Positions 1-63,216 of a DNA stretch of 63,216 nucleotides are shown in pieces; the stretch's first letter is position 1; the number at the start of each line of letters is the position of its first letter. A model generated the notes under the pieces. That model made no database searches and was not told where the DNA came from. It worked only from the letters and a program-made list of their open reading frames with translations. This DNA is from Bacillota bacterium (GTDB taxonomy: Bacteria; Bacillota; Dethiobacteria; DTU022). The position numbers and the translations under genes were made by a program. The stretch lies in NCBI GenBank assembly GCA_012799185.1, contig JAAZLS010000009.1, positions 1-63,216 on the forward strand. Reading direction: 5' to 3'.

Positions 1-993
1 ATCGGGGCCGGCATGGGGCGTTTGAGGATGGAGCACCGCCCCGAATCGATCCCCGAAAAACAGGCGGCAGCGGCGGTCGGCCAGGGGTTACTGATACAGA
101 CTTATGAAAAGCTGTTCTCTAGGCACGGGTTAATAGCGGCCCAGGTGCTTTTAACCCGGGCCGATTTAGTTAGCCGGCGCCGCTATATCAATGCCCGCAA
201 TACTCTCCGCTGTCTACTAGGGTGGGGGGTTATACCGATTATAAATGAAAATGATACGGTATCGGCGGAAGAGATCAAATTTGGCGATAATGACCAGCTT
301 TCAGCGTTGGTAGCCGGATTGATTGATGCCCAGTTGCTGATTATTTTGACTACGGTCGATGGGTTTTATCGTGGGGATCCCTGTCGGGATCCGGAGGCCG
401 AATTAATCCCGGTGGTAAATAATATTACTCCCCAGTTAAAATCCTGGGCCGGCCGTTCCACCGATGAGCTAGCTACCGGGGGGATGGTGACCAAACTACT
501 GGCGGCGGAGATAGCTACCTCCTCGGGAACAGGTGTCTATATTGCCAATGGCACTGCTCCCGATATTTTAAAACGGATTATCTCCGGAGAGACGGTGGGT
601 ACCTATTTTTGTCCCCGAAAGCGTTATTTAAACCACCGCAAGCGTTGGATAGCCTACGGGCGGGTGGTAAAGGGGAGTGTTACCGTGGATGACGGAGCCC
701 GGCGGGCCCTTTGCCGGGGCGGTAAAAGCCTACTGCCGGTCGGAGTGGTCGGGGTTAAGGGCTCGTTTAAAATTGGTGATCTGATCGCGATGCAGGACCT
801 GGAGGGAAGGGAGTTGGGGCGGGGCCTCTCTAATTTCTCTTCGGCCACTCTTGCCCGGCTCAAGGGATATACTAGCAGCGAAATTGCCGCCACCTTAGGG
901 GATTCGGCAAGGCCGGAAGAGGTAATTCACCGGGATAACATGGTAATATACAGTTTTGAAAGGAGAGGGAAAGATGCATTCAGAGGTTGTTGA
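1..993 (+). CDS. proB: glutamate 5-kinase, 5' end cut by window edge
   Basis: The frame is open from nt 1 (IGAGMGRL...). The translation has an amino-acid kinase core (NENDTV, FGDNDQLSA, TGGMVTKL) and a C-terminal PUA-like region. It is immediately followed by proA. Confidence 0.9.
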   Translation: MGAGMGRLRMEHRPESIPEKQAAAAVGQGLLIQTYEKLFSRHGLIAAQVLLTRADLVSRRRYINARNTLRCLLGWGVIPIINENDTVSAEEIKFGDNDQLSALVAGLIDAQLLIILTTVDGFYRGDPCRDPEAELIPVVNNITPQLKSWAGRSTDELATGGMVTKLLAAEIATSSGTGVYIANGTAPDILKRIISGETVGTYFCPRKRYLNHRKRWIAYGRVVKGSVTVDDGARRALCRGGKSLLPVGVVGVKGSFKIGDLIAMQDLEGRELGRGLSNFSSATLARLKGYTSSEIAATLGDSARPEEVIHRDNMVIYSFERRGKDAFRGC

Positions 994-2227
994 GAAAGCC
1001 CGGGAAGCAAAATCCGCGGCGCGGGTCTTAGCGAGCTGTTCTACCGCTGAGAAAAACAGGGCCCTATTACTGATTGCCGATGCCCTGCAGGATAAAAGCA
1101 AACAGATACTGGCTGCCAATGAAACCGATCTTGATCATTTAAAACAGAAGCCCGGTTATACCAGTGCTTTTCATGATCGCCTCCTATTAACCCCAGAGCG
1201 GATCGACGGCATGGCCGGAGGGCTACGCGAGATCGCTGCCTTAGAGGATCCGGTGGGCGAGATAGAGGGGATGTCGCTGCGTCCCAGCGGCCTACAAATT
1301 GGAACGGTGCGGGTCCCCATCGGGGTTGTCGGTATTATTTACGAAGCCCGGCCTAACGTCACCGTCGACGCCGCCGGATTAACGCTAAAATCCGGAAACG
1401 CGGTTATTCTTCGGGGAAGCTCGGAGGCGATTCATTCCAACCGGGCCCTGGTGGCAATTATCCAGGAGCAGCTGGCGGAGGCCGGTTTGCCGAAGGGAGC
1501 GGTTGCTCTGATTGAGGATACCGATCGGGCCGCCGCCCGGGCGATGATGCGCTTAAATGAGTATCTGGATCTATTAATACCCCGGGGAGGGCCGTCGCTA
1601 ATTTCAGCTGTTATCGAGAACTCTACGGTACCGGTCATTGAGACCGGAGCCGGCAACTGCCATATCTATGTAGATGCCGGAGCCGATCTGGAGAATGCCC
1701 AGGCGATTATCCTTAATGCCAAGGTACAGCGGCCCGGGGTCTGTAACGCCGTGGAGACCCTACTGGTCCACCGGGAGGCCGCCCCCGGGTTGATTCCCTC
1801 CCTGGTTCCCGCTTTAAATGCCCAGGGGGTGGAGGTCAGGGGTGAACCGGCCAGTCAAAAGTTTCACCGGAAGATTATGCCGGCCACCAGGGAGGATTAT
1901 GAGACCGAGTTCCTAGATCTGATCCTGGCAGTGAAAATAGTAGAGAACATTGAAGAGGCAATTGAGCATATTAATCGTTATGGGACGGGGCACTCGGAAG
2001 CAATTCTTACCGCCGATTATCTGCGGGCCCGGGAATTTTTAGCAAAGGTCGATGCGGCGGCGGTCTATGTTAACGCCTCGACCCGATTCACCGATGGGAA
2101 TGAGTTTGGGCTGGGGGCAGAGATGGGTATTAGCACCCAAAAGTTGCATGCCCGCGGACCGATGGGATTAAAGGAGTTAACCACACTAAAATATATTATC
2201 TATGGCGAAGGGCAAATTCGCCCGTAA
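974..2227 (+). CDS. proA: gamma-glutamyl phosphate reductase
   Basis: The translation MHSEVVEKAREA...GVCNAVETLLVH...STRFTDG is typical ProA of the aldehyde dehydrogenase family. The ATG at 974 is preceded by AGGAGAGGGAAAG, so the TTG at 956 in the ORF track is probably too early. Confidence 0.9.
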   Translation: MHSEVVEKAREAKSAARVLASCSTAEKNRALLLIADALQDKSKQILAANETDLDHLKQKPGYTSAFHDRLLLTPERIDGMAGGLREIAALEDPVGEIEGMSLRPSGLQIGTVRVPIGVVGIIYEARPNVTVDAAGLTLKSGNAVILRGSSEAIHSNRALVAIIQEQLAEAGLPKGAVALIEDTDRAAARAMMRLNEYLDLLIPRGGPSLISAVIENSTVPVIETGAGNCHIYVDAGADLENAQAIILNAKVQRPGVCNAVETLLVHREAAPGLIPSLVPALNAQGVEVRGEPASQKFHRKIMPATREDYETEFLDLILAVKIVENIEEAIEHINRYGTGHSEAILTADYLRAREFLAKVDAAAVYVNASTRFTDGNEFGLGAEMGISTQKLHARGPMGLKELTTLKYIIYGEGQIRP

Positions 2228-2239
2228 GGGGGTTTTAAG

Positions 2240-3412
2240 ATGGGCCGGTTTCAAAATGCACTAAAAGACGAAAAAATATTACTGGTCGATACTACTTTAA
2301 GAGATGGTGAACAGACGGCGGGGGTAGTCTTCTCCAACCAGGAGAAGCTACAGATTGCCCGTATGCTGGATGGGATCGGAGTCCACCAGATCGAGGCCGG
2401 CGTCCCGGTAATGGGCGGCGATGAGAAAAATGTGGTACGCAAAATTGTAGACCTGGAGCTGGAGGCCAGCATTATGGGCTGGAACCGGGCCCATACCGGC
2501 GATGTCCAGCATTCGATCGACTGCGGGGTCGATTCGGTGGCGATCTCTATCTCCACCTCCGATATTCATATTGTCCATAAGCTTCGGACCGATCGGGACT
2601 GGGTTTTATCCAATATGACGAAGGCGGTTCGCTTTGCCAAAAAAGCCGGGCTCTATGTTTCGGTTAATGCCGAGGATGCCTCCCGCAGCGAACTGGACTT
2701 TTTGCTTAAATTTGCCCGGGAGGCCCGGGATGCAGGGGCCGATCGCCTGCGCTATTGTGATACGGTCGGAGTCCTAGAGCCATTTAAAACCTATGAACTG
2801 GTGAAAACGATCATTGAAGAGACCGGGATGGAGATCGAGATGCATACCCACAATGATTTTGGCATGGCCACCGCCAACGCCCTGGCCGGTGCCCGGGCCG
2901 GTGCTCGCTTAATTGGAGTTACTGTAAGCGGCCTAGGAGAAAGGGCCGGGAATGCCGCCCTAGAGGAGATCACCATGGCCCTGAAGTTCCTTATGGGTAC
3001 CGACATGGGGATCGATACCAAGCGGTTCCACGAGGTATCTGAGTATGTGGGCCGGGCTGCCGGTAGACCCGTATCGCCGGGGCGGCCGATTGTCGGCTCC
3101 AATGCCTTTGCCCATGAGTCGGGCATCCATGCCGATGGGGTGCTGAAAAACCCGGCTACCTACGAGGTATTCAGCCCCGAAGATGTGGGCTTGCAGCGTC
3201 AGATTATCATCGGTAAACACTCTGGCTCCAAGTCGGTGATGATGAAGTTTAAAGAGTACGGCATCCAGCTCACCGGGGAGGAGGCGGGAGAGCTGCTTCC
3301 CATGGTCCGCAGCGCAACGGTCGAGCTGAAACGGCCCCTTTTTGATAAGGAGATCATGTACATTTATGAAGATTATCTACATCAAAAAAGAAAAAATAAG
3401 CATGTAAATTAA
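2240..3412 (+). CDS. homocitrate synthase / short 2-isopropylmalate synthase family enzyme (NifV-like, no LeuA regulatory domain)
   Basis: DTTLRDGEQ and HTHNDFGMATANALAG are HMGL-like motifs. At 390 aa it lacks the C-terminal LeuA dimerisation/regulatory domain that the 512-aa leuA at 25155-26693 has. Confidence 0.7.
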   Translation: MGRFQNALKDEKILLVDTTLRDGEQTAGVVFSNQEKLQIARMLDGIGVHQIEAGVPVMGGDEKNVVRKIVDLELEASIMGWNRAHTGDVQHSIDCGVDSVAISISTSDIHIVHKLRTDRDWVLSNMTKAVRFAKKAGLYVSVNAEDASRSELDFLLKFAREARDAGADRLRYCDTVGVLEPFKTYELVKTIIEETGMEIEMHTHNDFGMATANALAGARAGARLIGVTVSGLGERAGNAALEEITMALKFLMGTDMGIDTKRFHEVSEYVGRAAGRPVSPGRPIVGSNAFAHESGIHADGVLKNPATYEVFSPEDVGLQRQIIIGKHSGSKSVMMKFKEYGIQLTGEEAGELLPMVRSATVELKRPLFDKEIMYIYEDYLHQKRKNKHVN

Positions 3413-3528
3413 ACTAAAATTACAGGTGCCTTTAGAGAATGCGACAGGGATAACTTTCACTGTCGCATCATCTTTATGTGAGACATGGACAATAATATAG
3501 TAACTAGCTTTAGAAAGGTGGGAGCTCT

Positions 3529-3804
3529 ATGTTGGACGATCTGATAGCTTTTACTTTTGGCCTGATGGCTGTAAGCAAGGAGAAGGGGGAGGAGTTAATT
3601 ACCTACCTGGTGGAAAAAGGGGAGATGAAGCGGGAAGAGGCCCGGAAAGTAGTAGACCGGCTGATCGAAAAGGGGAGCGCAGAGGGGGAACGCTATCTTG
3701 GTCGGGCCCGGGGTGCCATCGCCGAGAGGATTATTACCAGGGAAGATTTTAACCGCCTGGAATCTAAAATCGATCGGCTTCTCGCAAAGCTGGAGGCCAA
3801 ATAA
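3529..3804 (+). CDS. phasin-like / PHA synthesis regulator-like small coiled-coil protein
   Basis: A 91-aa, highly charged helical protein (GEELITYLVEKGEMKREEARKVVDRLIEKG) resembling COG3937-type phasin family proteins. The call is by pattern only. Confidence 0.45.
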   Translation: MLDDLIAFTFGLMAVSKEKGEELITYLVEKGEMKREEARKVVDRLIEKGSAEGERYLGRARGAIAERIITREDFNRLESKIDRLLAKLEAK

Positions 3805-3831
3805 ATATCCCTTAGAAAATGGGGGCTGACG

Positions 3832-4761
3832 ATGGCGGGAGATATCTACTGTGCGATCGATATCGGAGGAACCAAGACCCTGTTCTGCCTGCTCGACCGG
3901 GATCGGAATATCTATTTCAAAAGGCGTCTCCCTACCCCTGCCGGCAAAGAGGTGGAGGTACTGGTCGATACGGTTAACCGGGGCATAAATCGGGGCCTGG
4001 AGGAGACCGGCCTGGCTACTGAAAATTTAACGGGGATCGGGATCTGCATCGCCGCCTTGACAAATTTCCAGCAGGGGATCGTTTACCAGGCGCCCAACCT
4101 GGGCTGGACCCAACCGGTGGCCCTGAAGGATTATTTTAGGAAAACCTGGGGCTGTCCCCTTTATATTGAGAATGACGCCAATGCCGCTGTCCTGGGTGAG
4201 GTCTATTACGGGGCTGCCCGTGGACATCGCCATGTAATCTACATTACAATAAGTACCGGCATCGGGGGGGGGCTCTTTTTAGACGGGCAGCTTTACCGTG
4301 GGGCCGGCGGCTTTGCCGGTGAAATCGGGCATACAAAGTCGTACGGGGAGGGCCGTACTTGCGGATGTGGTGGCAGCGATTGCCTGGAGGCTTGGGCCTC
4401 CGGCAGGGGGATCGCCAGGAGTGCCGGGCGGCGGGGGGAAGACGGGTGGGATACCGCCCGGATATTTGCAAGGGCGGCCCGAGGAGATCACCGGGCCCGG
4501 GAGCTGGTCGACCAGGCGGTAACAGATATCGCTACCGGGGTGGCCAACCTGGTAACTTTCCTCAACCCCTCCTGCGTTGTTCTAGGGGGATCGGTAGCGG
4601 CAGCCAATCCGTTTTTTTTCGAGCGAGTAAGGGACTTTGTTCAAAACAAGGCTATCAGGACAGCCGTAACGGTAACGCCCCTAGAGATAGTTCCTTCCGT
4701 GCTTGAACCAGAGGCGGGAATCTGGGGAATATATGCTATGATGATTCACGAAATAGGTTAA
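3832..4761 (+). CDS. glcK: ROK-family glucokinase
   Basis: It has the N-terminal DIGGTK ATP-binding motif, the ROK signature with the Cys cluster CGCGGSDCLE, and GGGLF and GEIGH motifs. Confidence 0.8.
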   Translation: MAGDIYCAIDIGGTKTLFCLLDRDRNIYFKRRLPTPAGKEVEVLVDTVNRGINRGLEETGLATENLTGIGICIAALTNFQQGIVYQAPNLGWTQPVALKDYFRKTWGCPLYIENDANAAVLGEVYYGAARGHRHVIYITISTGIGGGLFLDGQLYRGAGGFAGEIGHTKSYGEGRTCGCGGSDCLEAWASGRGIARSAGRRGEDGWDTARIFARAARGDHRARELVDQAVTDIATGVANLVTFLNPSCVVLGGSVAAANPFFFERVRDFVQNKAIRTAVTVTPLEIVPSVLEPEAGIWGIYAMMIHEIG

Positions 4762-4781
4762 TTTATAGCCGGGAGTGATCT

Positions 4782-5483
4782 ATGTTGGGTGATTACCTTT
4801 CCATAATCCTGGAATTCCTAGGGCAGATGGTAGAGAGGTACGGAGCACTGGGAATTGCCGCCGCTATGTTTACCGAGAGCCTAGGGGTACCCTTTGCCTC
4901 TACGGTAGTCTTTCTCTCTGCCGGTAGCCTTATCTACAGCGGCAAAATCACCTTCTGGCCCCTATTTGGGGCCTCCACAGCCGGAATCACTCTGGGAAGT
5001 ATCGCCGGTTATTTTTTAGGTTATGTGAGCCGGGCCATGGGCCACGTGATCAAGTTAACCTTCCGGGGGCGCCGCCTTAGTCGGAAGCCGCCGGAAGTCA
5101 AGAAAAAGTCCAAGGTGTGGCAATTCATCGAACACTACGGCAGCTTTTCTGTGTTTATGGCCCAACTGTTTGGTTTGACGCGCACCTTTATCTCTTTCCC
5201 AGCCGGTATTATGAAGATGAACTTGCCACTATTTACGGTCTATACCGCCCTGGGAGGCGCCCTCTTTAGCCTGGTATCGATTAGCCTTAGTATCCTGCTA
5301 ACCGGTGTGGTAAAGGCTTTTTACAGCTATATTCGCCTTCTTCTTCATCAGCCGGCCCCGGTTTGGATCGTTACCATCGCCCTGGTGGCGGGGATGATCT
5401 GGTTGTACCGTCACCTGGGATGGAAAGTGCCTCTAGACAAGCTAATCGACCGGGGAAAATCCTGGCTGGAGCGTCGGATGTAA
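4782..5483 (+). CDS. DedA/SNARE-associated family membrane protein
   Basis: A multi-TM 233-aa protein with the GVPFAS-type DedA re-entrant motif (ESLGVPFAST). Confidence 0.7.
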   Translation: MLGDYLSIILEFLGQMVERYGALGIAAAMFTESLGVPFASTVVFLSAGSLIYSGKITFWPLFGASTAGITLGSIAGYFLGYVSRAMGHVIKLTFRGRRLSRKPPEVKKKSKVWQFIEHYGSFSVFMAQLFGLTRTFISFPAGIMKMNLPLFTVYTALGGALFSLVSISLSILLTGVVKAFYSYIRLLLHQPAPVWIVTIALVAGMIWLYRHLGWKVPLDKLIDRGKSWLERRM

Positions 5484-5502
5484 GGATGGAGATAGGCAAA
5501 CG

Positions 5503-6849
5503 CTAGGCCGGCCCCTCCCGCTCGGCGTTATAGTAGATCGCCATCGTATTAAGAAGGGTAATCAGGGCGAAGGCCGCACCGTAGGCCCAGATCACCCCGG
5601 AGAGCCCGTAGGCCGGGTCGGCGGTCAAATAGTAGATTAAGGCCAGGCTGAAAGCGGTGCCCGTTATATCATTTATTACCGCTACCTCCGGTCTACCCAG
5701 GCCATGCAATATAGAGGTAGTGGTAAATTGCAGGTAGGCGAGGGGAGCCAACGGGGCGAGCATGATCACCAGCGGGATTGCTCCCGGGTTCCCATAGATA
5801 GTTTTTACCAGCAACGGGGCGAAGGGAGTTAAAACCAGCCAAGTTAGTCCGCCGGTAGCGGCGGTAGCGATAAGGGCGATGGTGATCAGGCGGTGGAGAT
5901 GGCGGGGCGAGCGCAGGGTTGCCGACTGGGCTACCGCCGGCACCAGGACCATGTTCATGGGAACGATTAGTACTGTCGGTAGGTAGAGAAGGGGTACAGC
6001 CATACCGGAAAATTGCCCGAAAAGGGCCGTAGCCTGGCTGGGGCTAAAGCCGGCCACCTGGAGGCGGGAGGGTATAATCCAGGATTCCAGTGTTCCGGTT
6101 AGACCGGCACTCAGGCGGTAGGCCAGGAGGGGCAAAGCTAGGCCAAACAGTTCTCCCTTTAGGAGGCGTCGCTTCGGAGTGGGAGGGACTTGGAGGGGAG
6201 AACGGCGGTGACGGTGACTGAAAAGGGCCAGCAGGCCCAGTCCACTGAATTCGCCGGCGGCGATACCTATTACCAGCCCCAGGGTAGCATATTCCAATCC
6301 TAGCGGTAGTAAAAGGCAGGCGGCGGCCAGGCCGACACCAATTCTAACCAGCTGCTCTCCCAGCTGGGAGGTGGCCACCGGGAACATCTCGCCGCGACCC
6401 TGAAAATAGGCGCGTAAAATCGAAGAGAAGGCAACCACCGTGTAGGCTACCGGCATAAGGCGCAACCCGGGAATAATACGCGGATCGGGAACAAATTTTA
6501 ACGGAAAACAGAGCAGGATCCAGAGAAGCAAAGAGATAACAAGGGCGGTAGGGAAGGTAAAAGATAGGGCCAATCTTTGCACCTGGAGTTGCCCTGTCTG
6601 ATCATTTAAGGCATGGCGGTCGGCCACCATTTTGGTTACCGCTCCCGGTAATCCCAGGGTAGCCCCGACCGTCAATAGGAAATAGAGCGGTAAGATCATC
6701 TGGTATAGTCCCAGGCCTTCCGCACCGATCAGGCGGGAGAGATACATCCGGTTAACCATGCCTAGCAGGCGGGTAATTATGGAGGCTATCCCCAGCTGGC
6801 CGACCCCTTTAAGTAATTTTCTGCCGACAAATAATTTATTACGGGCCAT
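5503..6849 (-). CDS. MOP-superfamily polysaccharide/lipid II flippase (SpoVB/MurJ-like)
   Basis: A 448-aa polytopic membrane protein. The N-terminus (GRKLLKGVGQLGIASIITRLLGMVNRMYLSRLIGAEGLGLYQM) is typical of SpoVB-type Wzx-like flippases. Confidence 0.65.
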   Translation of the reverse strand: MARNKLFVGRKLLKGVGQLGIASIITRLLGMVNRMYLSRLIGAEGLGLYQMILPLYFLLTVGATLGLPGAVTKMVADRHALNDQTGQLQVQRLALSFTFPTALVISLLLWILLCFPLKFVPDPRIIPGLRLMPVAYTVVAFSSILRAYFQGRGEMFPVATSQLGEQLVRIGVGLAAACLLLPLGLEYATLGLVIGIAAGEFSGLGLLALFSHRHRRSPLQVPPTPKRRLLKGELFGLALPLLAYRLSAGLTGTLESWIIPSRLQVAGFSPSQATALFGQFSGMAVPLLYLPTVLIVPMNMVLVPAVAQSATLRSPRHLHRLITIALIATAATGGLTWLVLTPFAPLLVKTIYGNPGAIPLVIMLAPLAPLAYLQFTTTSILHGLGRPEVAVINDITGTAFSLALIYYLTADPAYGLSGVIWAYGAAFALITLLNTMAIYYNAEREGPA

Positions 6850-6937
6850 CTTGTTCTATCCTATGCCCCCGATGGGTATTAAAGAAGATTCGGGCCATGG
6901 TATAATTAGCTGATCTATAATAAGGGTAGGAGGAAAG

Positions 6938-8293
6938 ATGAAAGTCACCCCCCTGGAACGGGATTTAACATACTACATCGAAACCTTTGGTTGCCAGATG
7001 AATGAGCATGATAGCGAGGTGCTGGCGGGGATGCTGGAGAGTATCGGTTATCTGCCGGCCGACACCCCCGGAGAGGCGGACCTAATTCTACTTAACACCT
7101 GCGCCGTCCGACAGAAGCCGGAGCAGAAGGTCTACGCCTTACTGGGCAAGCTAAGACCCTTGAAAGAAAGGAACCCGGCCCTAGTGATCGCCGTCGCCGG
7201 TTGCATGCCCCAGCAGGAGGGAACCCCCCGGGATCTGGCCCGACGTTTTGATTTCATCGATTTAATCCTGGGTACCCATGCTCTCCCCCACCTGCCGCGT
7301 TTACTGGAAGAGGCCCGGGAAAGGGATAAACCGCTGATCGACACCGGAGAATATGAGCTATCCCGGTCGGGGCTACCGGTTCGCCGGGCCAGCCATTTTA
7401 AGGCCTGGCTGAACGTCATTTATGGTTGCAATAACTATTGCTCCTACTGTGTTGTCCCCTATGTCCGGGGGAGGGAGCGAAGTCGTACCAAGGAAGATAT
7501 TATGAAGGAGGCGACAGGACTAGCTCGCGCTGGCTACCGGGAGATAACCCTGCTCGGACAGAATGTAAACTCCTACGGCCAGGATCTATACGGACCACGG
7601 GGCTACGCCTTTGCCGATCTGCTGCTTGACCTGAATCAGGTTGAGGCCCTTTCCCGAATACGTTTCTTAACCTCCCATCCCAAGGATCTCTCTACCCGCC
7701 TGATCCAGGCGGTGGGGGAGGGGGAACGGGCTTGCGAGCATTTCCATCTCCCGGTGCAATCGGGGAGTAACCGCCTTTTAAAGGAGATGAATCGGCGCTA
7801 CAGCCGGGTGAGATACCTGGAGCTGGTAGCGGAGATTAAAGAGACGATCCCCGGGGTAGCACTAACTACCGATCTTATTGTCGGCTACCCGGGAGAAAGG
7901 GAAGAGGATTTCTTGCAAACCCTGGACCTGGTAGAAAGAGCCCGCTTTGATAGCGCCTTTGCCTTTCTCTATTCGCCGCGGGCGGGAACCCGGGCGGCTT
8001 TAAAAAAGGATAGCCTCCCACAGGAAGAGAAGAAAAAACGGTTACAGGAAATATTTAAGTTACAAAACAGGATCAGCCTGGAGATAAACCGGGCTCTGGT
8101 CGGCCAGACCCTGGAGCTCCTAGTGGAGGGGACCAGCAGGAGGGATCCACGGATGCAGTCGGGCCGTAGTCGCAGCAATAAACTTGTTCATTTTCCAGCG
8201 GATCAAGAGCTGGCGGGGAGACTGGTAGAGGTACCGGTAGCTGAAGCCTATACCTGGCACCTGGTGGGAGAATCACCGCGGGGAGGGAGTTAG
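6938..8293 (+). CDS. miaB: tRNA-2-methylthio-N6-dimethylallyladenosine synthase
   Basis: It has a UPF0004 N-domain (FGCQMNEHDSE), the radical-SAM motif CNNYCSYCVVP and a C-terminal TRAM domain. Its position before mutS matches the Firmicute arrangement. Confidence 0.92.
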   Translation: MKVTPLERDLTYYIETFGCQMNEHDSEVLAGMLESIGYLPADTPGEADLILLNTCAVRQKPEQKVYALLGKLRPLKERNPALVIAVAGCMPQQEGTPRDLARRFDFIDLILGTHALPHLPRLLEEARERDKPLIDTGEYELSRSGLPVRRASHFKAWLNVIYGCNNYCSYCVVPYVRGRERSRTKEDIMKEATGLARAGYREITLLGQNVNSYGQDLYGPRGYAFADLLLDLNQVEALSRIRFLTSHPKDLSTRLIQAVGEGERACEHFHLPVQSGSNRLLKEMNRRYSRVRYLELVAEIKETIPGVALTTDLIVGYPGEREEDFLQTLDLVERARFDSAFAFLYSPRAGTRAALKKDSLPQEEKKKRLQEIFKLQNRISLEINRALVGQTLELLVEGTSRRDPRMQSGRSRSNKLVHFPADQELAGRLVEVPVAEAYTWHLVGESPRGGS

Positions 8294-8295
8294 AA

Positions 8296-10905
8296 TTGAG
8301 TGGATTGACACCGATGATGAAACAGTACCTGGGATTTAAAGAAGAGCATCCCGATAAGATTGTCCTTTTTCAGGTTGGCGATTTTTATGAGACTTTTTTC
8401 GAGGATGCCCAGGTTGCGGCCCGGGAGCTGGAGATCGTGCTTACTACCCGTGATACGCAAAAAAAGAACCCGATCCCAATGGCCGGGGTACCGATCCATG
8501 CAGTTGAATCTTATGTTAACAGGCTCCTTAGCCGGGGCTACAAGGTGGTCATCTGTAACCAGGTAGAGGCCGGCGGCCCCGAGAAGGGACTCTTTCAACG
8601 GGAGATAACCCGCATCCTTACCCCGGGTACGATTACCGAGCCGGAGATGTTGGAAGAGAGCAGGAACAACTACCTGGTAACCCTGATCAACCTCTCCGGA
8701 CGGGAACTAAATCTTTACGGCCTGGCGGCGGTCGATGTCTCCACCGGGGAGATTCATCTGACCGAATGGCCCGGTAACAGGTTCCAGGAGGTAGCCGATG
8801 AGCTATTCCGACTCCAGCCGGCAGAATGTATTTGCAGCTCCCGGGAGTTGGCCCAAATGGTTGCACCTTACCTGCAGGAGAGAGAGACCCTCCTTGAGGT
8901 AATTGAATTTTCAGCCGGTACCGACCGGATTAAGAAAATTTATAACGGCCAATGGGGCGAGGATACCTTTGAAAAACTTGCCCTTTTTGAGTACCGAGCG
9001 GCGGCCAGCGCCGGTGCTTTGGCTTTAAGCTACCTGAAAGAGTTAAAACATCTAACGGCCGGTCATCTTCGCCTGCCGGAAATTGTTAAACCCGGCTCCG
9101 GAATGGAGGTAGATTATATTACGAGCCGGAACCTGGAGCTAACAGAGACCATTCGCGAGGGGAAAAAAGAGGGCAGCCTCCTGGGAATCCTTGATCATTG
9201 TGCCTCGGCCATGGGACGCCGGCTTTTGCGGCGTTGGGTAGAGCACCCTCTCACGGACCGGGAGCAGATCGGAGAAAGGTTGGAGGCAGTAGAGGAGCTT
9301 TACCGCAGCTCCCTGTTACGCCGGGAAATACGGGGCTTCCTACAAAGAATGATCGACCTGGAACGCTTCTGCAGCCGGCTTGGGTACCGGCGCGTCAATG
9401 CCCGTGACCTGGTTGGATTAAAAGAGGCCCTGTTACAGCTCCAGCCCCTTTTAAAGTTACTGGCCGGCTTTAAAGCTAGGCTATTACGGGATATAAGGCA
9501 GTTCCCTGATTTCAGTGCTTTAATCAACCTTATATCCCGGGCCCTGGTTGATGAGCCCCCGCTGGCTTTGCAAGAGGGAGGCCTAATTCGCGAAGGGTAC
9601 AGCGAAGAGGCGGATCGCCTGCGGTCTAAGGCCCGTGACGGACGAAGCTGGTTACTCGAATATGAAAAAGGGGAACGGGAGCGAACTGGGATTAAATCTT
9701 TGCGAATCGGCTATAATCGCAATTTTGGTTACTATATCGAGGTTACTCGCCCCAACCTGGAGCTGGTTCCCGCCGAATACCGGCGCCGCCAGACCTTGGT
9801 TAATGCCGAACGTTTTGTTACCGAAGAGTTAACCGAAATGGAGGAGGAGATTACCGGCGCCCGGGAAAAACTGGAGCAACTGGAATACCGACTTTTTGAA
9901 GAGCTGCGGGAGAAGGTGGCAGCCTTTACTCCCCGGCTGCAGGCGGCGGCCCACCGCCTGGCCCTGTTAGATTGCCTGCAAAACCTGGCCGGGGTCGCCG
10001 AGAGTAATCATTATTGCCGACCTACTTTCTGCGATAAAGGGAACCTGGATATCCGGGGGGGGCGGCACCCGGTGGTCGAACAGTTATCGGATCAGCGCTT
10101 CGTTCCCAACCATGCCCGGATGGATGATGAGAAATACGTATTGCTAATTACCGGTCCGAACATGGCTGGCAAAAGCACCTATATTCGTAGCCTGGCCCTG
10201 ATCTGCCTGATGGGCCAAATCGGCAGCTTTGTACCCGCCCGGGAGGCCACGATTCCGCTCTTAGATCGAATTTTTGCGCGGGTTGGCGCCAGCGATGACC
10301 TTAGCCGGGGCCTGAGCACCTTCATGGTCGAGATGCAGGAGACTGCCACCATTCTGAAAGAGGCCACCCCCCGGAGCCTAATCATCTTAGATGAAATCGG
10401 CCGGGGAACCAGCACCTATGATGGGATGAGCATTGCCCGGAGCGTACTGGAATATATTGCGGTGAATATAAAGGCTAAGACCCTTTTTTCAACCCACTAC
10501 CATGAGCTAACCAGCCTGGAGGAGGAGCTATCCCCGGTAAAAAACTATACCATGGCGGTCAAGGAGAAGGGGCAGGAGATTATCTTTTTAAGGCAGCTGG
10601 TTCCCGGCCAGACCGATAAGAGCTACGGTCTTAATGTAGCCCGGCTAGCGGGGATGCCCCTGCCGGTGCTAGCCCGGGCCGGGGAGGTCCTAGCTGGGCT
10701 AGAGGCGGCGGCGACCGTTACCCCCGGGCACCAGTTAACCCTGCTCCCCTATGTTCCCTCATCGCCTGGCAACCGGGTCGCCGAGGAGCTGCTAACTGAA
10801 TTAAAGGAGATTGATATTAATCGCCTGACACCACTAGAATCGCTTCGTATCCTGTACGAGCTACAGCAGAAAGCGCTGGGGGAAGAAGGAGGGGATCCTA
10901 AATAA
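8296..10905 (+). CDS. mutS: DNA mismatch repair protein MutS
   Basis: MTPMMKQY, the FYE mismatch-binding motif (GDFYETF), the Walker A GPNMAGKST, and the STF..E and DEIGRGTSTYDG motifs are present. Confidence 0.96.
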   Translation: MSGLTPMMKQYLGFKEEHPDKIVLFQVGDFYETFFEDAQVAARELEIVLTTRDTQKKNPIPMAGVPIHAVESYVNRLLSRGYKVVICNQVEAGGPEKGLFQREITRILTPGTITEPEMLEESRNNYLVTLINLSGRELNLYGLAAVDVSTGEIHLTEWPGNRFQEVADELFRLQPAECICSSRELAQMVAPYLQERETLLEVIEFSAGTDRIKKIYNGQWGEDTFEKLALFEYRAAASAGALALSYLKELKHLTAGHLRLPEIVKPGSGMEVDYITSRNLELTETIREGKKEGSLLGILDHCASAMGRRLLRRWVEHPLTDREQIGERLEAVEELYRSSLLRREIRGFLQRMIDLERFCSRLGYRRVNARDLVGLKEALLQLQPLLKLLAGFKARLLRDIRQFPDFSALINLISRALVDEPPLALQEGGLIREGYSEEADRLRSKARDGRSWLLEYEKGERERTGIKSLRIGYNRNFGYYIEVTRPNLELVPAEYRRRQTLVNAERFVTEELTEMEEEITGAREKLEQLEYRLFEELREKVAAFTPRLQAAAHRLALLDCLQNLAGVAESNHYCRPTFCDKGNLDIRGGRHPVVEQLSDQRFVPNHARMDDEKYVLLITGPNMAGKSTYIRSLALICLMGQIGSFVPAREATIPLLDRIFARVGASDDLSRGLSTFMVEMQETATILKEATPRSLIILDEIGRGTSTYDGMSIARSVLEYIAVNIKAKTLFSTHYHELTSLEEELSPVKNYTMAVKEKGQEIIFLRQLVPGQTDKSYGLNVARLAGMPLPVLARAGEVLAGLEAAATVTPGHQLTLLPYVPSSPGNRVAEELLTELKEIDINRLTPLESLRILYELQQKALGEEGGDPK

Positions 10906-12719
10906 CTGTTATTGTACTTAGCCCGGCAGTCGCCGAACAGATTGCTGCAGGGGAGGTAATCGAGAATCCCGCTTCGGTAGTAAAAGAGCTGGTAGAAAAC
11001 TCCCTGGATGCGGGCGCCGATCGGATTGAGATCTCGATTAAAGGGGGGGGTATCGATGGGATCGAAGTGATCGATGACGGGGAGGGTATCGATCCCGCCG
11101 ACCTGCCGTTAATATTTCAAAGATATGCTACCAGCAAGATATCCCGGCTGGAAGACCTGGTAACCATTAACAGCCTGGGATTTCGAGGAGAGGCCCTGCC
11201 CAGTATCGCCGCTGTATCCCGGGTTACCCTAACCAGTCGCCGGCGGGGAAAAAGCTCCGGGCGCACGCTCCGGCTGGAGGGGGGTAAAGCGGCCGGCCGC
11301 CTTCGGGAGGTAGGGGCTCCGGAGGGAACGGCGGTCCGGGTGGAGGATCTATTTTATAATACCCCGGCCCGTCTGAAATTTTTAAAATCTCCCCCGGTCG
11401 AGAGCGGGCGTATCTCCTCTCTTCTCTGGGAGCTAGCCCTGGCTCATCCCCGGGTATCCTTTACACTGCAGAGCAATGGGCGTAACCTGTTACAGACCGC
11501 CGGGGATGGTTCTATCACCCATATTTTAGGTTCGCTCCATGGCCTGGAATGTGCAAAGGCCCTCCTGGAGCTGGATGAGAGGACCGTCGGCGGCCCGGTT
11601 AAGATTTTCGGTTCCATTTCTGCCCCCTACTACCACCGGCCTACCCGCCGCGGGATAACAATTATCGTCAACGGACGGGTGGTGCGGGCTCCCTCCCTAG
11701 TCTACGCCCTGGAAAGGGGTTACGGTAACCTGCTGCCCCGGGGGCGTTACCCGGTGGCGGCAATCCGGATCACCATGCCGCCGAATATGCTCGATATCAA
11801 CGTCCATCCTTCCAAGAGCACGGTACGCTTCCAGAATCCGGGGGTACTATCCGATCTGGTTTACCGCGCCGTGAGGGGAGTCCTGGAGGGGAAGTTGCCG
11901 CTACCCTCTTTTAAGGAATCGGGGGCAAAGACCGGTACCCCAACTCCGCTACCGGATAGTGAAGGTAGCCGGCGGGAGGCGGCATCGGTTAAAGATATTT
12001 ACCGGCGGCAGGATCGACAGGAGATCGGCCCCCTAGCAGCGGAGGGTAAACCGGTAATCGTGGAGGATTTAAAAGAGGAGATAGGCGAAGAGGGTCACCA
12101 GGAGAGCCTCTTTTTACAAGGGAGAGAGCCGGAAAAAGGGGAGATGCATCTGATCGGCCAATTTTTACATAGTTACCTGGTCGCCCAGCGCGGTGAGGAG
12201 TTGATTCTAATCGATCAACATGCCGCCCATGAGCGGGTCCTCTACCACCGGTTGCTCACGGACCCGGTCGGTCGACAGTCAACGGCGATGCAGCTGACCC
12301 TCCCCCTGGAACTGGAGATCCCGGCTCCCTACCGGGAACGCTTCGCTGGGTTGCTCGATACATTACGGGGGCTAGGTTTTAAACTGGAAGCCTTTGGTGA
12401 TAATAACTATATTATCCGTGCGCTGCCCCTTTTACTTAAAGGAACGATGGGCCAGGCGGATCTGGACAACCTTATAGAGGAGCTCCTGGCGGAAGAACCG
12501 GAACCGGGCCTGAACAAGCGGGAACAGGTTTGCCGAAATATAGCCTGCCAGCAGGCGATAAAGGCCCGGCAAGCGCTAACACGTCGGGAGATGGAGAGAC
12601 TCCTCGACGAATGGCTAGCTACCCCCGGCTATCAGTACTGCCCCCACGGGCGGCCCTGCCTAGTAGGATTTCAACGTAAGGCTTTAGATAAACTTTTCCG
12701 GCGCCAGGGGGGAAACTGA
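10902..12719 (+). CDS. mutL: DNA mismatch repair protein MutL (start codon non-canonical or unresolved)
   Basis: The ORF track starts at 11067. The same frame is open back to the TAA at 10899-10901, and 10908-11066 encodes VIVLSPAVAEQIAAGEVIENPASVVKELVENSLDAGADRIEISIKGGGIDGIE, the conserved GHKL ATPase N-terminus. That stretch has no ATG, GTG or TTG. An ATA at 10902 lies 8 nt after AAGGAGGGG, and an ATT is at 10911. Confidence 0.88.
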   Translation: MTVIVLSPAVAEQIAAGEVIENPASVVKELVENSLDAGADRIEISIKGGGIDGIEVIDDGEGIDPADLPLIFQRYATSKISRLEDLVTINSLGFRGEALPSIAAVSRVTLTSRRRGKSSGRTLRLEGGKAAGRLREVGAPEGTAVRVEDLFYNTPARLKFLKSPPVESGRISSLLWELALAHPRVSFTLQSNGRNLLQTAGDGSITHILGSLHGLECAKALLELDERTVGGPVKIFGSISAPYYHRPTRRGITIIVNGRVVRAPSLVYALERGYGNLLPRGRYPVAAIRITMPPNMLDINVHPSKSTVRFQNPGVLSDLVYRAVRGVLEGKLPLPSFKESGAKTGTPTPLPDSEGSRREAASVKDIYRRQDRQEIGPLAAEGKPVIVEDLKEEIGEEGHQESLFLQGREPEKGEMHLIGQFLHSYLVAQRGEELILIDQHAAHERVLYHRLLTDPVGRQSTAMQLTLPLELEIPAPYRERFAGLLDTLRGLGFKLEAFGDNNYIIRALPLLLKGTMGQADLDNLIEELLAEEPEPGLNKREQVCRNIACQQAIKARQALTRREMERLLDEWLATPGYQYCPHGRPCLVGFQRKALDKLFRRQGGN

Positions 12720-13684
12720 TGACTGGGGAACCCGGAAAGAAAATTAAGCTGTTGGCCCTGGTCGGGCCTACCGCCGCCGGTAAGAGTGCATTGGCAATCC
12801 AGGTGGCCCAAAGGCTGGGGGGTGAGATCGTTACCGCCGATTCGGCACAGATTTATCGCTATTTAGATATCGGCACAGCCAAGCCTACGCAAAAAGAGCG
12901 GCGGCTGGTCCCCCATCACCTGGTCGACCTAGTAGAGCCGGATCAGTACTTTAGCGTAGCCGATTACCAGGAGGCGGCCTACCGGGAAATAAAAAAGATT
13001 GCTTCAGCAGGGAGGTTACCCCTATTGGTCGGGGGAACCGGCCTCTATATTAATGCGGTTATCGACCGTTATGCCTTCCTGGCCGGGGGAAAAAACGAAC
13101 GGTTGCGCCGGCGCCTGCGGGATGAAGCGGAGCAGAAAGGGCTACCCCACCTTTACCGGCGTCTTGAGGGGGTAGATCCGAGGGCCGCAGCAAAAATCCA
13201 CCCCCACGATCAGCGCCGTATTATCAGGGCCCTGGAGGTCTACCTCCAGGAGGGCCGCCCGATATCGGAGCAGGAGGAGGCTACCCGGCGTCGTAAACCG
13301 ATCTTTGATCTAGTTATCTATGGCCTAACCTTACCCCGACCCCAGCTATATGAAAGGATTCACCGCCGCTTGCAATTAATGCTAGAAGCCGGCTTCCTGG
13401 AAGAGGTGAGGCAGGTGTTAGCCCGGGGTTTCCCTCCCCGGTGCCGGGGGCTGCAGAGCCTGGGTTACCGCCAGCTGGTGCAATACTTGACCGGTGGCAG
13501 CGATAAAGAGTGGGAGGCGACGGTTGATAATATTCGCCGGGATACCCGGCGCCTAGCCAAGCGCCAGCTTACCTGGTTTCGCCGGGACCCCCGCATTCGC
13601 TGGCTGGAGTATGAAGAGGGGGAAGGACCAACAGTATTTGCCGAAACTATTTCTTCCCGAGTGAAGGAAATTCTGTCACTTTAG
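12719..13684 (+). CDS. miaA: tRNA dimethylallyltransferase
   Basis: P-loop GPTAAGKS and the DSAQIYR, GTAKP and GGTGLY motifs are present. The start overlaps the mutL stop (TGATG). Confidence 0.93.
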   Translation: MTGEPGKKIKLLALVGPTAAGKSALAIQVAQRLGGEIVTADSAQIYRYLDIGTAKPTQKERRLVPHHLVDLVEPDQYFSVADYQEAAYREIKKIASAGRLPLLVGGTGLYINAVIDRYAFLAGGKNERLRRRLRDEAEQKGLPHLYRRLEGVDPRAAAKIHPHDQRRIIRALEVYLQEGRPISEQEEATRRRKPIFDLVIYGLTLPRPQLYERIHRRLQLMLEAGFLEEVRQVLARGFPPRCRGLQSLGYRQLVQYLTGGSDKEWEATVDNIRRDTRRLAKRQLTWFRRDPRIRWLEYEEGEGPTVFAETISSRVKEILSL

Positions 13685-13728
13685 GAGAATATTAACAGCT
13701 ACTTGAAGAAATGGGGGGAGCCTTTCCA

Positions 13729-13971
13729 ATGAAAGGACCGGTTAATTTACAAGATACATTTTTAAACCAGGCCCGTAAAGAAAATATGTTAACTACAGTT
13801 TTCTTGGTTAATGGGTACCAGATTAAGGGTATTGTGCGGAGCTTTGATAACTTTACGATACTACTGGATGTGGAAGGTAAACAACAGCTAGTTTATAAGC
13901 ATGCCGTTTCAACCATTGTTCCTTTCAGGAATATCAACCTGCGGCCCGAAGAAAAGGAAAACCTAGAATAG
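13729..13971 (+). CDS. hfq: RNA chaperone Hfq
   Basis: The Sm1/Sm2 motifs are [35 protein letters not shown]....[12 protein letters not shown]. The ATG at 13729 follows GGGGGGAG, so the upstream ATG at 13711 is less likely. Confidence 0.9.
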
Positions 13972-14080
13972 TTCGGCCGGCATTTTTTACCATAACCCTT
14001 TAAAATAGCGGCAGGCCCCCTTTCCCTCTTTGACCAGCTCGAGCGTATAATAGGAGAGGAGCAGGGGAGGGAGGGCACCA

Positions 14081-15007
14081 TTGGTCGAAACGCAGCGGAT
14101 TAATCGATTCACAAAGCGGATAAACCGGGGAGAGCTAAATACAATCGCTGCGCTGAAGGCCCTCAGTGAACTTCCGGATAGTCCGGGAGGCCCGGTTTTA
14201 CGCTCGGCGCTCTATGAGCTAAACCGGCTGGTGGGGTTGGATCAGGTCAAAGAGGTCGTCTTGGAAATTAAAGCCTACCTGGAGATCCAACAAAAAAGGG
14301 CAGCCTGCGGGCTTCGAAGCAGCCCCCAAATGTTACATATGATTTTTAAAGGCAATCCGGGGACCGGTAAAACCACCGTTGCCCGTTTGCTAGGACAGAT
14401 ATTTAAGGGACTGGGGGTTCTACCCCGGGGCCACCTAGTCGAGGTAGAGAGGGCGGACCTGGTGGGTGAGTACATCGGGCAGACCGCCCAAAAAACCCGG
14501 GAGAAGCTCAAAGATTCCCGGGGCGGAATCCTATTTGTAGATGAGGCCTACTCCCTGGGGCGGGGGGGAGAGAAGGACTTTGGCAAGGAAGCGATTGATG
14601 TCCTGGTAAAGGGGATGGAAGATTGGCGCAGCGAATTTATCCTGGTGCTCGCCGGCTATCGCCTGCAGATGAGCCAGTTTGTAGCGCTAAACCCCGGGTT
14701 ATCCTCTCGTTTTCCCCTTCAGATTGATTTTCCCGACTACACGGTTCACGAGCTACTTGCTATCGCTGACATGATGGCGACCGAGCGCCATTATCAATGG
14801 TCGCCGGCTGCCCGGCTAAGGCTAGAGCGGTACCTGGCGAATAAACTTTTATATCAGCGGCCCCATTTCAGCAACGCCCGCCTGGTCAGAAATATCCTTG
14901 AAAAATCCCTCCGCCGCCAGGCCCTAAGGCTAAGCCGGCGGGAAAACCTGTCACGGGAAGATTTGGTACTTATAGATCGAGCCGATCTTGCGGTGGAAGA
15001 TAGATGA
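14081..15007 (+). CDS. spoVK: AAA+ ATPase, stage V sporulation protein K-like
   Basis: Walker A GNPGTGKTTVA, Walker B ILFVDEAY, and the SpoVK/CbbX-type context LVGEYIGQTAQKT are present. Confidence 0.8.
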   Translation: MVETQRINRFTKRINRGELNTIAALKALSELPDSPGGPVLRSALYELNRLVGLDQVKEVVLEIKAYLEIQQKRAACGLRSSPQMLHMIFKGNPGTGKTTVARLLGQIFKGLGVLPRGHLVEVERADLVGEYIGQTAQKTREKLKDSRGGILFVDEAYSLGRGGEKDFGKEAIDVLVKGMEDWRSEFILVLAGYRLQMSQFVALNPGLSSRFPLQIDFPDYTVHELLAIADMMATERHYQWSPAARLRLERYLANKLLYQRPHFSNARLVRNILEKSLRRQALRLSRRENLSREDLVLIDRADLAVEDR

Positions 15008-15585
15008 CCCGGAAGATTGCCGTGGTAGGAGCACCCGCCAGCGGCAAGACCCTATTTAGCATCAACTGGTGCGAATACCTGGGAGCTACCCGGCTCTACT
15101 ATTATGAATTGAATGGCACCGGGAGAAGGAAGGGGACTATTACCCCGTCGGAGGCCCGGAAACGGATGGTATCAAAAGGGCGCTCACAACCGGCGCGTAC
15201 ATTTATCATTAATCAACCGGGTCAATCCCCTTCCCGGTTGGCCATAACCGATACCTTCAGCCTGCTGCATAAGACAATCCTCAACGCCAAGGAGCGGATG
15301 CAACTCTCTTTTACTTTAAAGACCCTCGCCACAACCGATATAATCTTAAACCTGGTCGATTTAACCTGTAGCGACCCGCACCAGGTTGAATTTATAGCAG
15401 CAGTGGATCGGCACCTCTCTGAATTCTCCACCCGGCGGGCGGTCCATTACAGGCTCCTGGGGAACAAGATCGACCTACTGAAAAATCGGTCGAAGATACC
15501 CGGTTGGCCGGTTAGCGGACCGCTAATTCCCATATCGGTCAAGACCCGGGCCGGCTTTGAGCTTCTTAGGGAGAAAATTTTTTAA
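15004..15585 (+). CDS. small P-loop GTPase-like protein, function unknown
   Basis: G1 is GAPASGKT, G4 is NKID and G5-like is SVK. The G3 position reads DTFS instead of DxxG. The start overlaps the spoVK stop. Confidence 0.5.
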   Translation: MTRKIAVVGAPASGKTLFSINWCEYLGATRLYYYELNGTGRRKGTITPSEARKRMVSKGRSQPARTFIINQPGQSPSRLAITDTFSLLHKTILNAKERMQLSFTLKTLATTDIILNLVDLTCSDPHQVEFIAAVDRHLSEFSTRRAVHYRLLGNKIDLLKNRSKIPGWPVSGPLIPISVKTRAGFELLREKIF

Positions 15586-15701
15586 TTAAACACTACCCTG
15601 GGGGGATATAATTGGCAGCCGGGTTTAAGCCCAGTAGATCTATGCTAAAATAGGGTAACAGATAATAATATTGTTGAAAGTAGAGGTGCTACTGCATACC
15701 G

Positions 15702-16967
15702 TTGATCGAGAGTGCCATACTGGTAGGCTGGGAACCGCTAAAGTCGGCGGAGGACTATGAGCAGGCGATGGAGGAGCTTGCCTTACTGGCCCGGACTGCC
15801 GGTGCAGAACCGTTGATAACTGTAACTCAGAAAAGGGCTTCCCCCGATCCTCGCTACTACATCGGCCGGGGCAAGACCCAAGAGGTGGCTGCCCTGGCGG
15901 AAGAGCTGGGGGCCACCCTGGTTGTATTCAATGATCAGCTTTCACCCACACAGATCCGAAACTTGGAAAAGGCATTAGGAGTCAAGGTGATTGATCGCAC
16001 CGCCCTGATCCTAGATGTCTTTGCCCGGCGGGCTCGGACCCGGGCCGGTAAACTTCAAGTAGAATTGGCCCAGCTTCAGTACCTGTTACCCCGGCTGACC
16101 GGCATGGGGACCCAGCTTTCCCGCCTGGGAGGAGGTATTGGTACCCGGGGACCGGGGGAGACCCGGCTGGAGGTAGACCGGCGGCGAATCCGAATGCGTA
16201 TCACCGAGCTCCGCCGGGATATAAAGAGCTTGAGGAAGCAGCGCCGTCTACACCGCCGGCTGCGCAAGAAGAGGGAGATGAAGGTTATCAGCCTGGTCGG
16301 CTATACCAATGCCGGTAAATCAACTCTGTTGAATACCCTGACCGGGGCTGATCTATATACGGAGGACAAGCTTTTTGCAACCCTTGATCCCTCGGTACGA
16401 CGGGGGAACTTAAACGGTGGGATGAAGGTGCTCTTCTCCGATACGGTAGGGTTTATCCGGCGACTTCCCGCCGAGCTATGGACCGCCTTTCAAGCTACCC
16501 TGGAGGAGCTTTTGGATTCGGATCTCCTCCTTCACCTGGTCGATCTGAGCCATTCCAACTACCTTAACCAGCTTTACGCGGTCCGGGAACACCTCTCCCG
16601 GCTGGATCCCGAGTACCATCAGCGGGAGGTGCTGGTATTTAACAAGATAGATCGACTGGCAGAAGAGGTAAACCGGGAGATGCTTCAACGAAAATTCCCC
16701 GGTTCATGCTATATTTCAGCCCTTACCGGGGAGGGGCTAGGGGAGCTAAAGCAGATTCTATTGGAGGCGCTCACCCGGAGTTACCTAAAACTAAGGCTGT
16801 ACCTGCCCTACAACGATCGCCCGGCCTATTATCAAATACTTCGGCAGGGCACAATCCTAAAAGAGATCTATCACCCCGGATATATCGAAATTCTGGCTGA
16901 ACTTAATCCAATCCTAGGAGAACAGCTTAGCCGTTACACGGTTATTCCCGACGGCTATTCCCGCTAA
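15702..16967 (+). CDS. hflX: GTPase HflX
   Basis: An HflX N-domain (DRTALILDVFARRA, LQVELAQLQY, GPGETRLE) is followed by a G domain (GYTNAGKSTLLN, DTVGF, NKID). Confidence 0.92.
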   Translation: MIESAILVGWEPLKSAEDYEQAMEELALLARTAGAEPLITVTQKRASPDPRYYIGRGKTQEVAALAEELGATLVVFNDQLSPTQIRNLEKALGVKVIDRTALILDVFARRARTRAGKLQVELAQLQYLLPRLTGMGTQLSRLGGGIGTRGPGETRLEVDRRRIRMRITELRRDIKSLRKQRRLHRRLRKKREMKVISLVGYTNAGKSTLLNTLTGADLYTEDKLFATLDPSVRRGNLNGGMKVLFSDTVGFIRRLPAELWTAFQATLEELLDSDLLLHLVDLSHSNYLNQLYAVREHLSRLDPEYHQREVLVFNKIDRLAEEVNREMLQRKFPGSCYISALTGEGLGELKQILLEALTRSYLKLRLYLPYNDRPAYYQILRQGTILKEIYHPGYIEILAELNPILGEQLSRYTVIPDGYSR

Positions 16968-16996
16968 TTTTATTCCAGGGAGGTTTCTAATAGCAG

Positions 16997-18268
16997 ATGA
17001 ATCACCAACCATGGCAAGACTATTTTTCATTTCCTCGACAGTTAACCGGGTGGATCGGAGAAACCCTGACCGATATTACCCCCTACTGGGAGAAAATTGA
17101 CCATACCGTTTTAATCAATCAGCACCGGGTTTTGCAGGCTATGCAGCAGGAGAGGATCGGCGAGGAGGATTTTCAAGATAGTACCGGCTACGGTGATAAC
17201 GACCGGGGACGGGAAAAGTTAGAGGCGATCTATGCCGAACTTTTTGAGGCCGAGGCCGCCTTGGTGCGAAGCCAGATCTTATCGGGGACCCACGCCCTGG
17301 CTCTGGCCCTTTTCGGCCTGCTCCGCCCGGGAGAGGAGCTACTGTTTGTAACCGGGGCCCCCTACGATACCCTGCAGGTAGTAGTTGGAAGCAAAGGGGG
17401 GGAGGAGGGGACTTTAAAAGAATGGGGGATCCGTTACCGTTATCTTCCCCTGGCGGAGAACGGTGAACCGGATCTCTCCCGACTCGAACCCGGCTCCAGG
17501 CCCCGGGTAGCCTATATTCAACGCTCCATCGGGTACGAGGTGGGCCAGCGGGCCCTATCGATCGCAAAATTGAAGGAGCTGATTGCAGCAATCCGCTCCC
17601 TTTTTCCTAAAGCCTGGATCTTGGTTGATAACTGTTACGGTGAGTTTGTCGAGACCGATGAACCGACCGCCGTCGGTGCCGACCTGGCCGTCGGCTCATT
17701 AATAAAAAATCCAGGAGGGGGGCTGGCCGCCAGTGGTGGTTATGTAGCAGGCAAGAAGGAACTGGTTCATAAAATTGCCTCTCGTTTTAGCGCCCCCGGC
17801 TTATATGGCAACTTGGGGGCGATGGCCTCAAAGCGAAATCTTTTCCAGGGGCTCTTTCTGGCGCCAGGGCTAGTCGGCAATGCTTTAAAAAATGCTATCT
17901 TCGCCGCTCGCCTCTTTGAAAAGATGGGATACAAGGTTAAACCTGGTTTTGATCAGCCAAGGGGCGATATTGTTCAGGCGATCGTGTTAGGGGATCAGGC
18001 CCGGCTCGAACTATTCTGCCAGGCGATCCAGGGCGCCTCTCCCATTGAGCACTATGTTACACCGGTGCCCGCCGCTCCCCCTGGCTATGACGATCCGATA
18101 ATTATGGCTGCCGGCACCTTTATCCAGGGGGCCTCCGGGGAGCTAACCGCCGACGGGCCGCTGCGGCCGCCCTACGCCGTCTTTCTCCAGGGGGCGCTCA
18201 GCCTAGCCCACGCCCTCTGGGCCACCTGCCGGGCCGCAGAGGCGCTCCTAACAGTAGGGCACCCCTAA
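16997..18268 (+). CDS. ynbB: methionine gamma-lyase family / aluminium-resistance PLP protein (YnbB-like)
   Basis: STGYGDNDRGREKLE..YAELF.AEAALVR.Q..SGTHA is characteristic of the YnbB family. It sits directly after hflX, as in Bacillus. Confidence 0.8.
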   Translation: MNHQPWQDYFSFPRQLTGWIGETLTDITPYWEKIDHTVLINQHRVLQAMQQERIGEEDFQDSTGYGDNDRGREKLEAIYAELFEAEAALVRSQILSGTHALALALFGLLRPGEELLFVTGAPYDTLQVVVGSKGGEEGTLKEWGIRYRYLPLAENGEPDLSRLEPGSRPRVAYIQRSIGYEVGQRALSIAKLKELIAAIRSLFPKAWILVDNCYGEFVETDEPTAVGADLAVGSLIKNPGGGLAASGGYVAGKKELVHKIASRFSAPGLYGNLGAMASKRNLFQGLFLAPGLVGNALKNAIFAARLFEKMGYKVKPGFDQPRGDIVQAIVLGDQARLELFCQAIQGASPIEHYVTPVPAAPPGYDDPIIMAAGTFIQGASGELTADGPLRPPYAVFLQGALSLAHALWATCRAAEALLTVGHP

Positions 18269-18276
18269 GGGTGCCC
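18257..18276. terminator. bidirectional hairpin between convergent ynbB and formimidoyltransferase genes
   Basis: GGGCACCC-ctaa-GGGTGCCC is a perfect 8-bp GC-rich stem. The loop contains the ynbB stop codon. Confidence 0.6.
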
Positions 18277-18285
18277 CGCTGCTCT

Positions 18286-19182
18286 CTATTCGAGCAGCCG
18301 TTTCTCCAAGATCTGGTTGCGATCAAAACCGGCCAGCTGCAGGTAGAATTCAGCGGCATCGGCCAGGGCATCGAGGGGAGTTAGGCCGATTATCTCACTC
18401 TCGATTACCGCCACCCCGTAGCGGGCGGCCTCCCTTTTAACCAATTCAAAGACCCGGTGCAGGGGGACCTGCCGGTAGTCGCAGACATTAATGGTTACCT
18501 GCGCCTTGCCGGTCTCCTCGATGGAGATCCCCAGCGCCTTGATCGTAGGGAATCCGCCACCGCTACCGCGGATCGCCCGGGCTATTTTCTGGGCGATACT
18601 CACATCGCCGGTATCCAGGTTAATATTATAGGCAATTAACGGGGGTCGAGCCCCTACCGCCGTTACTCCCGCCCGGGGGTTAACCTCCGCCGGCCCAAAA
18701 TCTGGTTTTCGCTCCGGCTCCCGGATCGCCGTCAGTAACCCTTCATACTGGCCGCGGCGAACCGATGAGAGATTTTTCCGTTCCGGTTTTCTCGCCGCCT
18801 CTTCGTAAAGATAGACCGGGATAGACAGCTCATCGGCCAGTCGACGGCCAAGGGCCTGGGCCAGTTTAATACAGTCCTCCATGGTTACCCTGGCCACCGG
18901 GATAAAGGGGATCACATCGGTTGCACCCATGCGCGGGTGTTCCCCCTGGTGTTTACTCATATCGATCAGGGAGGCCGCTGTTTTGGCTCCCTGGAAGGCC
19001 GACTCCAGCACCGACTGGGGATCACCGATAAAGGTCATTACCGAGCGGTTGTGGCTCTTGTCATAAGAATAGTCGAGCAGTTTAACCCCGGGCACACCTT
19101 TGATCGCCCCGGCAATCTCTTCGATGACCTCTATTCGACGGCCCTCGCTGAAATTTGGAACACACTGCACAATTTTACCCAT
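18286..19182 (-). CDS. glutamate formimidoyltransferase
   Basis: MGKIVQCVPNFSEGR...HNRSV.TF.G is the hallmark N-terminus of the FTCD transferase domain. It is the last gene of the hut operon. Confidence 0.87.
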   Translation of the reverse strand: MGKIVQCVPNFSEGRRIEVIEEIAGAIKGVPGVKLLDYSYDKSHNRSVMTFIGDPQSVLESAFQGAKTAASLIDMSKHQGEHPRMGATDVIPFIPVARVTMEDCIKLAQALGRRLADELSIPVYLYEEAARKPERKNLSSVRRGQYEGLLTAIREPERKPDFGPAEVNPRAGVTAVGARPPLIAYNINLDTGDVSIAQKIARAIRGSGGGFPTIKALGISIEETGKAQVTINVCDYRQVPLHRVFELVKREAARYGVAVIESEIIGLTPLDALADAAEFYLQLAGFDRNQILEKRLLE

Positions 19183-20449
19183 TATTATCTACCTCCAGTA
19201 CAACATTTCCATTCTTAATTACTTTATCCACCAGGTTGGTACCATAGCGATAGGCTAAATACTCGTAATTGGGAGCATCGAAAATTACAATATCGGCTTT
19301 CTTGCCCTCTTCTAGACTGCCGATCTCGATAGCCCGTCCCAGGGCATGGGCGGCATTAATTGTAATAGCGTTAATAACCTCGGCCGGGGTCATCTCCAGG
19401 TAAAGACAGGCGATATTGATTACCAGCTGAAGATTATTGTTGGGTGAGCTGCCCGGGTTAAAATCGGTAGCCAGGGCTACCGGCACCCCGGCTTCAATCA
19501 TGGCGCGGGCCGGTGCGTAGCGCTCCTCCCGCAGGTAGAAGGTGGTCCCCGGCAGGAGGACGGCGATGGTACCAGCCCCGGCCATGCGGGCAATTCCCTC
19601 CTTTGATATAACTAGCAGGTGGTCGGCAGAGACGGCACCCAGTTCGGCGGCCAGCTCGGCCCCGCCGATAGGAACAATTTCATCGGCATGCATCTTTAAT
19701 TCTAAACCCATCTCACGGGCCGCCAGCAGAAGGCGGCGCGACTCTTCTACAGAGAAGACCCCCTCTTCACAGAAAACATCGCAGTAGCGGGCCAGCTTCT
19801 CTTCCACCACCCGGGGCAGCATCTCTTCAATGATCAGGCTGATAAAGCCTTCGCGATCATCTTTATACTCAGGGGGGAGCGCGTGGGCACCGAGGAAGGT
19901 CGGCACCAGGTCAACCGGTTGGATGCGATCTACCTCTTTTATGGCCCGAAGCATTTTCAACTCTGAAGCGGTGGAGAGACCGTAACCGCTCTTTGCTTCA
20001 GCGGTAGTTGTACCCTGAGCCAGCATCTGGCGGCTGTATTTCTCAGCAATCGTTACCAGCTCTTCTAGTGATGCCCGGCGGGTTGCTTTCACTGTGCTCA
20101 GGATCCCGCCACCAGCGGCTAAGATCTCCAGGTAGGGAACATTTTTAAGTTTGAGGGAGAGTTCATGCTCCCGGGAGCCGCCGAAAACAATATGGGTATG
20201 GGGATCGACCAGCCCGGGAAGAACAACCTTCCCGGAGGCATCGATCTCCCGCCTTTTCTGATTTCGCTCCAGGCGTTTCTCTAGATCGGCGGTCGTCCCG
20301 ACCGCGACAATTTTATCATCTTTAATTGCCACCGCACCATCAGCGAGCACGGTTATCTCTCCCTGATTTTTACCCCGAAGGGGTGCCGGGGAGGCTCCCC
20401 GGGAGGTAACCAGCTGGGCGGCATTTTTGATCAGCAGATCAGCTTTCAT
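19175..20449 (-). CDS. hutI: imidazolonepropionase
   Basis: An amidohydrolase fold with PGLVDPHTHIVFGG, the KSGYGL motif and ATDFNPGSS. Confidence 0.92.
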   Translation of the reverse strand: MKADLLIKNAAQLVTSRGASPAPLRGKNQGEITVLADGAVAIKDDKIVAVGTTADLEKRLERNQKRREIDASGKVVLPGLVDPHTHIVFGGSREHELSLKLKNVPYLEILAAGGGILSTVKATRRASLEELVTIAEKYSRQMLAQGTTTAEAKSGYGLSTASELKMLRAIKEVDRIQPVDLVPTFLGAHALPPEYKDDREGFISLIIEEMLPRVVEEKLARYCDVFCEEGVFSVEESRRLLLAAREMGLELKMHADEIVPIGGAELAAELGAVSADHLLVISKEGIARMAGAGTIAVLLPGTTFYLREERYAPARAMIEAGVPVALATDFNPGSSPNNNLQLVINIACLYLEMTPAEVINAITINAAHALGRAIEIGSLEEGKKADIVIFDAPNYEYLAYRYGTNLVDKVIKNGNVVLEVDNNG

Positions 20450-20464
20450 TTAAACACCTCGCTG

Positions 20465-21091
20465 TTATACCTTTTGTTCTTTCTCAATTAGTTCCCGGTT
20501 GAGTTCAGCGAGACTCCGGCCCCGCTGCACCAGCTCCTCCATCTCTCGGGCCAGCTCCGACCGGACCACCTCGTCCTTGATCGAAGAGAGGTTTATCTGC
20601 ACATTATAGCAGGCCCCTCTAAGAGCGGCCCCGGCCAGGAGGTTTCCAACCCCGAGATCGGTTATGGCGGCCGGGTTTCCTTTTCCCAGGGCCTGTTTAC
20701 CCAGCTCCATTATCTCCAGGCAGTAGCGGGCGGTCTGCAGCGGTACCCGGGCCGCCCCGATGTAGGCGTTGCTGATGGCGAGGGAGCGTAATTTTTTCGC
20801 CTCACTGTTTTTCCGGGGTAGTCGATAGGCTTCCAACACCTGTTTAAAAGATTCACTATCCCGATCTACCGCCTCTACCAGGAGGAAGGCCAGCCGGCGG
20901 GCCCGGTCACTGATCTTCCCTAGCTCCTTTGCCGCTTCATATTTGGCCGGATCTAGGCTAAGGCGGCAGTACATAGAGACCAGGGCCGCCCCCTGGGCCC
21001 CGGTAAGGGCGGCACTGCTACCGCCGCCGGGGGCCGGCGACTCGGTAGCCAACTCGGTGACAAACTGTTTCAGCGTTAATTTTGTTAACAT
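20465..21091 (-). CDS. formiminotetrahydrofolate cyclodeaminase
   Basis: FV..LA...PAPGGGSSAALTGAQGAALVSM is the cyclodeaminase/cyclohydrolase (FTCD_C) motif. Confidence 0.82.
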   Translation of the reverse strand: MLTKLTLKQFVTELATESPAPGGGSSAALTGAQGAALVSMYCRLSLDPAKYEAAKELGKISDRARRLAFLLVEAVDRDSESFKQVLEAYRLPRKNSEAKKLRSLAISNAYIGAARVPLQTARYCLEIMELGKQALGKGNPAAITDLGVGNLLAGAALRGACYNVQINLSSIKDEVVRSELAREMEELVQRGRSLAELNRELIEKEQKV

Positions 21092-21186
21092 GTCGCTCCT
21101 TTTCTAACCGGCGGCAGTTAACAGAACTTCCACGGCAGTGAGCTCTATTACCACCGTGGAAGCATTGCCTTTCCGGTAATGCCGGA

Positions 21187-22842
21187 TTAATCCAGCATCG
21201 GTATTTTTAGATCTGTTTTCCGGGCGAAATCGCAGGCTTCCTTATAGCCGGCGTCAGCATGGCGCACGATGCCCATCCCCGGGTCGGTGGTAAGAACCCG
21301 CTGCAGGCGGGTGGCCGCAGCCGGCGTTCCATCGGCAACGATGACCATACCGGCATGCATGGAGTAGCCGATCCCGACACCACCCCCGTGATGAACCGAG
21401 ATCCAGGTAGCACCGCCAACCGCGTTGATTAAAGCATTCAAAATTGGCCAGTCGGCGATGGCATCGCTGCCGTCAAGCATCGATTCGGTCTCCCGGTTGG
21501 GGGAGGCGACAGAGCCACAGTCTAGGTGGTCGCGCCCGATAACGATCGGCGCCTTAATTTCACCCTTTGCTACCAGGTCGTTAATGATCCCGCCGAAACG
21601 GGCCCGTTCACCGTAGCCCAACCAGCAGATGCGGGAGGGGAGCCCCTGGTATTCAACCCTCTCCCCGGCCATTTTAATCCAGCGGGCCAGGTGTTCATCC
21701 TCGCCGAACTCTTCTAGGATAACCTGGTCGGTGCGGGCAATATCGGCCGGATCTCCCGAGAGGGCTACCCAGCGGAAGGGGCCCTTTCCTTCGCAGAAGA
21801 GGGGCCGGATATAGGCGGGGACGAAGCCGGGGAAATTAAAGGCCTCCTTAAAGCCCTCCTCAAAGGCTACCTGGCGGATATTATTGCCGTAATCAAATAC
21901 AATGGAGCCAGCCTCTTGTAGCTCGGTCATTGCCCGTACATGTTCAACGATCCCGGCCCGGGCCATTTCTTGGTAGCGATTCGGGTTTTCCCGGCGCAGG
22001 CTAAGCGCCCCTTCTAACCCAATCCCCGGGGGCACATAACCCTGCAGGGTATCGTGGGCGGAGGTCTGGTCGGTAACTACCTCCGGCACAACACCGCGCC
22101 GTACTATTTCGGGAAATACCTCGGCTGCATTACCAAGGAGAGCAATCGATAGGGGCTTTCCTTCCCGGCAAGCCTTCTCGGCCAGCGAGAGGGCATGGTC
22201 CAGATCGTCGGCTAAAATATCACAGTAGCGGGTAGCCAGGCGCCGCTCGATGCGTACCGGATCTACCTCTACGGCGATTACAACCCCGTCGTTCATCGTT
22301 ACCGCCAGGGGTTGGGCTCCGCCCATGCCGCCCAGCCCGGCAGTAAGGGTAAGCCTGCCTTTTAGGGTGCCATTAAAATGCTTTCGGGCCAGGGAGCCGA
22401 AGGTCTCATAGGTTCCCTGAAGAATACCCTGGGTACCGATATAGATCCAACTGCCGGCGGTCATTTGGCCGAACATGATCAGACCCTTATCCTCCAGGTC
22501 ACGGAAATATTCCCAGGTGGCCCAGTGGGGGACCAGGAGGGAGTTAGCCAGGATAACCCGCGGTGCATCGGGATGGGATTTAAAAACGCCTACCGGCTTA
22601 CCCGATTGTACGAGCATAGTTTCGTCGCCCTCCAGTTCCCGCAGGGTTCTAACCAGGGCATCGTAACATTCCCAATTACGGGCTGCCTTACCGCTACCAC
22701 CGTAAACAATAAGTTCCTCCGGTTTCTCCGCCACCTCCGGATCCAGGTTATTCATTAGCATCCGTAGGGCCGCCTCTTGCTGCCACCCCTTACAGCTAAT
22801 CCCTGTACCTCGCGGAGCCCGGATAACCCTTTTAGTCATCAC
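21187..22842 (-). CDS. hutU: urocanate hydratase
   Basis: A 551-aa protein with IRAPRG...[20 protein letters not shown] and [12 protein letters not shown], matching the urocanase family along its full length. Confidence 0.96.
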
Positions 22843-22876
22843 CTTTTACCTCCCGCTAACAAGATATTTAGTAATT

Positions 22877-23314
22877 TTAAAGATGATTGATCCCCAATCC
22901 GATAGTTTCGTGTTCGTACCCTTTTATCGGTGCCCCGATGGTCCCGTAAAGAACTACAGCCAGCCACCGGCCATCATCCCGCTGTTCGATGGTACGCGGC
23001 CCGGAGACCACGGTAAAAATTAGGCCTACGGTACGTAATACATCGCCCAATCCCAATTGACCGCGGCAAATACCGACATAGGCCTCCATGGTGGCATGGT
23101 AGAGCGCATGTTTATCCCGGTAGTAATCCCGGCGGACCAACTTTTCCCGCAGGGCCGCCGTTTCAACAGCGGCAAAAATTTTCTCCGTATTCATAGAGCC
23201 GACCCGCCCCTTGAGAAGGAGATAGCCATTTTTAGTTGCCCCGTCGCGAATGGCCTCTTCTGCCTCTCCGCTGGTTAGGGCAAACATCAGGGCAATCTTG
23301 CCCAAGGATTTCAT
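22877..23314 (-). CDS. hutP: hut operon RNA-binding antiterminator HutP
   Basis: GSM....AA.ETA, HALYHATMEA, LRTVGL.F.V and YGTIGAPIKG.EHET.G.GINH closely match the B. subtilis HutP signature segments. Confidence 0.88.
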   Translation of the reverse strand: MKSLGKIALMFALTSGEAEEAIRDGATKNGYLLLKGRVGSMNTEKIFAAVETAALREKLVRRDYYRDKHALYHATMEAYVGICRGQLGLGDVLRTVGLIFTVVSGPRTIEQRDDGRWLAVVLYGTIGAPIKGYEHETIGLGINHL

Positions 23315-23422
23315 TATAAACCTCCAAAGATTATAGTTTATTGACCCCTTTTATTTAATATTCTATCAACGACCGGCTTTTTCCTTCGGTAGCATTTCTT
23401 TATATTGGTTGAATCCTTTTAG

Positions 23423-24976
23423 CTAAAAATTTAAAGGGACAATCGGTTCTATTTCGTCTACCAGGTGATTACCTGTAATTAGTGCCACGGCAGCCTCGAT
23501 TAAAGGATAGAGGATACAGTCTTCTTTAATAAAGGGAACCTTTTCCCGCAGTAGCCGGTAGGCCGGGGCGGTACCCCGTCCTAAAATAGTGTCACCCTTG
23601 AAATCAACGGCCTGGCCCGCCACCAGGAGCTCTATTCCCAGGATCCGGCCAACATTTTCTACCACCCGGCGGGCTTTGCGGGCGGCGGTCGTCCCCATGC
23701 TCACATGATCCTCCTGGTTCGCCGAGGAAGGGATGGAGTCGACGCTTGCCGGATGGCAGAGAACCTTATTTTCACTAACCAGGGAGGCAGCCGTATACTG
23801 GGCGATCATGAAGCCGGAGTTGAGGCCTCCCCCTTCGATGAGGAAGGGCGGTAGGCCGCTTAGGGTAGGATTGACCAGGCGTTCAATACGACGTTCGGCG
23901 ATATTACCCAGCTCCGCCACCGCCATGGCGAGAAAATCAAGGGCCTGGGCTACCGGTTGACCGTGGAAATTTCCCCCGGAGAGAACTCTTCCTTCATCGA
24001 CAAAAAGCAAGGGATTATCGTTAACCGAATTTGCCTCTATCTCTATAATTTTGCGAACATAGTTAAGGGCATCACCGGCGGCTCCGTGAACCTGGGGAAT
24101 ACAGCGAAGGCTATAGGCATCCTGTACTTTATCCTTATCACTGCCTACCAGGCTACTCCCCTCTAAAAGAGAGAGGAGGTTTGAGGCCACCAGCCGGTGA
24201 CCCCGGTGGGGGCGCACCCGGGCAATAAGAGGATCGAAAGCATCGGGCACCGCCTGCAGCGCCTCCAGGGTGAGGGAGGCGACAATCAGGGATGATTTAA
24301 GGAGATTAATCGCATCGTAGGTGGCCAAAGAGCCGAGAGCGGTCATAATCTGGGTCCCGTTAATTAAAGCCAGCCCTTCTTTCTCCCATAGTTCCAGCGG
24401 TTTTAAGCCGGCCCGGTATAAGGCTTCGGCGCCGCTGATCCGCTTTCCCCGGTAATAGGCCTCACCCTGGCCAGTTAAAACCAAGGCCAGATGAGCGAGG
24501 GGCGCCAGGTCACCGCTGGCACCCAGTGATCCCTGGCAAGGGACCACGGGGATAACCCCTTTATTGAGAAGATTGACCAGGTGCTCCACCAGGCGAGGTC
24601 TTACACCGGAACAGCCATGGGCCAGGGCATTGAGTCGAAGGAGCATGGCACCCCGGACCACCTCTTCGGGAAAGGGTTCCCCCAACGCTGCAGCATGGCT
24701 GGCAATTAGATTCTTTTGTAACTGGATCGCATTCTCCTTGGAGATAACGACATCGCTAAAGCGGCCAAAACCGGTAGTAATTCCATAAACCACCCGTTCT
24801 TCCTGGACAAGCTTTTCCAGCATGGCCCGGGAGGCCTTAATCCGTTCCAGGGACTCGGGGTGAAGTTTCACCTCCCGGTGACGGCGGGTTACGGAGGCAA
24901 TGGTCTCCAGGGTTAAATTGTCTCCATCGATCATCACGGGACCGGCAGGTCTATTGCAGTTTTCAATGCTATTCAT
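23423..24976 (-). CDS. hutH: histidine ammonia-lyase
   Basis: The MIO-forming ASGDLAPL motif (SLGASGDLAPLAHL), NGTQ and QEDHVSMG are present. The start is set at the ATG at 24976, preceded by AAGGAGGG; the 23 upstream codons in the ORF track overlap the leader terminator. Confidence 0.94.
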   Translation of the reverse strand: MNSIENCNRPAGPVMIDGDNLTLETIASVTRRHREVKLHPESLERIKASRAMLEKLVQEERVVYGITTGFGRFSDVVISKENAIQLQKNLIASHAAALGEPFPEEVVRGAMLLRLNALAHGCSGVRPRLVEHLVNLLNKGVIPVVPCQGSLGASGDLAPLAHLALVLTGQGEAYYRGKRISGAEALYRAGLKPLELWEKEGLALINGTQIMTALGSLATYDAINLLKSSLIVASLTLEALQAVPDAFDPLIARVRPHRGHRLVASNLLSLLEGSSLVGSDKDKVQDAYSLRCIPQVHGAAGDALNYVRKIIEIEANSVNDNPLLFVDEGRVLSGGNFHGQPVAQALDFLAMAVAELGNIAERRIERLVNPTLSGLPPFLIEGGGLNSGFMIAQYTAASLVSENKVLCHPASVDSIPSSANQEDHVSMGTTAARKARRVVENVGRILGIELLVAGQAVDFKGDTILGRGTAPAYRLLREKVPFIKEDCILYPLIEAAVALITGNHLVDEIEPIVPLNF

Positions 24977-24997
24977 TGGCCAAACCCTCCTTAAGAT

Positions 24998-25030
24998 AAA
25001 AATGAGCACGCAGGTAAAGACCCCGTGCTC
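24998..25030 (-). terminator. intrinsic terminator (attenuator) in hutH leader
   Basis: The minus-strand RNA reads GAGCACG-ggggucuuuaccug-CGUGCUC-A-UUUUU, a 7-bp stem followed by a U-run. It lies 21 nt upstream of the hutH ATG. Confidence 0.75.
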
Positions 25031-25031
25031 C

Positions 25032-25048
25032 CTAATCTCTAGCAACTA
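25032..25048 (-). promoter_or_regulatory. HutP binding site: UAG-N4-UAG-N4-UAG
   Basis: The minus-strand RNA reads caUAGuugcUAGagauUAGgGAGCACG. The three UAG triplets have 4-nt spacers (CTA at 25046-48, 25039-41 and 25032-34 on the plus strand) and directly abut the 5' arm of the terminator. Confidence 0.75.
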
Positions 25049-25078
25049 TGAGACACATGAGAAAAGTTATCCAATTTC

Positions 25079-25107
25079 ATATTAGGTTATTCCCGCCGGA
25101 CTGTCAA
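25079..25107 (-). promoter_or_regulatory. sigma-A type promoter of hut operon
   Basis: Minus strand: TTGACA (25107-25102), a 17-nt spacer, then TAATAT (25084-25079). Confidence 0.6.
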
Positions 25108-25154
25108 CCGTATTCCCAGGTGGTTATCTTTGTTCAGAAATATCGACCGGTCGT

Positions 25155-26693
25155 CTATTCTGGCTGGTTATGGTTGACCCCGTTGATTTTTAAAAGCTTG
25201 TTGAGACCGTCCAGGTATGCCTTCACGCTGGCCTCGACAATGTCGGTGCTAGTCCCCCGGCCGGTAATGGTTTTCTGTTTGCTTAACGACATGTTGAGCG
25301 ATACCTCTCCCAGGGCATCACGGCCCCGGGTCACCGCCCGCAACCGGTAGTTGTCCAGGAGGATATCGAGGCCGGCAATCTTGTTGATTGCATTGAAGGC
25401 GGCATCGATGGGACCCGAACCGACAGCCATCTCCTCAATTAATTCACCGTCATCCCGGATTAGCCGGATTACCGCTACCGGGATACTCTTGCTACCGCTG
25501 ACGGTCTGCAGGTAATCCAACCGGTAGGTCGGCTCGGCGGCGAAAAGAAAGTCGATGGCCAATGCCTCTAGATCCTCCAGGTAGACCTCTTTTTTCTTAT
25601 CAGCCAGCTCCAAATAGCGAGTATACAGCGTTTCCAGCTGTTCCTCCTCCAAGGTAAACCCTAACCGTTCCAGCTGGTGCTTAACGGCGTGACGCCCAGA
25701 GCGGGCGGTTAAAATCATCTGGGCCGCCTTGCCGCCGATAAGCTCGGCATCAATTATCTCGTAGGTTTCTTTATGTTTTAAAACCCCGTCCTGGTGAATC
25801 CCCGAGGAGTGGGCAAAGGCATTGACCCCGATTACCGCTTTGTTCATCGGGACCGGGATGCCGGTCAGCTTGCTTACAAGCCGGCTGGTACGATAAATCT
25901 CCTGTAGATTTAAGCCGGTATAGAAAGGATAATGGGACTTTTTAAGATAGAGGGCCACGGCGATCTCCTCCAGGGCGGCGTTACCTGCCCTTTCCCCGAT
26001 CCCGTTAATATTGCACTCTACCTGGCGGGCGCCATTTTCGATCGCCGCCAGGGAGTTGGCTACCGCCAGGCCCAGATCGTTGTGGCAATGCACACTTAGG
26101 GTCACCCGCTCCATTCCGGGGATATTTTCCCTTAGGCGCCGGATCAGTGCCCCGAACTCTTCCGGGAGGGCATAGCCCACGGTATCGGGAATATTGATCA
26201 CCGTCGCCCCGGCCTCGATAACCTGTTCCAAAAGGCGATAGAGATATTGTTCGTCGGAGCGGGTGGCATCCTCAGGGGAGTATTCGATATCGGAGGTAAA
26301 TTTTTTAGCGTATTTTACCGCCTCTACCGCCTGGTGTAGACAGGCCTCTGGATCCTGTTTCAACTTATAGCGCATATGGATCGGCGAGGAGGCGAGAAAA
26401 ACATGAATTCGGGGATGTTCCGCATCCTTAATTGCTTCCCAGGCGGAATCAATATCGCCCGGTAAACAGCGGGCCAAGGCACAGATTGCCGGCCCTTTAA
26501 CCTGGCGGGAGATCTCTCTGACCGCCTTAAATTCACCGGGGGAGGATATGGGGAAGCCGGCTTCAATTACATCTACCTTTAACCGGGCCAGCTGGCGGGC
26601 TACCTCCAATTTTTCATCGAAGTTCAGGCGAGCCCCGGGGGTCTGCTCACCATCCCGCAGAGTACTATCAAAGATATAAATTTTATTACTCAT
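25155..26693 (-). CDS. leuA: 2-isopropylmalate synthase
   Basis: DSTLRDGEQTPG and HCHNDLGLAVANSLAA are present, and the C-terminal LeuA allosteric domain is present (512 aa). Confidence 0.93.
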   Translation of the reverse strand: MSNKIYIFDSTLRDGEQTPGARLNFDEKLEVARQLARLKVDVIEAGFPISSPGEFKAVREISRQVKGPAICALARCLPGDIDSAWEAIKDAEHPRIHVFLASSPIHMRYKLKQDPEACLHQAVEAVKYAKKFTSDIEYSPEDATRSDEQYLYRLLEQVIEAGATVINIPDTVGYALPEEFGALIRRLRENIPGMERVTLSVHCHNDLGLAVANSLAAIENGARQVECNINGIGERAGNAALEEIAVALYLKKSHYPFYTGLNLQEIYRTSRLVSKLTGIPVPMNKAVIGVNAFAHSSGIHQDGVLKHKETYEIIDAELIGGKAAQMILTARSGRHAVKHQLERLGFTLEEEQLETLYTRYLELADKKKEVYLEDLEALAIDFLFAAEPTYRLDYLQTVSGSKSIPVAVIRLIRDDGELIEEMAVGSGPIDAAFNAINKIAGLDILLDNYRLRAVTRGRDALGEVSLNMSLSKQKTITGRGTSTDIVEASVKAYLDGLNKLLKINGVNHNQPE

Positions 26694-26712
26694 GTTCGCA
26701 TATACCTCCTTT

Positions 26713-26970
26713 AAAAAATAAAGCCTTTCATCAAAGAGACGAAAGGCTGTTTTCGCGGTACCACTCTTTTTGTAATTAAAACATTAATTACCCGCTTGTT
26801 TGTGATAACGGTTCAATACCGGCCGCGCTTAATCTGGTTATTACCATTTCGGGCGGCAGCTCCCGGAGGAGTTTGCTTAAGCCCCCCTGCCGCCTTGCAC
26901 CAGCCGGCGGCTCGCTGTAAAGGCAGCTTAAGCTACTGGTTCCGATCCTGACCTGTTCTAAAGATAAATG
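26713..26970 (-). promoter_or_regulatory. T-box riboswitch leader of leuA
   Basis: The minus-strand RNA contains the T-box core AGAGUGGUACCGCG (26754-26766). It is followed by the terminator AGCCUUUC-gucucuuugau-GAAAGGCU-UUAUUUUUU (26713-26748). The upstream Stem-I-like region has an AGUA motif, a distal loop GGCUGGUGCAA and CUU/CUC (Leu) triplets. Confidence 0.8.
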
Positions 26971-26977
26971 TAGAACC

Positions 26978-27006
26978 ACTATATGAAAGAACTGTCGGTT
27001 TGTCAA
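26978..27006 (-). promoter_or_regulatory. promoter of leuA T-box leader
   Basis: Minus strand: TTGACA (27006-27001), a 17-nt spacer, then TATAGT (26983-26978). Confidence 0.6.
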
Positions 27007-27053
27007 CCGGTTTCAACAAAATCGAGGAAGAAAGCCTCGGTCCCGCCCGTCGA

Positions 27054-27093
27054 TTGACAGCCCTTAACCGGTGTTGTTATACTTGTCCCAAGT
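27054..27093 (+). promoter_or_regulatory. promoter plus palindromic operator of the cbpA/dnaJ-hspR-clpB operon
   Basis: TTGACA (27054-27059), an 18-nt spacer, then TATACT (27078-27083). The -10 overlaps the perfect inverted repeat ACTTG-tcc-CAAGT (27081-27093). Confidence 0.5.
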
Positions 27094-27126
27094 GAAAGTC
27101 AATTCCCATTAGGGGGGCTGGAGAAG

Positions 27127-28149
27127 ATGCCGGTTCACTTTCAGGACTATTACGAGCTACTGGGACTTAAACGAGACGCCAGTGAGAAAGAGATTAAATC
27201 GGCCTACCGCCGGCTGGCCCGAAAATGGCACCCCGACCTGCGCCCAGAGGATGAAAAGGAAGAGGCAGCCAAACAGTTTAAACGGGTTAACGAAGCCTAC
27301 GAGGTTCTTAAAGATCCAGAGAAAAGGGCCCGCTACGACCGTTTGGGTAAGGATTGGGAGCATGGTCAGGATTTCCAACCGCCGCCCGACATGGAGGGTT
27401 TCCATTTCCATGACACCGGCGGTGATTTCGAGGGCGGTTTTAGCGATTTCTTTGAGATGCTTTTCGGGGGCGGCCGGGGTCGGACCGGGACCATGGGGAG
27501 AGATTTTCACGCCGCGGGCGGTTTCCAAGCGGCTACTGTCCGGGGCCCCGATGGAGAGAGTGAAATTGAATTGACCCTGGAGGAGGCCTACCGGGGAACC
27601 TCCCGTCTGCTACGGGTAGCCAGCGGTTCCATCTGCCCCGACTGTGGTGGACTTGGCCGGAGTGGGAGGGATTTTTGCCCCCGCTGCGGCGGAACCGGCG
27701 AGATAGCGAAGGAGAAAACCCTGGAGGTAACTATTCCAGCCGGGGTTAAAGAAGGGAGCCGCATCCGCCTCAAGGGGCAGGGCGGCGAAGGGTTGGGGGG
27801 CGGGCCCCCGGGGGATCTTTACTTAAAGGTTCGACTGTTACCCCACCGCCATTTTCATCTAAAGGACCGGGATATTGAAAGCGAAGTTCGCCTCCGACCG
27901 GAGCAGGCAGCCCTGGGGGACCGGGTCACCGTCCTTACCCTGGACGGCCCGGTGGAGGTAACGGTACCCCCCGGAAGCGGCTGCGGCCGCAAATTGCGGC
28001 TCAAGGGGAAGGGGTTCCCGGTACCGGGTGGAGGGCGGGGCCATCAGTATGTACAGGTGTTAATTGATATCCCGTCGCCCCTAAGCGAAGAGGAACGGGA
28101 ACTTTACCGACAGTTACAGGAGTTACGAAAGGGGAGGGAGCGGAAGTGA
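27127..28149 (+). CDS. J-domain co-chaperone (DnaJ/CbpA-like, single zinc centre)
   Basis: A J domain (DYYELLGL...[11 protein letters not shown]), a G/F-rich linker, only two CxxCxGxG motifs ([16 protein letters not shown]), and DnaJ C-terminal beta domains. Confidence 0.85.
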
Positions 28150-28430
28150 AACTAATCCGGGTCTGCTACGAGGATTATAGTGGCAAGGAAAAGGTCTGCA
28201 TCGATACCCTGGAGCTACATCCCGCCCAGATTGAGCGCTTCCGGGTCCTGGGGATGATCGCACCGGAGGGGGACCAGGTTAGCCTGGAGGAGCTGCGGCG
28301 CCTTCGCAAGGCACTGCGCCTACATCGATCCCTGGGGGTGAACCTGGCCGGAGCGGCAGTAATTCTCGACCTTTTAGAGCGGATTGAAAACCTGGAAGAT
28401 GAGATAAGGATACTCAAGAAAGGCCGGTGA
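28146..28430 (+). CDS. MerR-type heat-shock regulator / chaperone modulator (HspR/CbpM-like)
   Basis: A 94-aa protein with [32 protein letters not shown], typical of HspR/CbpM. It overlaps the dnaJ-like stop and precedes clpB. Confidence 0.6.
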
Positions 28431-28437
28431 GAGATTG

Positions 28438-31038
28438 ATGGATCTGAACCGTTTTACAGAGAAAAGTCGGGAGGCCTTATTTGCCGCCCAACAGGCCGCC
28501 AGCGAAAGAGACCACCAGCTGGTCGGGACCGGTCATCTTTTAGCGGCCTTGCTGGAGCAGGAGGGGGGTATTACCCCCCGTTTTTTAGAGGAGGCCGGGG
28601 TCAACAGGGAGAGACTAGGTTCGGAGCTGGAACAACTGCTTGCCCGGATTCCCCGGGTAACCGGATATAAAAGCCCCGTGCAACTCGATCCGGTCCTGGC
28701 CCGGGTTTTAACCCGGGCGGAGAGCGAGGCACAGCAATTTAAAGATGAATATATCAGTGCGGAGCACCTGCTCCTGGCCCTGTTGGAAGAAGGCGAAGGG
28801 GAGTTAAAAAATATTTTGCAGCGGGCGGGCCTGAACCGGGAGGCACTGCTCCAGGCTTTCCGCCGGGTACGCGGTAGTCAACGGATCACCAGCGAAAATC
28901 CGGAGGGGACTTACGAGGCGTTGCTTCGCTATGGGCGGGATCTCACCGCCCTGGCAACCCAGGGGAAGCTGGACCCGGTTATCGGACGGGATGAAGAAAT
29001 CCGACGGGTCATTGAAATCCTTTCCCGGCGTACCAAGAATAACCCGGTCTTAATTGGTGAACCGGGGGTAGGCAAAACTGCCATCGTGGAGGGCCTGGCC
29101 CGGCGCATTGTAGCCCGGGATATTCCGGAAGGGTTAAAGGAGAAAAAGGTCATTGCCTTGGATATGGGTTCACTAATTGCCGGGGCCAAGTATCGAGGTG
29201 AATTTGAGGAACGCTTAAAGGCAGTCTTAAAAGAGGTGCAGGAGGCGGAGGGCCAGGTTATCCTCTTCCTCGATGAGCTCCATACGGTGGTCGGCGCTGG
29301 GGCAGCGGAGGGGGCGCTCGATGCCGGCAATATACTTAAGCCGATGCTGGCCCGGGGAGAGCTGCGGGCGGTCGGTGCCACTACCCTGGATGAGTACCGC
29401 AAACATATTGAAAAAGATGCCGCCCTAGAGAGGCGTTTTCAGCCCATTTTAGTCCAGCCCCCTTCGGTGGAAGATACGGTCTCCATCCTGCGGGGGCTAA
29501 AGGAGCGCTACGAGGTGCACCACGGGGTTCGGATTCAAGATGCAGCACTGATCGCGGCGGCAGTCATGTCGGATCGATACATCAGCGATCGTTTCCTACC
29601 CGATAAGGCTATCGATTTAATCGATGAGGCGGCAGCCCGCCTGCGGACACAGATTGACAGCCTACCGACCGCCTTGGACGAGATTAAGCGGCGGGTGATG
29701 CAACTGGAGATCGAAGAGGCCGCCCTGAAAAAAGAAGAGGATCCAGCCTCGGCAGAGCGCCTGGCCCGGCTCCAGAAAGAACTGGCGGGGCTACGGGAAG
29801 AGGCGGAGGCCATGGAGGCCCAGTGGCAGGCAGAAAAAAATAGTATCGGGCAGGTGCGGGCAATTAAGAAGGAAATCGAGGAGGTTCGCACCGCCATCGA
29901 ACAGGCTGAACGGGAGTATGATCTTAACCGGGCGGCCGAACTAAAATACGGTCGTTTGAACGAGCTGGAGCAGCGCCTAAAGGAAGTGGAGAAGCGGCTG
30001 GCGAAGGAACAGGAGCAGACCATGCTCTTGCATGAAGAGGTAGGCGAGGAGGAGATAGCCCAGGTAGTTAGCCGCTGGACCGGGATCCCCGTAAGCCGCC
30101 TGCGGACGGGTGAAATGGAAAAGCTGCTTCACCTGGAGGAGACCTTACATAAACGGGTAATCGGCCAGGAGGAGGCGGTGCGGGCGGTGGCCGACGCGGT
30201 CCTACGGGCCCGCAGTGGTATTAAAGATCCCCGTCGGCCGGTGGGTAGCTTTATCTTTCTCGGCCCGACAGGGGTAGGAAAGACCGAGCTTAGCCGGGCC
30301 CTGGCAGAGAACCTTTTCGATGACGAACGCAATATGATCCGCCTGGATATGTCCGAATATATGGAGAAACATACGGTGGCCCGCCTGGTGGGAGCACCTC
30401 CGGGCTACGTGGGCTATGACGAGGGGGGACAGTTAACGGAGGCGGTACGGCGCAAACCATACAGCGTTCTTCTTTTAGACGAGATCGAAAAGGCTCACCC
30501 CGATGTCTTTAACATGCTTTTGCAAATTTTAGATGATGGGCGACTTACCGATGGCCAGGGCCGTACGGTCGATTTTCGCCAGACCATTATTATCATGACC
30601 TCCAATATCGGCGGCAAAGAGATCCTGGAATTCCAGGAGCAAGGAGGCGGGTTCGAGGAGATGAAGGCGAAGGTATTGGCCTTATTGCGACAGTATTTCC
30701 GTCCCGAATTTCTGAACCGGGTAGATGAGACCATCGTTTTCCAGGCGTTGGAGCGGGAACAGATCGGCAAAATTACTGAACTGCTGCTAGAGCGACTGGC
30801 CCGGCGGGTGGAACGGGGGGCCGGTATAACCCTTAAATGGGATCAACCGGTGCTGGAGTACCTGGCCGATCGGGGGTATGATCCGGCTTTCGGGGCCCGT
30901 CCCCTGCGGCGGGCTATCCAGAGTGCGGTAGAGACTCCCCTCGCCCGGCGGATCATCGCCGGTGAGATCGGTGATGGGCGAACAGTTATCCTTCAGGCCG
31001 GTCCCACGGGCTTGGAGATTACAGGTGGAAGCAGGTGA
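28438..31038 (+). CDS. clpB: ATP-dependent chaperone ClpB
   Basis: A Clp_N repeat, NBD1 GEPGVGKTA, a long coiled-coil M-domain, NBD2 GPTGVGKTE and the GARPLRR sensor are present. The ATG at 28438 is preferred over the TTG at 28435. Confidence 0.96.
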
Positions 31039-31045
31039 TACAGCT

Positions 31046-31375
31046 ATGGCACTATTAAAAAAAATAGCCCTCTTTTCTACCGGTAAACCGGAGGAGACCG
31101 GCGAAAAAAATGGCTGCGTAAAGATAAAGGGTAATTTTTACGGGAAGCTCAGGGGCTGCTGCCGGGTAGTGATTAGCGATACAGGTTCATTAAAGGGGGA
31201 GATCAGCGCCCGGGTGCTGGAGGTATACGGTGCCGCCGAGGGTAAGGTGAGCGTTGATGATTTACTGATCCATTCGACGGGACAACTCCATTATCAAACA
31301 ATCTCCTACAGGAATCTTAACCTGGAGGAGGGAGGAGTATTAAAAAAACTCCACGGCGGCAACGGTAGCCACTAG
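31046..31375 (+). CDS. bactofilin-like (DUF583) polymer-forming protein
   Basis: The start is set at the internal ATG after the clpB stop. The repetitive beta-helix-like pattern G.F.G.L.....V.I...G.L.GEI.A..LEV.G...G.V is seen. Confidence 0.55.
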   Translation: MALLKKIALFSTGKPEETGEKNGCVKIKGNFYGKLRGCCRVVISDTGSLKGEISARVLEVYGAAEGKVSVDDLLIHSTGQLHYQTISYRNLNLEEGGVLKKLHGGNGSH

Positions 31376-31466
31376 AGTTTACCATTACCAGTATAAACAG
31401 GATGGAATAAAGAATTCGTGGCGGGCCACCCTAGTAGAGAAATATAGTGCTAGGGAGGTCTTTTTT

Positions 31467-31733
31467 ATGCCTGAAGTCAGGTGCAAGGTAGATAGCTGTG
31501 TATTTTGGGGAAAGGGAGATCACTGTACCGCCTCCGAGATCTGGGTCAACCATAACATGGAGAGCGATGAGTACGATGAGCTACATGCCCTGGGCGGCTT
31601 CGGCCTGGAGTTGGCCGATGATATGGAGAGCATCAGCGACGAAGGGAAGCCCTTAACCTCAAGGCAGACCTGCTGTGAAACCATGCGACCGAAGGAGAGG
31701 ATAGGAGGCGGTGGGGGAGGCTGCTGCAGATAG
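31467..31733 (+). CDS. DUF1540 domain protein
   Basis: VRCKVDSCVFWGKGDHCTASEIWV matches the Cys-rich DUF1540 repeat common in sporeformers. The C-terminal tail is GGGGGGCCR. Confidence 0.55.
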   Translation: MPEVRCKVDSCVFWGKGDHCTASEIWVNHNMESDEYDELHALGGFGLELADDMESISDEGKPLTSRQTCCETMRPKERIGGGGGGCCR

Positions 31734-31760
31734 GACGGTAGCCGGGGACAGGTTGAACTG

Positions 31761-31788
31761 GGAGCAGATATACTGCTCCTTTTTTTTT
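31761..31788 (+). terminator. intrinsic terminator after DUF1540 gene
   Basis: GGAGCAG-atata-CTGCTCC followed by T9. Confidence 0.85.
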
Positions 31789-31850
31789 GTTGGCGATTAC
31801 CATTTCTGGTATAATTATAATTATGATCCCCGGGGAGGAGGAAAAATTTT

Positions 31851-33887
31851 TTGCTAAACTTAGGCAGTCGTTCAGCCGGTACATTCACGATCCACTTACT
31901 GCTTCCATTTTTGCTAATCTGGTTGCTCTTTAGTGATGGCTGCACCTCGATTCCCCCGGGGTTGACCGCGGAGGAGTTTTACCGATTATGGGGCAAAAAA
32001 GAATTCGCGGCCATGTACGAACTTTTAGACAACACCTCCCGCTCACTTTATCCGAAAGAGGATTTTATTAATCGTTACAGGGATATAACCGATGAGATCG
32101 GCCTTGACTCGGTAGAGATCAAGGGAATCGAAGAGATAGAGTCCACCGCCGGGGCGGCGGTATTTCTTATCTCGGCCAACCTTAAAACAGCGACAACCGG
32201 ATCGCTTCCGGTTCAATACCGGGTGGCAATTAGCCGCAAAAAAAGAAGGGATCCCTGGAGACTAAAATGGCATCCCGGCTTGATTTTCCCCCCGCTGGAT
32301 GAGCACTCCCGGGTAGAGTTAAAGTTTAGTGGCTCTCCCCGGCGGGGCCTGATTACCGATCGCCACGGTGAAATCCTGGCCGGCCCCCGCCGGTTTAAAG
32401 AGGTGGGGGCGGTTCCCGGGGTCTATGAAGACGAAGGGCCCTTCGTGACGGCGCTGGAAAAACTGCTAAAACTTGATTCCCAATACATTCTCGAACAATT
32501 GCATCAACCCTGGGTTAGCGAAGGTCTCTATGTCCCCCTCACCGTTCTTGCTCCCGAGGAGGAAAAATTAATCGATCGGCTTCTTCAGATCCCCGGGGTA
32601 ATGATTAACGAGGTGGAACGCCGCTATTATCCGCTCGGGGCGGCAACGGCCCACCTGATCGGCTATCTAGGGGAGGTTACCGCCCAGGAACTGGAGGATA
32701 ACCGGGGTAAAGGGCTTCATGCTGGCGACCTAATCGGTAAAACCGGCCTGGAGGCCACCCAGGAGGAAAACCTGGCCGGAAAAAGGGGTTATACCCTGCG
32801 CATTCTAGGCACCGATGGGGGCGAAGCGGCGGTGATAGCCCACCAGGAACCGGTAGACGGTCAAGATGTGGCTCTCTCTATCGACTCCGCGTTGCAAAAA
32901 TATGCCGCTGAGGCCCTGGGAGATAGGAGGGGGGCGCTAGTCGCCCTCGATCCGCGCACTGGCGAAATACGGGCCCTCTGCAGCAGTCCCGCATTCGATC
33001 CCAACCGTTTTATAGCCGGGCTAAGCGCCGCCGAATGGAACAGGCTGCAGGAGGAGGAGGCCGGTCTATTTTTAAACCGAGCCCTCTCCGGAATTTACCC
33101 GCCTGGCTCGGTTTTAAAACCCCTAACTGCCGCTGCAGCGATAGCCGAGGGGTTCCTTGACCCGGAAGAAATGATTGAAATAACCGGGGACCGGTGGCAA
33201 CCCGATCCATCCTGGGGCGATTACTATATCCGGCGTGTGCGGCCCGATGTGGAACAACTGGACCTGGACCGGGCGATGAAATACTCGGATAATATCTATT
33301 TTGCCCGGGCCGCGCTGGCCCTGGGTAAAGGTAAATTTAAAGAATACAGTGAGCGTTTTGGTTTTACTCGCTCCCTCCCTTTTCCCCTGCCGGTGGCTCT
33401 CTCCCGGCTCGCCCCCGATGAAATAAAGTCGAAGATACAGCTGGCCGACAGCGGCTACGGCCAGGGGCAGGTGATGGCTACTCCGTTGCAGATGGCCCTG
33501 GTCTACAGTGCTTTTGCCGGGGAGGGCTCCATCCCAAAACCAAGACTGCTCCAGGAGGAAGAGGCGGCAATATTTGAGGAGGCGGTGAAACCAGGGGTGG
33601 CACAAAGGGTTCATCAGGCCCTGGTAGAGGCCCTTCACGGGGCCGGCGCCCCCTCTGCCGCCGGAAGAATTACTAATTTTAAAGTAGCCGGCAAGACCGG
33701 TACCGCCGAGATCGACCGGGAAAAAGGAAATATCTGTTGGTATATTACCTATGGCCCGGCGGATTCACCATCACTGGTGGTGGCGGTCGTGCTTGAAGGA
33801 GGAGCCATGGCCTCCACCGATGCCCTCCCGGTTGGCCGGGCGGTACTGAAATATCACCTTTTGAAAGCAAAAAACAACTTCCGATAA
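31851..33887 (+). CDS. class B penicillin-binding protein with NTF2-like (MecA_N) N-domain
   Basis: SxxK is GSVLKP, SxN is YSDN and KTG is AGKTGTAE. An N-terminal signal anchor and a MecA_N-like segment (EEFYRLWGKKEFAAMYELL) are present. Confidence 0.85.
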   Translation: MLNLGSRSAGTFTIHLLLPFLLIWLLFSDGCTSIPPGLTAEEFYRLWGKKEFAAMYELLDNTSRSLYPKEDFINRYRDITDEIGLDSVEIKGIEEIESTAGAAVFLISANLKTATTGSLPVQYRVAISRKKRRDPWRLKWHPGLIFPPLDEHSRVELKFSGSPRRGLITDRHGEILAGPRRFKEVGAVPGVYEDEGPFVTALEKLLKLDSQYILEQLHQPWVSEGLYVPLTVLAPEEEKLIDRLLQIPGVMINEVERRYYPLGAATAHLIGYLGEVTAQELEDNRGKGLHAGDLIGKTGLEATQEENLAGKRGYTLRILGTDGGEAAVIAHQEPVDGQDVALSIDSALQKYAAEALGDRRGALVALDPRTGEIRALCSSPAFDPNRFIAGLSAAEWNRLQEEEAGLFLNRALSGIYPPGSVLKPLTAAAAIAEGFLDPEEMIEITGDRWQPDPSWGDYYIRRVRPDVEQLDLDRAMKYSDNIYFARAALALGKGKFKEYSERFGFTRSLPFPLPVALSRLAPDEIKSKIQLADSGYGQGQVMATPLQMALVYSAFAGEGSIPKPRLLQEEEAAIFEEAVKPGVAQRVHQALVEALHGAGAPSAAGRITNFKVAGKTGTAEIDREKGNICWYITYGPADSPSLVVAVVLEGGAMASTDALPVGRAVLKYHLLKAKNNFR

Positions 33888-33920
33888 TATATCTTATGTA
33901 AACTAAGGGGTTTTAAAAAA

Positions 33921-33957
33921 CTTTCCGGGCTGTAAAACCTGGAAAGTATGTTATTTT
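33921..33957. terminator. hairpin between convergent PBP gene and small membrane gene
   Basis: CTTTCC-gggctgtaaaacct-GGAAAG followed by a T-rich tract (tatgttattttt). Confidence 0.45.
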
Positions 33958-33964
33958 TGCGTAA

Positions 33965-34225
33965 CTACAATTTTTTGCCCCTGACACCGGCAATGGTGCT
34001 CCTGGTACCTGAGAATAACCCAATGGAGGATAACCCCAACACGGTTCCCATCATTAATGCCCTCTTAAAATCATCGGGTGATAGGTAATAAAAGGCAAAA
34101 AAATATCCCATTGCCATCGAACTTAAGGGCACAAAACGGGCCGGTAATCCGGAACGTTTCAGTAACTCGTTTAACCCTACCAGTACCGGGACTAGGGTTA
34201 TTCCGTAGACTGTAAACTGATCCAT
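33965..34225 (-). CDS. small two/three-TM membrane protein (holin-like topology), function unknown
   Basis: An 86-aa protein with hydrophobic segments and a basic C-terminus (GVRGKKL). No family could be assigned by eye. Confidence 0.35.
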   Translation of the reverse strand: MDQFTVYGITLVPVLVGLNELLKRSGLPARFVPLSSMAMGYFFAFYYLSPDDFKRALMMGTVLGLSSIGLFSGTRSTIAGVRGKKL

Positions 34226-34299
34226 AATTTTCCCCGCCTCTGTTAAAAAGCTCTTTGCTCCAGCCTATGTCCCGGTGATAGTGATTAGAACTGAGTGTA

Positions 34300-34743
34300 T
34301 CAATCTCCTTGAAATTCGATTTCCTTTAAATGCTGCTTATAGATAGAGCGAGACGGCTTCTTTAATGAGGGCAGCATACGCATAAATATATGCACCGGAC
34401 CCCGGGCGACAATCTGCCGCCGGGTCAAAGCTGTAATCATATCCAGGGAACCGCTCCAGCAGCGATGGGCGATATCCGCCTCCATGACTAAAGTTAGATC
34501 CGGCTCCAGGTCCGATTTGCCACAGTAAACCTTGAAATAACCGTTTTCCTGGCAGATATTTTTTGCATCAATGGTGATTTCAGAAGCGGGATTATCAAAC
34601 TGGTACTTTATGATCAGCCCGCAGTACTTGTATTTCGGCCCAATTTCTTCATGCATACTTATTTTTTTAATAAATTCTCCGATACACCGGTACAGATGCT
34701 GTTCATCTTTAAACACAGTTGCCAATTTAATCCCTCCTACCAT
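34300..34743 (-). CDS. SCP2 sterol-carrier-like domain protein
   Basis: The C-terminal pattern D..L.M.A.......G.L....A...R.I...G.......M..L resembles the SCP-2 fold. The call is weak and by eye. Confidence 0.4.
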   Translation of the reverse strand: MVGGIKLATVFKDEQHLYRCIGEFIKKISMHEEIGPKYKYCGLIIKYQFDNPASEITIDAKNICQENGYFKVYCGKSDLEPDLTLVMEADIAHRCWSGSLDMITALTRRQIVARGPVHIFMRMLPSLKKPSRSIYKQHLKEIEFQGD

Positions 34744-34983
34744 TTATATTTTCTACGGTCTACTCTATTTAATTCCCTAACCGGGTTACTACCTATTATG
34801 ACCCATTACCATCTTATTCAGGCCCGTATGATGGTATGAATAGTTTCCACATTATTTCCATAATTCCTGCCATAGATTAAATTTATTCTAGTACAACTCT
34901 TTAGTTAACTTAGATATATCATAAACCCGATCTTTAATCAACAGTTATAAATTATAGCTTTTAGGCAAAAGGAGTGTTATAAT

Positions 34984-36216
34984 TTGCATATGAAGATAAA
35001 GCGTACCCTGATAATAATATTTTCCCTGGTGGTACTGGCCCTTTTAGCCGGCTATCTCCTGGATCTACCCTGGTTTTCCGCTCTTTGGGCATCTACTCCC
35101 GGGCCTCCCCCTCCCATCGAAGAGCCGGAGCCCCCGCCGGAACCGACCCCCGATATACGCACCGCCCGGTTGGTCGCGGCCGGCGATATAATAGTGCATT
35201 TAACCCAGGTCGAACAGGCCTTTGCCGGTGGTAGTTATGATTTTACCCCCAGTTTTAGCTTTATAACTCCTAGCCTGCAATCGGCCGATTTAACAGTAGG
35301 CAATTTTGAGACCGTCCTAGCCGGTCCCGAGCGGGGTTATAGCGGTTATCCCGCCTTTAATACCCCGGATGAACTGGCGCAAAATCTAAAACAGGCCGGG
35401 TTTGATCTCCTCTCTACCGCCAATAACCATAGCCTGGATATGGGCATTAATGGCCTATTTAGAACGATTGACTGTTTGGAAGAGGCCGGCCTGGTCACCT
35501 TCGGCACCTACCGCCAGCCGGAGGAGCGCACGCCCCTGCTGGTGGAGGTAAACGGTATTAATCTATTTTTTACCGCCTATACGGAGTCGACCAACGGTAT
35601 TCCGGTGCCCGACGGGTACGATTACGCCATTAATTATATCCCAAATTTTAATATCCTGGATCCGATTATCAATGAGATAACCGTCGCCCGGGAAAAGGGG
35701 GCCGATCTGGTGATTGTTTACATGCACTGGGGCCACGAATACCACGTGCAACCTACCGATTTTCACCGGGACCTGGCCCGGCAGCTGGCTATAGCCGGGG
35801 CCGATATGATTATTGGTGGCCATCCACATGTAATGCAACCCCTGGAGTGGATCACCGTGGAGACGGATGACGGACCACCGCGGCAAGTGCTGGTCGCCTA
35901 CTCCTTGGGCAATTTTATCTCCAACCAGTTCCACTGGGTCCCTTACATTCCAACCCCCAAGGTCCAGTACGGCCTGCTGCTGGATGTGGAGATTTCCAAG
36001 GATATGGAGAGCGGCCTAACCCGGCTTAGCCGGGCCGACTATGATATCACCTGGGTTCACCGCAACTGGCGCCACCGGATACTGCCTCTCTCAGAGGTCC
36101 TTTCCTCCACTGCGCTGGACCAGTATAATCTTACCGAAGAGGAGCTGAGGGCCATCAAGGCCGAATACGACTGCCTTCGCGAGGAGATATTAGAGAAGTA
36201 TAATTTTAGCGATTAA
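34984..36216 (+). CDS. CapA-family (PGA_cap) metallophosphoesterase-like protein
   Basis: A signal anchor, then VAAGDIIVH, VGNFETVL, STANNHSLDMG, YMHWGHEY and GGHPHV, which are CapA/PgsA motifs. Confidence 0.8.
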   Translation: MHMKIKRTLIIIFSLVVLALLAGYLLDLPWFSALWASTPGPPPPIEEPEPPPEPTPDIRTARLVAAGDIIVHLTQVEQAFAGGSYDFTPSFSFITPSLQSADLTVGNFETVLAGPERGYSGYPAFNTPDELAQNLKQAGFDLLSTANNHSLDMGINGLFRTIDCLEEAGLVTFGTYRQPEERTPLLVEVNGINLFFTAYTESTNGIPVPDGYDYAINYIPNFNILDPIINEITVAREKGADLVIVYMHWGHEYHVQPTDFHRDLARQLAIAGADMIIGGHPHVMQPLEWITVETDDGPPRQVLVAYSLGNFISNQFHWVPYIPTPKVQYGLLLDVEISKDMESGLTRLSRADYDITWVHRNWRHRILPLSEVLSSTALDQYNLTEEELRAIKAEYDCLREEILEKYNFSD

Positions 36217-36245
36217 CCGCAGTCGGAATTAATGAACCGGAGAAG

Positions 36246-37403
36246 ATGATATTGAAAATAGCATTTTTTACCGATAGTTTTCGACCCTATACCAGTGGCG
36301 TCGTTCGTTCAATTGAACTGTTCGCCCGGGAGTTTACAGCCCGGGGCCACGAGGTCTTTATATTCGGTCCCGATTACCCCCTTCTTCACTGTCCTCCCGA
36401 AAAAAAAGTATTCCGCTTTATCTCTATTCCTGCCCCCACCATGCCCGACTTTGCTTTACCGATCCCTATTTCAATTAATTTAGGACCCACTATTCGCCGG
36501 ATTGGACTGGATATTATTCATGTCCATTCACCTTTTCTATTGGGCCGGCTGGGTGCTCGGGCTGCCCGGCGCTATAAACTGCCCCTGGTATTTACCTTCC
36601 ACACCCTCTACGATCAATATGTCCATTACCTTCCCCTCGGTGAGGAACCGGCCCGGCGCCTGGTTCGTTCAATCAGCCGGGATTTTTGCAACAAATACTG
36701 CCGCCTGGTGATTTCCCCCTCCCGAACGGTTGCAAACCACCTTCGTACCTTGGGCGTCAAGGTACCGGTACGGACCATTCCGACCGGAGTAGATCTTAAT
36801 GAATTTAGCAATGCTGATCCCCGGTGGTTAAAAGAGAGCTACAACCTGGATAATAGAAGTAGAGTCCTATTATTTGTAGGCCGCCTGGGAAAAGAGAAAA
36901 ACGTGCCTTTTTTAATCAAGGCCTTTGCCCAAGCCGCCCGCACGGTTCCTAATATTCACCTGGTCCTGGTCGGCAAAGGGCCGTTGAAGAGCCAGCTCCG
37001 CCAGCTGGTCCGGGAATTGGAGCTTGACGGCAAGGTGACTTTCACCGGAATGCTCAACAGGAAAAAGGTAGCCCACTGCTATGCGGGAGCGGATCTATTT
37101 GTTTTTCCATCGGTTACCGAGACCCAGGGGCTGGTTATCGGCGAGGCAAAAACCCGGGGATTGCCAACCATAGCGGTAAAAGCTTTCGGCGCAGCCGAGA
37201 TGGTGAAACACATGGAGGATGGGCTATTAACCGGTCCCTCGATTAACTCCTTCGCCGAAGCGATAATTCAATTGTTGCAAGAAGATCATCTCTATCAAAA
37301 GATGCGTAAAAAGGCCCGCGAAAACGCCACCCTTTACTCCTCCTCCCACTTTGCTGGGCAGATGTTGGCCACCTACAAGGAACTCATCGCGAACCCGGTT
37401 TAA
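36246..37403 (+). CDS. GT4-family glycosyltransferase
   Basis: An N-terminal Glyco_trans_4 segment (FFTDSFRPYTSGV) and a C-terminal GT1 motif (FVFPSVTETQGLVIGEA, the E-x7-E region). Confidence 0.8.
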   Translation: MILKIAFFTDSFRPYTSGVVRSIELFAREFTARGHEVFIFGPDYPLLHCPPEKKVFRFISIPAPTMPDFALPIPISINLGPTIRRIGLDIIHVHSPFLLGRLGARAARRYKLPLVFTFHTLYDQYVHYLPLGEEPARRLVRSISRDFCNKYCRLVISPSRTVANHLRTLGVKVPVRTIPTGVDLNEFSNADPRWLKESYNLDNRSRVLLFVGRLGKEKNVPFLIKAFAQAARTVPNIHLVLVGKGPLKSQLRQLVRELELDGKVTFTGMLNRKKVAHCYAGADLFVFPSVTETQGLVIGEAKTRGLPTIAVKAFGAAEMVKHMEDGLLTGPSINSFAEAIIQLLQEDHLYQKMRKKARENATLYSSSHFAGQMLATYKELIANPV

Positions 37404-37416
37404 TCTACTCCCAGGG

Positions 37417-38853
37417 TTAATTTAACCAAAGCTGTTTCGTCCGTTCGGTAATCGGCCGGTGATAGAACAAAAGTATGGCCGGAATCAACAGAAACAGTAG
37501 ACGCCCGAAGATCGTGTTGGCAAATAAGATCAGTGCGCCCAGCCAGCGGTTCCTACCGCTATAAATACCCCGGATTGCCTCCCTGTCCACGGTTTTAATC
37601 ATGGCCCCGGTTTCGGACAGGGGGGGGTAATTGTCGATATCGACCCGGTATAACCCCTTCTCTATACCGATCACCCGCTCCACATAGGTAACATAGTGTT
37701 CCTCGAATAAAATGATCTGGCCAACTTCAACCTTGTCGTCGGGTTCAATCTGTTTAAAATAAACCAGATCATTGAGCATGATTTCCGGCTCCATGGTAGA
37801 AGACTTAAATATATAGGGAATTGTTCCCCGGAAGGAGACCTCCCTTCCCAGGGTAGAGGCATTAATCGCTAGAATTACCAGATTAAAAGAGAGGGCGGCC
37901 AGGATGAAGAGAATCAAGAACGAAACAGAGGCAACATCGAATATTTTGCGACGACGGGCCTGTCTCTTTCCATTGCCCAAGGCTCTCCCCCGCCCAGTTT
38001 TGGGGTCGATCAATACCACCCGCTCCCCGGGTGTTAGTATCCCATCATAACCGGTATCGGGTAGATAGTAGTACTTGGATATATTGCGGGCCATGACTAT
38101 ACAGACCAGGATAAATACAGAGACAATTGCCGCTGCTGCCGGTAGAAACGGTGAGCGACCGATATCAAATAGGTTGTAGAGATTTTGCATTGCGACCCGG
38201 TTTGACAGGATCGAATAATAGCCCAATTTTATTTTTAGTATTATTAATAGGATAAAGGAGAAGGCAATAAAATAGCGGGCACCGGTTATGGACTTAACAA
38301 AAGTTGAGAGGGTCATGGAGATAATAATCATAATAATGAGATCAATCAACCCGGCTAGGTACAGGGAGGGAAAATAGGCCGGGATCAGGCTATATTTTAA
38401 GAAATATGTCATAAAGGCCGTGAAGAAAAAACCTATGGTGTAAACAAATATTGTTGATAGCAGCAAGGCGGTCAACTTGGAAAAGATCATGGTTAGCGGA
38501 TTATAGCCCATCTTAACCAAGAGGTACCAGGAGTTTTGCTTTATCTCATAAAAAAAGAGGGAGTCATAGTTCAAAATATAGTAAAAGATATTTAAAACCA
38601 GGGCCACGTGGATATAGATATAGAGGGTTGAAAAATAGCTAGGCTGCATAATTTGCGGGATCGCCTCCAGGAGCACACTCTCCCTCAGCGGTTGAGCAGC
38701 AAAGAAAACTGCGAAGGAGATAAGACCTAAAAAGAGAGCAAAGACCACCCTTTGCTTGCTACTGACTATATTTTCCGTATAGCCCTGGCGCAGCTCTTTA
38801 CTAAAATAGCTGTGCTTATAAATCATATTGCCGGTCAATCTCCTCGTAGGCAT
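37417..38853 (-). CDS. polytopic membrane protein fused to a SipW-like (S26B) signal-peptidase domain with substituted catalytic residues
   Basis: About 6 TM segments span residues 35-265, followed by a basic linker, a TM anchor, an S26-like domain (KSSTMEPEIMLNDLVYF...VTYVERVIGI...YRVDIDNYP) and a C-terminal TM. Compared with the neighbouring SipW (SGSMEP / THRII / KGDN), the nucleophile Ser is Thr (ACC, 37795-37797) and the His is Glu (GAG, 37678-37680). An alternative start is the ATG at 38826. Confidence 0.6.
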   Translation of the reverse strand: MPTRRLTGNMIYKHSYFSKELRQGYTENIVSSKQRVVFALFLGLISFAVFFAAQPLRESVLLEAIPQIMQPSYFSTLYIYIHVALVLNIFYYILNYDSLFFYEIKQNSWYLLVKMGYNPLTMIFSKLTALLLSTIFVYTIGFFFTAFMTYFLKYSLIPAYFPSLYLAGLIDLIIMIIISMTLSTFVKSITGARYFIAFSFILLIILKIKLGYYSILSNRVAMQNLYNLFDIGRSPFLPAAAAIVSVFILVCIVMARNISKYYYLPDTGYDGILTPGERVVLIDPKTGRGRALGNGKRQARRRKIFDVASVSFLILFILAALSFNLVILAINASTLGREVSFRGTIPYIFKSSTMEPEIMLNDLVYFKQIEPDDKVEVGQIILFEEHYVTYVERVIGIEKGLYRVDIDNYPPLSETGAMIKTVDREAIRGIYSGRNRWLGALILFANTIFGRLLFLLIPAILLFYHRPITERTKQLWLN

Positions 38854-39814
38854 TTTGAACCGTTTTCGGGTTTACCTTCATGGACCGGGGTGCGAAACCG
38901 CTCCTGATAATATTTTCATAAATTAAATGGGGATCAGTATTATCCTCACCGGGTTCACTAATAAGCAGGCGCCGGCCCTTTAATGTAAAATGGAGTTCGG
39001 GCAGCCGGGGAGCAAGCCGCTCCATAATTTGAGGGGCCTCCGGATCTTCGATTATAAGTAGGATCTTGTCATAGGTCAGGCGCAGCTCCTCTACCGTTCC
39101 TTGGTAGATCATTCTTCCTTCCGCTACGTAAGCCGTGTGGCTGCAGCTTTTTTCAATTAACCGACAATCTTTGCTGCCCATAATAAGGGTCTTCCCTCGC
39201 TCCTTAATCAGAGCGGCAATATGGGCGATCGCTGTAGAGAGCATCCTGTTAAACCGGTATTCGGGAACATTAAAGACAATCATCACGCTCTCCGAATAGG
39301 CGGTAACCAGCAAGGTGACTACTACCTTTTCCTCCCTGGTTAGTCGCGCGATCGGGGTTAGAGAAATAGGCCCCAAGCCAATCGACAACAGCAGCTCGAA
39401 AATCTGTTCCTGCCGGTAAACTGCGCCGCTACCCCTTTTAGCAGTGGCAAACATGAGAAATTCCAACACATTCATATTATCATAAAGCATGGTCGGACCG
39501 CAGATATAGAAAACATGTTCCAAGATCACCCGCTTATTGCGCATCATACCCCGCTCGACCAGGATACAGCGGCCGGCGTGATAAGGTTTAATATTGGCCA
39601 TTACCTCTAGCAATAGCTTGATTTCCAAAAGGGAGCGCCCATAGATACCCCATGATTCCGGCCTTTTAATCACCAGGTTAATATTTTCCAGAACCCGCCG
39701 CGGCCGCTCTCCCCGGGTATGATAATGTTCGATCGAAGAGAGCCCCTCCATAAAGACCACCGTCTCCACGGTATTGAAGCCCGGCTCTAACTGTCTTCTT
39801 ACCGTCCGCTTCAT
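38816..39814 (-). CDS. ABC-ATPase-like protein with degenerate Walker A, signature, Walker B and H-loop (predicted pseudo-ATPase)
   Basis: The overall ABC NBD layout is present (VLENINLVI..PESWGIYG...; ...MIYQGTVEEL), but every catalytic motif is replaced. Walker A reads GIYGRSLLEIK instead of GxxGxGKT. The signature reads LTREEK instead of LSGGQ. Walker B reads VMIVFNVPE instead of hhhhDEP. The H-loop reads GSKD instead of SH. Confidence 0.55.
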   Translation of the reverse strand: MKRTVRRQLEPGFNTVETVVFMEGLSSIEHYHTRGERPRRVLENINLVIKRPESWGIYGRSLLEIKLLLEVMANIKPYHAGRCILVERGMMRNKRVILEHVFYICGPTMLYDNMNVLEFLMFATAKRGSGAVYRQEQIFELLLSIGLGPISLTPIARLTREEKVVVTLLVTAYSESVMIVFNVPEYRFNRMLSTAIAHIAALIKERGKTLIMGSKDCRLIEKSCSHTAYVAEGRMIYQGTVEELRLTYDKILLIIEDPEAPQIMERLAPRLPELHFTLKGRRLLISEPGEDNTDPHLIYENIIRSGFAPRSMKVNPKTVQNAYEEIDRQYDL

Positions 39815-39838
39815 CTCTATTGCCCCGCTATTTTTTTA

Positions 39839-40372
39839 TTAAGTAAATGGCATTTTCCATAAAAGTACAGCAATTACCCGGTCGGGGGTAAGCAGTTCCA
39901 GGTCCGGGGAGCTGATCGGATTATCCCCCTTGGTCCGATAGCTGACAGTGCCATCGTCAGCAACTATAACCTCAATAATCCGGTGGGTAATAGTTAAACC
40001 GGACTCGTTCCTAAAGGTAACAATCTCATTTTCCTTAAGTCTAGACGCATCCTTAGGCTTACGGGATAGGATCACCGCCCCCACGGGCAGAGTGGGCTCC
40101 ATGCTCCCCGATTCAATCATGTAGAGCTGGTATCCCAAGAGATCGGGGGTTTTCCCCCGGCTTTTTGCCACCTGGATCGAGACCAGTGCCGCCAGCATTA
40201 AAACAATTACAATCGAAAAAAATACCCGCCCGGTAACCCTGGCCAACCGCGATCTCTCTTTTTTCCGCCGGCCTCGTCTCCCCTTAGCGCGGAATATAGC
40301 CTGGCGCATGGCCTCGATCTGTTCCGGGGTAGTATACTTTGGGTCCTGCATGGCCCCAGGCCCCTCCTCCAT
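39839..40372 (-). CDS. sipW: signal peptidase I, SipW/archaeal-ER type (S26B)
   Basis: A single N-terminal TM, then ESGSMEPTL, ITHRII and TKGDNP, so all catalytic boxes are intact. The start may be the second ATG, 21 nt downstream, which follows GGAGGAGGGG. Confidence 0.8.
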   Translation of the reverse strand: MEEGPGAMQDPKYTTPEQIEAMRQAIFRAKGRRGRRKKERSRLARVTGRVFFSIVIVLMLAALVSIQVAKSRGKTPDLLGYQLYMIESGSMEPTLPVGAVILSRKPKDASRLKENEIVTFRNESGLTITHRIIEVIVADDGTVSYRTKGDNPISSPDLELLTPDRVIAVLLWKMPFT

Positions 40373-40407
40373 CCTTCCTATCTCCCATCTATATTACCAT
40401 AATTACG

Positions 40408-40467
40408 AAGCACCGGGGACGGTCCTTTTTGCTTCATAAGCACCGGGGACGGTCCTTTTTGCTTCAT
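40408..40467. repeat. perfect tandem duplication of a 30-nt unit
   Basis: AAGCACCGGGGACGGTCCTTTTTGCTTCAT occurs at 40408-40437 and again, identically, at 40438-40467. Each unit carries the inverted repeat (G)AAGCA...TGCTT(C). Confidence 0.95.
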
Positions 40468-40478
40468 TAAAAGAGGTA

Positions 40479-40498
40479 GCCCACCCTTTAGGGTGGGC
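40479..40498 (-). terminator. hairpin downstream of the TasA-like genes (partial terminator/processing site)
   Basis: The minus-strand RNA reads GCCCACCC-uaaa-GGGUGGGC followed by UACCUCUUUU. The 8-bp GC stem is strong, but the U-tract is interrupted. Confidence 0.5.
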
Positions 40499-40551
40499 GG
40501 GTGTCGCAAATAGATGGTGTCGGCAAGGTTAATCCCCTAGGATCCAGGAAT

Positions 40552-41118
40552 TTAGTCTTCGTCTGTAGCTTCTTGTTGGGTGCCGGTTACCGATACGGTA
40601 ACTGCGCTGCCGTAGTCGGCTCCGGCGTACTGTGCATCCTCACTCATAGTTTGCCCTTCAGGTATTTCATCGGTTCCAAGGGGCCACTCAATCTTTACAT
40701 TGTAGGTTTTTTCCTGGCCAGTTTCAGCCAACGGGAACTCGTCGGTAAATTTGCCGTCGTCATCCAGATTTATGCTTTGGTCCTCCTCATCAGTTACTGA
40801 AACAACCAGGGGTTCTATAGCATCTTTTCCCTCAGCTGCAGCAAGGGTAACTGCAAACTCCAGATCCATGGCGGTTTCGCTAACCAGGGCCTCCTCATAG
40901 TTCTTTACACTAAATTTCCATTCAACAGTGTCACCGGGGGCGATTTTAATATTCTCCTCAAAAGTATTTGTCTCACCCGGCTTTAGGATAAACTCCTTGG
41001 CCACCACGCTGCCCGCGGCCAAGTCATCAATGGTAATCGAGTACGCGGAAAGGGTGCCGGCAATAAGCGAGGTTGTTATTAACAACACCAGGGCCACAAT
41101 CAAAAGTGTTCTTTTCAT
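40552..41118 (-). CDS. TasA/BsaA/camelysin-like exported protein with SipW-type signal peptide
   Basis: The signal peptide is MKRTLLIVALVLLITTSLIAGTLSAYS (compare the GGT.A.F class). The mature part is a beta-rich domain with APGDTVEWKFSVKN and a terminal VTVSVTGTQ (compare TasA FSFEATQ). It is a paralog of the N-domain of the upstream gene, and its ATG overlaps that gene's TGA. Confidence 0.6.
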   Translation of the reverse strand: MKRTLLIVALVLLITTSLIAGTLSAYSITIDDLAAGSVVAKEFILKPGETNTFEENIKIAPGDTVEWKFSVKNYEEALVSETAMDLEFAVTLAAAEGKDAIEPLVVSVTDEEDQSINLDDDGKFTDEFPLAETGQEKTYNVKIEWPLGTDEIPEGQTMSEDAQYAGADYGSAVTVSVTGTQQEATDED

Positions 41119-42053
41119 TTTCTTTCTTCCTCCTTGTTATTCCAACTAGATTTATTAAACTCACAAGTCAAACTAACAGTCTTCCCGTTTACCCAGACAT
41201 CTTTAATCGGTTCTGTTCCTGTTCCGGTCGCCCAACCACCGAAGGATATACTCCCACCCGGTGAAATATTTTTATTATAGTTTATTGGATAATAGTATCT
41301 ATAGGTGCCGGTAGGCAAATTGTCGTGATCCTCTCTGGCCCCAGCCCATATAGCCGTTATTTGATCATTGTCTAATCTAAAGTTGATCTCCCATCCTTCG
41401 ATCGTTTCTTCCATATTATTCGTAATGGTAATCTGAAATTCAAAGTTGCCATCACCCCATACCCGGGTAGCCTCATATAGTACATGGATACCGTCTTGCG
41501 GCACTTCAGGATCGGGGATATCAAAAGGTAGCTGGGAGGCGATGGCGCTGACCCGGATCGTGTTTCCAAGACCTTCTGGACCATTAAGATAATCGTTATT
41601 GCTCCCGTCGGGCCAGTGAATCTCTACCGTATAATCGCACTCTTGCCCTATTGCTGCAAAGAGAAATTCTCCATAAAGGTCAAAGGTCCCGGTACCGGTA
41701 ACGGAATCGAGAACTTTACCTTCGGCATCCTTTACGCTGACGATTAAAGATTCGATGGCACTTTTGCCTTCGGTGGGGGTAACGTGAAAGGTCAACTTAT
41801 AATAGAGGTCAGTTTCGGTGACAAGGTTTCCATCATGGTTTTTTACTTTAAACGGCCAGTTAATGGTCTCGGCAGGCCCGATCGGTTCGTTCATGGCGAA
41901 GGAGTCGGTACCATCACCTAAAAAGATAAATTCTTTCGCTACCGTAGAGCCGTCAGCCAGATCAACGGTAGCCGAATAGGAGGCCAGGGTCCCGGCCAGG
42001 ATGGACCCGGCGATTAACAAGACCAACAGTAAAATAAGTAATAATCTTTTCAT
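41115..42053 (-). CDS. TasA/BsaA-like exported protein fused to a C-terminal CBM2-like carbohydrate-binding module
   Basis: The signal peptide is MKRLLLILLLVLLIAGSILAGTLASYS and the TasA-like domain is shared with the 40552-41118 product. The C-terminal ~110 aa read VLYEATRVWGDGNFEFQITITNN..ETIEGWEINF......ITAIW......NISPGGSISFGGWATG......VWVNGKTVSLTC, which fits the CBM2 pattern (W.GGF...V.V.N....GW...F......W....N..I..G....FGF.......NG..C). Confidence 0.6.
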   Translation of the reverse strand: MKRLLLILLLVLLIAGSILAGTLASYSATVDLADGSTVAKEFIFLGDGTDSFAMNEPIGPAETINWPFKVKNHDGNLVTETDLYYKLTFHVTPTEGKSAIESLIVSVKDAEGKVLDSVTGTGTFDLYGEFLFAAIGQECDYTVEIHWPDGSNNDYLNGPEGLGNTIRVSAIASQLPFDIPDPEVPQDGIHVLYEATRVWGDGNFEFQITITNNMEETIEGWEINFRLDNDQITAIWAGAREDHDNLPTGTYRYYYPINYNKNISPGGSISFGGWATGTGTEPIKDVWVNGKTVSLTCEFNKSSWNNKEEERK

Positions 42054-42062
42054 TGCGCCACC

Positions 42063-42100
42063 TTATTTTTATAAAAAAATTGCCACCTAAAACATGTAGT
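42063..42100 (-). terminator. imperfect hairpin plus U7 overlapping the 3' end of the aptamer candidate (possible expression platform)
   Basis: The minus-strand RNA reads GCCAGUUGACACUACAUGUUUUAGGUGGC-AA-UUUUUUU. The outer GCCA/UGGC and inner CUA/UAG pairs form, but the interior is poorly paired. The 5' arm is shared with the aptamer 3' end. Confidence 0.35.
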
Positions 42101-42172
42101 GTCAACTGGCTATCTCAATTCCCTCCAGGGAACCGGACCCTTTAGTTTTGCGCCGTGGACTCGCGCCCACGT
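42089..42172 (-). promoter_or_regulatory. candidate GEMM-I-like (cyclic-dinucleotide) riboswitch aptamer in leader of the TasA-like operon
   Basis: The minus-strand RNA reads GUGAAAGGCAAC-[GUGGGC-GCGA-GUCCAC]-GGCGCAAAAC-UAAAGGGUCCGGUUCCCUGGAGGGAAUUGAGAUAGCCAGUUGACAC. This echoes the GEMM-I layout GGCAAAC-[hairpin with GNRA loop]-GGACGCAAAGCC...UAGCCAGCUGCC. It deviates at hallmark positions: one A fewer in GGCAAAC, and GGCGC instead of GGACGC. Confidence 0.4.
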
Positions 42173-42272
42173 TGCCTTTCACTCGAGGAATTTTATTTTA
42201 TTGATACAATAGTATTGCATAAAATTCCTACCGTGTCAACGCTAGAATTAATTATTGGAAGATTCGCCCGGC

Positions 42273-43076
42273 TTATCGGCCCTTGGCCAGGAGCAGGCGA
42301 TCCTGCTGTAGCTCCTCTCCGCTGGCTTCATAGAACATATCTACCAGGTCGCTAACGGTCAGGTTCTTCCGATCGGGGCCGGAAACATCTAGAATAATTT
42401 TTCCTTCATGCATCATAATCGTCCGGTGGCCCATTTTAAGGGCTTGTTCCATATTGTGGGTGACCATCAGGGTGGTGATCCCCTGGTTTTCGATTAGCTT
42501 TTCGGTTAGCTCCAAGACCGTGTTGGCGGTTTTAGGATCTAGGGAGGCGGTATGTTCATCCAGCAAAGCCAGCTTAGGTTCCTTCAGGGTGGTCATCAGC
42601 AAGGCCAGGGCCTGTCTCTGTCCCCCCGAGAGCAACTTGACCGGTGAGTTTAATCTTTCCTCAAGCCCCAACTGAAGGCTTAACAGCCGCTCTTGGAAAA
42701 AAACCCGGTTAGAGTCGGCAATAGCCCAGCGCAGCCGACGCTTATCTCCCCGGCGAAGGGCCAGGGCCAAATTTTCCTCTACAGTTAGGGAGGCAGCGGT
42801 ACCCACCATCGGATCTTGAAATACGTGACAAATAGAGGCCGCCCTCCTGTAATCAGGGAGGCGGGTTACCTCCTCACCGTTTAAACTAACCGTCCCTTCC
42901 TCTGCTTGGTAGATACCGGCAATGCATTTCAACAGTGTTGATTTACCGGCCCCGTTACCGCCAATAATAGTGGTGAACTGCCCTTTTTCCAGGGAGAGGC
43001 TAACCCTATCCAGGGCCACCCTTTCATTTATGCTTCCTGGGTAAAAAATTTTAGTTAACGATTTTACATTTAACAT
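42273..43076 (-). CDS. ABC transporter ATP-binding protein (COG1101-type)
   Basis: Intact Walker A GGNGAGKST, signature LSGGQRQ, Walker B LALLDEHT and H-loop VTHN. Confidence 0.88.
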   Translation of the reverse strand: MLNVKSLTKIFYPGSINERVALDRVSLSLEKGQFTTIIGGNGAGKSTLLKCIAGIYQAEEGTVSLNGEEVTRLPDYRRAASICHVFQDPMVGTAASLTVEENLALALRRGDKRRLRWAIADSNRVFFQERLLSLQLGLEERLNSPVKLLSGGQRQALALLMTTLKEPKLALLDEHTASLDPKTANTVLELTEKLIENQGITTLMVTHNMEQALKMGHRTIMMHEGKIILDVSGPDRKNLTVSDLVDMFYEASGEELQQDRLLLAKGR

Positions 43077-43103
43077 TACTTGAAACCTCGCTCTTAATAA
43101 TGG

Positions 43104-44003
43104 CTACGCTGATAGCCTCTTGCTACCGGCATTGGCCTGGAATTTTTTACTTAGCTCAGGGGCAATCAATGCCAGCGTAACCAGAAGGGCAGTAAACAGG
43201 CGTAAATCCGTATGTTCGATAAAACCCAACCTTAACACGAGGGCAATCGCCAGCCGATAGACTACGGAACCAAAGACAACCGCTACTACTTTTCCCAGGA
43301 TTGATTTAACCCCAAAGAGGACCTCGCCGATGATTACCGAGGCCAGGCCGACAATAATGGTCCCGATTCCCATATTCACATCGGCAAAACCCTGGTACTG
43401 GGCAATCATCGCCCCGGAGAGGGCGACCAGGGCATTGGAGAGGCTTAATCCTAAGATCTTCATGTTATCGGTGTTCACGCCCTGGCTGCGCATCATAATC
43501 TCATTGTCACCGGTGGCCCGTACCGCCAGCCCACTTTCAGTATGGAGGAAACTATAAAGTAATAACACCAGGATTACCACTACGACACCGGCAGCAAGAT
43601 ATTCACCGGTGCGGGCGGATAGGCCGCCTAAACTAAAGTAATCGTAAACCGTTGTTGCCCGAAGCAGGGAGATGTTGGGGCTATTCATGATCCGCAAGTT
43701 AATCGAATAGAGACCGATCGAGGTTAATATACCTGAAAGCAACGGCGTAATTGAAAACTTGGTATGGAGGATACCGGTAATTAAACCGGCTACCGCCCCC
43801 AACAAGGGTGCGACCAGGGTAGCTAGAAAAGGGTTGGTCCCGGTGGCAATTAAAGAAGCGGTGATGGCTGCCCCCAGGGGCAGGCTGCCATCAACCGTCA
43901 AATCAGCATAATTTAAAACACGGAAAGTTAAAAAAACCCCTAAAACCATGATTGCATACAGCAATCCTAATAATATGGCTCCATGTATTACCACTGCGGA
44001 CAC
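43104..44003 (-). CDS. ABC transporter permease (COG4120-type)
   Basis: A 299-aa polytopic membrane protein of the branched-chain-type permease fold, in an operon with the ATPase and binding protein. Confidence 0.8.
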   Translation of the reverse strand: MSAVVIHGAILLGLLYAIMVLGVFLTFRVLNYADLTVDGSLPLGAAITASLIATGTNPFLATLVAPLLGAVAGLITGILHTKFSITPLLSGILTSIGLYSINLRIMNSPNISLLRATTVYDYFSLGGLSARTGEYLAAGVVVVILVLLLYSFLHTESGLAVRATGDNEIMMRSQGVNTDNMKILGLSLSNALVALSGAMIAQYQGFADVNMGIGTIIVGLASVIIGEVLFGVKSILGKVVAVVFGSVVYRLAIALVLRLGFIEHTDLRLFTALLVTLALIAPELSKKFQANAGSKRLSA

Positions 44004-44106
44004 CGGTGCACCCCCTGCTAAAATATCGCCAGCACGGGGCAGCCCGTATAAACCTCCAGCGGGTCTACCCCGTGGGAAAAGGTAATGTTAAATCATACGG
44101 TTTTTA

Positions 44107-45120
44107 CTATTCTCTAAAAGTTTCCGCCCGATCCAGCAACGACTGGGGAAGTTCCAGTCCCAGCCTTTCGGCGGCGGTTATATTAACCAGGTCTACAAAA
44201 TTATCTTGACCCTCAATCGGCATGGTGGCCGGTTCGGCCTCACCGCGAAGGATCTTGGCAGCCATTATGCCGGTCTGGTACCCCAGCTGGTAGTAATCGA
44301 TACCGGCAACGGTAGCCAGGGCTCCCGCTTTAACCGAGTTTTCTTCGCCGGTGATGACAATTATTTTTTCCTCTTCAGTTACTTTTAGAACCGACTCTAT
44401 TGCCGCCACTACCGTGTTATCGGTGGGAATATAGATAGCATCGGCTTCGACCAGCGCCTCGGCCGCCGCCAGCACATCGTTCCCGGTGGGGGCCGCCTTC
44501 TCAACAAGAGTTAACCCTAATCTGGGCGCCTCCTCGCGGGCTAACTCTACCTGAAACACCGAGTTGGTTTCACCGGGATTATAGATAACTCCTACTGTTT
44601 TTGCCTCCGGGTTTATCTCCTTGATCAGAGCCAACTGATCCTCTACTGGGTTTAAATCGGTAGTGCCAGAGACATTGCCCCCCGGTTCTTGGGGGTCCAT
44701 CACGCCCACATCCTCCGGATTAGTAACCGCCGTGATTAGGATTGGAATCTCCTGGGTAGCTTGGGCCGCCGCCTGGGCTGCCGGGGTAGCGATAGCTAAA
44801 ATCACATCAACCTCATCCGCCACAAACCCATCGGCAATCGAACGGGCGGTTGCCTGCTCCCCTTCGGCGCATTTATAACTTATATTTAAATTGGTCCCCT
44901 CTTTAAATCCTTCATCCGCCAAGGCATCGATAAAGCCCTCTTTGGCCTGGTCCAGCGCTTCGTGCCGGATGATCTGAACAATGCCAACATTGTAAACTAC
45001 CTCTTCGCCCTCCCCGTTCCCGCTGTCACCTTCCGGTTCGGCCGGTGAACATCCCAGTAGACCAAACAACATGACCCCGATTAACAATAGTAATGATAAC
45101 TTTAATATATTTTTACTCAA
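44107..45120 (-). CDS. ABC transporter substrate-binding lipoprotein (COG2984 / ABC_sub_bind family)
   Basis: The lipobox is LLGC. The Gly/Glu-rich linker is followed by the VGIVQI..H.ALD....GF...L and PIL..AVT motifs of the PF04392-like family. The start codon is TTG. Confidence 0.8.
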   Translation of the reverse strand: MSKNILKLSLLLLIGVMLFGLLGCSPAEPEGDSGNGEGEEVVYNVGIVQIIRHEALDQAKEGFIDALADEGFKEGTNLNISYKCAEGEQATARSIADGFVADEVDVILAIATPAAQAAAQATQEIPILITAVTNPEDVGVMDPQEPGGNVSGTTDLNPVEDQLALIKEINPEAKTVGVIYNPGETNSVFQVELAREEAPRLGLTLVEKAAPTGNDVLAAAEALVEADAIYIPTDNTVVAAIESVLKVTEEEKIIVITGEENSVKAGALATVAGIDYYQLGYQTGIMAAKILRGEAEPATMPIEGQDNFVDLVNITAAERLGLELPQSLLDRAETFRE

Positions 45121-45183
45121 TTCCTATCCTCGCTTTCTTGCTAAAAAACAAAAACCCTTTTTAAAGGGGGTAAAGCCATCTCC

Positions 45184-45258
45184 CTACCTTGCTACCGTCC
45201 TACAGAGATATGAGGATATAATTTTACACGGAATTTTCTCTCCTTTCCTACCATTCTA
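45184..45258 (-). promoter_or_regulatory. two clusters of three phased (G/U)G(U/G)AG pentamers in ABC-importer leader
   Basis: Distal cluster in the minus-strand RNA: GGUAGaauGGUAGgaaAGGAG. Proximal cluster: UGUAGgacGGUAGcaaGGUAGgGAG. The triplet centres fall at plus-strand 45256, 45248 and 45240, and at 45200, 45192 and 45184. This is a strict 8-nt period within each cluster, with the clusters 40 nt apart and in phase. The stretch CCCUU-uaaa-AAGGG-UUUUUGUUUUUU follows. Confidence 0.4.
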
Positions 45259-45300
45259 CCTGCCCTTCCAAATTACAAAGTTATTACAGGGCTTAAAACA

Positions 45301-45329
45301 ATTTTATAGATGCGGGCGGATAAAGTCAA
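45301..45329 (-). promoter_or_regulatory. promoter of ABC-importer operon
   Basis: Minus strand: TTGACT (45329-45324), a 17-nt spacer, then TAAAAT (45306-45301). Confidence 0.55.
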
Positions 45330-45352
45330 TAGTATTTGCTAATCCGCCTGTT

Positions 45353-46798
45353 TTAGCTTCCAGCATCAATATAGGCGACAGCCTGGAGAAACCTGGCTGA
45401 AACTTTCTCCGGGCCCAGTACCGCCATCATATCAAACAGTTCCGGCCCCATGGTACGACCGGATAGGGCCAGCCGGGAGAGAGGCATCAATTTTCCTATG
45501 GAGAGCTGTAACTCCTTGGCTATTTCCTTATAGGCATTGGAGAAGGTGCTTGGCTCCGGATCGGAGAGGGTCTTCATCTTGGCAGCCAGGGCACGTAAAA
45601 TTTGCCCGGCCCCCTCCCTCCGAAAATGTTTCTTTACTCCCTTCGGATCGTAGTCAAAATGGTTATTGTAGAAATAACTGGAGGCTCGGGTTAAATCCAG
45701 CAGATTTTTCTCTCTCTGCCGGACCAGCTCCACCACCTGCTCCAGGTACCCCATTTGTTCTGAATTAAGGGGGGGATTTACCAGTCCTTCCGCTTCAAAG
45801 AAAGGGATAGCCAGGGCAACGATGCGATCCAGCGCCCCTTCCCGCAGGTAATGACCGTTCATCCAGGTAAGTTTAGCTGTATCGTAGACGGCGGCGGTTT
45901 TATTGACCCGGTCCAACCTAAACTGGGCCGCTGCCTCCGCCATTGTAAAAAACTCCCGGTCACCCTCCGGAGCCCACCCGAGCAGAGTCATATAGTTGAT
46001 TAATGCCTCCGGCAGGTAGCCCTCCTGGCGAAACTGTTCCACGGAGGTGGCGCCGTGCCGTTTACTGAGCTTACTGCGATCGGGAGCCAGGATCATCGGG
46101 ACATGGGCATAATAGGGAAGGCTATAGCCCAGGGCCAGGGCACAAAGTTGCTGGCGGGGGGTATTGGAGAGATGTTCCTCTGCCCGGATTACATGGGTAA
46201 TCTTCATCCGTTCATCATCGATGACGTTGGCAAAGTTATAGGTGGGCAAACCGTTCGATTTCATGATAATGAAATCATCCAGGTTACAGTTATCGAAGCG
46301 GACTTTACCCCGAATCTTGTCGGTGACCACGGTTTCCCCGTCCCGGGGGATTTTAAGCCGAATAACCGGTTTCCGTCCCTCCTGCTGAAAGCGTTTCAAC
46401 CGGTCTGCAGTTAAATCGCGACATTTTTCCGGGTAGAGATAAGGCTTTTTCCGCCGGCGGGCCTCCTCCCGACCGGCTTTAAGTTCTTCCTCGCTACAGT
46501 AGCAGTAATAGGCTTTCCCTTCTGCAATCAGCCGCTCGGCCTCCTGCCGGTAACCCTCTAGGTATTCCGACTGCTTATAGGGCCCTTCATCCCAATCCAG
46601 GCCCAGCCAGCGGAGGGACTCCAGGAGACCCGTTGTAAACTCGGGACGGGAACGCTCCAGGTCGGTATCATCTATTCTTAAAACAAAAACCCCGCCGGTT
46701 GCCCGGGCATACAGGAGGTTAAAGAGGGCAGTCCGGGCTCCCCCGATATGTAACTCGCCGGTAGGGCTGGGGGCAAATCTTACTCTTACGTTTGACAA
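45353..46798 (-). CDS. gltX: glutamate--tRNA ligase
   Basis: RFAPSPTGELHIGGARTAL is the HIGH motif, KLSKRHG is the KMSKS motif, and a class I anticodon-binding domain is present. Confidence 0.94.
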   Translation of the reverse strand: MSNVRVRFAPSPTGELHIGGARTALFNLLYARATGGVFVLRIDDTDLERSRPEFTTGLLESLRWLGLDWDEGPYKQSEYLEGYRQEAERLIAEGKAYYCYCSEEELKAGREEARRRKKPYLYPEKCRDLTADRLKRFQQEGRKPVIRLKIPRDGETVVTDKIRGKVRFDNCNLDDFIIMKSNGLPTYNFANVIDDERMKITHVIRAEEHLSNTPRQQLCALALGYSLPYYAHVPMILAPDRSKLSKRHGATSVEQFRQEGYLPEALINYMTLLGWAPEGDREFFTMAEAAAQFRLDRVNKTAAVYDTAKLTWMNGHYLREGALDRIVALAIPFFEAEGLVNPPLNSEQMGYLEQVVELVRQREKNLLDLTRASSYFYNNHFDYDPKGVKKHFRREGAGQILRALAAKMKTLSDPEPSTFSNAYKEIAKELQLSIGKLMPLSRLALSGRTMGPELFDMMAVLGPEKVSARFLQAVAYIDAGS

Positions 46799-46874
46799 AA
46801 TAACCCACTCCTACTTGTGTACTTGTAATAGTCACACCTAGTAATATATCATAACCGAAATAGCGATTCTATGA

Positions 46875-47636
46875 TTATTCCTTAAGTACGGTTAGCAGAT
46901 CGCCGAGAACGAGGGATGTGTTTTCCCTTATCACTACCGCCGCCTCCCGATCAAAGGGAGTAGGCTGTAGGTTAATAATGGCCAGCTTTTGGGCCAGGCG
47001 AGGCAGGCCGGCCACCGGGTAGACACTGAGGCTGGTTCCCGCCGCAATCATCAGGTCACAGCCGGCCCGCAGGGCCTGCTCAGCCTCGAAGTACGAGTCG
47101 GCCATGGAGTCGCCAAATAGTACGACATCGGGGCGGAGCATCTCCCGGCAGGTACAGCGGGGAGGGATCTCTTTGGCAGCAAGCTTATCGAGAAGATCTT
47201 GAAATGAATAACTGGCTCCACAACCGGTGCAACTGGCGGTCCGCAGATGGCCATGCACCTCCCAGATCCGCTTTGAACCGGCTTTAACATGGAGTCCATC
47301 GATATTTTGTGTAATTAAGCCATTAAGAAAGCCTAACTTTTCCATTTCAGCCAGGGCATAGTGACCGGGGTTAGGCCGGGCAGAAATTAAATTCTTGAAA
47401 CGGGCGAAGCCCAGCTTGTAAAAAGAAACCGGGTCGCTATAGAGCACCTCTGCGGTTGAATATTTAGTCGGGTCTACCTTTTCCCATAGCCCGGTGCCGG
47501 GACTGCGAAAATCGGGGATCCCACTATCGGTACTGCACCCCGCCCCGGTTAAAGCATATACCCGGGTACTGCGTTGAACCAGTGTAGCTAGCTCCATAAT
47601 TTTATCCCGGTATCCCTTTCGTTCCGCTGAACTCAC
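46875..47636 (-). CDS. cobB: NAD-dependent protein deacylase (Sir2 family)
   Basis: GAGCSTDSGIPDFR, QNIDGLH, the catalytic His in EVHG, and the Zn ribbon CxxC...CxC are present. Confidence 0.87.
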   Translation of the reverse strand: MSSAERKGYRDKIMELATLVQRSTRVYALTGAGCSTDSGIPDFRSPGTGLWEKVDPTKYSTAEVLYSDPVSFYKLGFARFKNLISARPNPGHYALAEMEKLGFLNGLITQNIDGLHVKAGSKRIWEVHGHLRTASCTGCGASYSFQDLLDKLAAKEIPPRCTCREMLRPDVVLFGDSMADSYFEAEQALRAGCDLMIAAGTSLSVYPVAGLPRLAQKLAIINLQPTPFDREAAVVIRENTSLVLGDLLTVLKE

Positions 47637-47751
47637 TCTAGGTTCACCTCAGATCAACTTCTAAATAAACCAGTTTCTATATAGACCGGGGCAAACCCTT
47701 CTTCATCCCGGTTGAGCCCCGTTCAATAGCTGCCCCACTGTCATTTAAAGC

Positions 47752-47778
47752 AAAAAGAAGGCCGGCAGCGCCGGCTTT
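47752..47778 (-). terminator. terminator after decarboxylase beta-subunit gene
   Basis: The minus-strand RNA reads AAGCCGGC-gcu-GCCGGCCUU-CUUUUUG. Confidence 0.6.
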
Positions 47779-47817
47779 GAAGACAGTAATTGTAACAATT
47801 TTTAACGTTATAAATAT

Positions 47818-48948
47818 TTATCCCAACAGGGACAGGAGTATACCGGCGGCGACAGCCGAGCCGATTACACCAGCCACATTGGGACCCATGGCATGCATCA
47901 AGAGATAGTTCCGTGGGTTGGCCTCTTTACCTACGGTCTGAGAGACCCGGGCTGCCATCGGAACCGCCGATACACCGGCCGAGCCAATTAAGGGGTTGAT
48001 TTTACCGCCGCTAACGGCATAAAGCAGCTTGCCCATTAAAACCCCTCCGGCTGTACCAACGGCGAAGGCGGCCAATCCTAACATAATGATTAAAATTGTA
48101 TCCACCGTTAGGAAGTATTCGGCGGTCGCTTTGGCTCCAACAGCTACCCCTAAAAAGATTACTACGATGTTATTTAATTCGTTCTGGGCGGCATCGCTTA
48201 ACCGCTTGGTCACACCGCACTCGCGGAGCAGGTTCCCAAACATCAGCATTCCCAACAGGGGCATCGCCGAGGGAACCAGCATCCCGGTAATAACCAGGAC
48301 CACGATCGGAAAGATAATCTTCTCGGTCTTGGAGACCGGTCTTAACTGCTCCATTACCACCTCGCGCTCTCTCTTGGTTGTAAGCAGTTTCATGATCGGT
48401 GGTTGAATGATCGGCACCAGGGCCATATAGGAGTAGGCGGCAATAGCCACAGACCCTAACAGCTCCGGGGCCAACTTACTGGTTAGAAAGATGGCGGTTG
48501 GCCCGTCGGCACCGCCGATGATTCCGATGGAACCGGCCTGGGCGGGGGTAAAGTTCAGGTAGAGGGCACCGAGAAATGTAATAAATATTCCCAACTGGGC
48601 GGCTGCCCCCAAAAGAAGCGTTACCGGGTTAGCAATCAGGGGACCAAAATCGGTCATCGCACCGATACCTAAGAAGATCAGCGGTGGGAAGATCCCCAGC
48701 TCCACACCTTGGGAAATATAATAGAGTAAGCCCCCAATCTGCCCGTCCCCCGGTACCTCCAGCAGACCTCCCAGGGGGAGGTTGACCATCAGCATCCCGA
48801 AGGCGATCGGGACCATCAGCAGGGGCTCATATTTTTTAACGATCCCCAGATAAAGTAATACAAACGCAATAACAACCATAATACCTTCATACAAGGTAAT
48901 ATTATAATAACCGGTAGATTGAATGAATTCCGTAATCAGGTTTAGCAA
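47818..48948 (-). CDS. Na+-translocating decarboxylase beta subunit (OadB/GcdB/MmdB family)
   Basis: A 376-aa polytopic protein with [16 protein letters not shown] and GGADGPT motifs typical of the OAD_beta family. Confidence 0.9.
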
Positions 48949-49000
48949 CAGTCATTCCTCCTTTACACAAATGGTGGGATGCATAAGTTTTAATGACAAG

Positions 49001-49417
49001 TTATGCAATGTAAACCAGGGCATCACCTGTGTTTACCGAATCCCCACCGGTGACTGTTACTTTGGTTACGGTTCCCCCTACCGGAGAAGTGATTTCATTC
49101 TCCATTTTCATTGCTTCCAGGATTAAAAGCACATCTCCCTCTGCCACCTGGTCGCCCGGTTTTACCGTCACCTCTATTACCGAACCCGGCATCGGTGCGG
49201 GGACCGCCGTCCCATCGCCCCCAACGGGAGCAGCTTCCTCCACCGGTTGGGCCGGTGGTGCTGTAACGGGAGCACTTTTAACTGTTTTTTCTACTGCCGC
49301 CGGTGCGGCCTGGGTTCTGCCGGCCACCGCCGGTGTAGTCGCCGTCCCCTGCTCCGAAATCTCTTCCACTGATACATCATAGGTTTGTCCTTCTACAGTT
49401 ACTTTAAACTTCCGCAT
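49001..49417 (-). CDS. biotin carboxyl carrier subunit of decarboxylase
   Basis: An Ala/Pro-rich linker and the biotinylation motif EAMKMENEI in a C-terminal biotinyl domain. Confidence 0.87.
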   Translation of the reverse strand: MRKFKVTVEGQTYDVSVEEISEQGTATTPAVAGRTQAAPAAVEKTVKSAPVTAPPAQPVEEAAPVGGDGTAVPAPMPGSVIEVTVKPGDQVAEGDVLLILEAMKMENEITSPVGGTVTKVTVTGGDSVNTGDALVYIA

Positions 49418-49817
49418 GATTTCCTCTCCTTCTTAATGCTGCTAATTTTAGTGCCCCAGTCATAAGTTCCTTCCTTCCGGTCAATAGCCAGGCTTTACCG
49501 GTATGGCCGGCTGCCAATGAAGGGGTTATACTTATTTTAAAAGGCTGTTTCGCCGGTTCATCCAACAACAGGGAGCTGATAGAGCCTACTATGGCTGCTA
49601 CAATCCTCCCCTCTATTTTTGAGGGGGAAGTTTCAACCGATACTACCGGTTTAGTAGTAACTATTGCCCCCGGTTCAGGTGTATTTTTTTTTTGTCGATC
49701 AAAGGCTCTTCCGAATATATTTAATAATAAATATAGAGCGATAAGAGCCGTAAGCGTAACTCCAAAGCCTAAAGTGACTACCTGAAATGCTATCGCCGAC
49801 CTATCCACAACGTGCAC
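49404..49817 (-). CDS. OadG-like small membrane subunit of Na+-decarboxylase
   Basis: An N-terminal TM (VVTLGFGVTLTALIALYLLLNIFG) followed by a Pro/Thr-rich region. The start codon is GTG, and the gene overlaps the carrier-subunit gene. Confidence 0.6.
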   Translation of the reverse strand: MHVVDRSAIAFQVVTLGFGVTLTALIALYLLLNIFGRAFDRQKKNTPEPGAIVTTKPVVSVETSPSKIEGRIVAAIVGSISSLLLDEPAKQPFKISITPSLAAGHTGKAWLLTGRKELMTGALKLAALRRRGNHAEV

Positions 49818-49985
49818 TCCTCTTCTATAAATTATTATGATCCAAACACTTAATATTGTATCATATTATATTTGTTTAGTAAGGGGATAAACTATTGTAT
49901 ATACGTAACAAATAGAGAGCATGGACCCTATTAATATACCACATATAAACCGGTTCAGATTTGGAATATCTGCTAAAAGTCGCCC

Positions 49986-50831
49986 CTATAGACCGGATAG
50001 CCCCTTAAGTTGTTGTAAGTATTTGTAACCGACAGCGGTATAGCCGGGATGACTGATCTTACTTTTAGGGTCACCATGGAAATCGGAACCACCAGTAATA
50101 ACCAACCGATGTTTTTTAGCTAACCGAAGAAAATACTCCTGTTCTGATCGGCTATGATGGGGATAGAAAACCTCCAGGCCCTTTATTCCCAGGGATAACA
50201 ACGCTTCGATTGGAATGCTTTTAATTAACCCGGGGTGGGCTAAAACACTGGTCGCCGCGGACCGGTGGAGAATAGAGAGCACTTTTTCAGCCGAATAAAG
50301 GTTACGGGGAAAATAGGCGGTACTGTTTTCGCCCAGGTACCGCTCAAAAGCCTCCCGAATACTGGCCACGATGCCCTTCTTTAGTAGTAACCGAGCAAAA
50401 TGCAAACGACCGGGGGAGGCCGGGTATGACTCCCGGAGAATCTCTTCCCGGTCCAGGTTTATTCCCAACTGTTTCAGGCGATCCGAGATTTTACGGGCCC
50501 GCCGAAACCGTTCCCTTTTCATTAATTTTAAAAACAGGGGTAGATGACCCCGGGAGGAGGGATAGTAGCCAAGTAGATGGACCTCTTCTCCCCGGTAGAT
50601 AGCGCTTACCTCCACCCCCGGTACTACCTCAATTCCTAATCGCCGCCCGGCTGTTATCGCCTCCGGGATACCATCCATCGTATCATGGTCGGTGATCGCT
50701 ATCGCCCTTAAACCTTGCCCGGCCGCCATGGATACAACCTTTTCCGGTGGGTAATAGCCATCGGAAAAGTTAGTGTGAGTATGAAAATCAACAATCCATT
50801 CTTCCTGATTATTCATTAAGACAGGCCCCAA
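49986..50831 (-). CDS. PHP-domain phosphoesterase
   Basis: DFHTHTNFSDG and ITDHDT are PHP motifs, with a C-terminal GGSDFHG. Confidence 0.78.
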   Translation of the reverse strand: MGPVLMNNQEEWIVDFHTHTNFSDGYYPPEKVVSMAAGQGLRAIAITDHDTMDGIPEAITAGRRLGIEVVPGVEVSAIYRGEEVHLLGYYPSSRGHLPLFLKLMKRERFRRARKISDRLKQLGINLDREEILRESYPASPGRLHFARLLLKKGIVASIREAFERYLGENSTAYFPRNLYSAEKVLSILHRSAATSVLAHPGLIKSIPIEALLSLGIKGLEVFYPHHSRSEQEYFLRLAKKHRLVITGGSDFHGDPKSKISHPGYTAVGYKYLQQLKGLSGL

Positions 50832-51777
50832 TCAGCCGCCGCAGATTTTCACCAGCGATAAGGTCGATTTCAGTAGAGGTAAACCCTCGGTCATAGAGGG
50901 CTGCAATTAGTTTACCATAGCAGGAGGCATCCGGTATCTCCTCTACCGGGTATCTAATACCGTCAAAATCAGAGCCGATTGCTAAATGAGGGACCCCGAC
51001 CACCCGGGCTAGGTGAACAAAATGATCTACTAGCTGATCCAGGCTGGCGACGGTCTCCCCAGAGATAAAGGGTGCATTAAAGGTTAATCCAATGACTCCG
51101 CCTTTCTCCGCCACTTTTTTTACCTGTTCATCACTCAGGTTTCGCGGGTGATCACAGAGTGCCTGAGAATTCGCATGGGATACCAGGGGGGGTAATGGCC
51201 AGAGGGCAAGGGCATCGTCAAAACATGAGGGTGACAGGTGGGCCAAATCAAGGATAACACCCAGGCTGGACATTTTCTCCAGGAGCTGCCGGCCCGCCCT
51301 AGTAAGCTTGCTACCGGTTATCGCCTCGCTTACGCCATCGGCAAACATATTGCGCTTATTCCAGGTTAGCGAAAGGGCGCGTACCCCTAGTTTAAAGAAT
51401 AGCTCCAAGTTATCGGGACAGCCCTCCAGGGGTTCGGCCCCCTCTAGGGCCAGTAGGCAGGCGATCTTTTTTTCATGCGGCGCCTGCTTAAGATGGGCGA
51501 CGCTTTCTACCGCCAGCAGGTCTTCCCGATTCTGTTCTAGAGTCTGATGGTAATAGCGGATATAGTCCATGGATTTTTGAAGGTGGGAGCCGGGTCGGCT
51601 GTAAGGTGCGGTACAGACCGCGAAAAATAAGAGGCCAACCTTACCGGACCGGAGGCGGGGCAGATCGATATGGGCAGAAGCATTAAGCTGTTTAAAATCA
51701 TAACCGGCCCTATCCATCCACCAGAGGGTATCACAATGGCTGTCGCCGATAATATGTTCCGTTAATAACTTACTCAT
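50809..51777 (-). CDS. membrane dipeptidase (peptidase M19)
   Basis: DSHCDTL, the LEGAEPLEG-type motif, GSDFDG and the SH.N motif are present. Confidence 0.85.
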   Translation of the reverse strand: MSKLLTEHIIGDSHCDTLWWMDRAGYDFKQLNASAHIDLPRLRSGKVGLLFFAVCTAPYSRPGSHLQKSMDYIRYYHQTLEQNREDLLAVESVAHLKQAPHEKKIACLLALEGAEPLEGCPDNLELFFKLGVRALSLTWNKRNMFADGVSEAITGSKLTRAGRQLLEKMSSLGVILDLAHLSPSCFDDALALWPLPPLVSHANSQALCDHPRNLSDEQVKKVAEKGGVIGLTFNAPFISGETVASLDQLVDHFVHLARVVGVPHLAIGSDFDGIRYPVEEIPDASCYGKLIAALYDRGFTSTEIDLIAGENLRRLIGACLNE

Positions 51778-51868
51778 ACTATAATACTATCGCAAATTAG
51801 ACAAAAAAGCACCCCCGTAGCTATTGCCGGAGGTGCAGGCCCAAGTACTGTTAATGACATACTACCAT

Positions 51869-52129
51869 TTAACGAGGCTGTATAATTAATTTTATAGCGG
51901 TTCTCTCCTCACCATCGATCATGATATCCGTAAAAGCTGGAATACAGATAAGATCAATTCCTCCGGGAGCAACAAATCCCCTGGCGATAGCCACTGCTTT
52001 CACCGCTTGATTTAGAGCACCTGCACCGATTGTTTGTATCTCTGCTCCGCCCCGTTCACGCAATACTCCTGCTAAGGCACCGGCCACAGAATTCGGATTG
52101 GATTTTGCTGAAACCTTTAATATCTCCAT
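51869..52129 (-). CDS. spoVS: stage V sporulation protein S
   Basis: MEILKVSAKSNPNSVAGALAGVLRE....EIQ.IGAGA.NQAVKA.AIARGF is near-invariant SpoVS sequence. Confidence 0.93.
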   Translation of the reverse strand: MEILKVSAKSNPNSVAGALAGVLRERGGAEIQTIGAGALNQAVKAVAIARGFVAPGGIDLICIPAFTDIMIDGEERTAIKLIIQPR

Positions 52130-52279
52130 CTACCAAATGTACCCCCTTAAAGATATTACATTGTTAAGGTCCGTATTTTAATCTCACAATTATAGGTTCG
52201 TCTTTTAATCTTACATTCCTGCCCAAATTGTGCCATATTAGTTATGTTTTGAAATATTCTATATCCGTTATGGGGGCTA

Positions 52280-52789
52280 CTACTTATTTAGCACATATAC
52301 CTTTCCTTCTTCGCGAAATGCAAATAATGTTTTTACCTTTTTTTCCCCTTGGATTAACAAATATTCCAGGTAGTCGTCTTCAGGCCGGGAATCCACAAGA
52401 AAATCCAGGGGCTCCTTACGGTAGTCATCGACTAGATCGGCGCCAAAATTGTCTGTAATCACGCTGCTGACCAGGTTTACCTCCTCCCGGGTTAAAGGAT
52501 CCTTGGCGAAATAGAGATCCAGCCGGGTTAGCCCCTGGTAGTAATCCTTGCAAAATTTAATCCCTGACGCCTCTGTTTTTAAAAAATGACAATAACTATT
52601 CCAGATCTCTACCATCCTTTTACAAAACTGGCGATAGCGATCGACTGTTATCTTATCTTTAATCATAAAGCTAAAACAGTAGGATAAGGTATCCAGGTCG
52701 TAGTTAATAGTAAATATTTCTGGGTGATCTAGTAAAAAGCTTGCGACCAAGTTTATTTGGTATGTATCTTCAAAAGTTGCCTCTTTCAA
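52280..52789 (-). CDS. hypothetical protein
   Basis: A 169-aa acidic, AT-rich ORF with no motif recognised. It occupies the slot between rny and spoVS. Confidence 0.4.
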   Translation of the reverse strand: MKEATFEDTYQINLVASFLLDHPEIFTINYDLDTLSYCFSFMIKDKITVDRYRQFCKRMVEIWNSYCHFLKTEASGIKFCKDYYQGLTRLDLYFAKDPLTREEVNLVSSVITDNFGADLVDDYRKEPLDFLVDSRPEDDYLEYLLIQGEKKVKTLFAFREEGKVYVLNK

Positions 52790-52860
52790 TTTGTTCCCCC
52801 CACCTAAATAGTAAACTTAAGTTCCATGGATGGTTCAAAAATACCTTCTTTTTAATATGT

Positions 52861-52888
52861 AAAAAAAAGTGCCCGAAGGCACTTTTTT
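52861..52888. terminator. bidirectional terminator after rny
   Basis: A8-GTGCC-cgaa-GGCAC-T6. On the minus strand this reads GUGCC-UUCG-GGCAC-U8. Confidence 0.85.
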
Positions 52889-52926
52889 GCTGTTTCCCAT
52901 GATCAAACGGCCGAAATTGCCTGTTT

Positions 52927-54462
52927 TTACTTGGCATAACTCACAGCCCGGGTTTCGCGGATTACTGTTACTTTAATCTGTCCGGGGTATTCCAGTTCTC
53001 TTTCAATTTTCTTGACGATATCCCGGGCGACCTTCACCGAAGCATAGTCATCAATCCGCTCTGGTTTTACCATTATCCTAATTTCCCTCCCAGCCTGAAT
53101 CGCATAGGCCTTGTCTACCCCTTCAAAGGAGTCGGCAATCTCTTCTAACTTCTCCAGCCGTTTTATATAAGACTCCAGGGTTTCCCGGCGGGCCCCCGGA
53201 CGGGCGGCCGAGATAGCGTCAGCCGACTGGATTAATACTGCTTCTGGGGTTTGGAAATCAACATCGCCATGGTGGGCGGCGATCGCGTTAACAATTTCCG
53301 CCGACTCGCGGTATCTTTTTGCCAGCTCGGCACCGGTTTGGGCGTGGGAACCCTCTACCTCGTGATCGACCGCCTTGCCAATATCGTGCAACAGACCGGC
53401 CCGCTTGGCAAAGTTAACATCTAACCCCAGCTCGGCGGCCATCACCGCGGCCAGATGGGCCACTTCAATTGAATGTTGTAATACATTTTGCCCATAACTG
53501 GTGCGAAAGCGAAGCTTACCCAGGCAGATTACTATCTCCGGGTGGATTCCATGGACACCGGTCTCGAAAATGGCCCGTTCCCCTTCTTCCCGGATCTGTA
53601 TCTCCACCTCTTTTCGGGTTTTGGCAACAATCTCTTCGATCCGCGCCGGGTGGATACGGCCATCGCTAACCAATCGTTCCAGGGATATACGGGCAATTTC
53701 CCTACGCACCGGGTCAAATCCCGAGAGGATAACCGCCTCCGGTGTGTCATCGATGATTAAATCAATCCCGGTAAGGGTCTCCAGGGCCCGGATATTACGT
53801 CCCTCCCGTCCGATAATCCGTCCCTTCATTTCATCGTTGGGTAGGGATACTACCGATACGGTTGATTCAGAGACATGATCGGCGGCGCAACGCTGAATAG
53901 CCGTAGTAATGATTTCCCGGGCCTTTTTATCAGCCTCATTTTTAGCCCGTGTCTCTATCTCTTTTACCATTACAGCCATTTCATGGGTAATCTCGGATTC
54001 AATCCGCTGCAACAGTTGATCTTTCGCCTCGTCGGAGGTCATCCCCGATATCTGTTCCAGTAGGGATTGCTGTTTTTGATATAACTCCGCTAGATTAGCC
54101 TTAATCTTATTGTTTTCTTCCTCTATTTTCTTGAGATCTTCTTCCTTCTTCTCGATTTTAAGATTTTTTCTATCCATGCTTTCTTCTTTTTGCATTAACC
54201 GCCGTTCCATGCGCTGGAGCTCGGAGCGTCTTTCACGACTCTCCTTTTCAAGCTCGTTTCGAAGACGATGCATCTCTTCCTTGGCCTCCAGCGCTTTCTC
54301 CCTTTTAATTGCCTGGGCTTCACTTTCAGCCTGCTCAACAATTTTTCTGGCTGTCTCTTCAGCCGAAGCGGTGCGTACTTCTACCAGGTATTTCCTAAAA
54401 ATATAGCCTAAGCCAACGCCGGCCAGCAGCGTAATGACAATAACTAGCACTTTGACACCCAA
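52927..54462 (-). CDS. rny: ribonuclease Y
   Basis: An N-terminal TM, a long coiled coil, a KH domain ([12 protein letters not shown]) and an HD domain (LLHDIGKA). The start is set at the TTG at 54462, 5 nt after AGGAGGTG; the ORF-track start at 54489 has no SD. Confidence 0.93.
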
Positions 54463-54498
54463 ATTATCACCTCCTAATAAGTAAATCAAAAATGGAAC

Positions 54499-54527
54499 AA
54501 AAAAAACTGTGTTTCAGGCACAGCTTA
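54499..54527 (-). terminator. hairpin plus U8 immediately upstream of the rny RBS
   Basis: The minus-strand RNA reads AAGCUGUG-ccugaaa-CACAGUUUUUUUU. It ends about 24 nt before the rny SD. Confidence 0.55.
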
Positions 54528-54754
54528 AAAGAGAAAGGATTACATTCGGGTATATCCCTTTATAGTATAATATTTCGATACAAGAGACAAAAGGGCATTC
54601 TTAATAAACGAATATAAATTGCAGATCTATCCATAGTGCCCGGCGATTTTAAGGCACCAGGTCCTTCTCTTTTAAGTTATAAATACAACTTAACCGGTCC
54701 CTTATTATTACTGCCAGAAAAATTAAATAGCAAACATTACTATTACCTGTCCCT

Positions 54755-54784
54755 ATTTTAAACCATAGCCTTGTATTATGTCAA
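54755..54784 (-). promoter_or_regulatory. possible promoter of the rny leader / an sRNA
   Basis: Minus strand: TTGACA (54784-54779), an 18-nt spacer, then TAAAAT (54760-54755). Confidence 0.4.
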
Positions 54785-54806
54785 TAAATATTGGCCTCGT
54801 CTCCCA

Positions 54807-55484
54807 CTAGGTGTTGAACTGCCGATCACCGGCATCTCCTAAGCCGGGGACAATATATGCCAGCTCATTTAGATCTTGATCCAGTTCACAGGTATAAATC
54901 GTTATCTCCGGATGTTCCCGGTTTAAGCGCTTAACCCCGTCTACACTACAAATTATAAACGCCAATTTTACATTTTTGCAATTTTTCTCCTTAAGCATCT
55001 CTAGGCAATAGGAAGCTGTTCCACCGGTAGCCAACATGGGATCCAGGACAATAACTTGGGCATTGGACAGGTCAGGTAGCTTCTGGTAATAAAATACAGG
55101 ATTGAAGGTATTTTCATCACGGTATAGACCCAGATGGCCCACTCGGGCGGTAGGGATAACTGTTAAAAAACCCTCTACCATCCCCAGGCCGGCCCTGAAT
55201 ACCGGCAGTAAAACAATCTTTTCCTGCAAGGTTTTGCCGGAATGACTTGCCAGGGGGGTCTCCACAACCTGTTCCCCCAGGGATAGATCGGCAGTTATTT
55301 CATAGGTCATCAAGATTGACAGCTCTTTTAGAAGTTCCCGAAACTGTTTGGGCTTGGTTCGCTTATCTCTCAAAAGGGTTGCCTTATGCTGGACCAGAGG
55401 ATGGTTTATTATTTTAATGTTCACTTGGTGCTTGCTCCCTCCATCATATTTGTTAAAACGGTTTCCGTAAAATGTAAAAAGCAA
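54807..55484 (-). CDS. upp: uracil phosphoribosyltransferase
   Basis: HPLVQHK, the PRPP-binding loop VLDPMLATGGT and YIVPGLGDAGDR are present. The true start may be the GTG at 55424 (VNIKIINHPL...). Confidence 0.9.
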   Translation of the reverse strand: MLFTFYGNRFNKYDGGSKHQVNIKIINHPLVQHKATLLRDKRTKPKQFRELLKELSILMTYEITADLSLGEQVVETPLASHSGKTLQEKIVLLPVFRAGLGMVEGFLTVIPTARVGHLGLYRDENTFNPVFYYQKLPDLSNAQVIVLDPMLATGGTASYCLEMLKEKNCKNVKLAFIICSVDGVKRLNREHPEITIYTCELDQDLNELAYIVPGLGDAGDRQFNT

Positions 55485-55537
55485 CTTGATGGTTCTATTA
55501 ATGATAATATAACTTCGCTAAAGGGGCAATTTATATT

Positions 55538-56203
55538 TTAATCTAGCGAATAGATACGGTACAGGGGACCATGCGCCGGGTCCCGAAACTCCAACCTAAC
55601 CTCGATCTGTTCTACTAGGACCTCCGGCCCTGTTAGAACTATCTCCAGGGCCAGTTTAGATAAAACATTTGGCCCCAGTTCGGGAAAATAGAGTTCAATA
55701 AAGCCAGGATCCGGCTGTTCACTTTCAAAATGTACCTTGTAGCGGCTCTCCTCCCCCAGCTCGACTAGTTCAACCAGGAACCGGGGGAAATTTTCTTGCA
55801 AGGACCCTATTATCTCTGCCGGGGAGGTAATAAAGCTGGATAGGCTCTCCAATTGTAGCCTTTCAACCCTCTCCCAGTTTTTTTTATCTCCTGCCTTTAT
55901 ATATAGAGTTTCATTTTTATATTGTACCTCCAGGCAGTGGGCGGGAATCGTCCCCCGGATTTCGGTCCAATTTTGAACTTTACCCTCGAATTTAAGCCGG
56001 TAACCGGGGGAATGTTCTTCAATCGCCAGGGGGTATTCAGCCCGATCCGACAGGTTCTCCCAGGCCTGGCTTAACAGCTCTGGGGCGGTTGGAAGCCGGA
56101 CCTGAGGTTGTTTTAAAAATAAAAGGGCGGCAATGAATACTACTGCCGCCACCAGGCAGGCCAGGGCCAGTTGACCCGGGTTTCTGGTTTGTAATCTCCT
56201 CAT
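55538..56203 (-). CDS. membrane-anchored hypothetical protein
   Basis: An N-terminal TM (LALACLVAAVVFIAALLF) followed by a ~190-aa extracytoplasmic domain. No family was recognised. Confidence 0.4.
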   Translation of the reverse strand: MRRLQTRNPGQLALACLVAAVVFIAALLFLKQPQVRLPTAPELLSQAWENLSDRAEYPLAIEEHSPGYRLKFEGKVQNWTEIRGTIPAHCLEVQYKNETLYIKAGDKKNWERVERLQLESLSSFITSPAEIIGSLQENFPRFLVELVELGEESRYKVHFESEQPDPGFIELYFPELGPNVLSKLALEIVLTGPEVLVEQIEVRLEFRDPAHGPLYRIYSLD

Positions 56204-56308
56204 TTAGTGCCGCCCCTAATTTTATTATCTTTTCAAATATATGCCCGGTTATCCAGGCATATTCTAATCCCGGTCATCTATTGCTGGTTAAATGTTAATA
56301 GCCGGGCC

Positions 56309-57748
56309 CTATCTCCTTTTATCTCCTTTAATCACCGCCCGTGGAACAAGCCGCGCCACCTTTTTAGTAAAATCAATCTCGGTAAAGGTATCGATTACTG
56401 CCTCAATATCTTTATAAGCCTGGGGAGCCTCATCTAAAAACGGCTTATGGCTCCGGCCTAGAAGAAGGATATCTTCCATTATACCTTTAAACTCGGAAAC
56501 ATTAATCTTACGGCGGGCTGCCCGGCGGGAAAGAACCCGTCCGGCGCCATGATTAACGGAGTAAAAAGTCTCGACGACCTTTTCCCCGGCTACTACCACA
56601 TAAGAAGAGGTCCCCATGCTCCCCGGAATTAATATAGGATGACCGATCGGTTGGTAGGCCGGGGGGTTACCGGGGTGACCCGGTGGGAGTGCTCTTACCG
56701 CTCCCTTGCGATGAATTAAGGCCTCTCTACCGTTTACCGATTCAAACTTGGCGATATTATGGGCCACATCGTAAACCAAGCCCAGATCGTAATCCATATC
56801 TTTTCCTCCCAACACCGACGCAAAGGCCTTGCGTACATCGTCAGTAATCCACTGGCGGTTGCAAAATGCAAAATTTGCCGCGCAGGCCATGGCAGCTAGG
56901 TAACTCTCTCCCTGGGAGGATTTTATAGGAACCGCCGCCAACCCGGCGGTAGGTATATCGAGTTTCATTTTTTTAGCCGCACTGAGCATCTCCGCCGAAT
57001 AATCGGTGCAGATCTGGTGACCAAAGCCCCGGCTTCCGGTATGGATTAAGACGGTCAGCATACCCTCCTCTAAATCTAGCAGCCCGGCGGCCTCCCGGTC
57101 AAAAATTTTGTCTACCCGCCCCAACTCAATAAAATGGTTACCAGCTCCAAGGGTTGAGAACTGATCTCCTCGCTGGATCGCCTTCTCACTGACTGCATTT
57201 AAATCGGCGCCTTTTAAAAAGCCCCCTTCTTCGATATAACTAGCATCCTCGGCACGACCAAAACCCAGCTCCAATAGATGGGGTACCCCCCGGTGAACCA
57301 GTTGGCGGAAATGCTGTTTGGCCAAGGAGGCATGCTTGCTTTTTTTACCTATCCCGCTGGGAACCCGCTCGACAATGGCATTTATTAATTTCCGTAAAAC
57401 GGGCTTATCGAGAGAGTCGGCCTCGATATTAGTTCGAAGTAGTCGTACTCCACAATTAATATCCATCCCGACCGCACCGGCGGAGACCAGCCCTTGGGAG
57501 GAATCCATGGCCATGACTCCCCCGATAGGTAAACCAAAGCCGGTATGAATATCGGGCATTCCAACAACCGGGCTTAACACGCCGGTGAGCGAAGCACCGT
57601 CCATCAATTGTTGTAGGGATTCGGTTTCGGAAAAAGTCCGGTATAGTTCCCGGTTTAAATAAACTATTGCCTCCACTTTCATCGGGCCTTGCCGTGGTAT
57701 TCGGTAACGGTTAGGACCCGCTTCTTTCAATAGGGTCAATAAGATCAT
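56309..57748 (-). CDS. rtcB: RNA 3'-phosphate/5'-OH ligase RtcB
   Basis: MPD.H.G.G.PIGGV, DINCGVR, GAGNHFIE, HTGSRG.GHQ and NHGAGR match the RtcB metal and GMP-His motifs. Confidence 0.93.
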   Translation of the reverse strand: MILLTLLKEAGPNRYRIPRQGPMKVEAIVYLNRELYRTFSETESLQQLMDGASLTGVLSPVVGMPDIHTGFGLPIGGVMAMDSSQGLVSAGAVGMDINCGVRLLRTNIEADSLDKPVLRKLINAIVERVPSGIGKKSKHASLAKQHFRQLVHRGVPHLLELGFGRAEDASYIEEGGFLKGADLNAVSEKAIQRGDQFSTLGAGNHFIELGRVDKIFDREAAGLLDLEEGMLTVLIHTGSRGFGHQICTDYSAEMLSAAKKMKLDIPTAGLAAVPIKSSQGESYLAAMACAANFAFCNRQWITDDVRKAFASVLGGKDMDYDLGLVYDVAHNIAKFESVNGREALIHRKGAVRALPPGHPGNPPAYQPIGHPILIPGSMGTSSYVVVAGEKVVETFYSVNHGAGRVLSRRAARRKINVSEFKGIMEDILLLGRSHKPFLDEAPQAYKDIEAVIDTFTEIDFTKKVARLVPRAVIKGDKRR

Positions 57749-57882
57749 TCCTCTCTTTTCTATAAACTAATGTACAGGGATACAGGCAGAATCGTGTCAC
57801 CGATGATGACATGGCCGGCACAGTTCTTTCGATGGGGTGACGGTATTATATAAAGATGGGGGGGTGTAGCCTTACCGGGGGT

Positions 57883-58659
57883 TTAAGACAGGCGCTCTAC
57901 AATTTTTTTTAGTTCCGGTAAAAAGGCATTATTCGTCAAATTAAAATGAACCGGAGTAATAGAGATATAACCATCCCGATCGGCCTGTACATCGGTGCCC
58001 TCTATCCCCTTCTCCTCCACCAGTTCGCCAGCCAGCCAGTAATAGACCCGCCCCCGGGGGTCGGTTCTCCGCTCAAAGGCGTTACGGTATTTTCTGCGAC
58101 CCAGGGTTGTCGCCCGGGCACCTTTTACCCGACGGTTACCCGGAACATTGATATTAAACAGGGTCCCCGAGGGAAATTCGGTATGTAAAACATGGGGGAG
58201 CAGGCGGCGGACGAAATCGGCAGCATAGGAAAAATCATCGCCGTTACTAAGCGATACCGCCACAGCCGGTACGCCTAGAATTATCCCTTCGACCGCAGCC
58301 GATACCGTACCCGAATATAAGACATCGGTGCCTAGGTTTGAACCGTTATTAATACCTGATATTACCAGCCGGGGTTTTTCGGAGAGAATTGCCTCAACGG
58401 CCAACTTAACACAGTCGGAAGGGGTGCCGTTAACAGACCAGCCCTCTAGCCCCGGGTTATGTAGAAATCGTACTTTTTCCGCTCTTAACGGGCGGTGCAT
58501 CGTTATAGCATGTCCCACGGCGCTCTGTTCGTGGTTGGGGGCTACTACCAGGAGCTCGTACCGGAGACCTTTGGGAGGCGGGAATAGCGCCTGGCATAGC
58601 ATCTGGATCCCCTCGGCATGAATGCCATCATCGTTGGTAATTAAAATTGTTTCCTTCAT
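57883..58659 (-). CDS. surE: 5'/3'-nucleotidase SurE
   Basis: ILITNDDGI, SGINNGSNLG and YSGTV..A.EG are present. The ATG at 58659 follows GCAGGAGG. Confidence 0.9.
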   Translation of the reverse strand: MKETILITNDDGIHAEGIQMLCQALFPPPKGLRYELLVVAPNHEQSAVGHAITMHRPLRAEKVRFLHNPGLEGWSVNGTPSDCVKLAVEAILSEKPRLVISGINNGSNLGTDVLYSGTVSAAVEGIILGVPAVAVSLSNGDDFSYAADFVRRLLPHVLHTEFPSGTLFNINVPGNRRVKGARATTLGRRKYRNAFERRTDPRGRVYYWLAGELVEEKGIEGTDVQADRDGYISITPVHFNLTNNAFLPELKKIVERLS

Positions 58660-59983
58660 GTAAACCTCCTGCATTATCCCGGCCCTTCTTCCCCGTTAAC
58701 CGGTAAGCCCGCCGGGAAGCCTCATAGATGATCCGCTCTTCGTCCAGTGTGGTAAGGGAGCCGTTGTCAACCAGGATCTGCCCGTCAACCATGACCAGCG
58801 AAACATCGGCGGCAGCGGCAGAATAGACCAGGTGGGCCGAGGGATCAAAAATTGGATTGAGGTGGGGTAGATCCCCCTTCAGGCCGATCAGATCCGCCCG
58901 GTAGCCCACCTTTAGTTTACCCAGGCGGGGAAGTCTCAGCACCTCCGCCCCGTTGGTCGTAGCCATTTTTAAAGCCGCCCTAGCCGGTATTACCGTTGGA
59001 TCCTGGTGGATTCCTTTCGGTAGCAACGCGGCCAGGAATATCTCCTCCCATAGATCCAGATTATTGTTACTGCCGGCACCGTCGGTACCTAAAGAAACTT
59101 TAACTCCCGCCTTCAGGAGTTCGTTCAGGGGAGCAATACCGCTGCCCAGCTTTAGGTTGCTCCCAGGGTTATGGGCTACCCCTACGCCCTGCTGGGCCAG
59201 GATCGAGATATCACGGTCACTTAGGTGTACACAATGAGCTGCAATCACCTCAAATTGAAATAGCCCGACATGTTCCATCAACTCTACCGGAGAGAGTCCA
59301 TATTTTTGGCGGCACCGCTCCACCTCCCCCGCGGTCTCTGCAAGATGGATCTGTAGCGGGCGACCAGTTCGAGCGGCTATAGCCATAACCTTTTTTAGAA
59401 ATCCCGGGGGGCAGGTATAGGGGGCATGGGGTCCCAGCGAGGTGTTAATCCGGCCGTTCTCTTTGCCCTGCCAGTTGTTAATAAAGCTTTCGGCCTCCCG
59501 CAGCATTCTCCCACCGGCCAGGCCAACACCGGCCAGGCCCCGGGAGAGCATAGCCCGGATCTTGCTCTCGGCTACCGCCTCCGCGGCTCGATCCATGAAA
59601 AAATACATGTCGGTAAAGGTGGTTGTCCCACCTTTTAGCATTTCGGCGATCGCCAGCAGGGTTCCCCAGTAGACATCATCCCCAGTTAAAGCCTTCTCCG
59701 CCGGCCAGATTTTGTCTTCCAGCCACCGCATCAGGGGCAAATCATCGGCATAGCCCCTAAGCAAGGTCATAGCGGCATGGCCGTGGGTGTTAATCAATCC
59801 CGGTAATAGGATCCATTTGTTACCCTCGATGACCCGATCGATCCCGGCTTGCTCTATTCGTTCCGGTCGGGAGACGATAGCGGTAATGGGATCACCCTCT
59901 ACCAGCAGGTCACCACAAAAGTGGTCGGGTTGTTCCTCATCCATCGTTACGATCGTGGCGCCGGTAATCAATATTTTTTTCAC
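58628..59983 (-). CDS. mtaD: 5-methylthioadenosine/S-adenosylhomocysteine deaminase
   Basis: An amidohydrolase with LPGLINTHGHAAMTLLRG.ADD.PL..WL, HL.E and GTDG..SNN motifs typical of MtaD. Confidence 0.85.
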   Translation of the reverse strand: MKKILITGATIVTMDEEQPDHFCGDLLVEGDPITAIVSRPERIEQAGIDRVIEGNKWILLPGLINTHGHAAMTLLRGYADDLPLMRWLEDKIWPAEKALTGDDVYWGTLLAIAEMLKGGTTTFTDMYFFMDRAAEAVAESKIRAMLSRGLAGVGLAGGRMLREAESFINNWQGKENGRINTSLGPHAPYTCPPGFLKKVMAIAARTGRPLQIHLAETAGEVERCRQKYGLSPVELMEHVGLFQFEVIAAHCVHLSDRDISILAQQGVGVAHNPGSNLKLGSGIAPLNELLKAGVKVSLGTDGAGSNNNLDLWEEIFLAALLPKGIHQDPTVIPARAALKMATTNGAEVLRLPRLGKLKVGYRADLIGLKGDLPHLNPIFDPSAHLVYSAAAADVSLVMVDGQILVDNGSLTTLDEERIIYEASRRAYRLTGKKGRDNAGGLHEGNNFNYQR

Positions 59984-60002
59984 TTGATGGCCCCCTTTTG
60001 CC

Positions 60003-61046
60003 TTAAAGAAATAAGGAGTTTACTTTATCCTGATCGGGTTGCCTGATAACGGCCTTCTCTGTAATGAGGGCACTAACCAGGGCAGCCGGAGTAACGTCAA
60101 AGGCCGGATTATAGGCTTCGATCCCGGTAGGGGCAACGGCCTCTCCCCCGGTGCCGGTAATTTCTTCCGGACCCCGTTCTTCAATAACAATTTTTTCCCC
60201 GTCGGGCAGGGTGCGATCAATAGTTGAGCAGGGGGCGGCAACATAGAATGGAATCCGGTGGTGGCGGGCCAGCACCGCCAGGGAATAGGTACCGATTTTA
60301 TTGGCAGTATCACCGTTAGCAGCGATGCGATCCGCCCCTACAATTACCAGGTCAACTTTCCGCTTAGCCATCAGGTGGGCGGCACAGTTGTCAATAATTA
60401 ATGTAGACGGTATGCCCTCCCGGACAAGTTCAAAAGATGTTAACCGGGCTCCCTGCAAAAAAGGCCGGGTCTCGGAGGCATAAACCCGGAGCACCTTTCC
60501 CTGTTTAAAGGCCGAACGAATAACCCCCAATGCCGTTCCGTAACCCCCGGTAGCCAAGGCGCCCGCATTGCAATGGGTAAGTAGGGAGGCCCCGGGGGGT
60601 ATCAGCTCCGCTCCCAGATCCCCCAACCGGCGATTTGTTACCATATCTTCTTCGAAAATGGAGCAGGCCTCTTCTTCTAGGCAAGCCGCCAACTCCAGGA
60701 GATCCGTAGAATCACTTTCCTCCAGCCGGGCCAGGATCCGCTGTAGACCCCAATGAAGGTTTACCGCGGTGGGACGGGAGCGGCGAAGTTTTTCGGAGGC
60801 GGCGTTAAGAGCCAAAACAAATTCCCGGCGACCGGGGTTCTCCTCCGCCACCCTGTAAGCCGCTAAAACCAAGCCAAAAGCGGCACTTATACCGATTGCC
60901 GGCGCCCCCCGGACAACCATTTTATTGATCGCCCCGGCCACCTGCTCCGCTGTACGACAGGAGCGATAAACTATTTCTCCCGGAAGTAATCGCTGATCCA
61001 GCAGTTTTAGACAACCATTTTCCCAGCGAAGCGTATCGGGCATCAT
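60003..61046 (-). CDS. mtnA: S-methyl-5-thioribose-1-phosphate isomerase
   Basis: An eIF-2B alpha/beta/delta-like fold with LDQR.LP, VRGAPAIG, THCNAG.LAT, ETRP.LQGARLT and GADRIAANGD.ANKIGTY. The ATG at 61046 overlaps the mtnP TGA. Confidence 0.9.
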   Translation of the reverse strand: MMPDTLRWENGCLKLLDQRLLPGEIVYRSCRTAEQVAGAINKMVVRGAPAIGISAAFGLVLAAYRVAEENPGRREFVLALNAASEKLRRSRPTAVNLHWGLQRILARLEESDSTDLLELAACLEEEACSIFEEDMVTNRRLGDLGAELIPPGASLLTHCNAGALATGGYGTALGVIRSAFKQGKVLRVYASETRPFLQGARLTSFELVREGIPSTLIIDNCAAHLMAKRKVDLVIVGADRIAANGDTANKIGTYSLAVLARHHRIPFYVAAPCSTIDRTLPDGEKIVIEERGPEEITGTGGEAVAPTGIEAYNPAFDVTPAALVSALITEKAVIRQPDQDKVNSLFL

Positions 61047-61864
61047 TTTATCACGCCTCCCCGGGTCCCGGAATTTGTGGGCCAATGCCGGCCGCCCAGC
61101 TCACATTCACAGGTTTTAACCGTTGGAATTTCAGTCAAACTGCTCATTAGGAGTAAATCCAACTCTGATTTCCCGTCAACCATAACTTCCAACACTTCTT
61201 CATGGGATAACTTACCGGTAGAGATCCCGGCGGCAAAATTTGTCACCAACGCGATAGTAGCATAACATAACCCGGCTTCCCGGGCAAGGGTCACCTCGGG
61301 AACGTTGGTCATGCCGACCAGGTCGGCACCAAAAAGGGCAAACATCTTTATTTCAGCCGGGGTTTCAAAACGCGGCCCCTCCGTGCAGATATAACAGCCG
61401 CCATCTATTACTTGCTGGTTCAATTTTCGACCAGCCCGCAAAATAGCAGCTCGCAGCTGCGGACAGTAGGGCTGGGTAAAGTCGGTATGGACCACCTCCC
61501 CCTCCTCCCCCTCATAAAAGGTGGAGGGTCGCCCCTTTGTAAAGTCGATAAACTGATCAATAACCACCCGGCTACCGGGGGCCATCCCCTCCCTTAGGCT
61601 CCCGACCGCCGCCGTAGCGATTACCGCCTCGATCCCTAATTCTTTTAAAGCAGTAATATTGGCCCGGTAATTAACCAGGTGGGGTGGAACCGAATGTCGA
61701 TCTCCATGGCGGGCCAGGAAATAGACCTCCCGGTTTTCATACCGCCCCGATTGTAGAAATACCGGGCCGTACCTGGTAGATATTGTTAGCTCCCTCCTCT
61801 CATCGAGCCTGGACTGTTCGTAGACCCCGGTTCCGCCGATAAATGCAATTTTTTGCCGGCCCAT
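61043..61864 (-). CDS. mtnP: S-methyl-5'-thioadenosine phosphorylase
   Basis: IGGTG, FL.RHG..H..PPH.VNYRANI.ALK.LG, GPRFET.AE and VGMT..PE match the MTAP/PNP family. Confidence 0.88.
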   Translation of the reverse strand: MGRQKIAFIGGTGVYEQSRLDERRELTISTRYGPVFLQSGRYENREVYFLARHGDRHSVPPHLVNYRANITALKELGIEAVIATAAVGSLREGMAPGSRVVIDQFIDFTKGRPSTFYEGEEGEVVHTDFTQPYCPQLRAAILRAGRKLNQQVIDGGCYICTEGPRFETPAEIKMFALFGADLVGMTNVPEVTLAREAGLCYATIALVTNFAAGISTGKLSHEEVLEVMVDGKSELDLLLMSSLTEIPTVKTCECELGGRHWPTNSGTRGGVIK

Positions 61865-62001
61865 CTGTTACCTCCTTAAGCAAAATTAAAACCCCAGATC
61901 AAGCCAAAAGCAGCCCTGGGCTGCTCCTGATATCTATAAACCCTCTTAATTTAAATTTCGTCTAATAATGGAAAATTCCTGCTATCGATATCGGTCTGCC
62001 C

Positions 62002-62988
62002 TTAAGCCTTTTGTTTTAGCAGGCGGCGAGTAAGCAACCCGTAGTGCCGGGCATGTTTATTTTTCCCCAGGAGGCGATAGATTGAGGCCAGCTCAAAAGT
62101 AATAAGCGGTTCCCGGGGGTTAATGCGGTAAGCCCGTTCCAGGGAGACCAGGGCATCTTCATAGCGCTCGAGGAAAGAGCAGGCCCTACCCCGGTGTAGT
62201 TCCGCCTCCCAATCTCCGGTGGAGAGTTCCAGGACCCGCTCAAAATTATCCACCGCCTCCCGGTAGCATTGAAGGTTGTAGTATATTGCCGCCCGGTTAA
62301 ACCAGGGCTCAAGTAGACCGGGCTCCTCCTCCGTAGCCTGGGTAAAATAGGGTAACGCCTGTCGGTACTGTTCCTGGGCAGCCAGGACGACTCCCAGGGT
62401 ATTTAAAGCCATCCCCCGAATTAAAGGATCTTTTTCCAAGGCCAGCACCAACTTCAATTCCTTAAAGGCCTCCTCGACCTGACCCGATTGGGCCAAGGCA
62501 ACCCCGAGACAGAAATGACCCAAAATAAAATTTGGCTGCTGTGCAGTAACCTTTTTAAATTCCCCGGCCGCTTCGGATACCATGGAGAGACCCCAAAAGC
62601 CCATGGCTTTTCGAAAAGATGTAATCGCCCCTTCGCCGCTTAAGCATATAAATTCATCTTCTTCATCACCCTCGCTCAAATCAACCTCCCCTTGCCCGGG
62701 CCCGGTATAACTACTCCCGGTAGGGCGTCCAAAGCTCAAGATATCTTCAGCGTCGATATCCATAAACCCAGGGGGAAAACTATCGGGGAGGGAAATAGAG
62801 TAACGTTCCTGGATCTGGTTTACCCGCTCCTCAAATTTAATCCAGTACTGCATACATTTATCCATAGTATTCCGCAAGGAGATTAGGGTTTCAATAATCA
62901 CCTCCCTTTGAGAATCGGTTATTTCACTGGAGAGATCCTGTTCGATAAAGGAGAGCGCTTCAAATATAGCCGTAAACGTGGAAAACAT
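62002..62988 (-). CDS. TPR-repeat protein
   Basis: The C-terminal ~200 aa show repeated 34-aa A/G/Y-patterned helices (e.g. GHFCLGVALAQSGQVEEAFKELKLVLALEKDP). The N-terminal domain is unassigned. Confidence 0.7.
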   Translation of the reverse strand: MFSTFTAIFEALSFIEQDLSSEITDSQREVIIETLISLRNTMDKCMQYWIKFEERVNQIQERYSISLPDSFPPGFMDIDAEDILSFGRPTGSSYTGPGQGEVDLSEGDEEDEFICLSGEGAITSFRKAMGFWGLSMVSEAAGEFKKVTAQQPNFILGHFCLGVALAQSGQVEEAFKELKLVLALEKDPLIRGMALNTLGVVLAAQEQYRQALPYFTQATEEEPGLLEPWFNRAAIYYNLQCYREAVDNFERVLELSTGDWEAELHRGRACSFLERYEDALVSLERAYRINPREPLITFELASIYRLLGKNKHARHYGLLTRRLLKQKA

Positions 62989-63080
62989 CAGAAAACCCTT
63001 CCCTAAAAATCAAGTTGTCTTTAACCTAATCCCATGTTAGAATCTGAAGAAGCAACACAGATATTTTCTTAATTGGTCGG

Positions 63081-63109
63081 TTGACGCTGATTTAAAAATG
63101 CGCTATACT
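63081..63109 (+). promoter_or_regulatory. promoter of tRNA gene
   Basis: TTGACG (63081-63086), a 17-nt spacer, then TATACT (63104-63109). Confidence 0.55.
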
Positions 63110-63139
63110 ATTAATTGCCTTTCGGGGTTTTTTTATTCG

Positions 63140-63215
63140 GCCGACGTAGCTCAATTGGCAGAGCAGCTGATTTGTAATCAGCAGGTTACCAGTTCAAGTC
63201 TGGTCGTCGGCTCCA
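63140..63215 (+). tRNA. tRNA-Thr (anticodon UGU), encoded CCA
   Basis: A hand-folded cloverleaf. Acceptor GCCGACG/CGTCGGC, D arm GCTC-AATTGGCA-GAGC, anticodon arm GCTGA-TTTGTAA-TCAGC (UGU), variable loop AGGTT, T arm ACCAG-TTCAAGT-CTGGT, discriminator T and CCA. Confidence 0.9.
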
Positions 63216-63216
63216 G

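Follow-up and report, generated by a model that had tools for sequence, protein, structure and literature searches.

Class I c-di-GMP riboswitches (c-di-GMP-I, or GEMM-I) have been described in detail. The Vc2 RNA from the tfoY leader of Vibrio cholerae (3IRW) is a three-helix junction of P1a, P1b and P2, with G20 and A47, a C44-G83 pair and an AAA linker (PMC11705072, PMC4744006). P1a starts at G14-C93 (PMC11705072), and the C44-G83 pair is universally conserved (PMC4744006). G20 and A47 are spaced by 27 nt in Vc2 and are equivalent to G11 and A38 in Bc1 (PMC11218506). C92 pairs with G-beta of the ligand (PMC5888326), and in vivo the function of Vc2 is strongly impaired by the change C92U (bioRxiv 10.1101/617340). 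Vc2 carries a GAAA loop and an 11-nt receptor, and does not act as a simple terminator switch (bioRxiv 10.1101/617340).

Other members of the family are closer to the RNA described here. Bc2 of Bacillus thuringiensis lies upstream of the collagen adhesion protein gene cap; it is an experimentally shown transcriptional c-di-GMP-I ON switch that responds to a rise in c-di-GMP (PMC11218506, citing PMC4933901). As a rule, GEMM RNAs have a receptor in P2 when the loop is GAAA and lack it when the loop is GYRA (PMC1950547). In the receptor-less type (Weinberg et al. 2007, Fig. 2B) the GYRA loop caps P1, P2 has no receptor, and the 5' arm of a terminator competes with the aptamer's 3' side (PMC1950547). 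GEMM-Ib (A20), c-di-GMP-I-GGC and c-di-GMP-I-UAU use the same scaffold, with substitutions at positions 20, 47 and 92 as their defining feature. On the protein side, the tapA-sipW-tasA operon of Bacillus subtilis, which is controlled by SinR, places a dedicated SipW-type signal peptidase beside secreted beta-sandwich proteins with matching signal peptides.

The stretch analysed here (the window) comprises positions 1-63,216 of contig JAAZLS010000009.1. Its source is an uncultured Bacillota bacterium of biogas and anaerobic digesters. Here we describe a leader on its minus strand that is an ordinary class I riboswitch of the receptor-less GYRA form of GEMM-I, with c-di-GMP as the predicted ligand. 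The reading that we favour, with a probability of about 0.82, is that of a GEMM-I riboswitch, predicted to be ON, ahead of a SipW/beta-sandwich/CBM2 operon, the copy in the window carrying a C92A change that likely leaves it ligand-impaired and leakier. Because the class is well known, as are its contacts and its terminator platforms of both ON and OFF type, the element itself is a new representative of a known class and a matter of routine annotation. The gain over such an annotation is modest and consists of the operon link, the C92A polymorphism and a corrected mapping of the hallmark positions.

The whole window was compared with 4227 Rfam families by cmscan. RF01051 (c-di-GMP-I) matched at 42186-42098 of the minus strand with 46.4 bits (gathering score 35; E = 6.6e-6), over model positions 1-87 of 87, and the E-value on the 401-nt region alone was 4.2e-8. 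It outscored the other families of its clan in the overlap when 41950-42350 was scanned. No match to c-di-GMP-II (RF01786) was obtained in the whole-window gathering scan or in the scan of 41950-42350 at E <= 10. A covariance model built in this analysis gave the leader aptamer 104.8 bits. These results bear out the GEMM-I identity proposed in the original prediction, and the sequence quoted there was recovered on the minus strand. Its order is GUGAAAGGCAAC-GUGGGC-GCGA-GUCCAC-GGCGCAAAACUAAAGGGUCC...AUAGCCAGUUGACACU, followed by a hairpin, AAU7, the SD AAGGUGG (42064-42058) and the ATG (42053-42051). The core had been read correctly, but the start given, 42172, clips 14 nt from the 5' end including G20; the full-length aptamer occupies 42098-42186 and P1a begins at 42183. 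Most of the clipped 14 nt were nevertheless within the sequence quoted.

The Vc2 position of each nucleotide is the Rfam model position plus 9. The P1a 5' strand AGUG (42180-42183) pairs with CACU at 42101-42098; changes on both sides are seen among homologues at all four pairs, and the register is fixed by the related loci L001 and L002. The P1a helix is only 4 bp long. The G20 equivalent, which contacts G-alpha, is model position 11 and is a G at 42176 (cmscan alignment; numbering after PMC11218506 and PMC4744006). Since 42176 is G, the A20 that defines GEMM-Ib (3'3'-cGAMP) is absent. Several related loci do carry A20. The P1b hairpin (42150-42175) consists of a GC/GC base, an AAC/GGC internal loop and a GUGGGC/GUCCAC stem in which 6/6 upper pairs covary, closed by the GYRA tetraloop GCGA (42164-42161). 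An AAA linker (42149-42147) leads to P2 (42104-42147), which is made of AACU/AGUU, GG/CC and GUC/GAU and then an unbroken CGGUUCCC-UGGA-GGGAAUUG helix without the 11-nt tetraloop receptor. The interhelical C44-G83 pair is kept as C42152 (model position 35) and G42110 (model position 74).

The hallmark deviations listed in the original prediction do not hold at the positions that bind ligand. The sequence GGCAAC, with one A fewer than expected, differs at model position 16, which makes no ligand contact. The A said to be missing from GGCGC, relative to GGACGC, is model position 34, where many relatives scoring 64-71 bits have G. It is not the intercalating adenine. The numbering offset and the 27-nt spacing from G20, shared with Vc2 and Bc1 (PMC11218506), identify A47 (model position 38) as the first A of GCAAAA at 42149, and it is present. 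The combination of GCGA with a continuous P2 likewise satisfies the GNRA/receptor rule and is the known receptor-less form. Relatives with a GAAA loop have a CUAA...AUGAC receptor, and the GUGA relatives L069 and L070, which share the GYRA loop and receptor-less P2 with the window RNA, have none.

The RNA therefore agrees with the receptor-less GEMM type without substantive difference (PMC1950547). With Vc2 it shares the RF01051 family, the three-helix junction, G20 and A47, the C44-G83 pair and the AAA linker (PMC11705072, PMC4744006). It differs from Vc2 in having GCGA and a continuous P2 in place of the GAAA loop and receptor, in its conserved terminator over C92 and P1a, and, in the window allele, in the A at position 92. 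The window allele is G20/A47/A92 and the common allele G20/A47/C92, so that neither is an AAC, GGC or UAU variant.

The same gene family is preceded by 33 strong homologous aptamers. Over 30 distinct homologous leaders, 92.5% of the cells form pairs and double changes occur at 14/21 pairs; none of 500 shuffles reached that pairing and covariation, and slid controls gave 24-45%. The fold is thus kept with compensatory changes. In nearly all homologues C92 and the 3' strand of P1a fall within the 5' arm of a terminator, whose stem runs directly into a tract of U6-10. Often one to four GEMM-I copies lie ahead of the homologous operon, and sometimes GGDEF/EAL genes do. GGDEF, EAL and HD-GYP genes lie immediately upstream of it in L069, L071 and L072. 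A motif search of the long ORFs of the window found no GGDEF or HD-GYP motifs.

A sigma-70-type promoter is predicted at 42211-42239, with TTGACA (42239-42234), a 17-nt spacer and TGc-AATACT (-10 at 42216-42211); it has 10/12 matches and a TG extension. The site is also present in L067, and in most homologous leaders TTGACA-N17-TAnnnT boxes precede the aptamer by 20-45 nt. A strain SNP at 42229 falls within the promoter spacer. Downstream, an intrinsic terminator (42073-42106) is formed by the 5' arm GUUG[A/C]CACU (42106-42098), a 10-nt loop, the 3' arm AGGUGGCAA(U) and U7 at 42079-42073. A simple terminator scanner made no call for either allele because its loop limit is 8 nt. The SD and ATG of the first operon gene (42051-42064) follow. 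Within the 5' arm lie the last nucleotides of P2, position 92 and the P1a 3' strand in full. The sharing of the aptamer 3' strand between aptamer and terminator, noted in the original prediction, is therefore real and is retained in nearly all homologues. The hairpin had been called imperfect. It is, solely because of the strain-specific A at 42102: in the C allele a perfect 9-bp stem (-11.1 kcal/mol) runs straight into the U tract.

This anatomy corresponds to the layout of an ON riboswitch, with a shared terminator arm and a U tract before the SD, and the function is predicted from it. When ligand is absent, GUUGCCACU would pair with AGGUGGCAA(U) to form the terminator directly ahead of U7, and transcription would stop before the SD. 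When c-di-GMP is bound, one of the ligand's guanines would pair with C92, and CACU, next to C92, would close P1a with AGUG. The 5' arm of the terminator would then be occupied and RNA polymerase would read into the operon. Since C92 and the 3' strand of P1a are part of the terminator stem, bound ligand should prevent termination. The switch should thus be ON, and high c-di-GMP would lead to more matrix or fibre protein.

The only real deviation at a contact site is the A at 42102 in place of C92, which the original prediction had overlooked. This nucleotide (T on the plus strand) is model position 83, the Watson-Crick partner of G-beta, as placed by alignment to L067 and L068. G20 and A47 are both present; the locus has C92 in its common allele, and the allele in the window does not. 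All 32 other strong homologues have C at the equivalent position, and so do L067 and L068, two contigs with 99.5-99.8% identity. Among public runs, most have the C allele (X2-X6 and X8-X10), and the A allele of the window is found in X1, X7 and X12. These last three are from different studies, one of them (X12) is RNA, and the A allele occurs on two haplotypes at 42229. An assembly or sequencing error was considered and is ruled out by these runs and haplotypes. A 1-nt insertion before a true C92 at 42101, that is, an alignment artefact, is also ruled out: L001, L002, L067 and L068 can be aligned with no indel, and the P1a register that they set (G7-C84) makes 42102 position 92. C92A is a natural, segregating and recurrent polymorphism at the Watson-Crick partner of the ligand and at the centre of the terminator stem.

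The change takes away the Watson-Crick partner of the predicted ligand and mismatches the terminator stem, as A.G, at its centre. The RF01051 score is 46.4 bits with A and 50.3 bits with C. The terminator hairpin of the A allele has -3.9 kcal/mol in the conserved register, or -10.6 kcal/mol when the register shifts, with AAU then lying between stem and U tract. In the accessible literature we found an effect described for C92U only and none for C92A specifically. The window allele is probably ligand-impaired. Most likely it would respond poorly or not at all to c-di-GMP and have an altered, probably leakier basal read-through, and it would partly uncouple the operon from the c-di-GMP signal.

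A tentative alternative that deserves some weight is that the A92 allele is still a working switch. A purine would be tolerated through a non-Watson-Crick contact to G-beta together with G20, A47 and stacking, and the terminator would use the alternative register at a higher ligand threshold. The allele has persisted in runs of at least three studies, from 2016 to 2024, on the two haplotypes, and the alternative hairpin nearly matches the normal one in stability (-10.6 versus -11.1/-12.2 kcal/mol). The C92U mutant of Vc2 is partly responsive when c-di-GMP is raised (bioRxiv 10.1101/617340), and across the family A47 is better conserved than either G20 or C92 (PMC9049102). However, the unbroken conservation of C in the same gene context argues against a working A92 switch. 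In addition, the alternative hairpin has AAU before the U tract and uses P2 nucleotides rather than the P1a strand, so that it would be less directly coupled to ligand binding.

The same -10.6 kcal/mol hairpin means that the net effect could be OFF and not leaky. The A92 allele would then be locked OFF: binding would be lost, the hairpin GCCA.GUUG.AC/GU.UUAG.UGGC would always form, and the allele would be one of lost operon expression. The MFE folds of the A-allele leader do take the shifted hairpin, and an ON switch that cannot bind ligand is expected to default to OFF. This outcome is unlikely given that the shifted hairpin has two 1x1 mismatches and is detached from the U tract, and given the RNA data. 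Two metatranscriptomes, one for each allele, each contain a single RNA contig over leader, terminator and CDS. In X12, which has the A allele, that contig crosses the terminator into the CDS at a depth of 14.1 as compared to 11.2 for the upstream gene, a contig-level comparison that cannot reveal allele-specific regulation. The RNA contigs may partly reflect transcription that continues from the ABC operon upstream, or DNA carried over into the RNA libraries. The gene 2 RNA contig is 3-4x as deep as that of gene 1 in X12 and X25. The RNA data, taken as contigs, come from the metatranscriptomes X4, X12 and X25. The end of the RNA contigs at 42228 was considered as a TSS and ruled out, because it abuts the SNP at 42229, whose assembly bubble ends the contigs; X6 shows a matching 61-nt bubble.

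Control may instead be mainly translational, with a freed GCCAC masking the SD in place of the terminator or besides it. The SD region AAGGUGGC repeats the AGGUGGC of the terminator 3' arm, and in the C-allele MFE fold GCCA (42110-42107) pairs with the UGGC of the SD region. We consider this quite improbable as the main mode, since the hairpin and U6-10 are kept in nearly all homologues, while L001 and L002 show no evident SD-like repeat, and U7 directly after a 9-bp stem is typical of an intrinsic terminator.

Much further from what the locus suggests is a functional specificity variant, in which G20 would read guanine and A92 would pair with uracil or select a non-guanine base, so that a mixed cyclic dinucleotide (for example, a UMP-containing CD-NTase product) would be sensed and two specificities would segregate in one wild population. 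We regard this as very improbable. A milder version is likelier, in which selection maintains the A allele as a leaky form that is blind to c-di-GMP and uncouples matrix production from the signal. Scarcely credible is a fortuitous match or decayed relic without regulatory role, an option kept in the original prediction: one contact base is mutated and 46.4 bits is below the 64-71 bits of relatives (mostly because of the GYRA, receptor-less P2 form), but the score exceeds the cut-off over the full model, the element lies between promoter and gene as in the homologues, with compensatory changes, and the receptor-less P2 is a known subtype (PMC1950547) found also in L069 and L070.

The operon under the predicted switch is read from the minus strand and its gene order is kept in L069, L070 and L073. 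The 312-aa product of gene 1 (41115-42053) carries a signal peptide and a beta-sandwich N-domain, which is extended N-terminally by a disordered stretch, and has a CBM_2 domain at its C-terminus (Pfam 2.9e-12; PDB profile and Foldseek matches to CBM2). Gene 2 (40552-41118, 188 aa) is a paralogue of the gene-1 N-domain (39% identity) with the same type of signal peptide, and its start overlaps the gene-1 stop. Gene 3 (39839-40372, 177 aa) encodes a SipW-like, archaeal-type signal peptidase I, with TIGR02228 at 72.5 bits (cut-off 51.85), the SipW equivalog at 100 bits (below its 190 cut-off) and Pfam Peptidase_S26. The products of genes 4-5 (37417-39814), placed by weak NCBIfam matches only, are a divergent protein of 332 aa that resembles ABC ATPases and a polytopic membrane protein of 478 aa whose C-terminal domain is SipW-like.

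The genes had been called fibre genes. That they encode secreted proteins with a SipW-type peptidase is supported; their being fibre-forming is possible. The AlphaFold model of the gene-1 N-domain (pLDDT 77) gave only weak Foldseek matches to FimA pilins and Ena2A fibres (E ~1e-3, TM ~0.2-0.35), none of them significant, and the full-length model matched CBM2 domains only. The N-domain had no Pfam or NCBIfam match, including Peptidase_M73/TasA, and no TasA fold match. Thus the operon resembles tapA-sipW-tasA in its dedicated peptidase and matching signal peptides, and differs from it in lacking the TasA matches, in the extra CBM2 and in its predicted riboswitch control. We found no literature that links a c-di-GMP riboswitch with TasA and SipW. 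Bc2 is the nearer parallel in regulation, being a Firmicute class I aptamer upstream of a surface or adhesion gene (PMC11218506, citing PMC4933901); its target is cap, where that of our predicted ON switch is the SipW-dependent beta-sandwich/CBM2 operon.

The A and C alleles at 42102 are a ready natural pair for the study of how one nucleotide couples sensing to termination. More broadly, the GEMM-I leaders tie a widespread, uncharacterised clostridial SipW/beta-sandwich/CBM2 operon to c-di-GMP. With its GEMM-I copies and GGDEF/EAL neighbours, this operon is a candidate fibre system of anaerobic digesters for biofilm matrix or cellulose anchoring.

The leader lies on the minus strand in a 219-nt intergenic region bounded by the stop codon of an ABC-transporter ATPase gene (42273) and by the ATG of the 312-aa gene 1 (42053). 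From 5' to 3' this region holds a promoter-like site (42239-42211, TTGACA-17 nt-TGcAATACT), the aptamer stretch, a hairpin with AAU7, an SD (AAGGUGG) and the start codon, and the RNA transcribed in the original prediction agrees with the sequence. When all 4227 Rfam families were run over the full 63,216-nt window at their curated thresholds, three matches emerged. These are a full-length T-box leader (26732-26958, minus strand, 124 bits), a tRNA gene (63140-63212, plus strand, 72 bits) and RF01051 c-di-GMP-I (42186-42098, minus strand). The RF01051 match covers model positions 1-87 of 87 with 46.4 bits (gathering score 35) and E = 6.6e-6, or 4.2e-8 when the scan is limited to a 401-nt region. 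On that region two further families of the RF01051 clan scored lower and were suppressed, and c-di-GMP-II gave no match even at E <= 10. The Rfam comparison proposed with the original prediction thus supports it: the match exceeds chance and, judged by its sequence, the locus is a bona fide RF01051 member.

Homologous leaders are defined by the protein family of gene 1. A search with an alignment of this protein identified 66 genomic loci in Clostridia and Peptococcaceae-like Bacillota, and nine more came from looking up the closest homologues of the protein. Our own covariance model, built from six Rfam-confirmed matches, gave 33 matches at 69-106 bits and one weak match in the 603 kb searched. 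The strong matches sit in 16 of the 66 loci, the nine looked-up loci and the window. Usually the homologous gene is preceded by a copy at a distance of 40-180 nt, and the downstream paralogues often have extra copies ahead of them. Several loci have multiple copies. Locus L036 has four, the last two (6868-6966 and 7005-7097) in tandem approximately 40 nt apart, and locus L057 has two in series (3538-3637, 3838-3936), each with its own terminator. The fold is kept in these leaders. In the alignment of strong matches, which was fitted to the model and so is biased towards structure, standard pairs make up 92.5% of cells and 14 of 21 pairs are changed on both sides. None of 500 shuffles matched the observed values, and pairing falls to 24-45% when the 3' partners are shifted by 1-3 columns. 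All six pairs of the P1b stem covary, beyond what model fitting alone explains.

The leader had been described as atypical at hallmark positions. In the known riboswitches, Vc2 G20/A47/C92 correspond to Bc1 G11/A38/C81 (PMC11218506) and Vc1 G12/A39/C104 (PMC4744006). The P1a pairs in Vc2 numbering are G14-C93 and C13-G94 (PMC11705072), and the interhelical pair is C44-G83 (PMC4744006, PMC11705072). It follows from these correspondences that the Vc2 number is the Rfam model position plus 9. On the minus strand the cmscan alignment has the equivalents of G20 (42176), A47 (42149, the first A of GCAAAA), C44 (42152) and G83 (42110) all present. The two suspected deviations fall elsewhere: GGCAAC maps to model position 16 (AAA to AAC) and GGCGC to position 34 (GAC to GGC). 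Because neither position contacts the ligand and GGCGC is common to relatives scoring 64-71 bits, the supposed loss of the intercalating A was a mis-assignment.

The aptamer loop is GCGA and the P2 helix is continuous, without the 11-nt receptor; together these explain most of the score deficit relative to the homologues. Receptor-less GEMM with a GYRA loop is a known form (PMC1950547). Among the homologues, a GAAA loop is accompanied by a CUAA...AUGAC receptor; the window and L069/L070, both of them GYRA cases, are without it. The window leader has G20, which places it outside GEMM-Ib, and it belongs to neither the GGC nor the UAU variant family. In other Clostridia, roughly one in four GEMM-I copies ahead of the gene-1 family carries A in place of G20, a signature linked to the 3'3'-cGAMP-sensing GEMM-Ib (L036:3853-3951, 5584-5682 and 6868-6966; L043:3828-3932; L047:3850-3946; L053:3828-3926; L073:199-294; L074:350-445). 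A single copy, in L063 (2169-2266), has U. In L036, L047 and L053, G20 and A20 copies precede different paralogues inside one locus.

The window does deviate at 42102, where the cmscan alignment and a register check place an A at model position 83, the C92 equivalent. Here the window reads AGCC-AGUUGACACU, and the homologous loci L001 (protein 60% identical) and L002 (54%) read AGCC-AGUUACCGCG and AGCC-AGCUGCCGCU. The three share the P1a register (G7-C84, U6-G/A85, G5-C86), so 42102 is the C92 equivalent without any indel. The column is C in all strong aptamers but the window (n=33, our model), and a C at 42102 gives 50.3 bits in Rfam rather than 46.4. Contigs L067 and L068, from other samples, encode a 312-aa protein identical to that of gene 1; against the window, L067 shows 24 differences in 5045 aligned positions and L068 shows 8 in 4720 nt. 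Their leaders have two differences from the window, one in the promoter spacer at 42229 and one at 42102, which is C in both. C92, a defining feature of the class, is therefore absent from the window's allele and present in its population.

Alleles were surveyed in Logan contigs of public runs, at contig level only. A was found in the window and in X1 (DNA, 2016), X7 (DNA, 2024) and X12 (RNA, 2017), and C in L067, L068, seven DNA runs (X2, X3, X5, X6, X8, X9, X10) and the RNA run X4. X11 was assigned to neither allele, its contig breaking exactly at 42101. X1 combines A with the other allele of 42229 (A or G, minus strand), so the A allele is present on more than one haplotype. This and its presence in X1, X7 and X12 rule out an assembly error, and A at 42102 is a segregating minority allele. 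A contig end at 42228 was rejected as a transcription start, since RNA and DNA unitigs break there owing to the 42229 SNP.

The C allele gives a 9-bp terminator stem (-11.1 kcal/mol) between GUUGCCACU (42106-42098) and AGGUGGCAA(U), with a 10-nt loop and U7 directly after it. The 5' arm of this stem takes in the end of P2 (its last two pairs), C92 with the nucleotide preceding it, and all of the P1a 3' strand. The mutually exclusive arrangement of the original prediction is borne out by these shared nucleotides. In nearly all homologues the 5' arm starts at (U)UGCC(R)C and U6-10 follows the terminator, the exceptions being L015, L035 and L043:5562; most have a near-consensus promoter just upstream. 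Closure of P1a and pairing of C92 with the ligand would exclude the terminator, and from this incompatibility we infer a ligand-dependent antitermination ON switch. Many GEMM copies carry terminators that compete with the aptamer 3' side (PMC1950547), and the same ON logic is found in the experimentally characterised Bc2, ahead of a B. thuringiensis adhesin (PMC11218506). Nearest-neighbour energies without ligand predict that the terminator fold is favoured over the aptamer fold (-35.3 vs -27.0 kcal/mol), as expected if the switch needs ligand energy. The SD region AAGGUGGC (42057-42064) duplicates the terminator 3' arm AGGUGGC (42081-42087), so that GCCAC could in addition sequester the ribosome-binding site of read-through transcripts.

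C92 pairs Watson-Crick with G-beta of the ligand (PMC5888326). In Vc2, C92U strongly lowers riboswitch-dependent RNA accumulation in vivo, with only partial rescue by raised c-di-GMP (bioRxiv 10.1101/617340). In the accessible literature no data on C92A itself were found. Position 42102 is also the centre of the terminator stem. The A allele leaves -3.9 kcal/mol in the conserved register and -10.6 kcal/mol in a shifted hairpin (GCCA.GUUG.AC/GU.UUAG.UGGC), which uses P2 nucleotides and leaves AAU between stem and U tract. The A allele is probably a poor c-di-GMP sensor with an altered, leakier baseline; that it is locked OFF appears unlikely. In the metatranscriptome X12 (A allele), a single contig begins at 42228, crosses the terminator and extends into the CDS; its depth is 14.1, and that of the upstream gene 11.2. 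In X4 (C allele) the corresponding depths are 24.1 and 5.8. Read-through transcripts occur with both alleles, with DNA carry-over possible in RNA runs and contig depths too coarse for comparing allele regulation.

The operon, all on the minus strand, had been described as fibre genes. Gene 1 (41115-42053) encodes a signal peptide, an N-domain without family match and a C-terminal CBM_2 (Pfam 2.9e-12; PDB and Foldseek matches to CBM2 modules). Gene 2 (188 aa, 40552-41118) is a paralogue of the N-domain, gene 3 (177 aa, 39839-40372) a SipW-like/archaeal-type signal peptidase I (TIGR02228, 72.5 bits, above cut-off) and gene 4 (332 aa, 38816-39814) an ABC-ATPase-like protein so divergent that Pfam does not recognise it. 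The last, gene 5 (478 aa, 37417-38853), is a polytopic membrane protein; its C-terminal third is similar to SipW-type signal peptidases and supplies a second, fused peptidase-like domain. The modelled N-domain (pLDDT 77, pTM 0.76) is a beta-sandwich after approximately 25 disordered residues. The best PDB matches of the N-domain, FimA pilins and Ena2A spore-appendage fibres, are weak (E ~1e-3, TM 0.2-0.35). A fibre or matrix role akin to tapA-sipW-tasA is therefore no more than plausible. Inside gene 2, a dense SNP cluster with a 3-nt indel (40760-40783) sets L067 and runs X4 and X25 apart from the window in otherwise near-identical strains; it may correspond to a hypervariable loop on the surface of the putative fibre subunit. 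Genes 1 and 2 overlap by 4 nt. The gene-2 contig depth is 3-4 times that of gene 1 in the metatranscriptomes X12 and X25, which might reflect unequal mRNA stability, processing or an internal promoter.

Earlier work had already described the riboswitch class, its GYRA form without a receptor, ON control and a link with adhesion and matrix genes. The literature search found no paper associating this gene family with a c-di-GMP-I riboswitch. New here are that association and the C92A allele, which segregates naturally and falls within the terminator as well. Genes with GGDEF, EAL, HD-GYP and PAS-GGDEF domains directly upstream of the riboswitch-controlled operon in three homologous loci (L069:1-2145, L071:1-2285, L072:52-930) tie the system independently to c-di-GMP, and suggest a local c-di-GMP signalling module.
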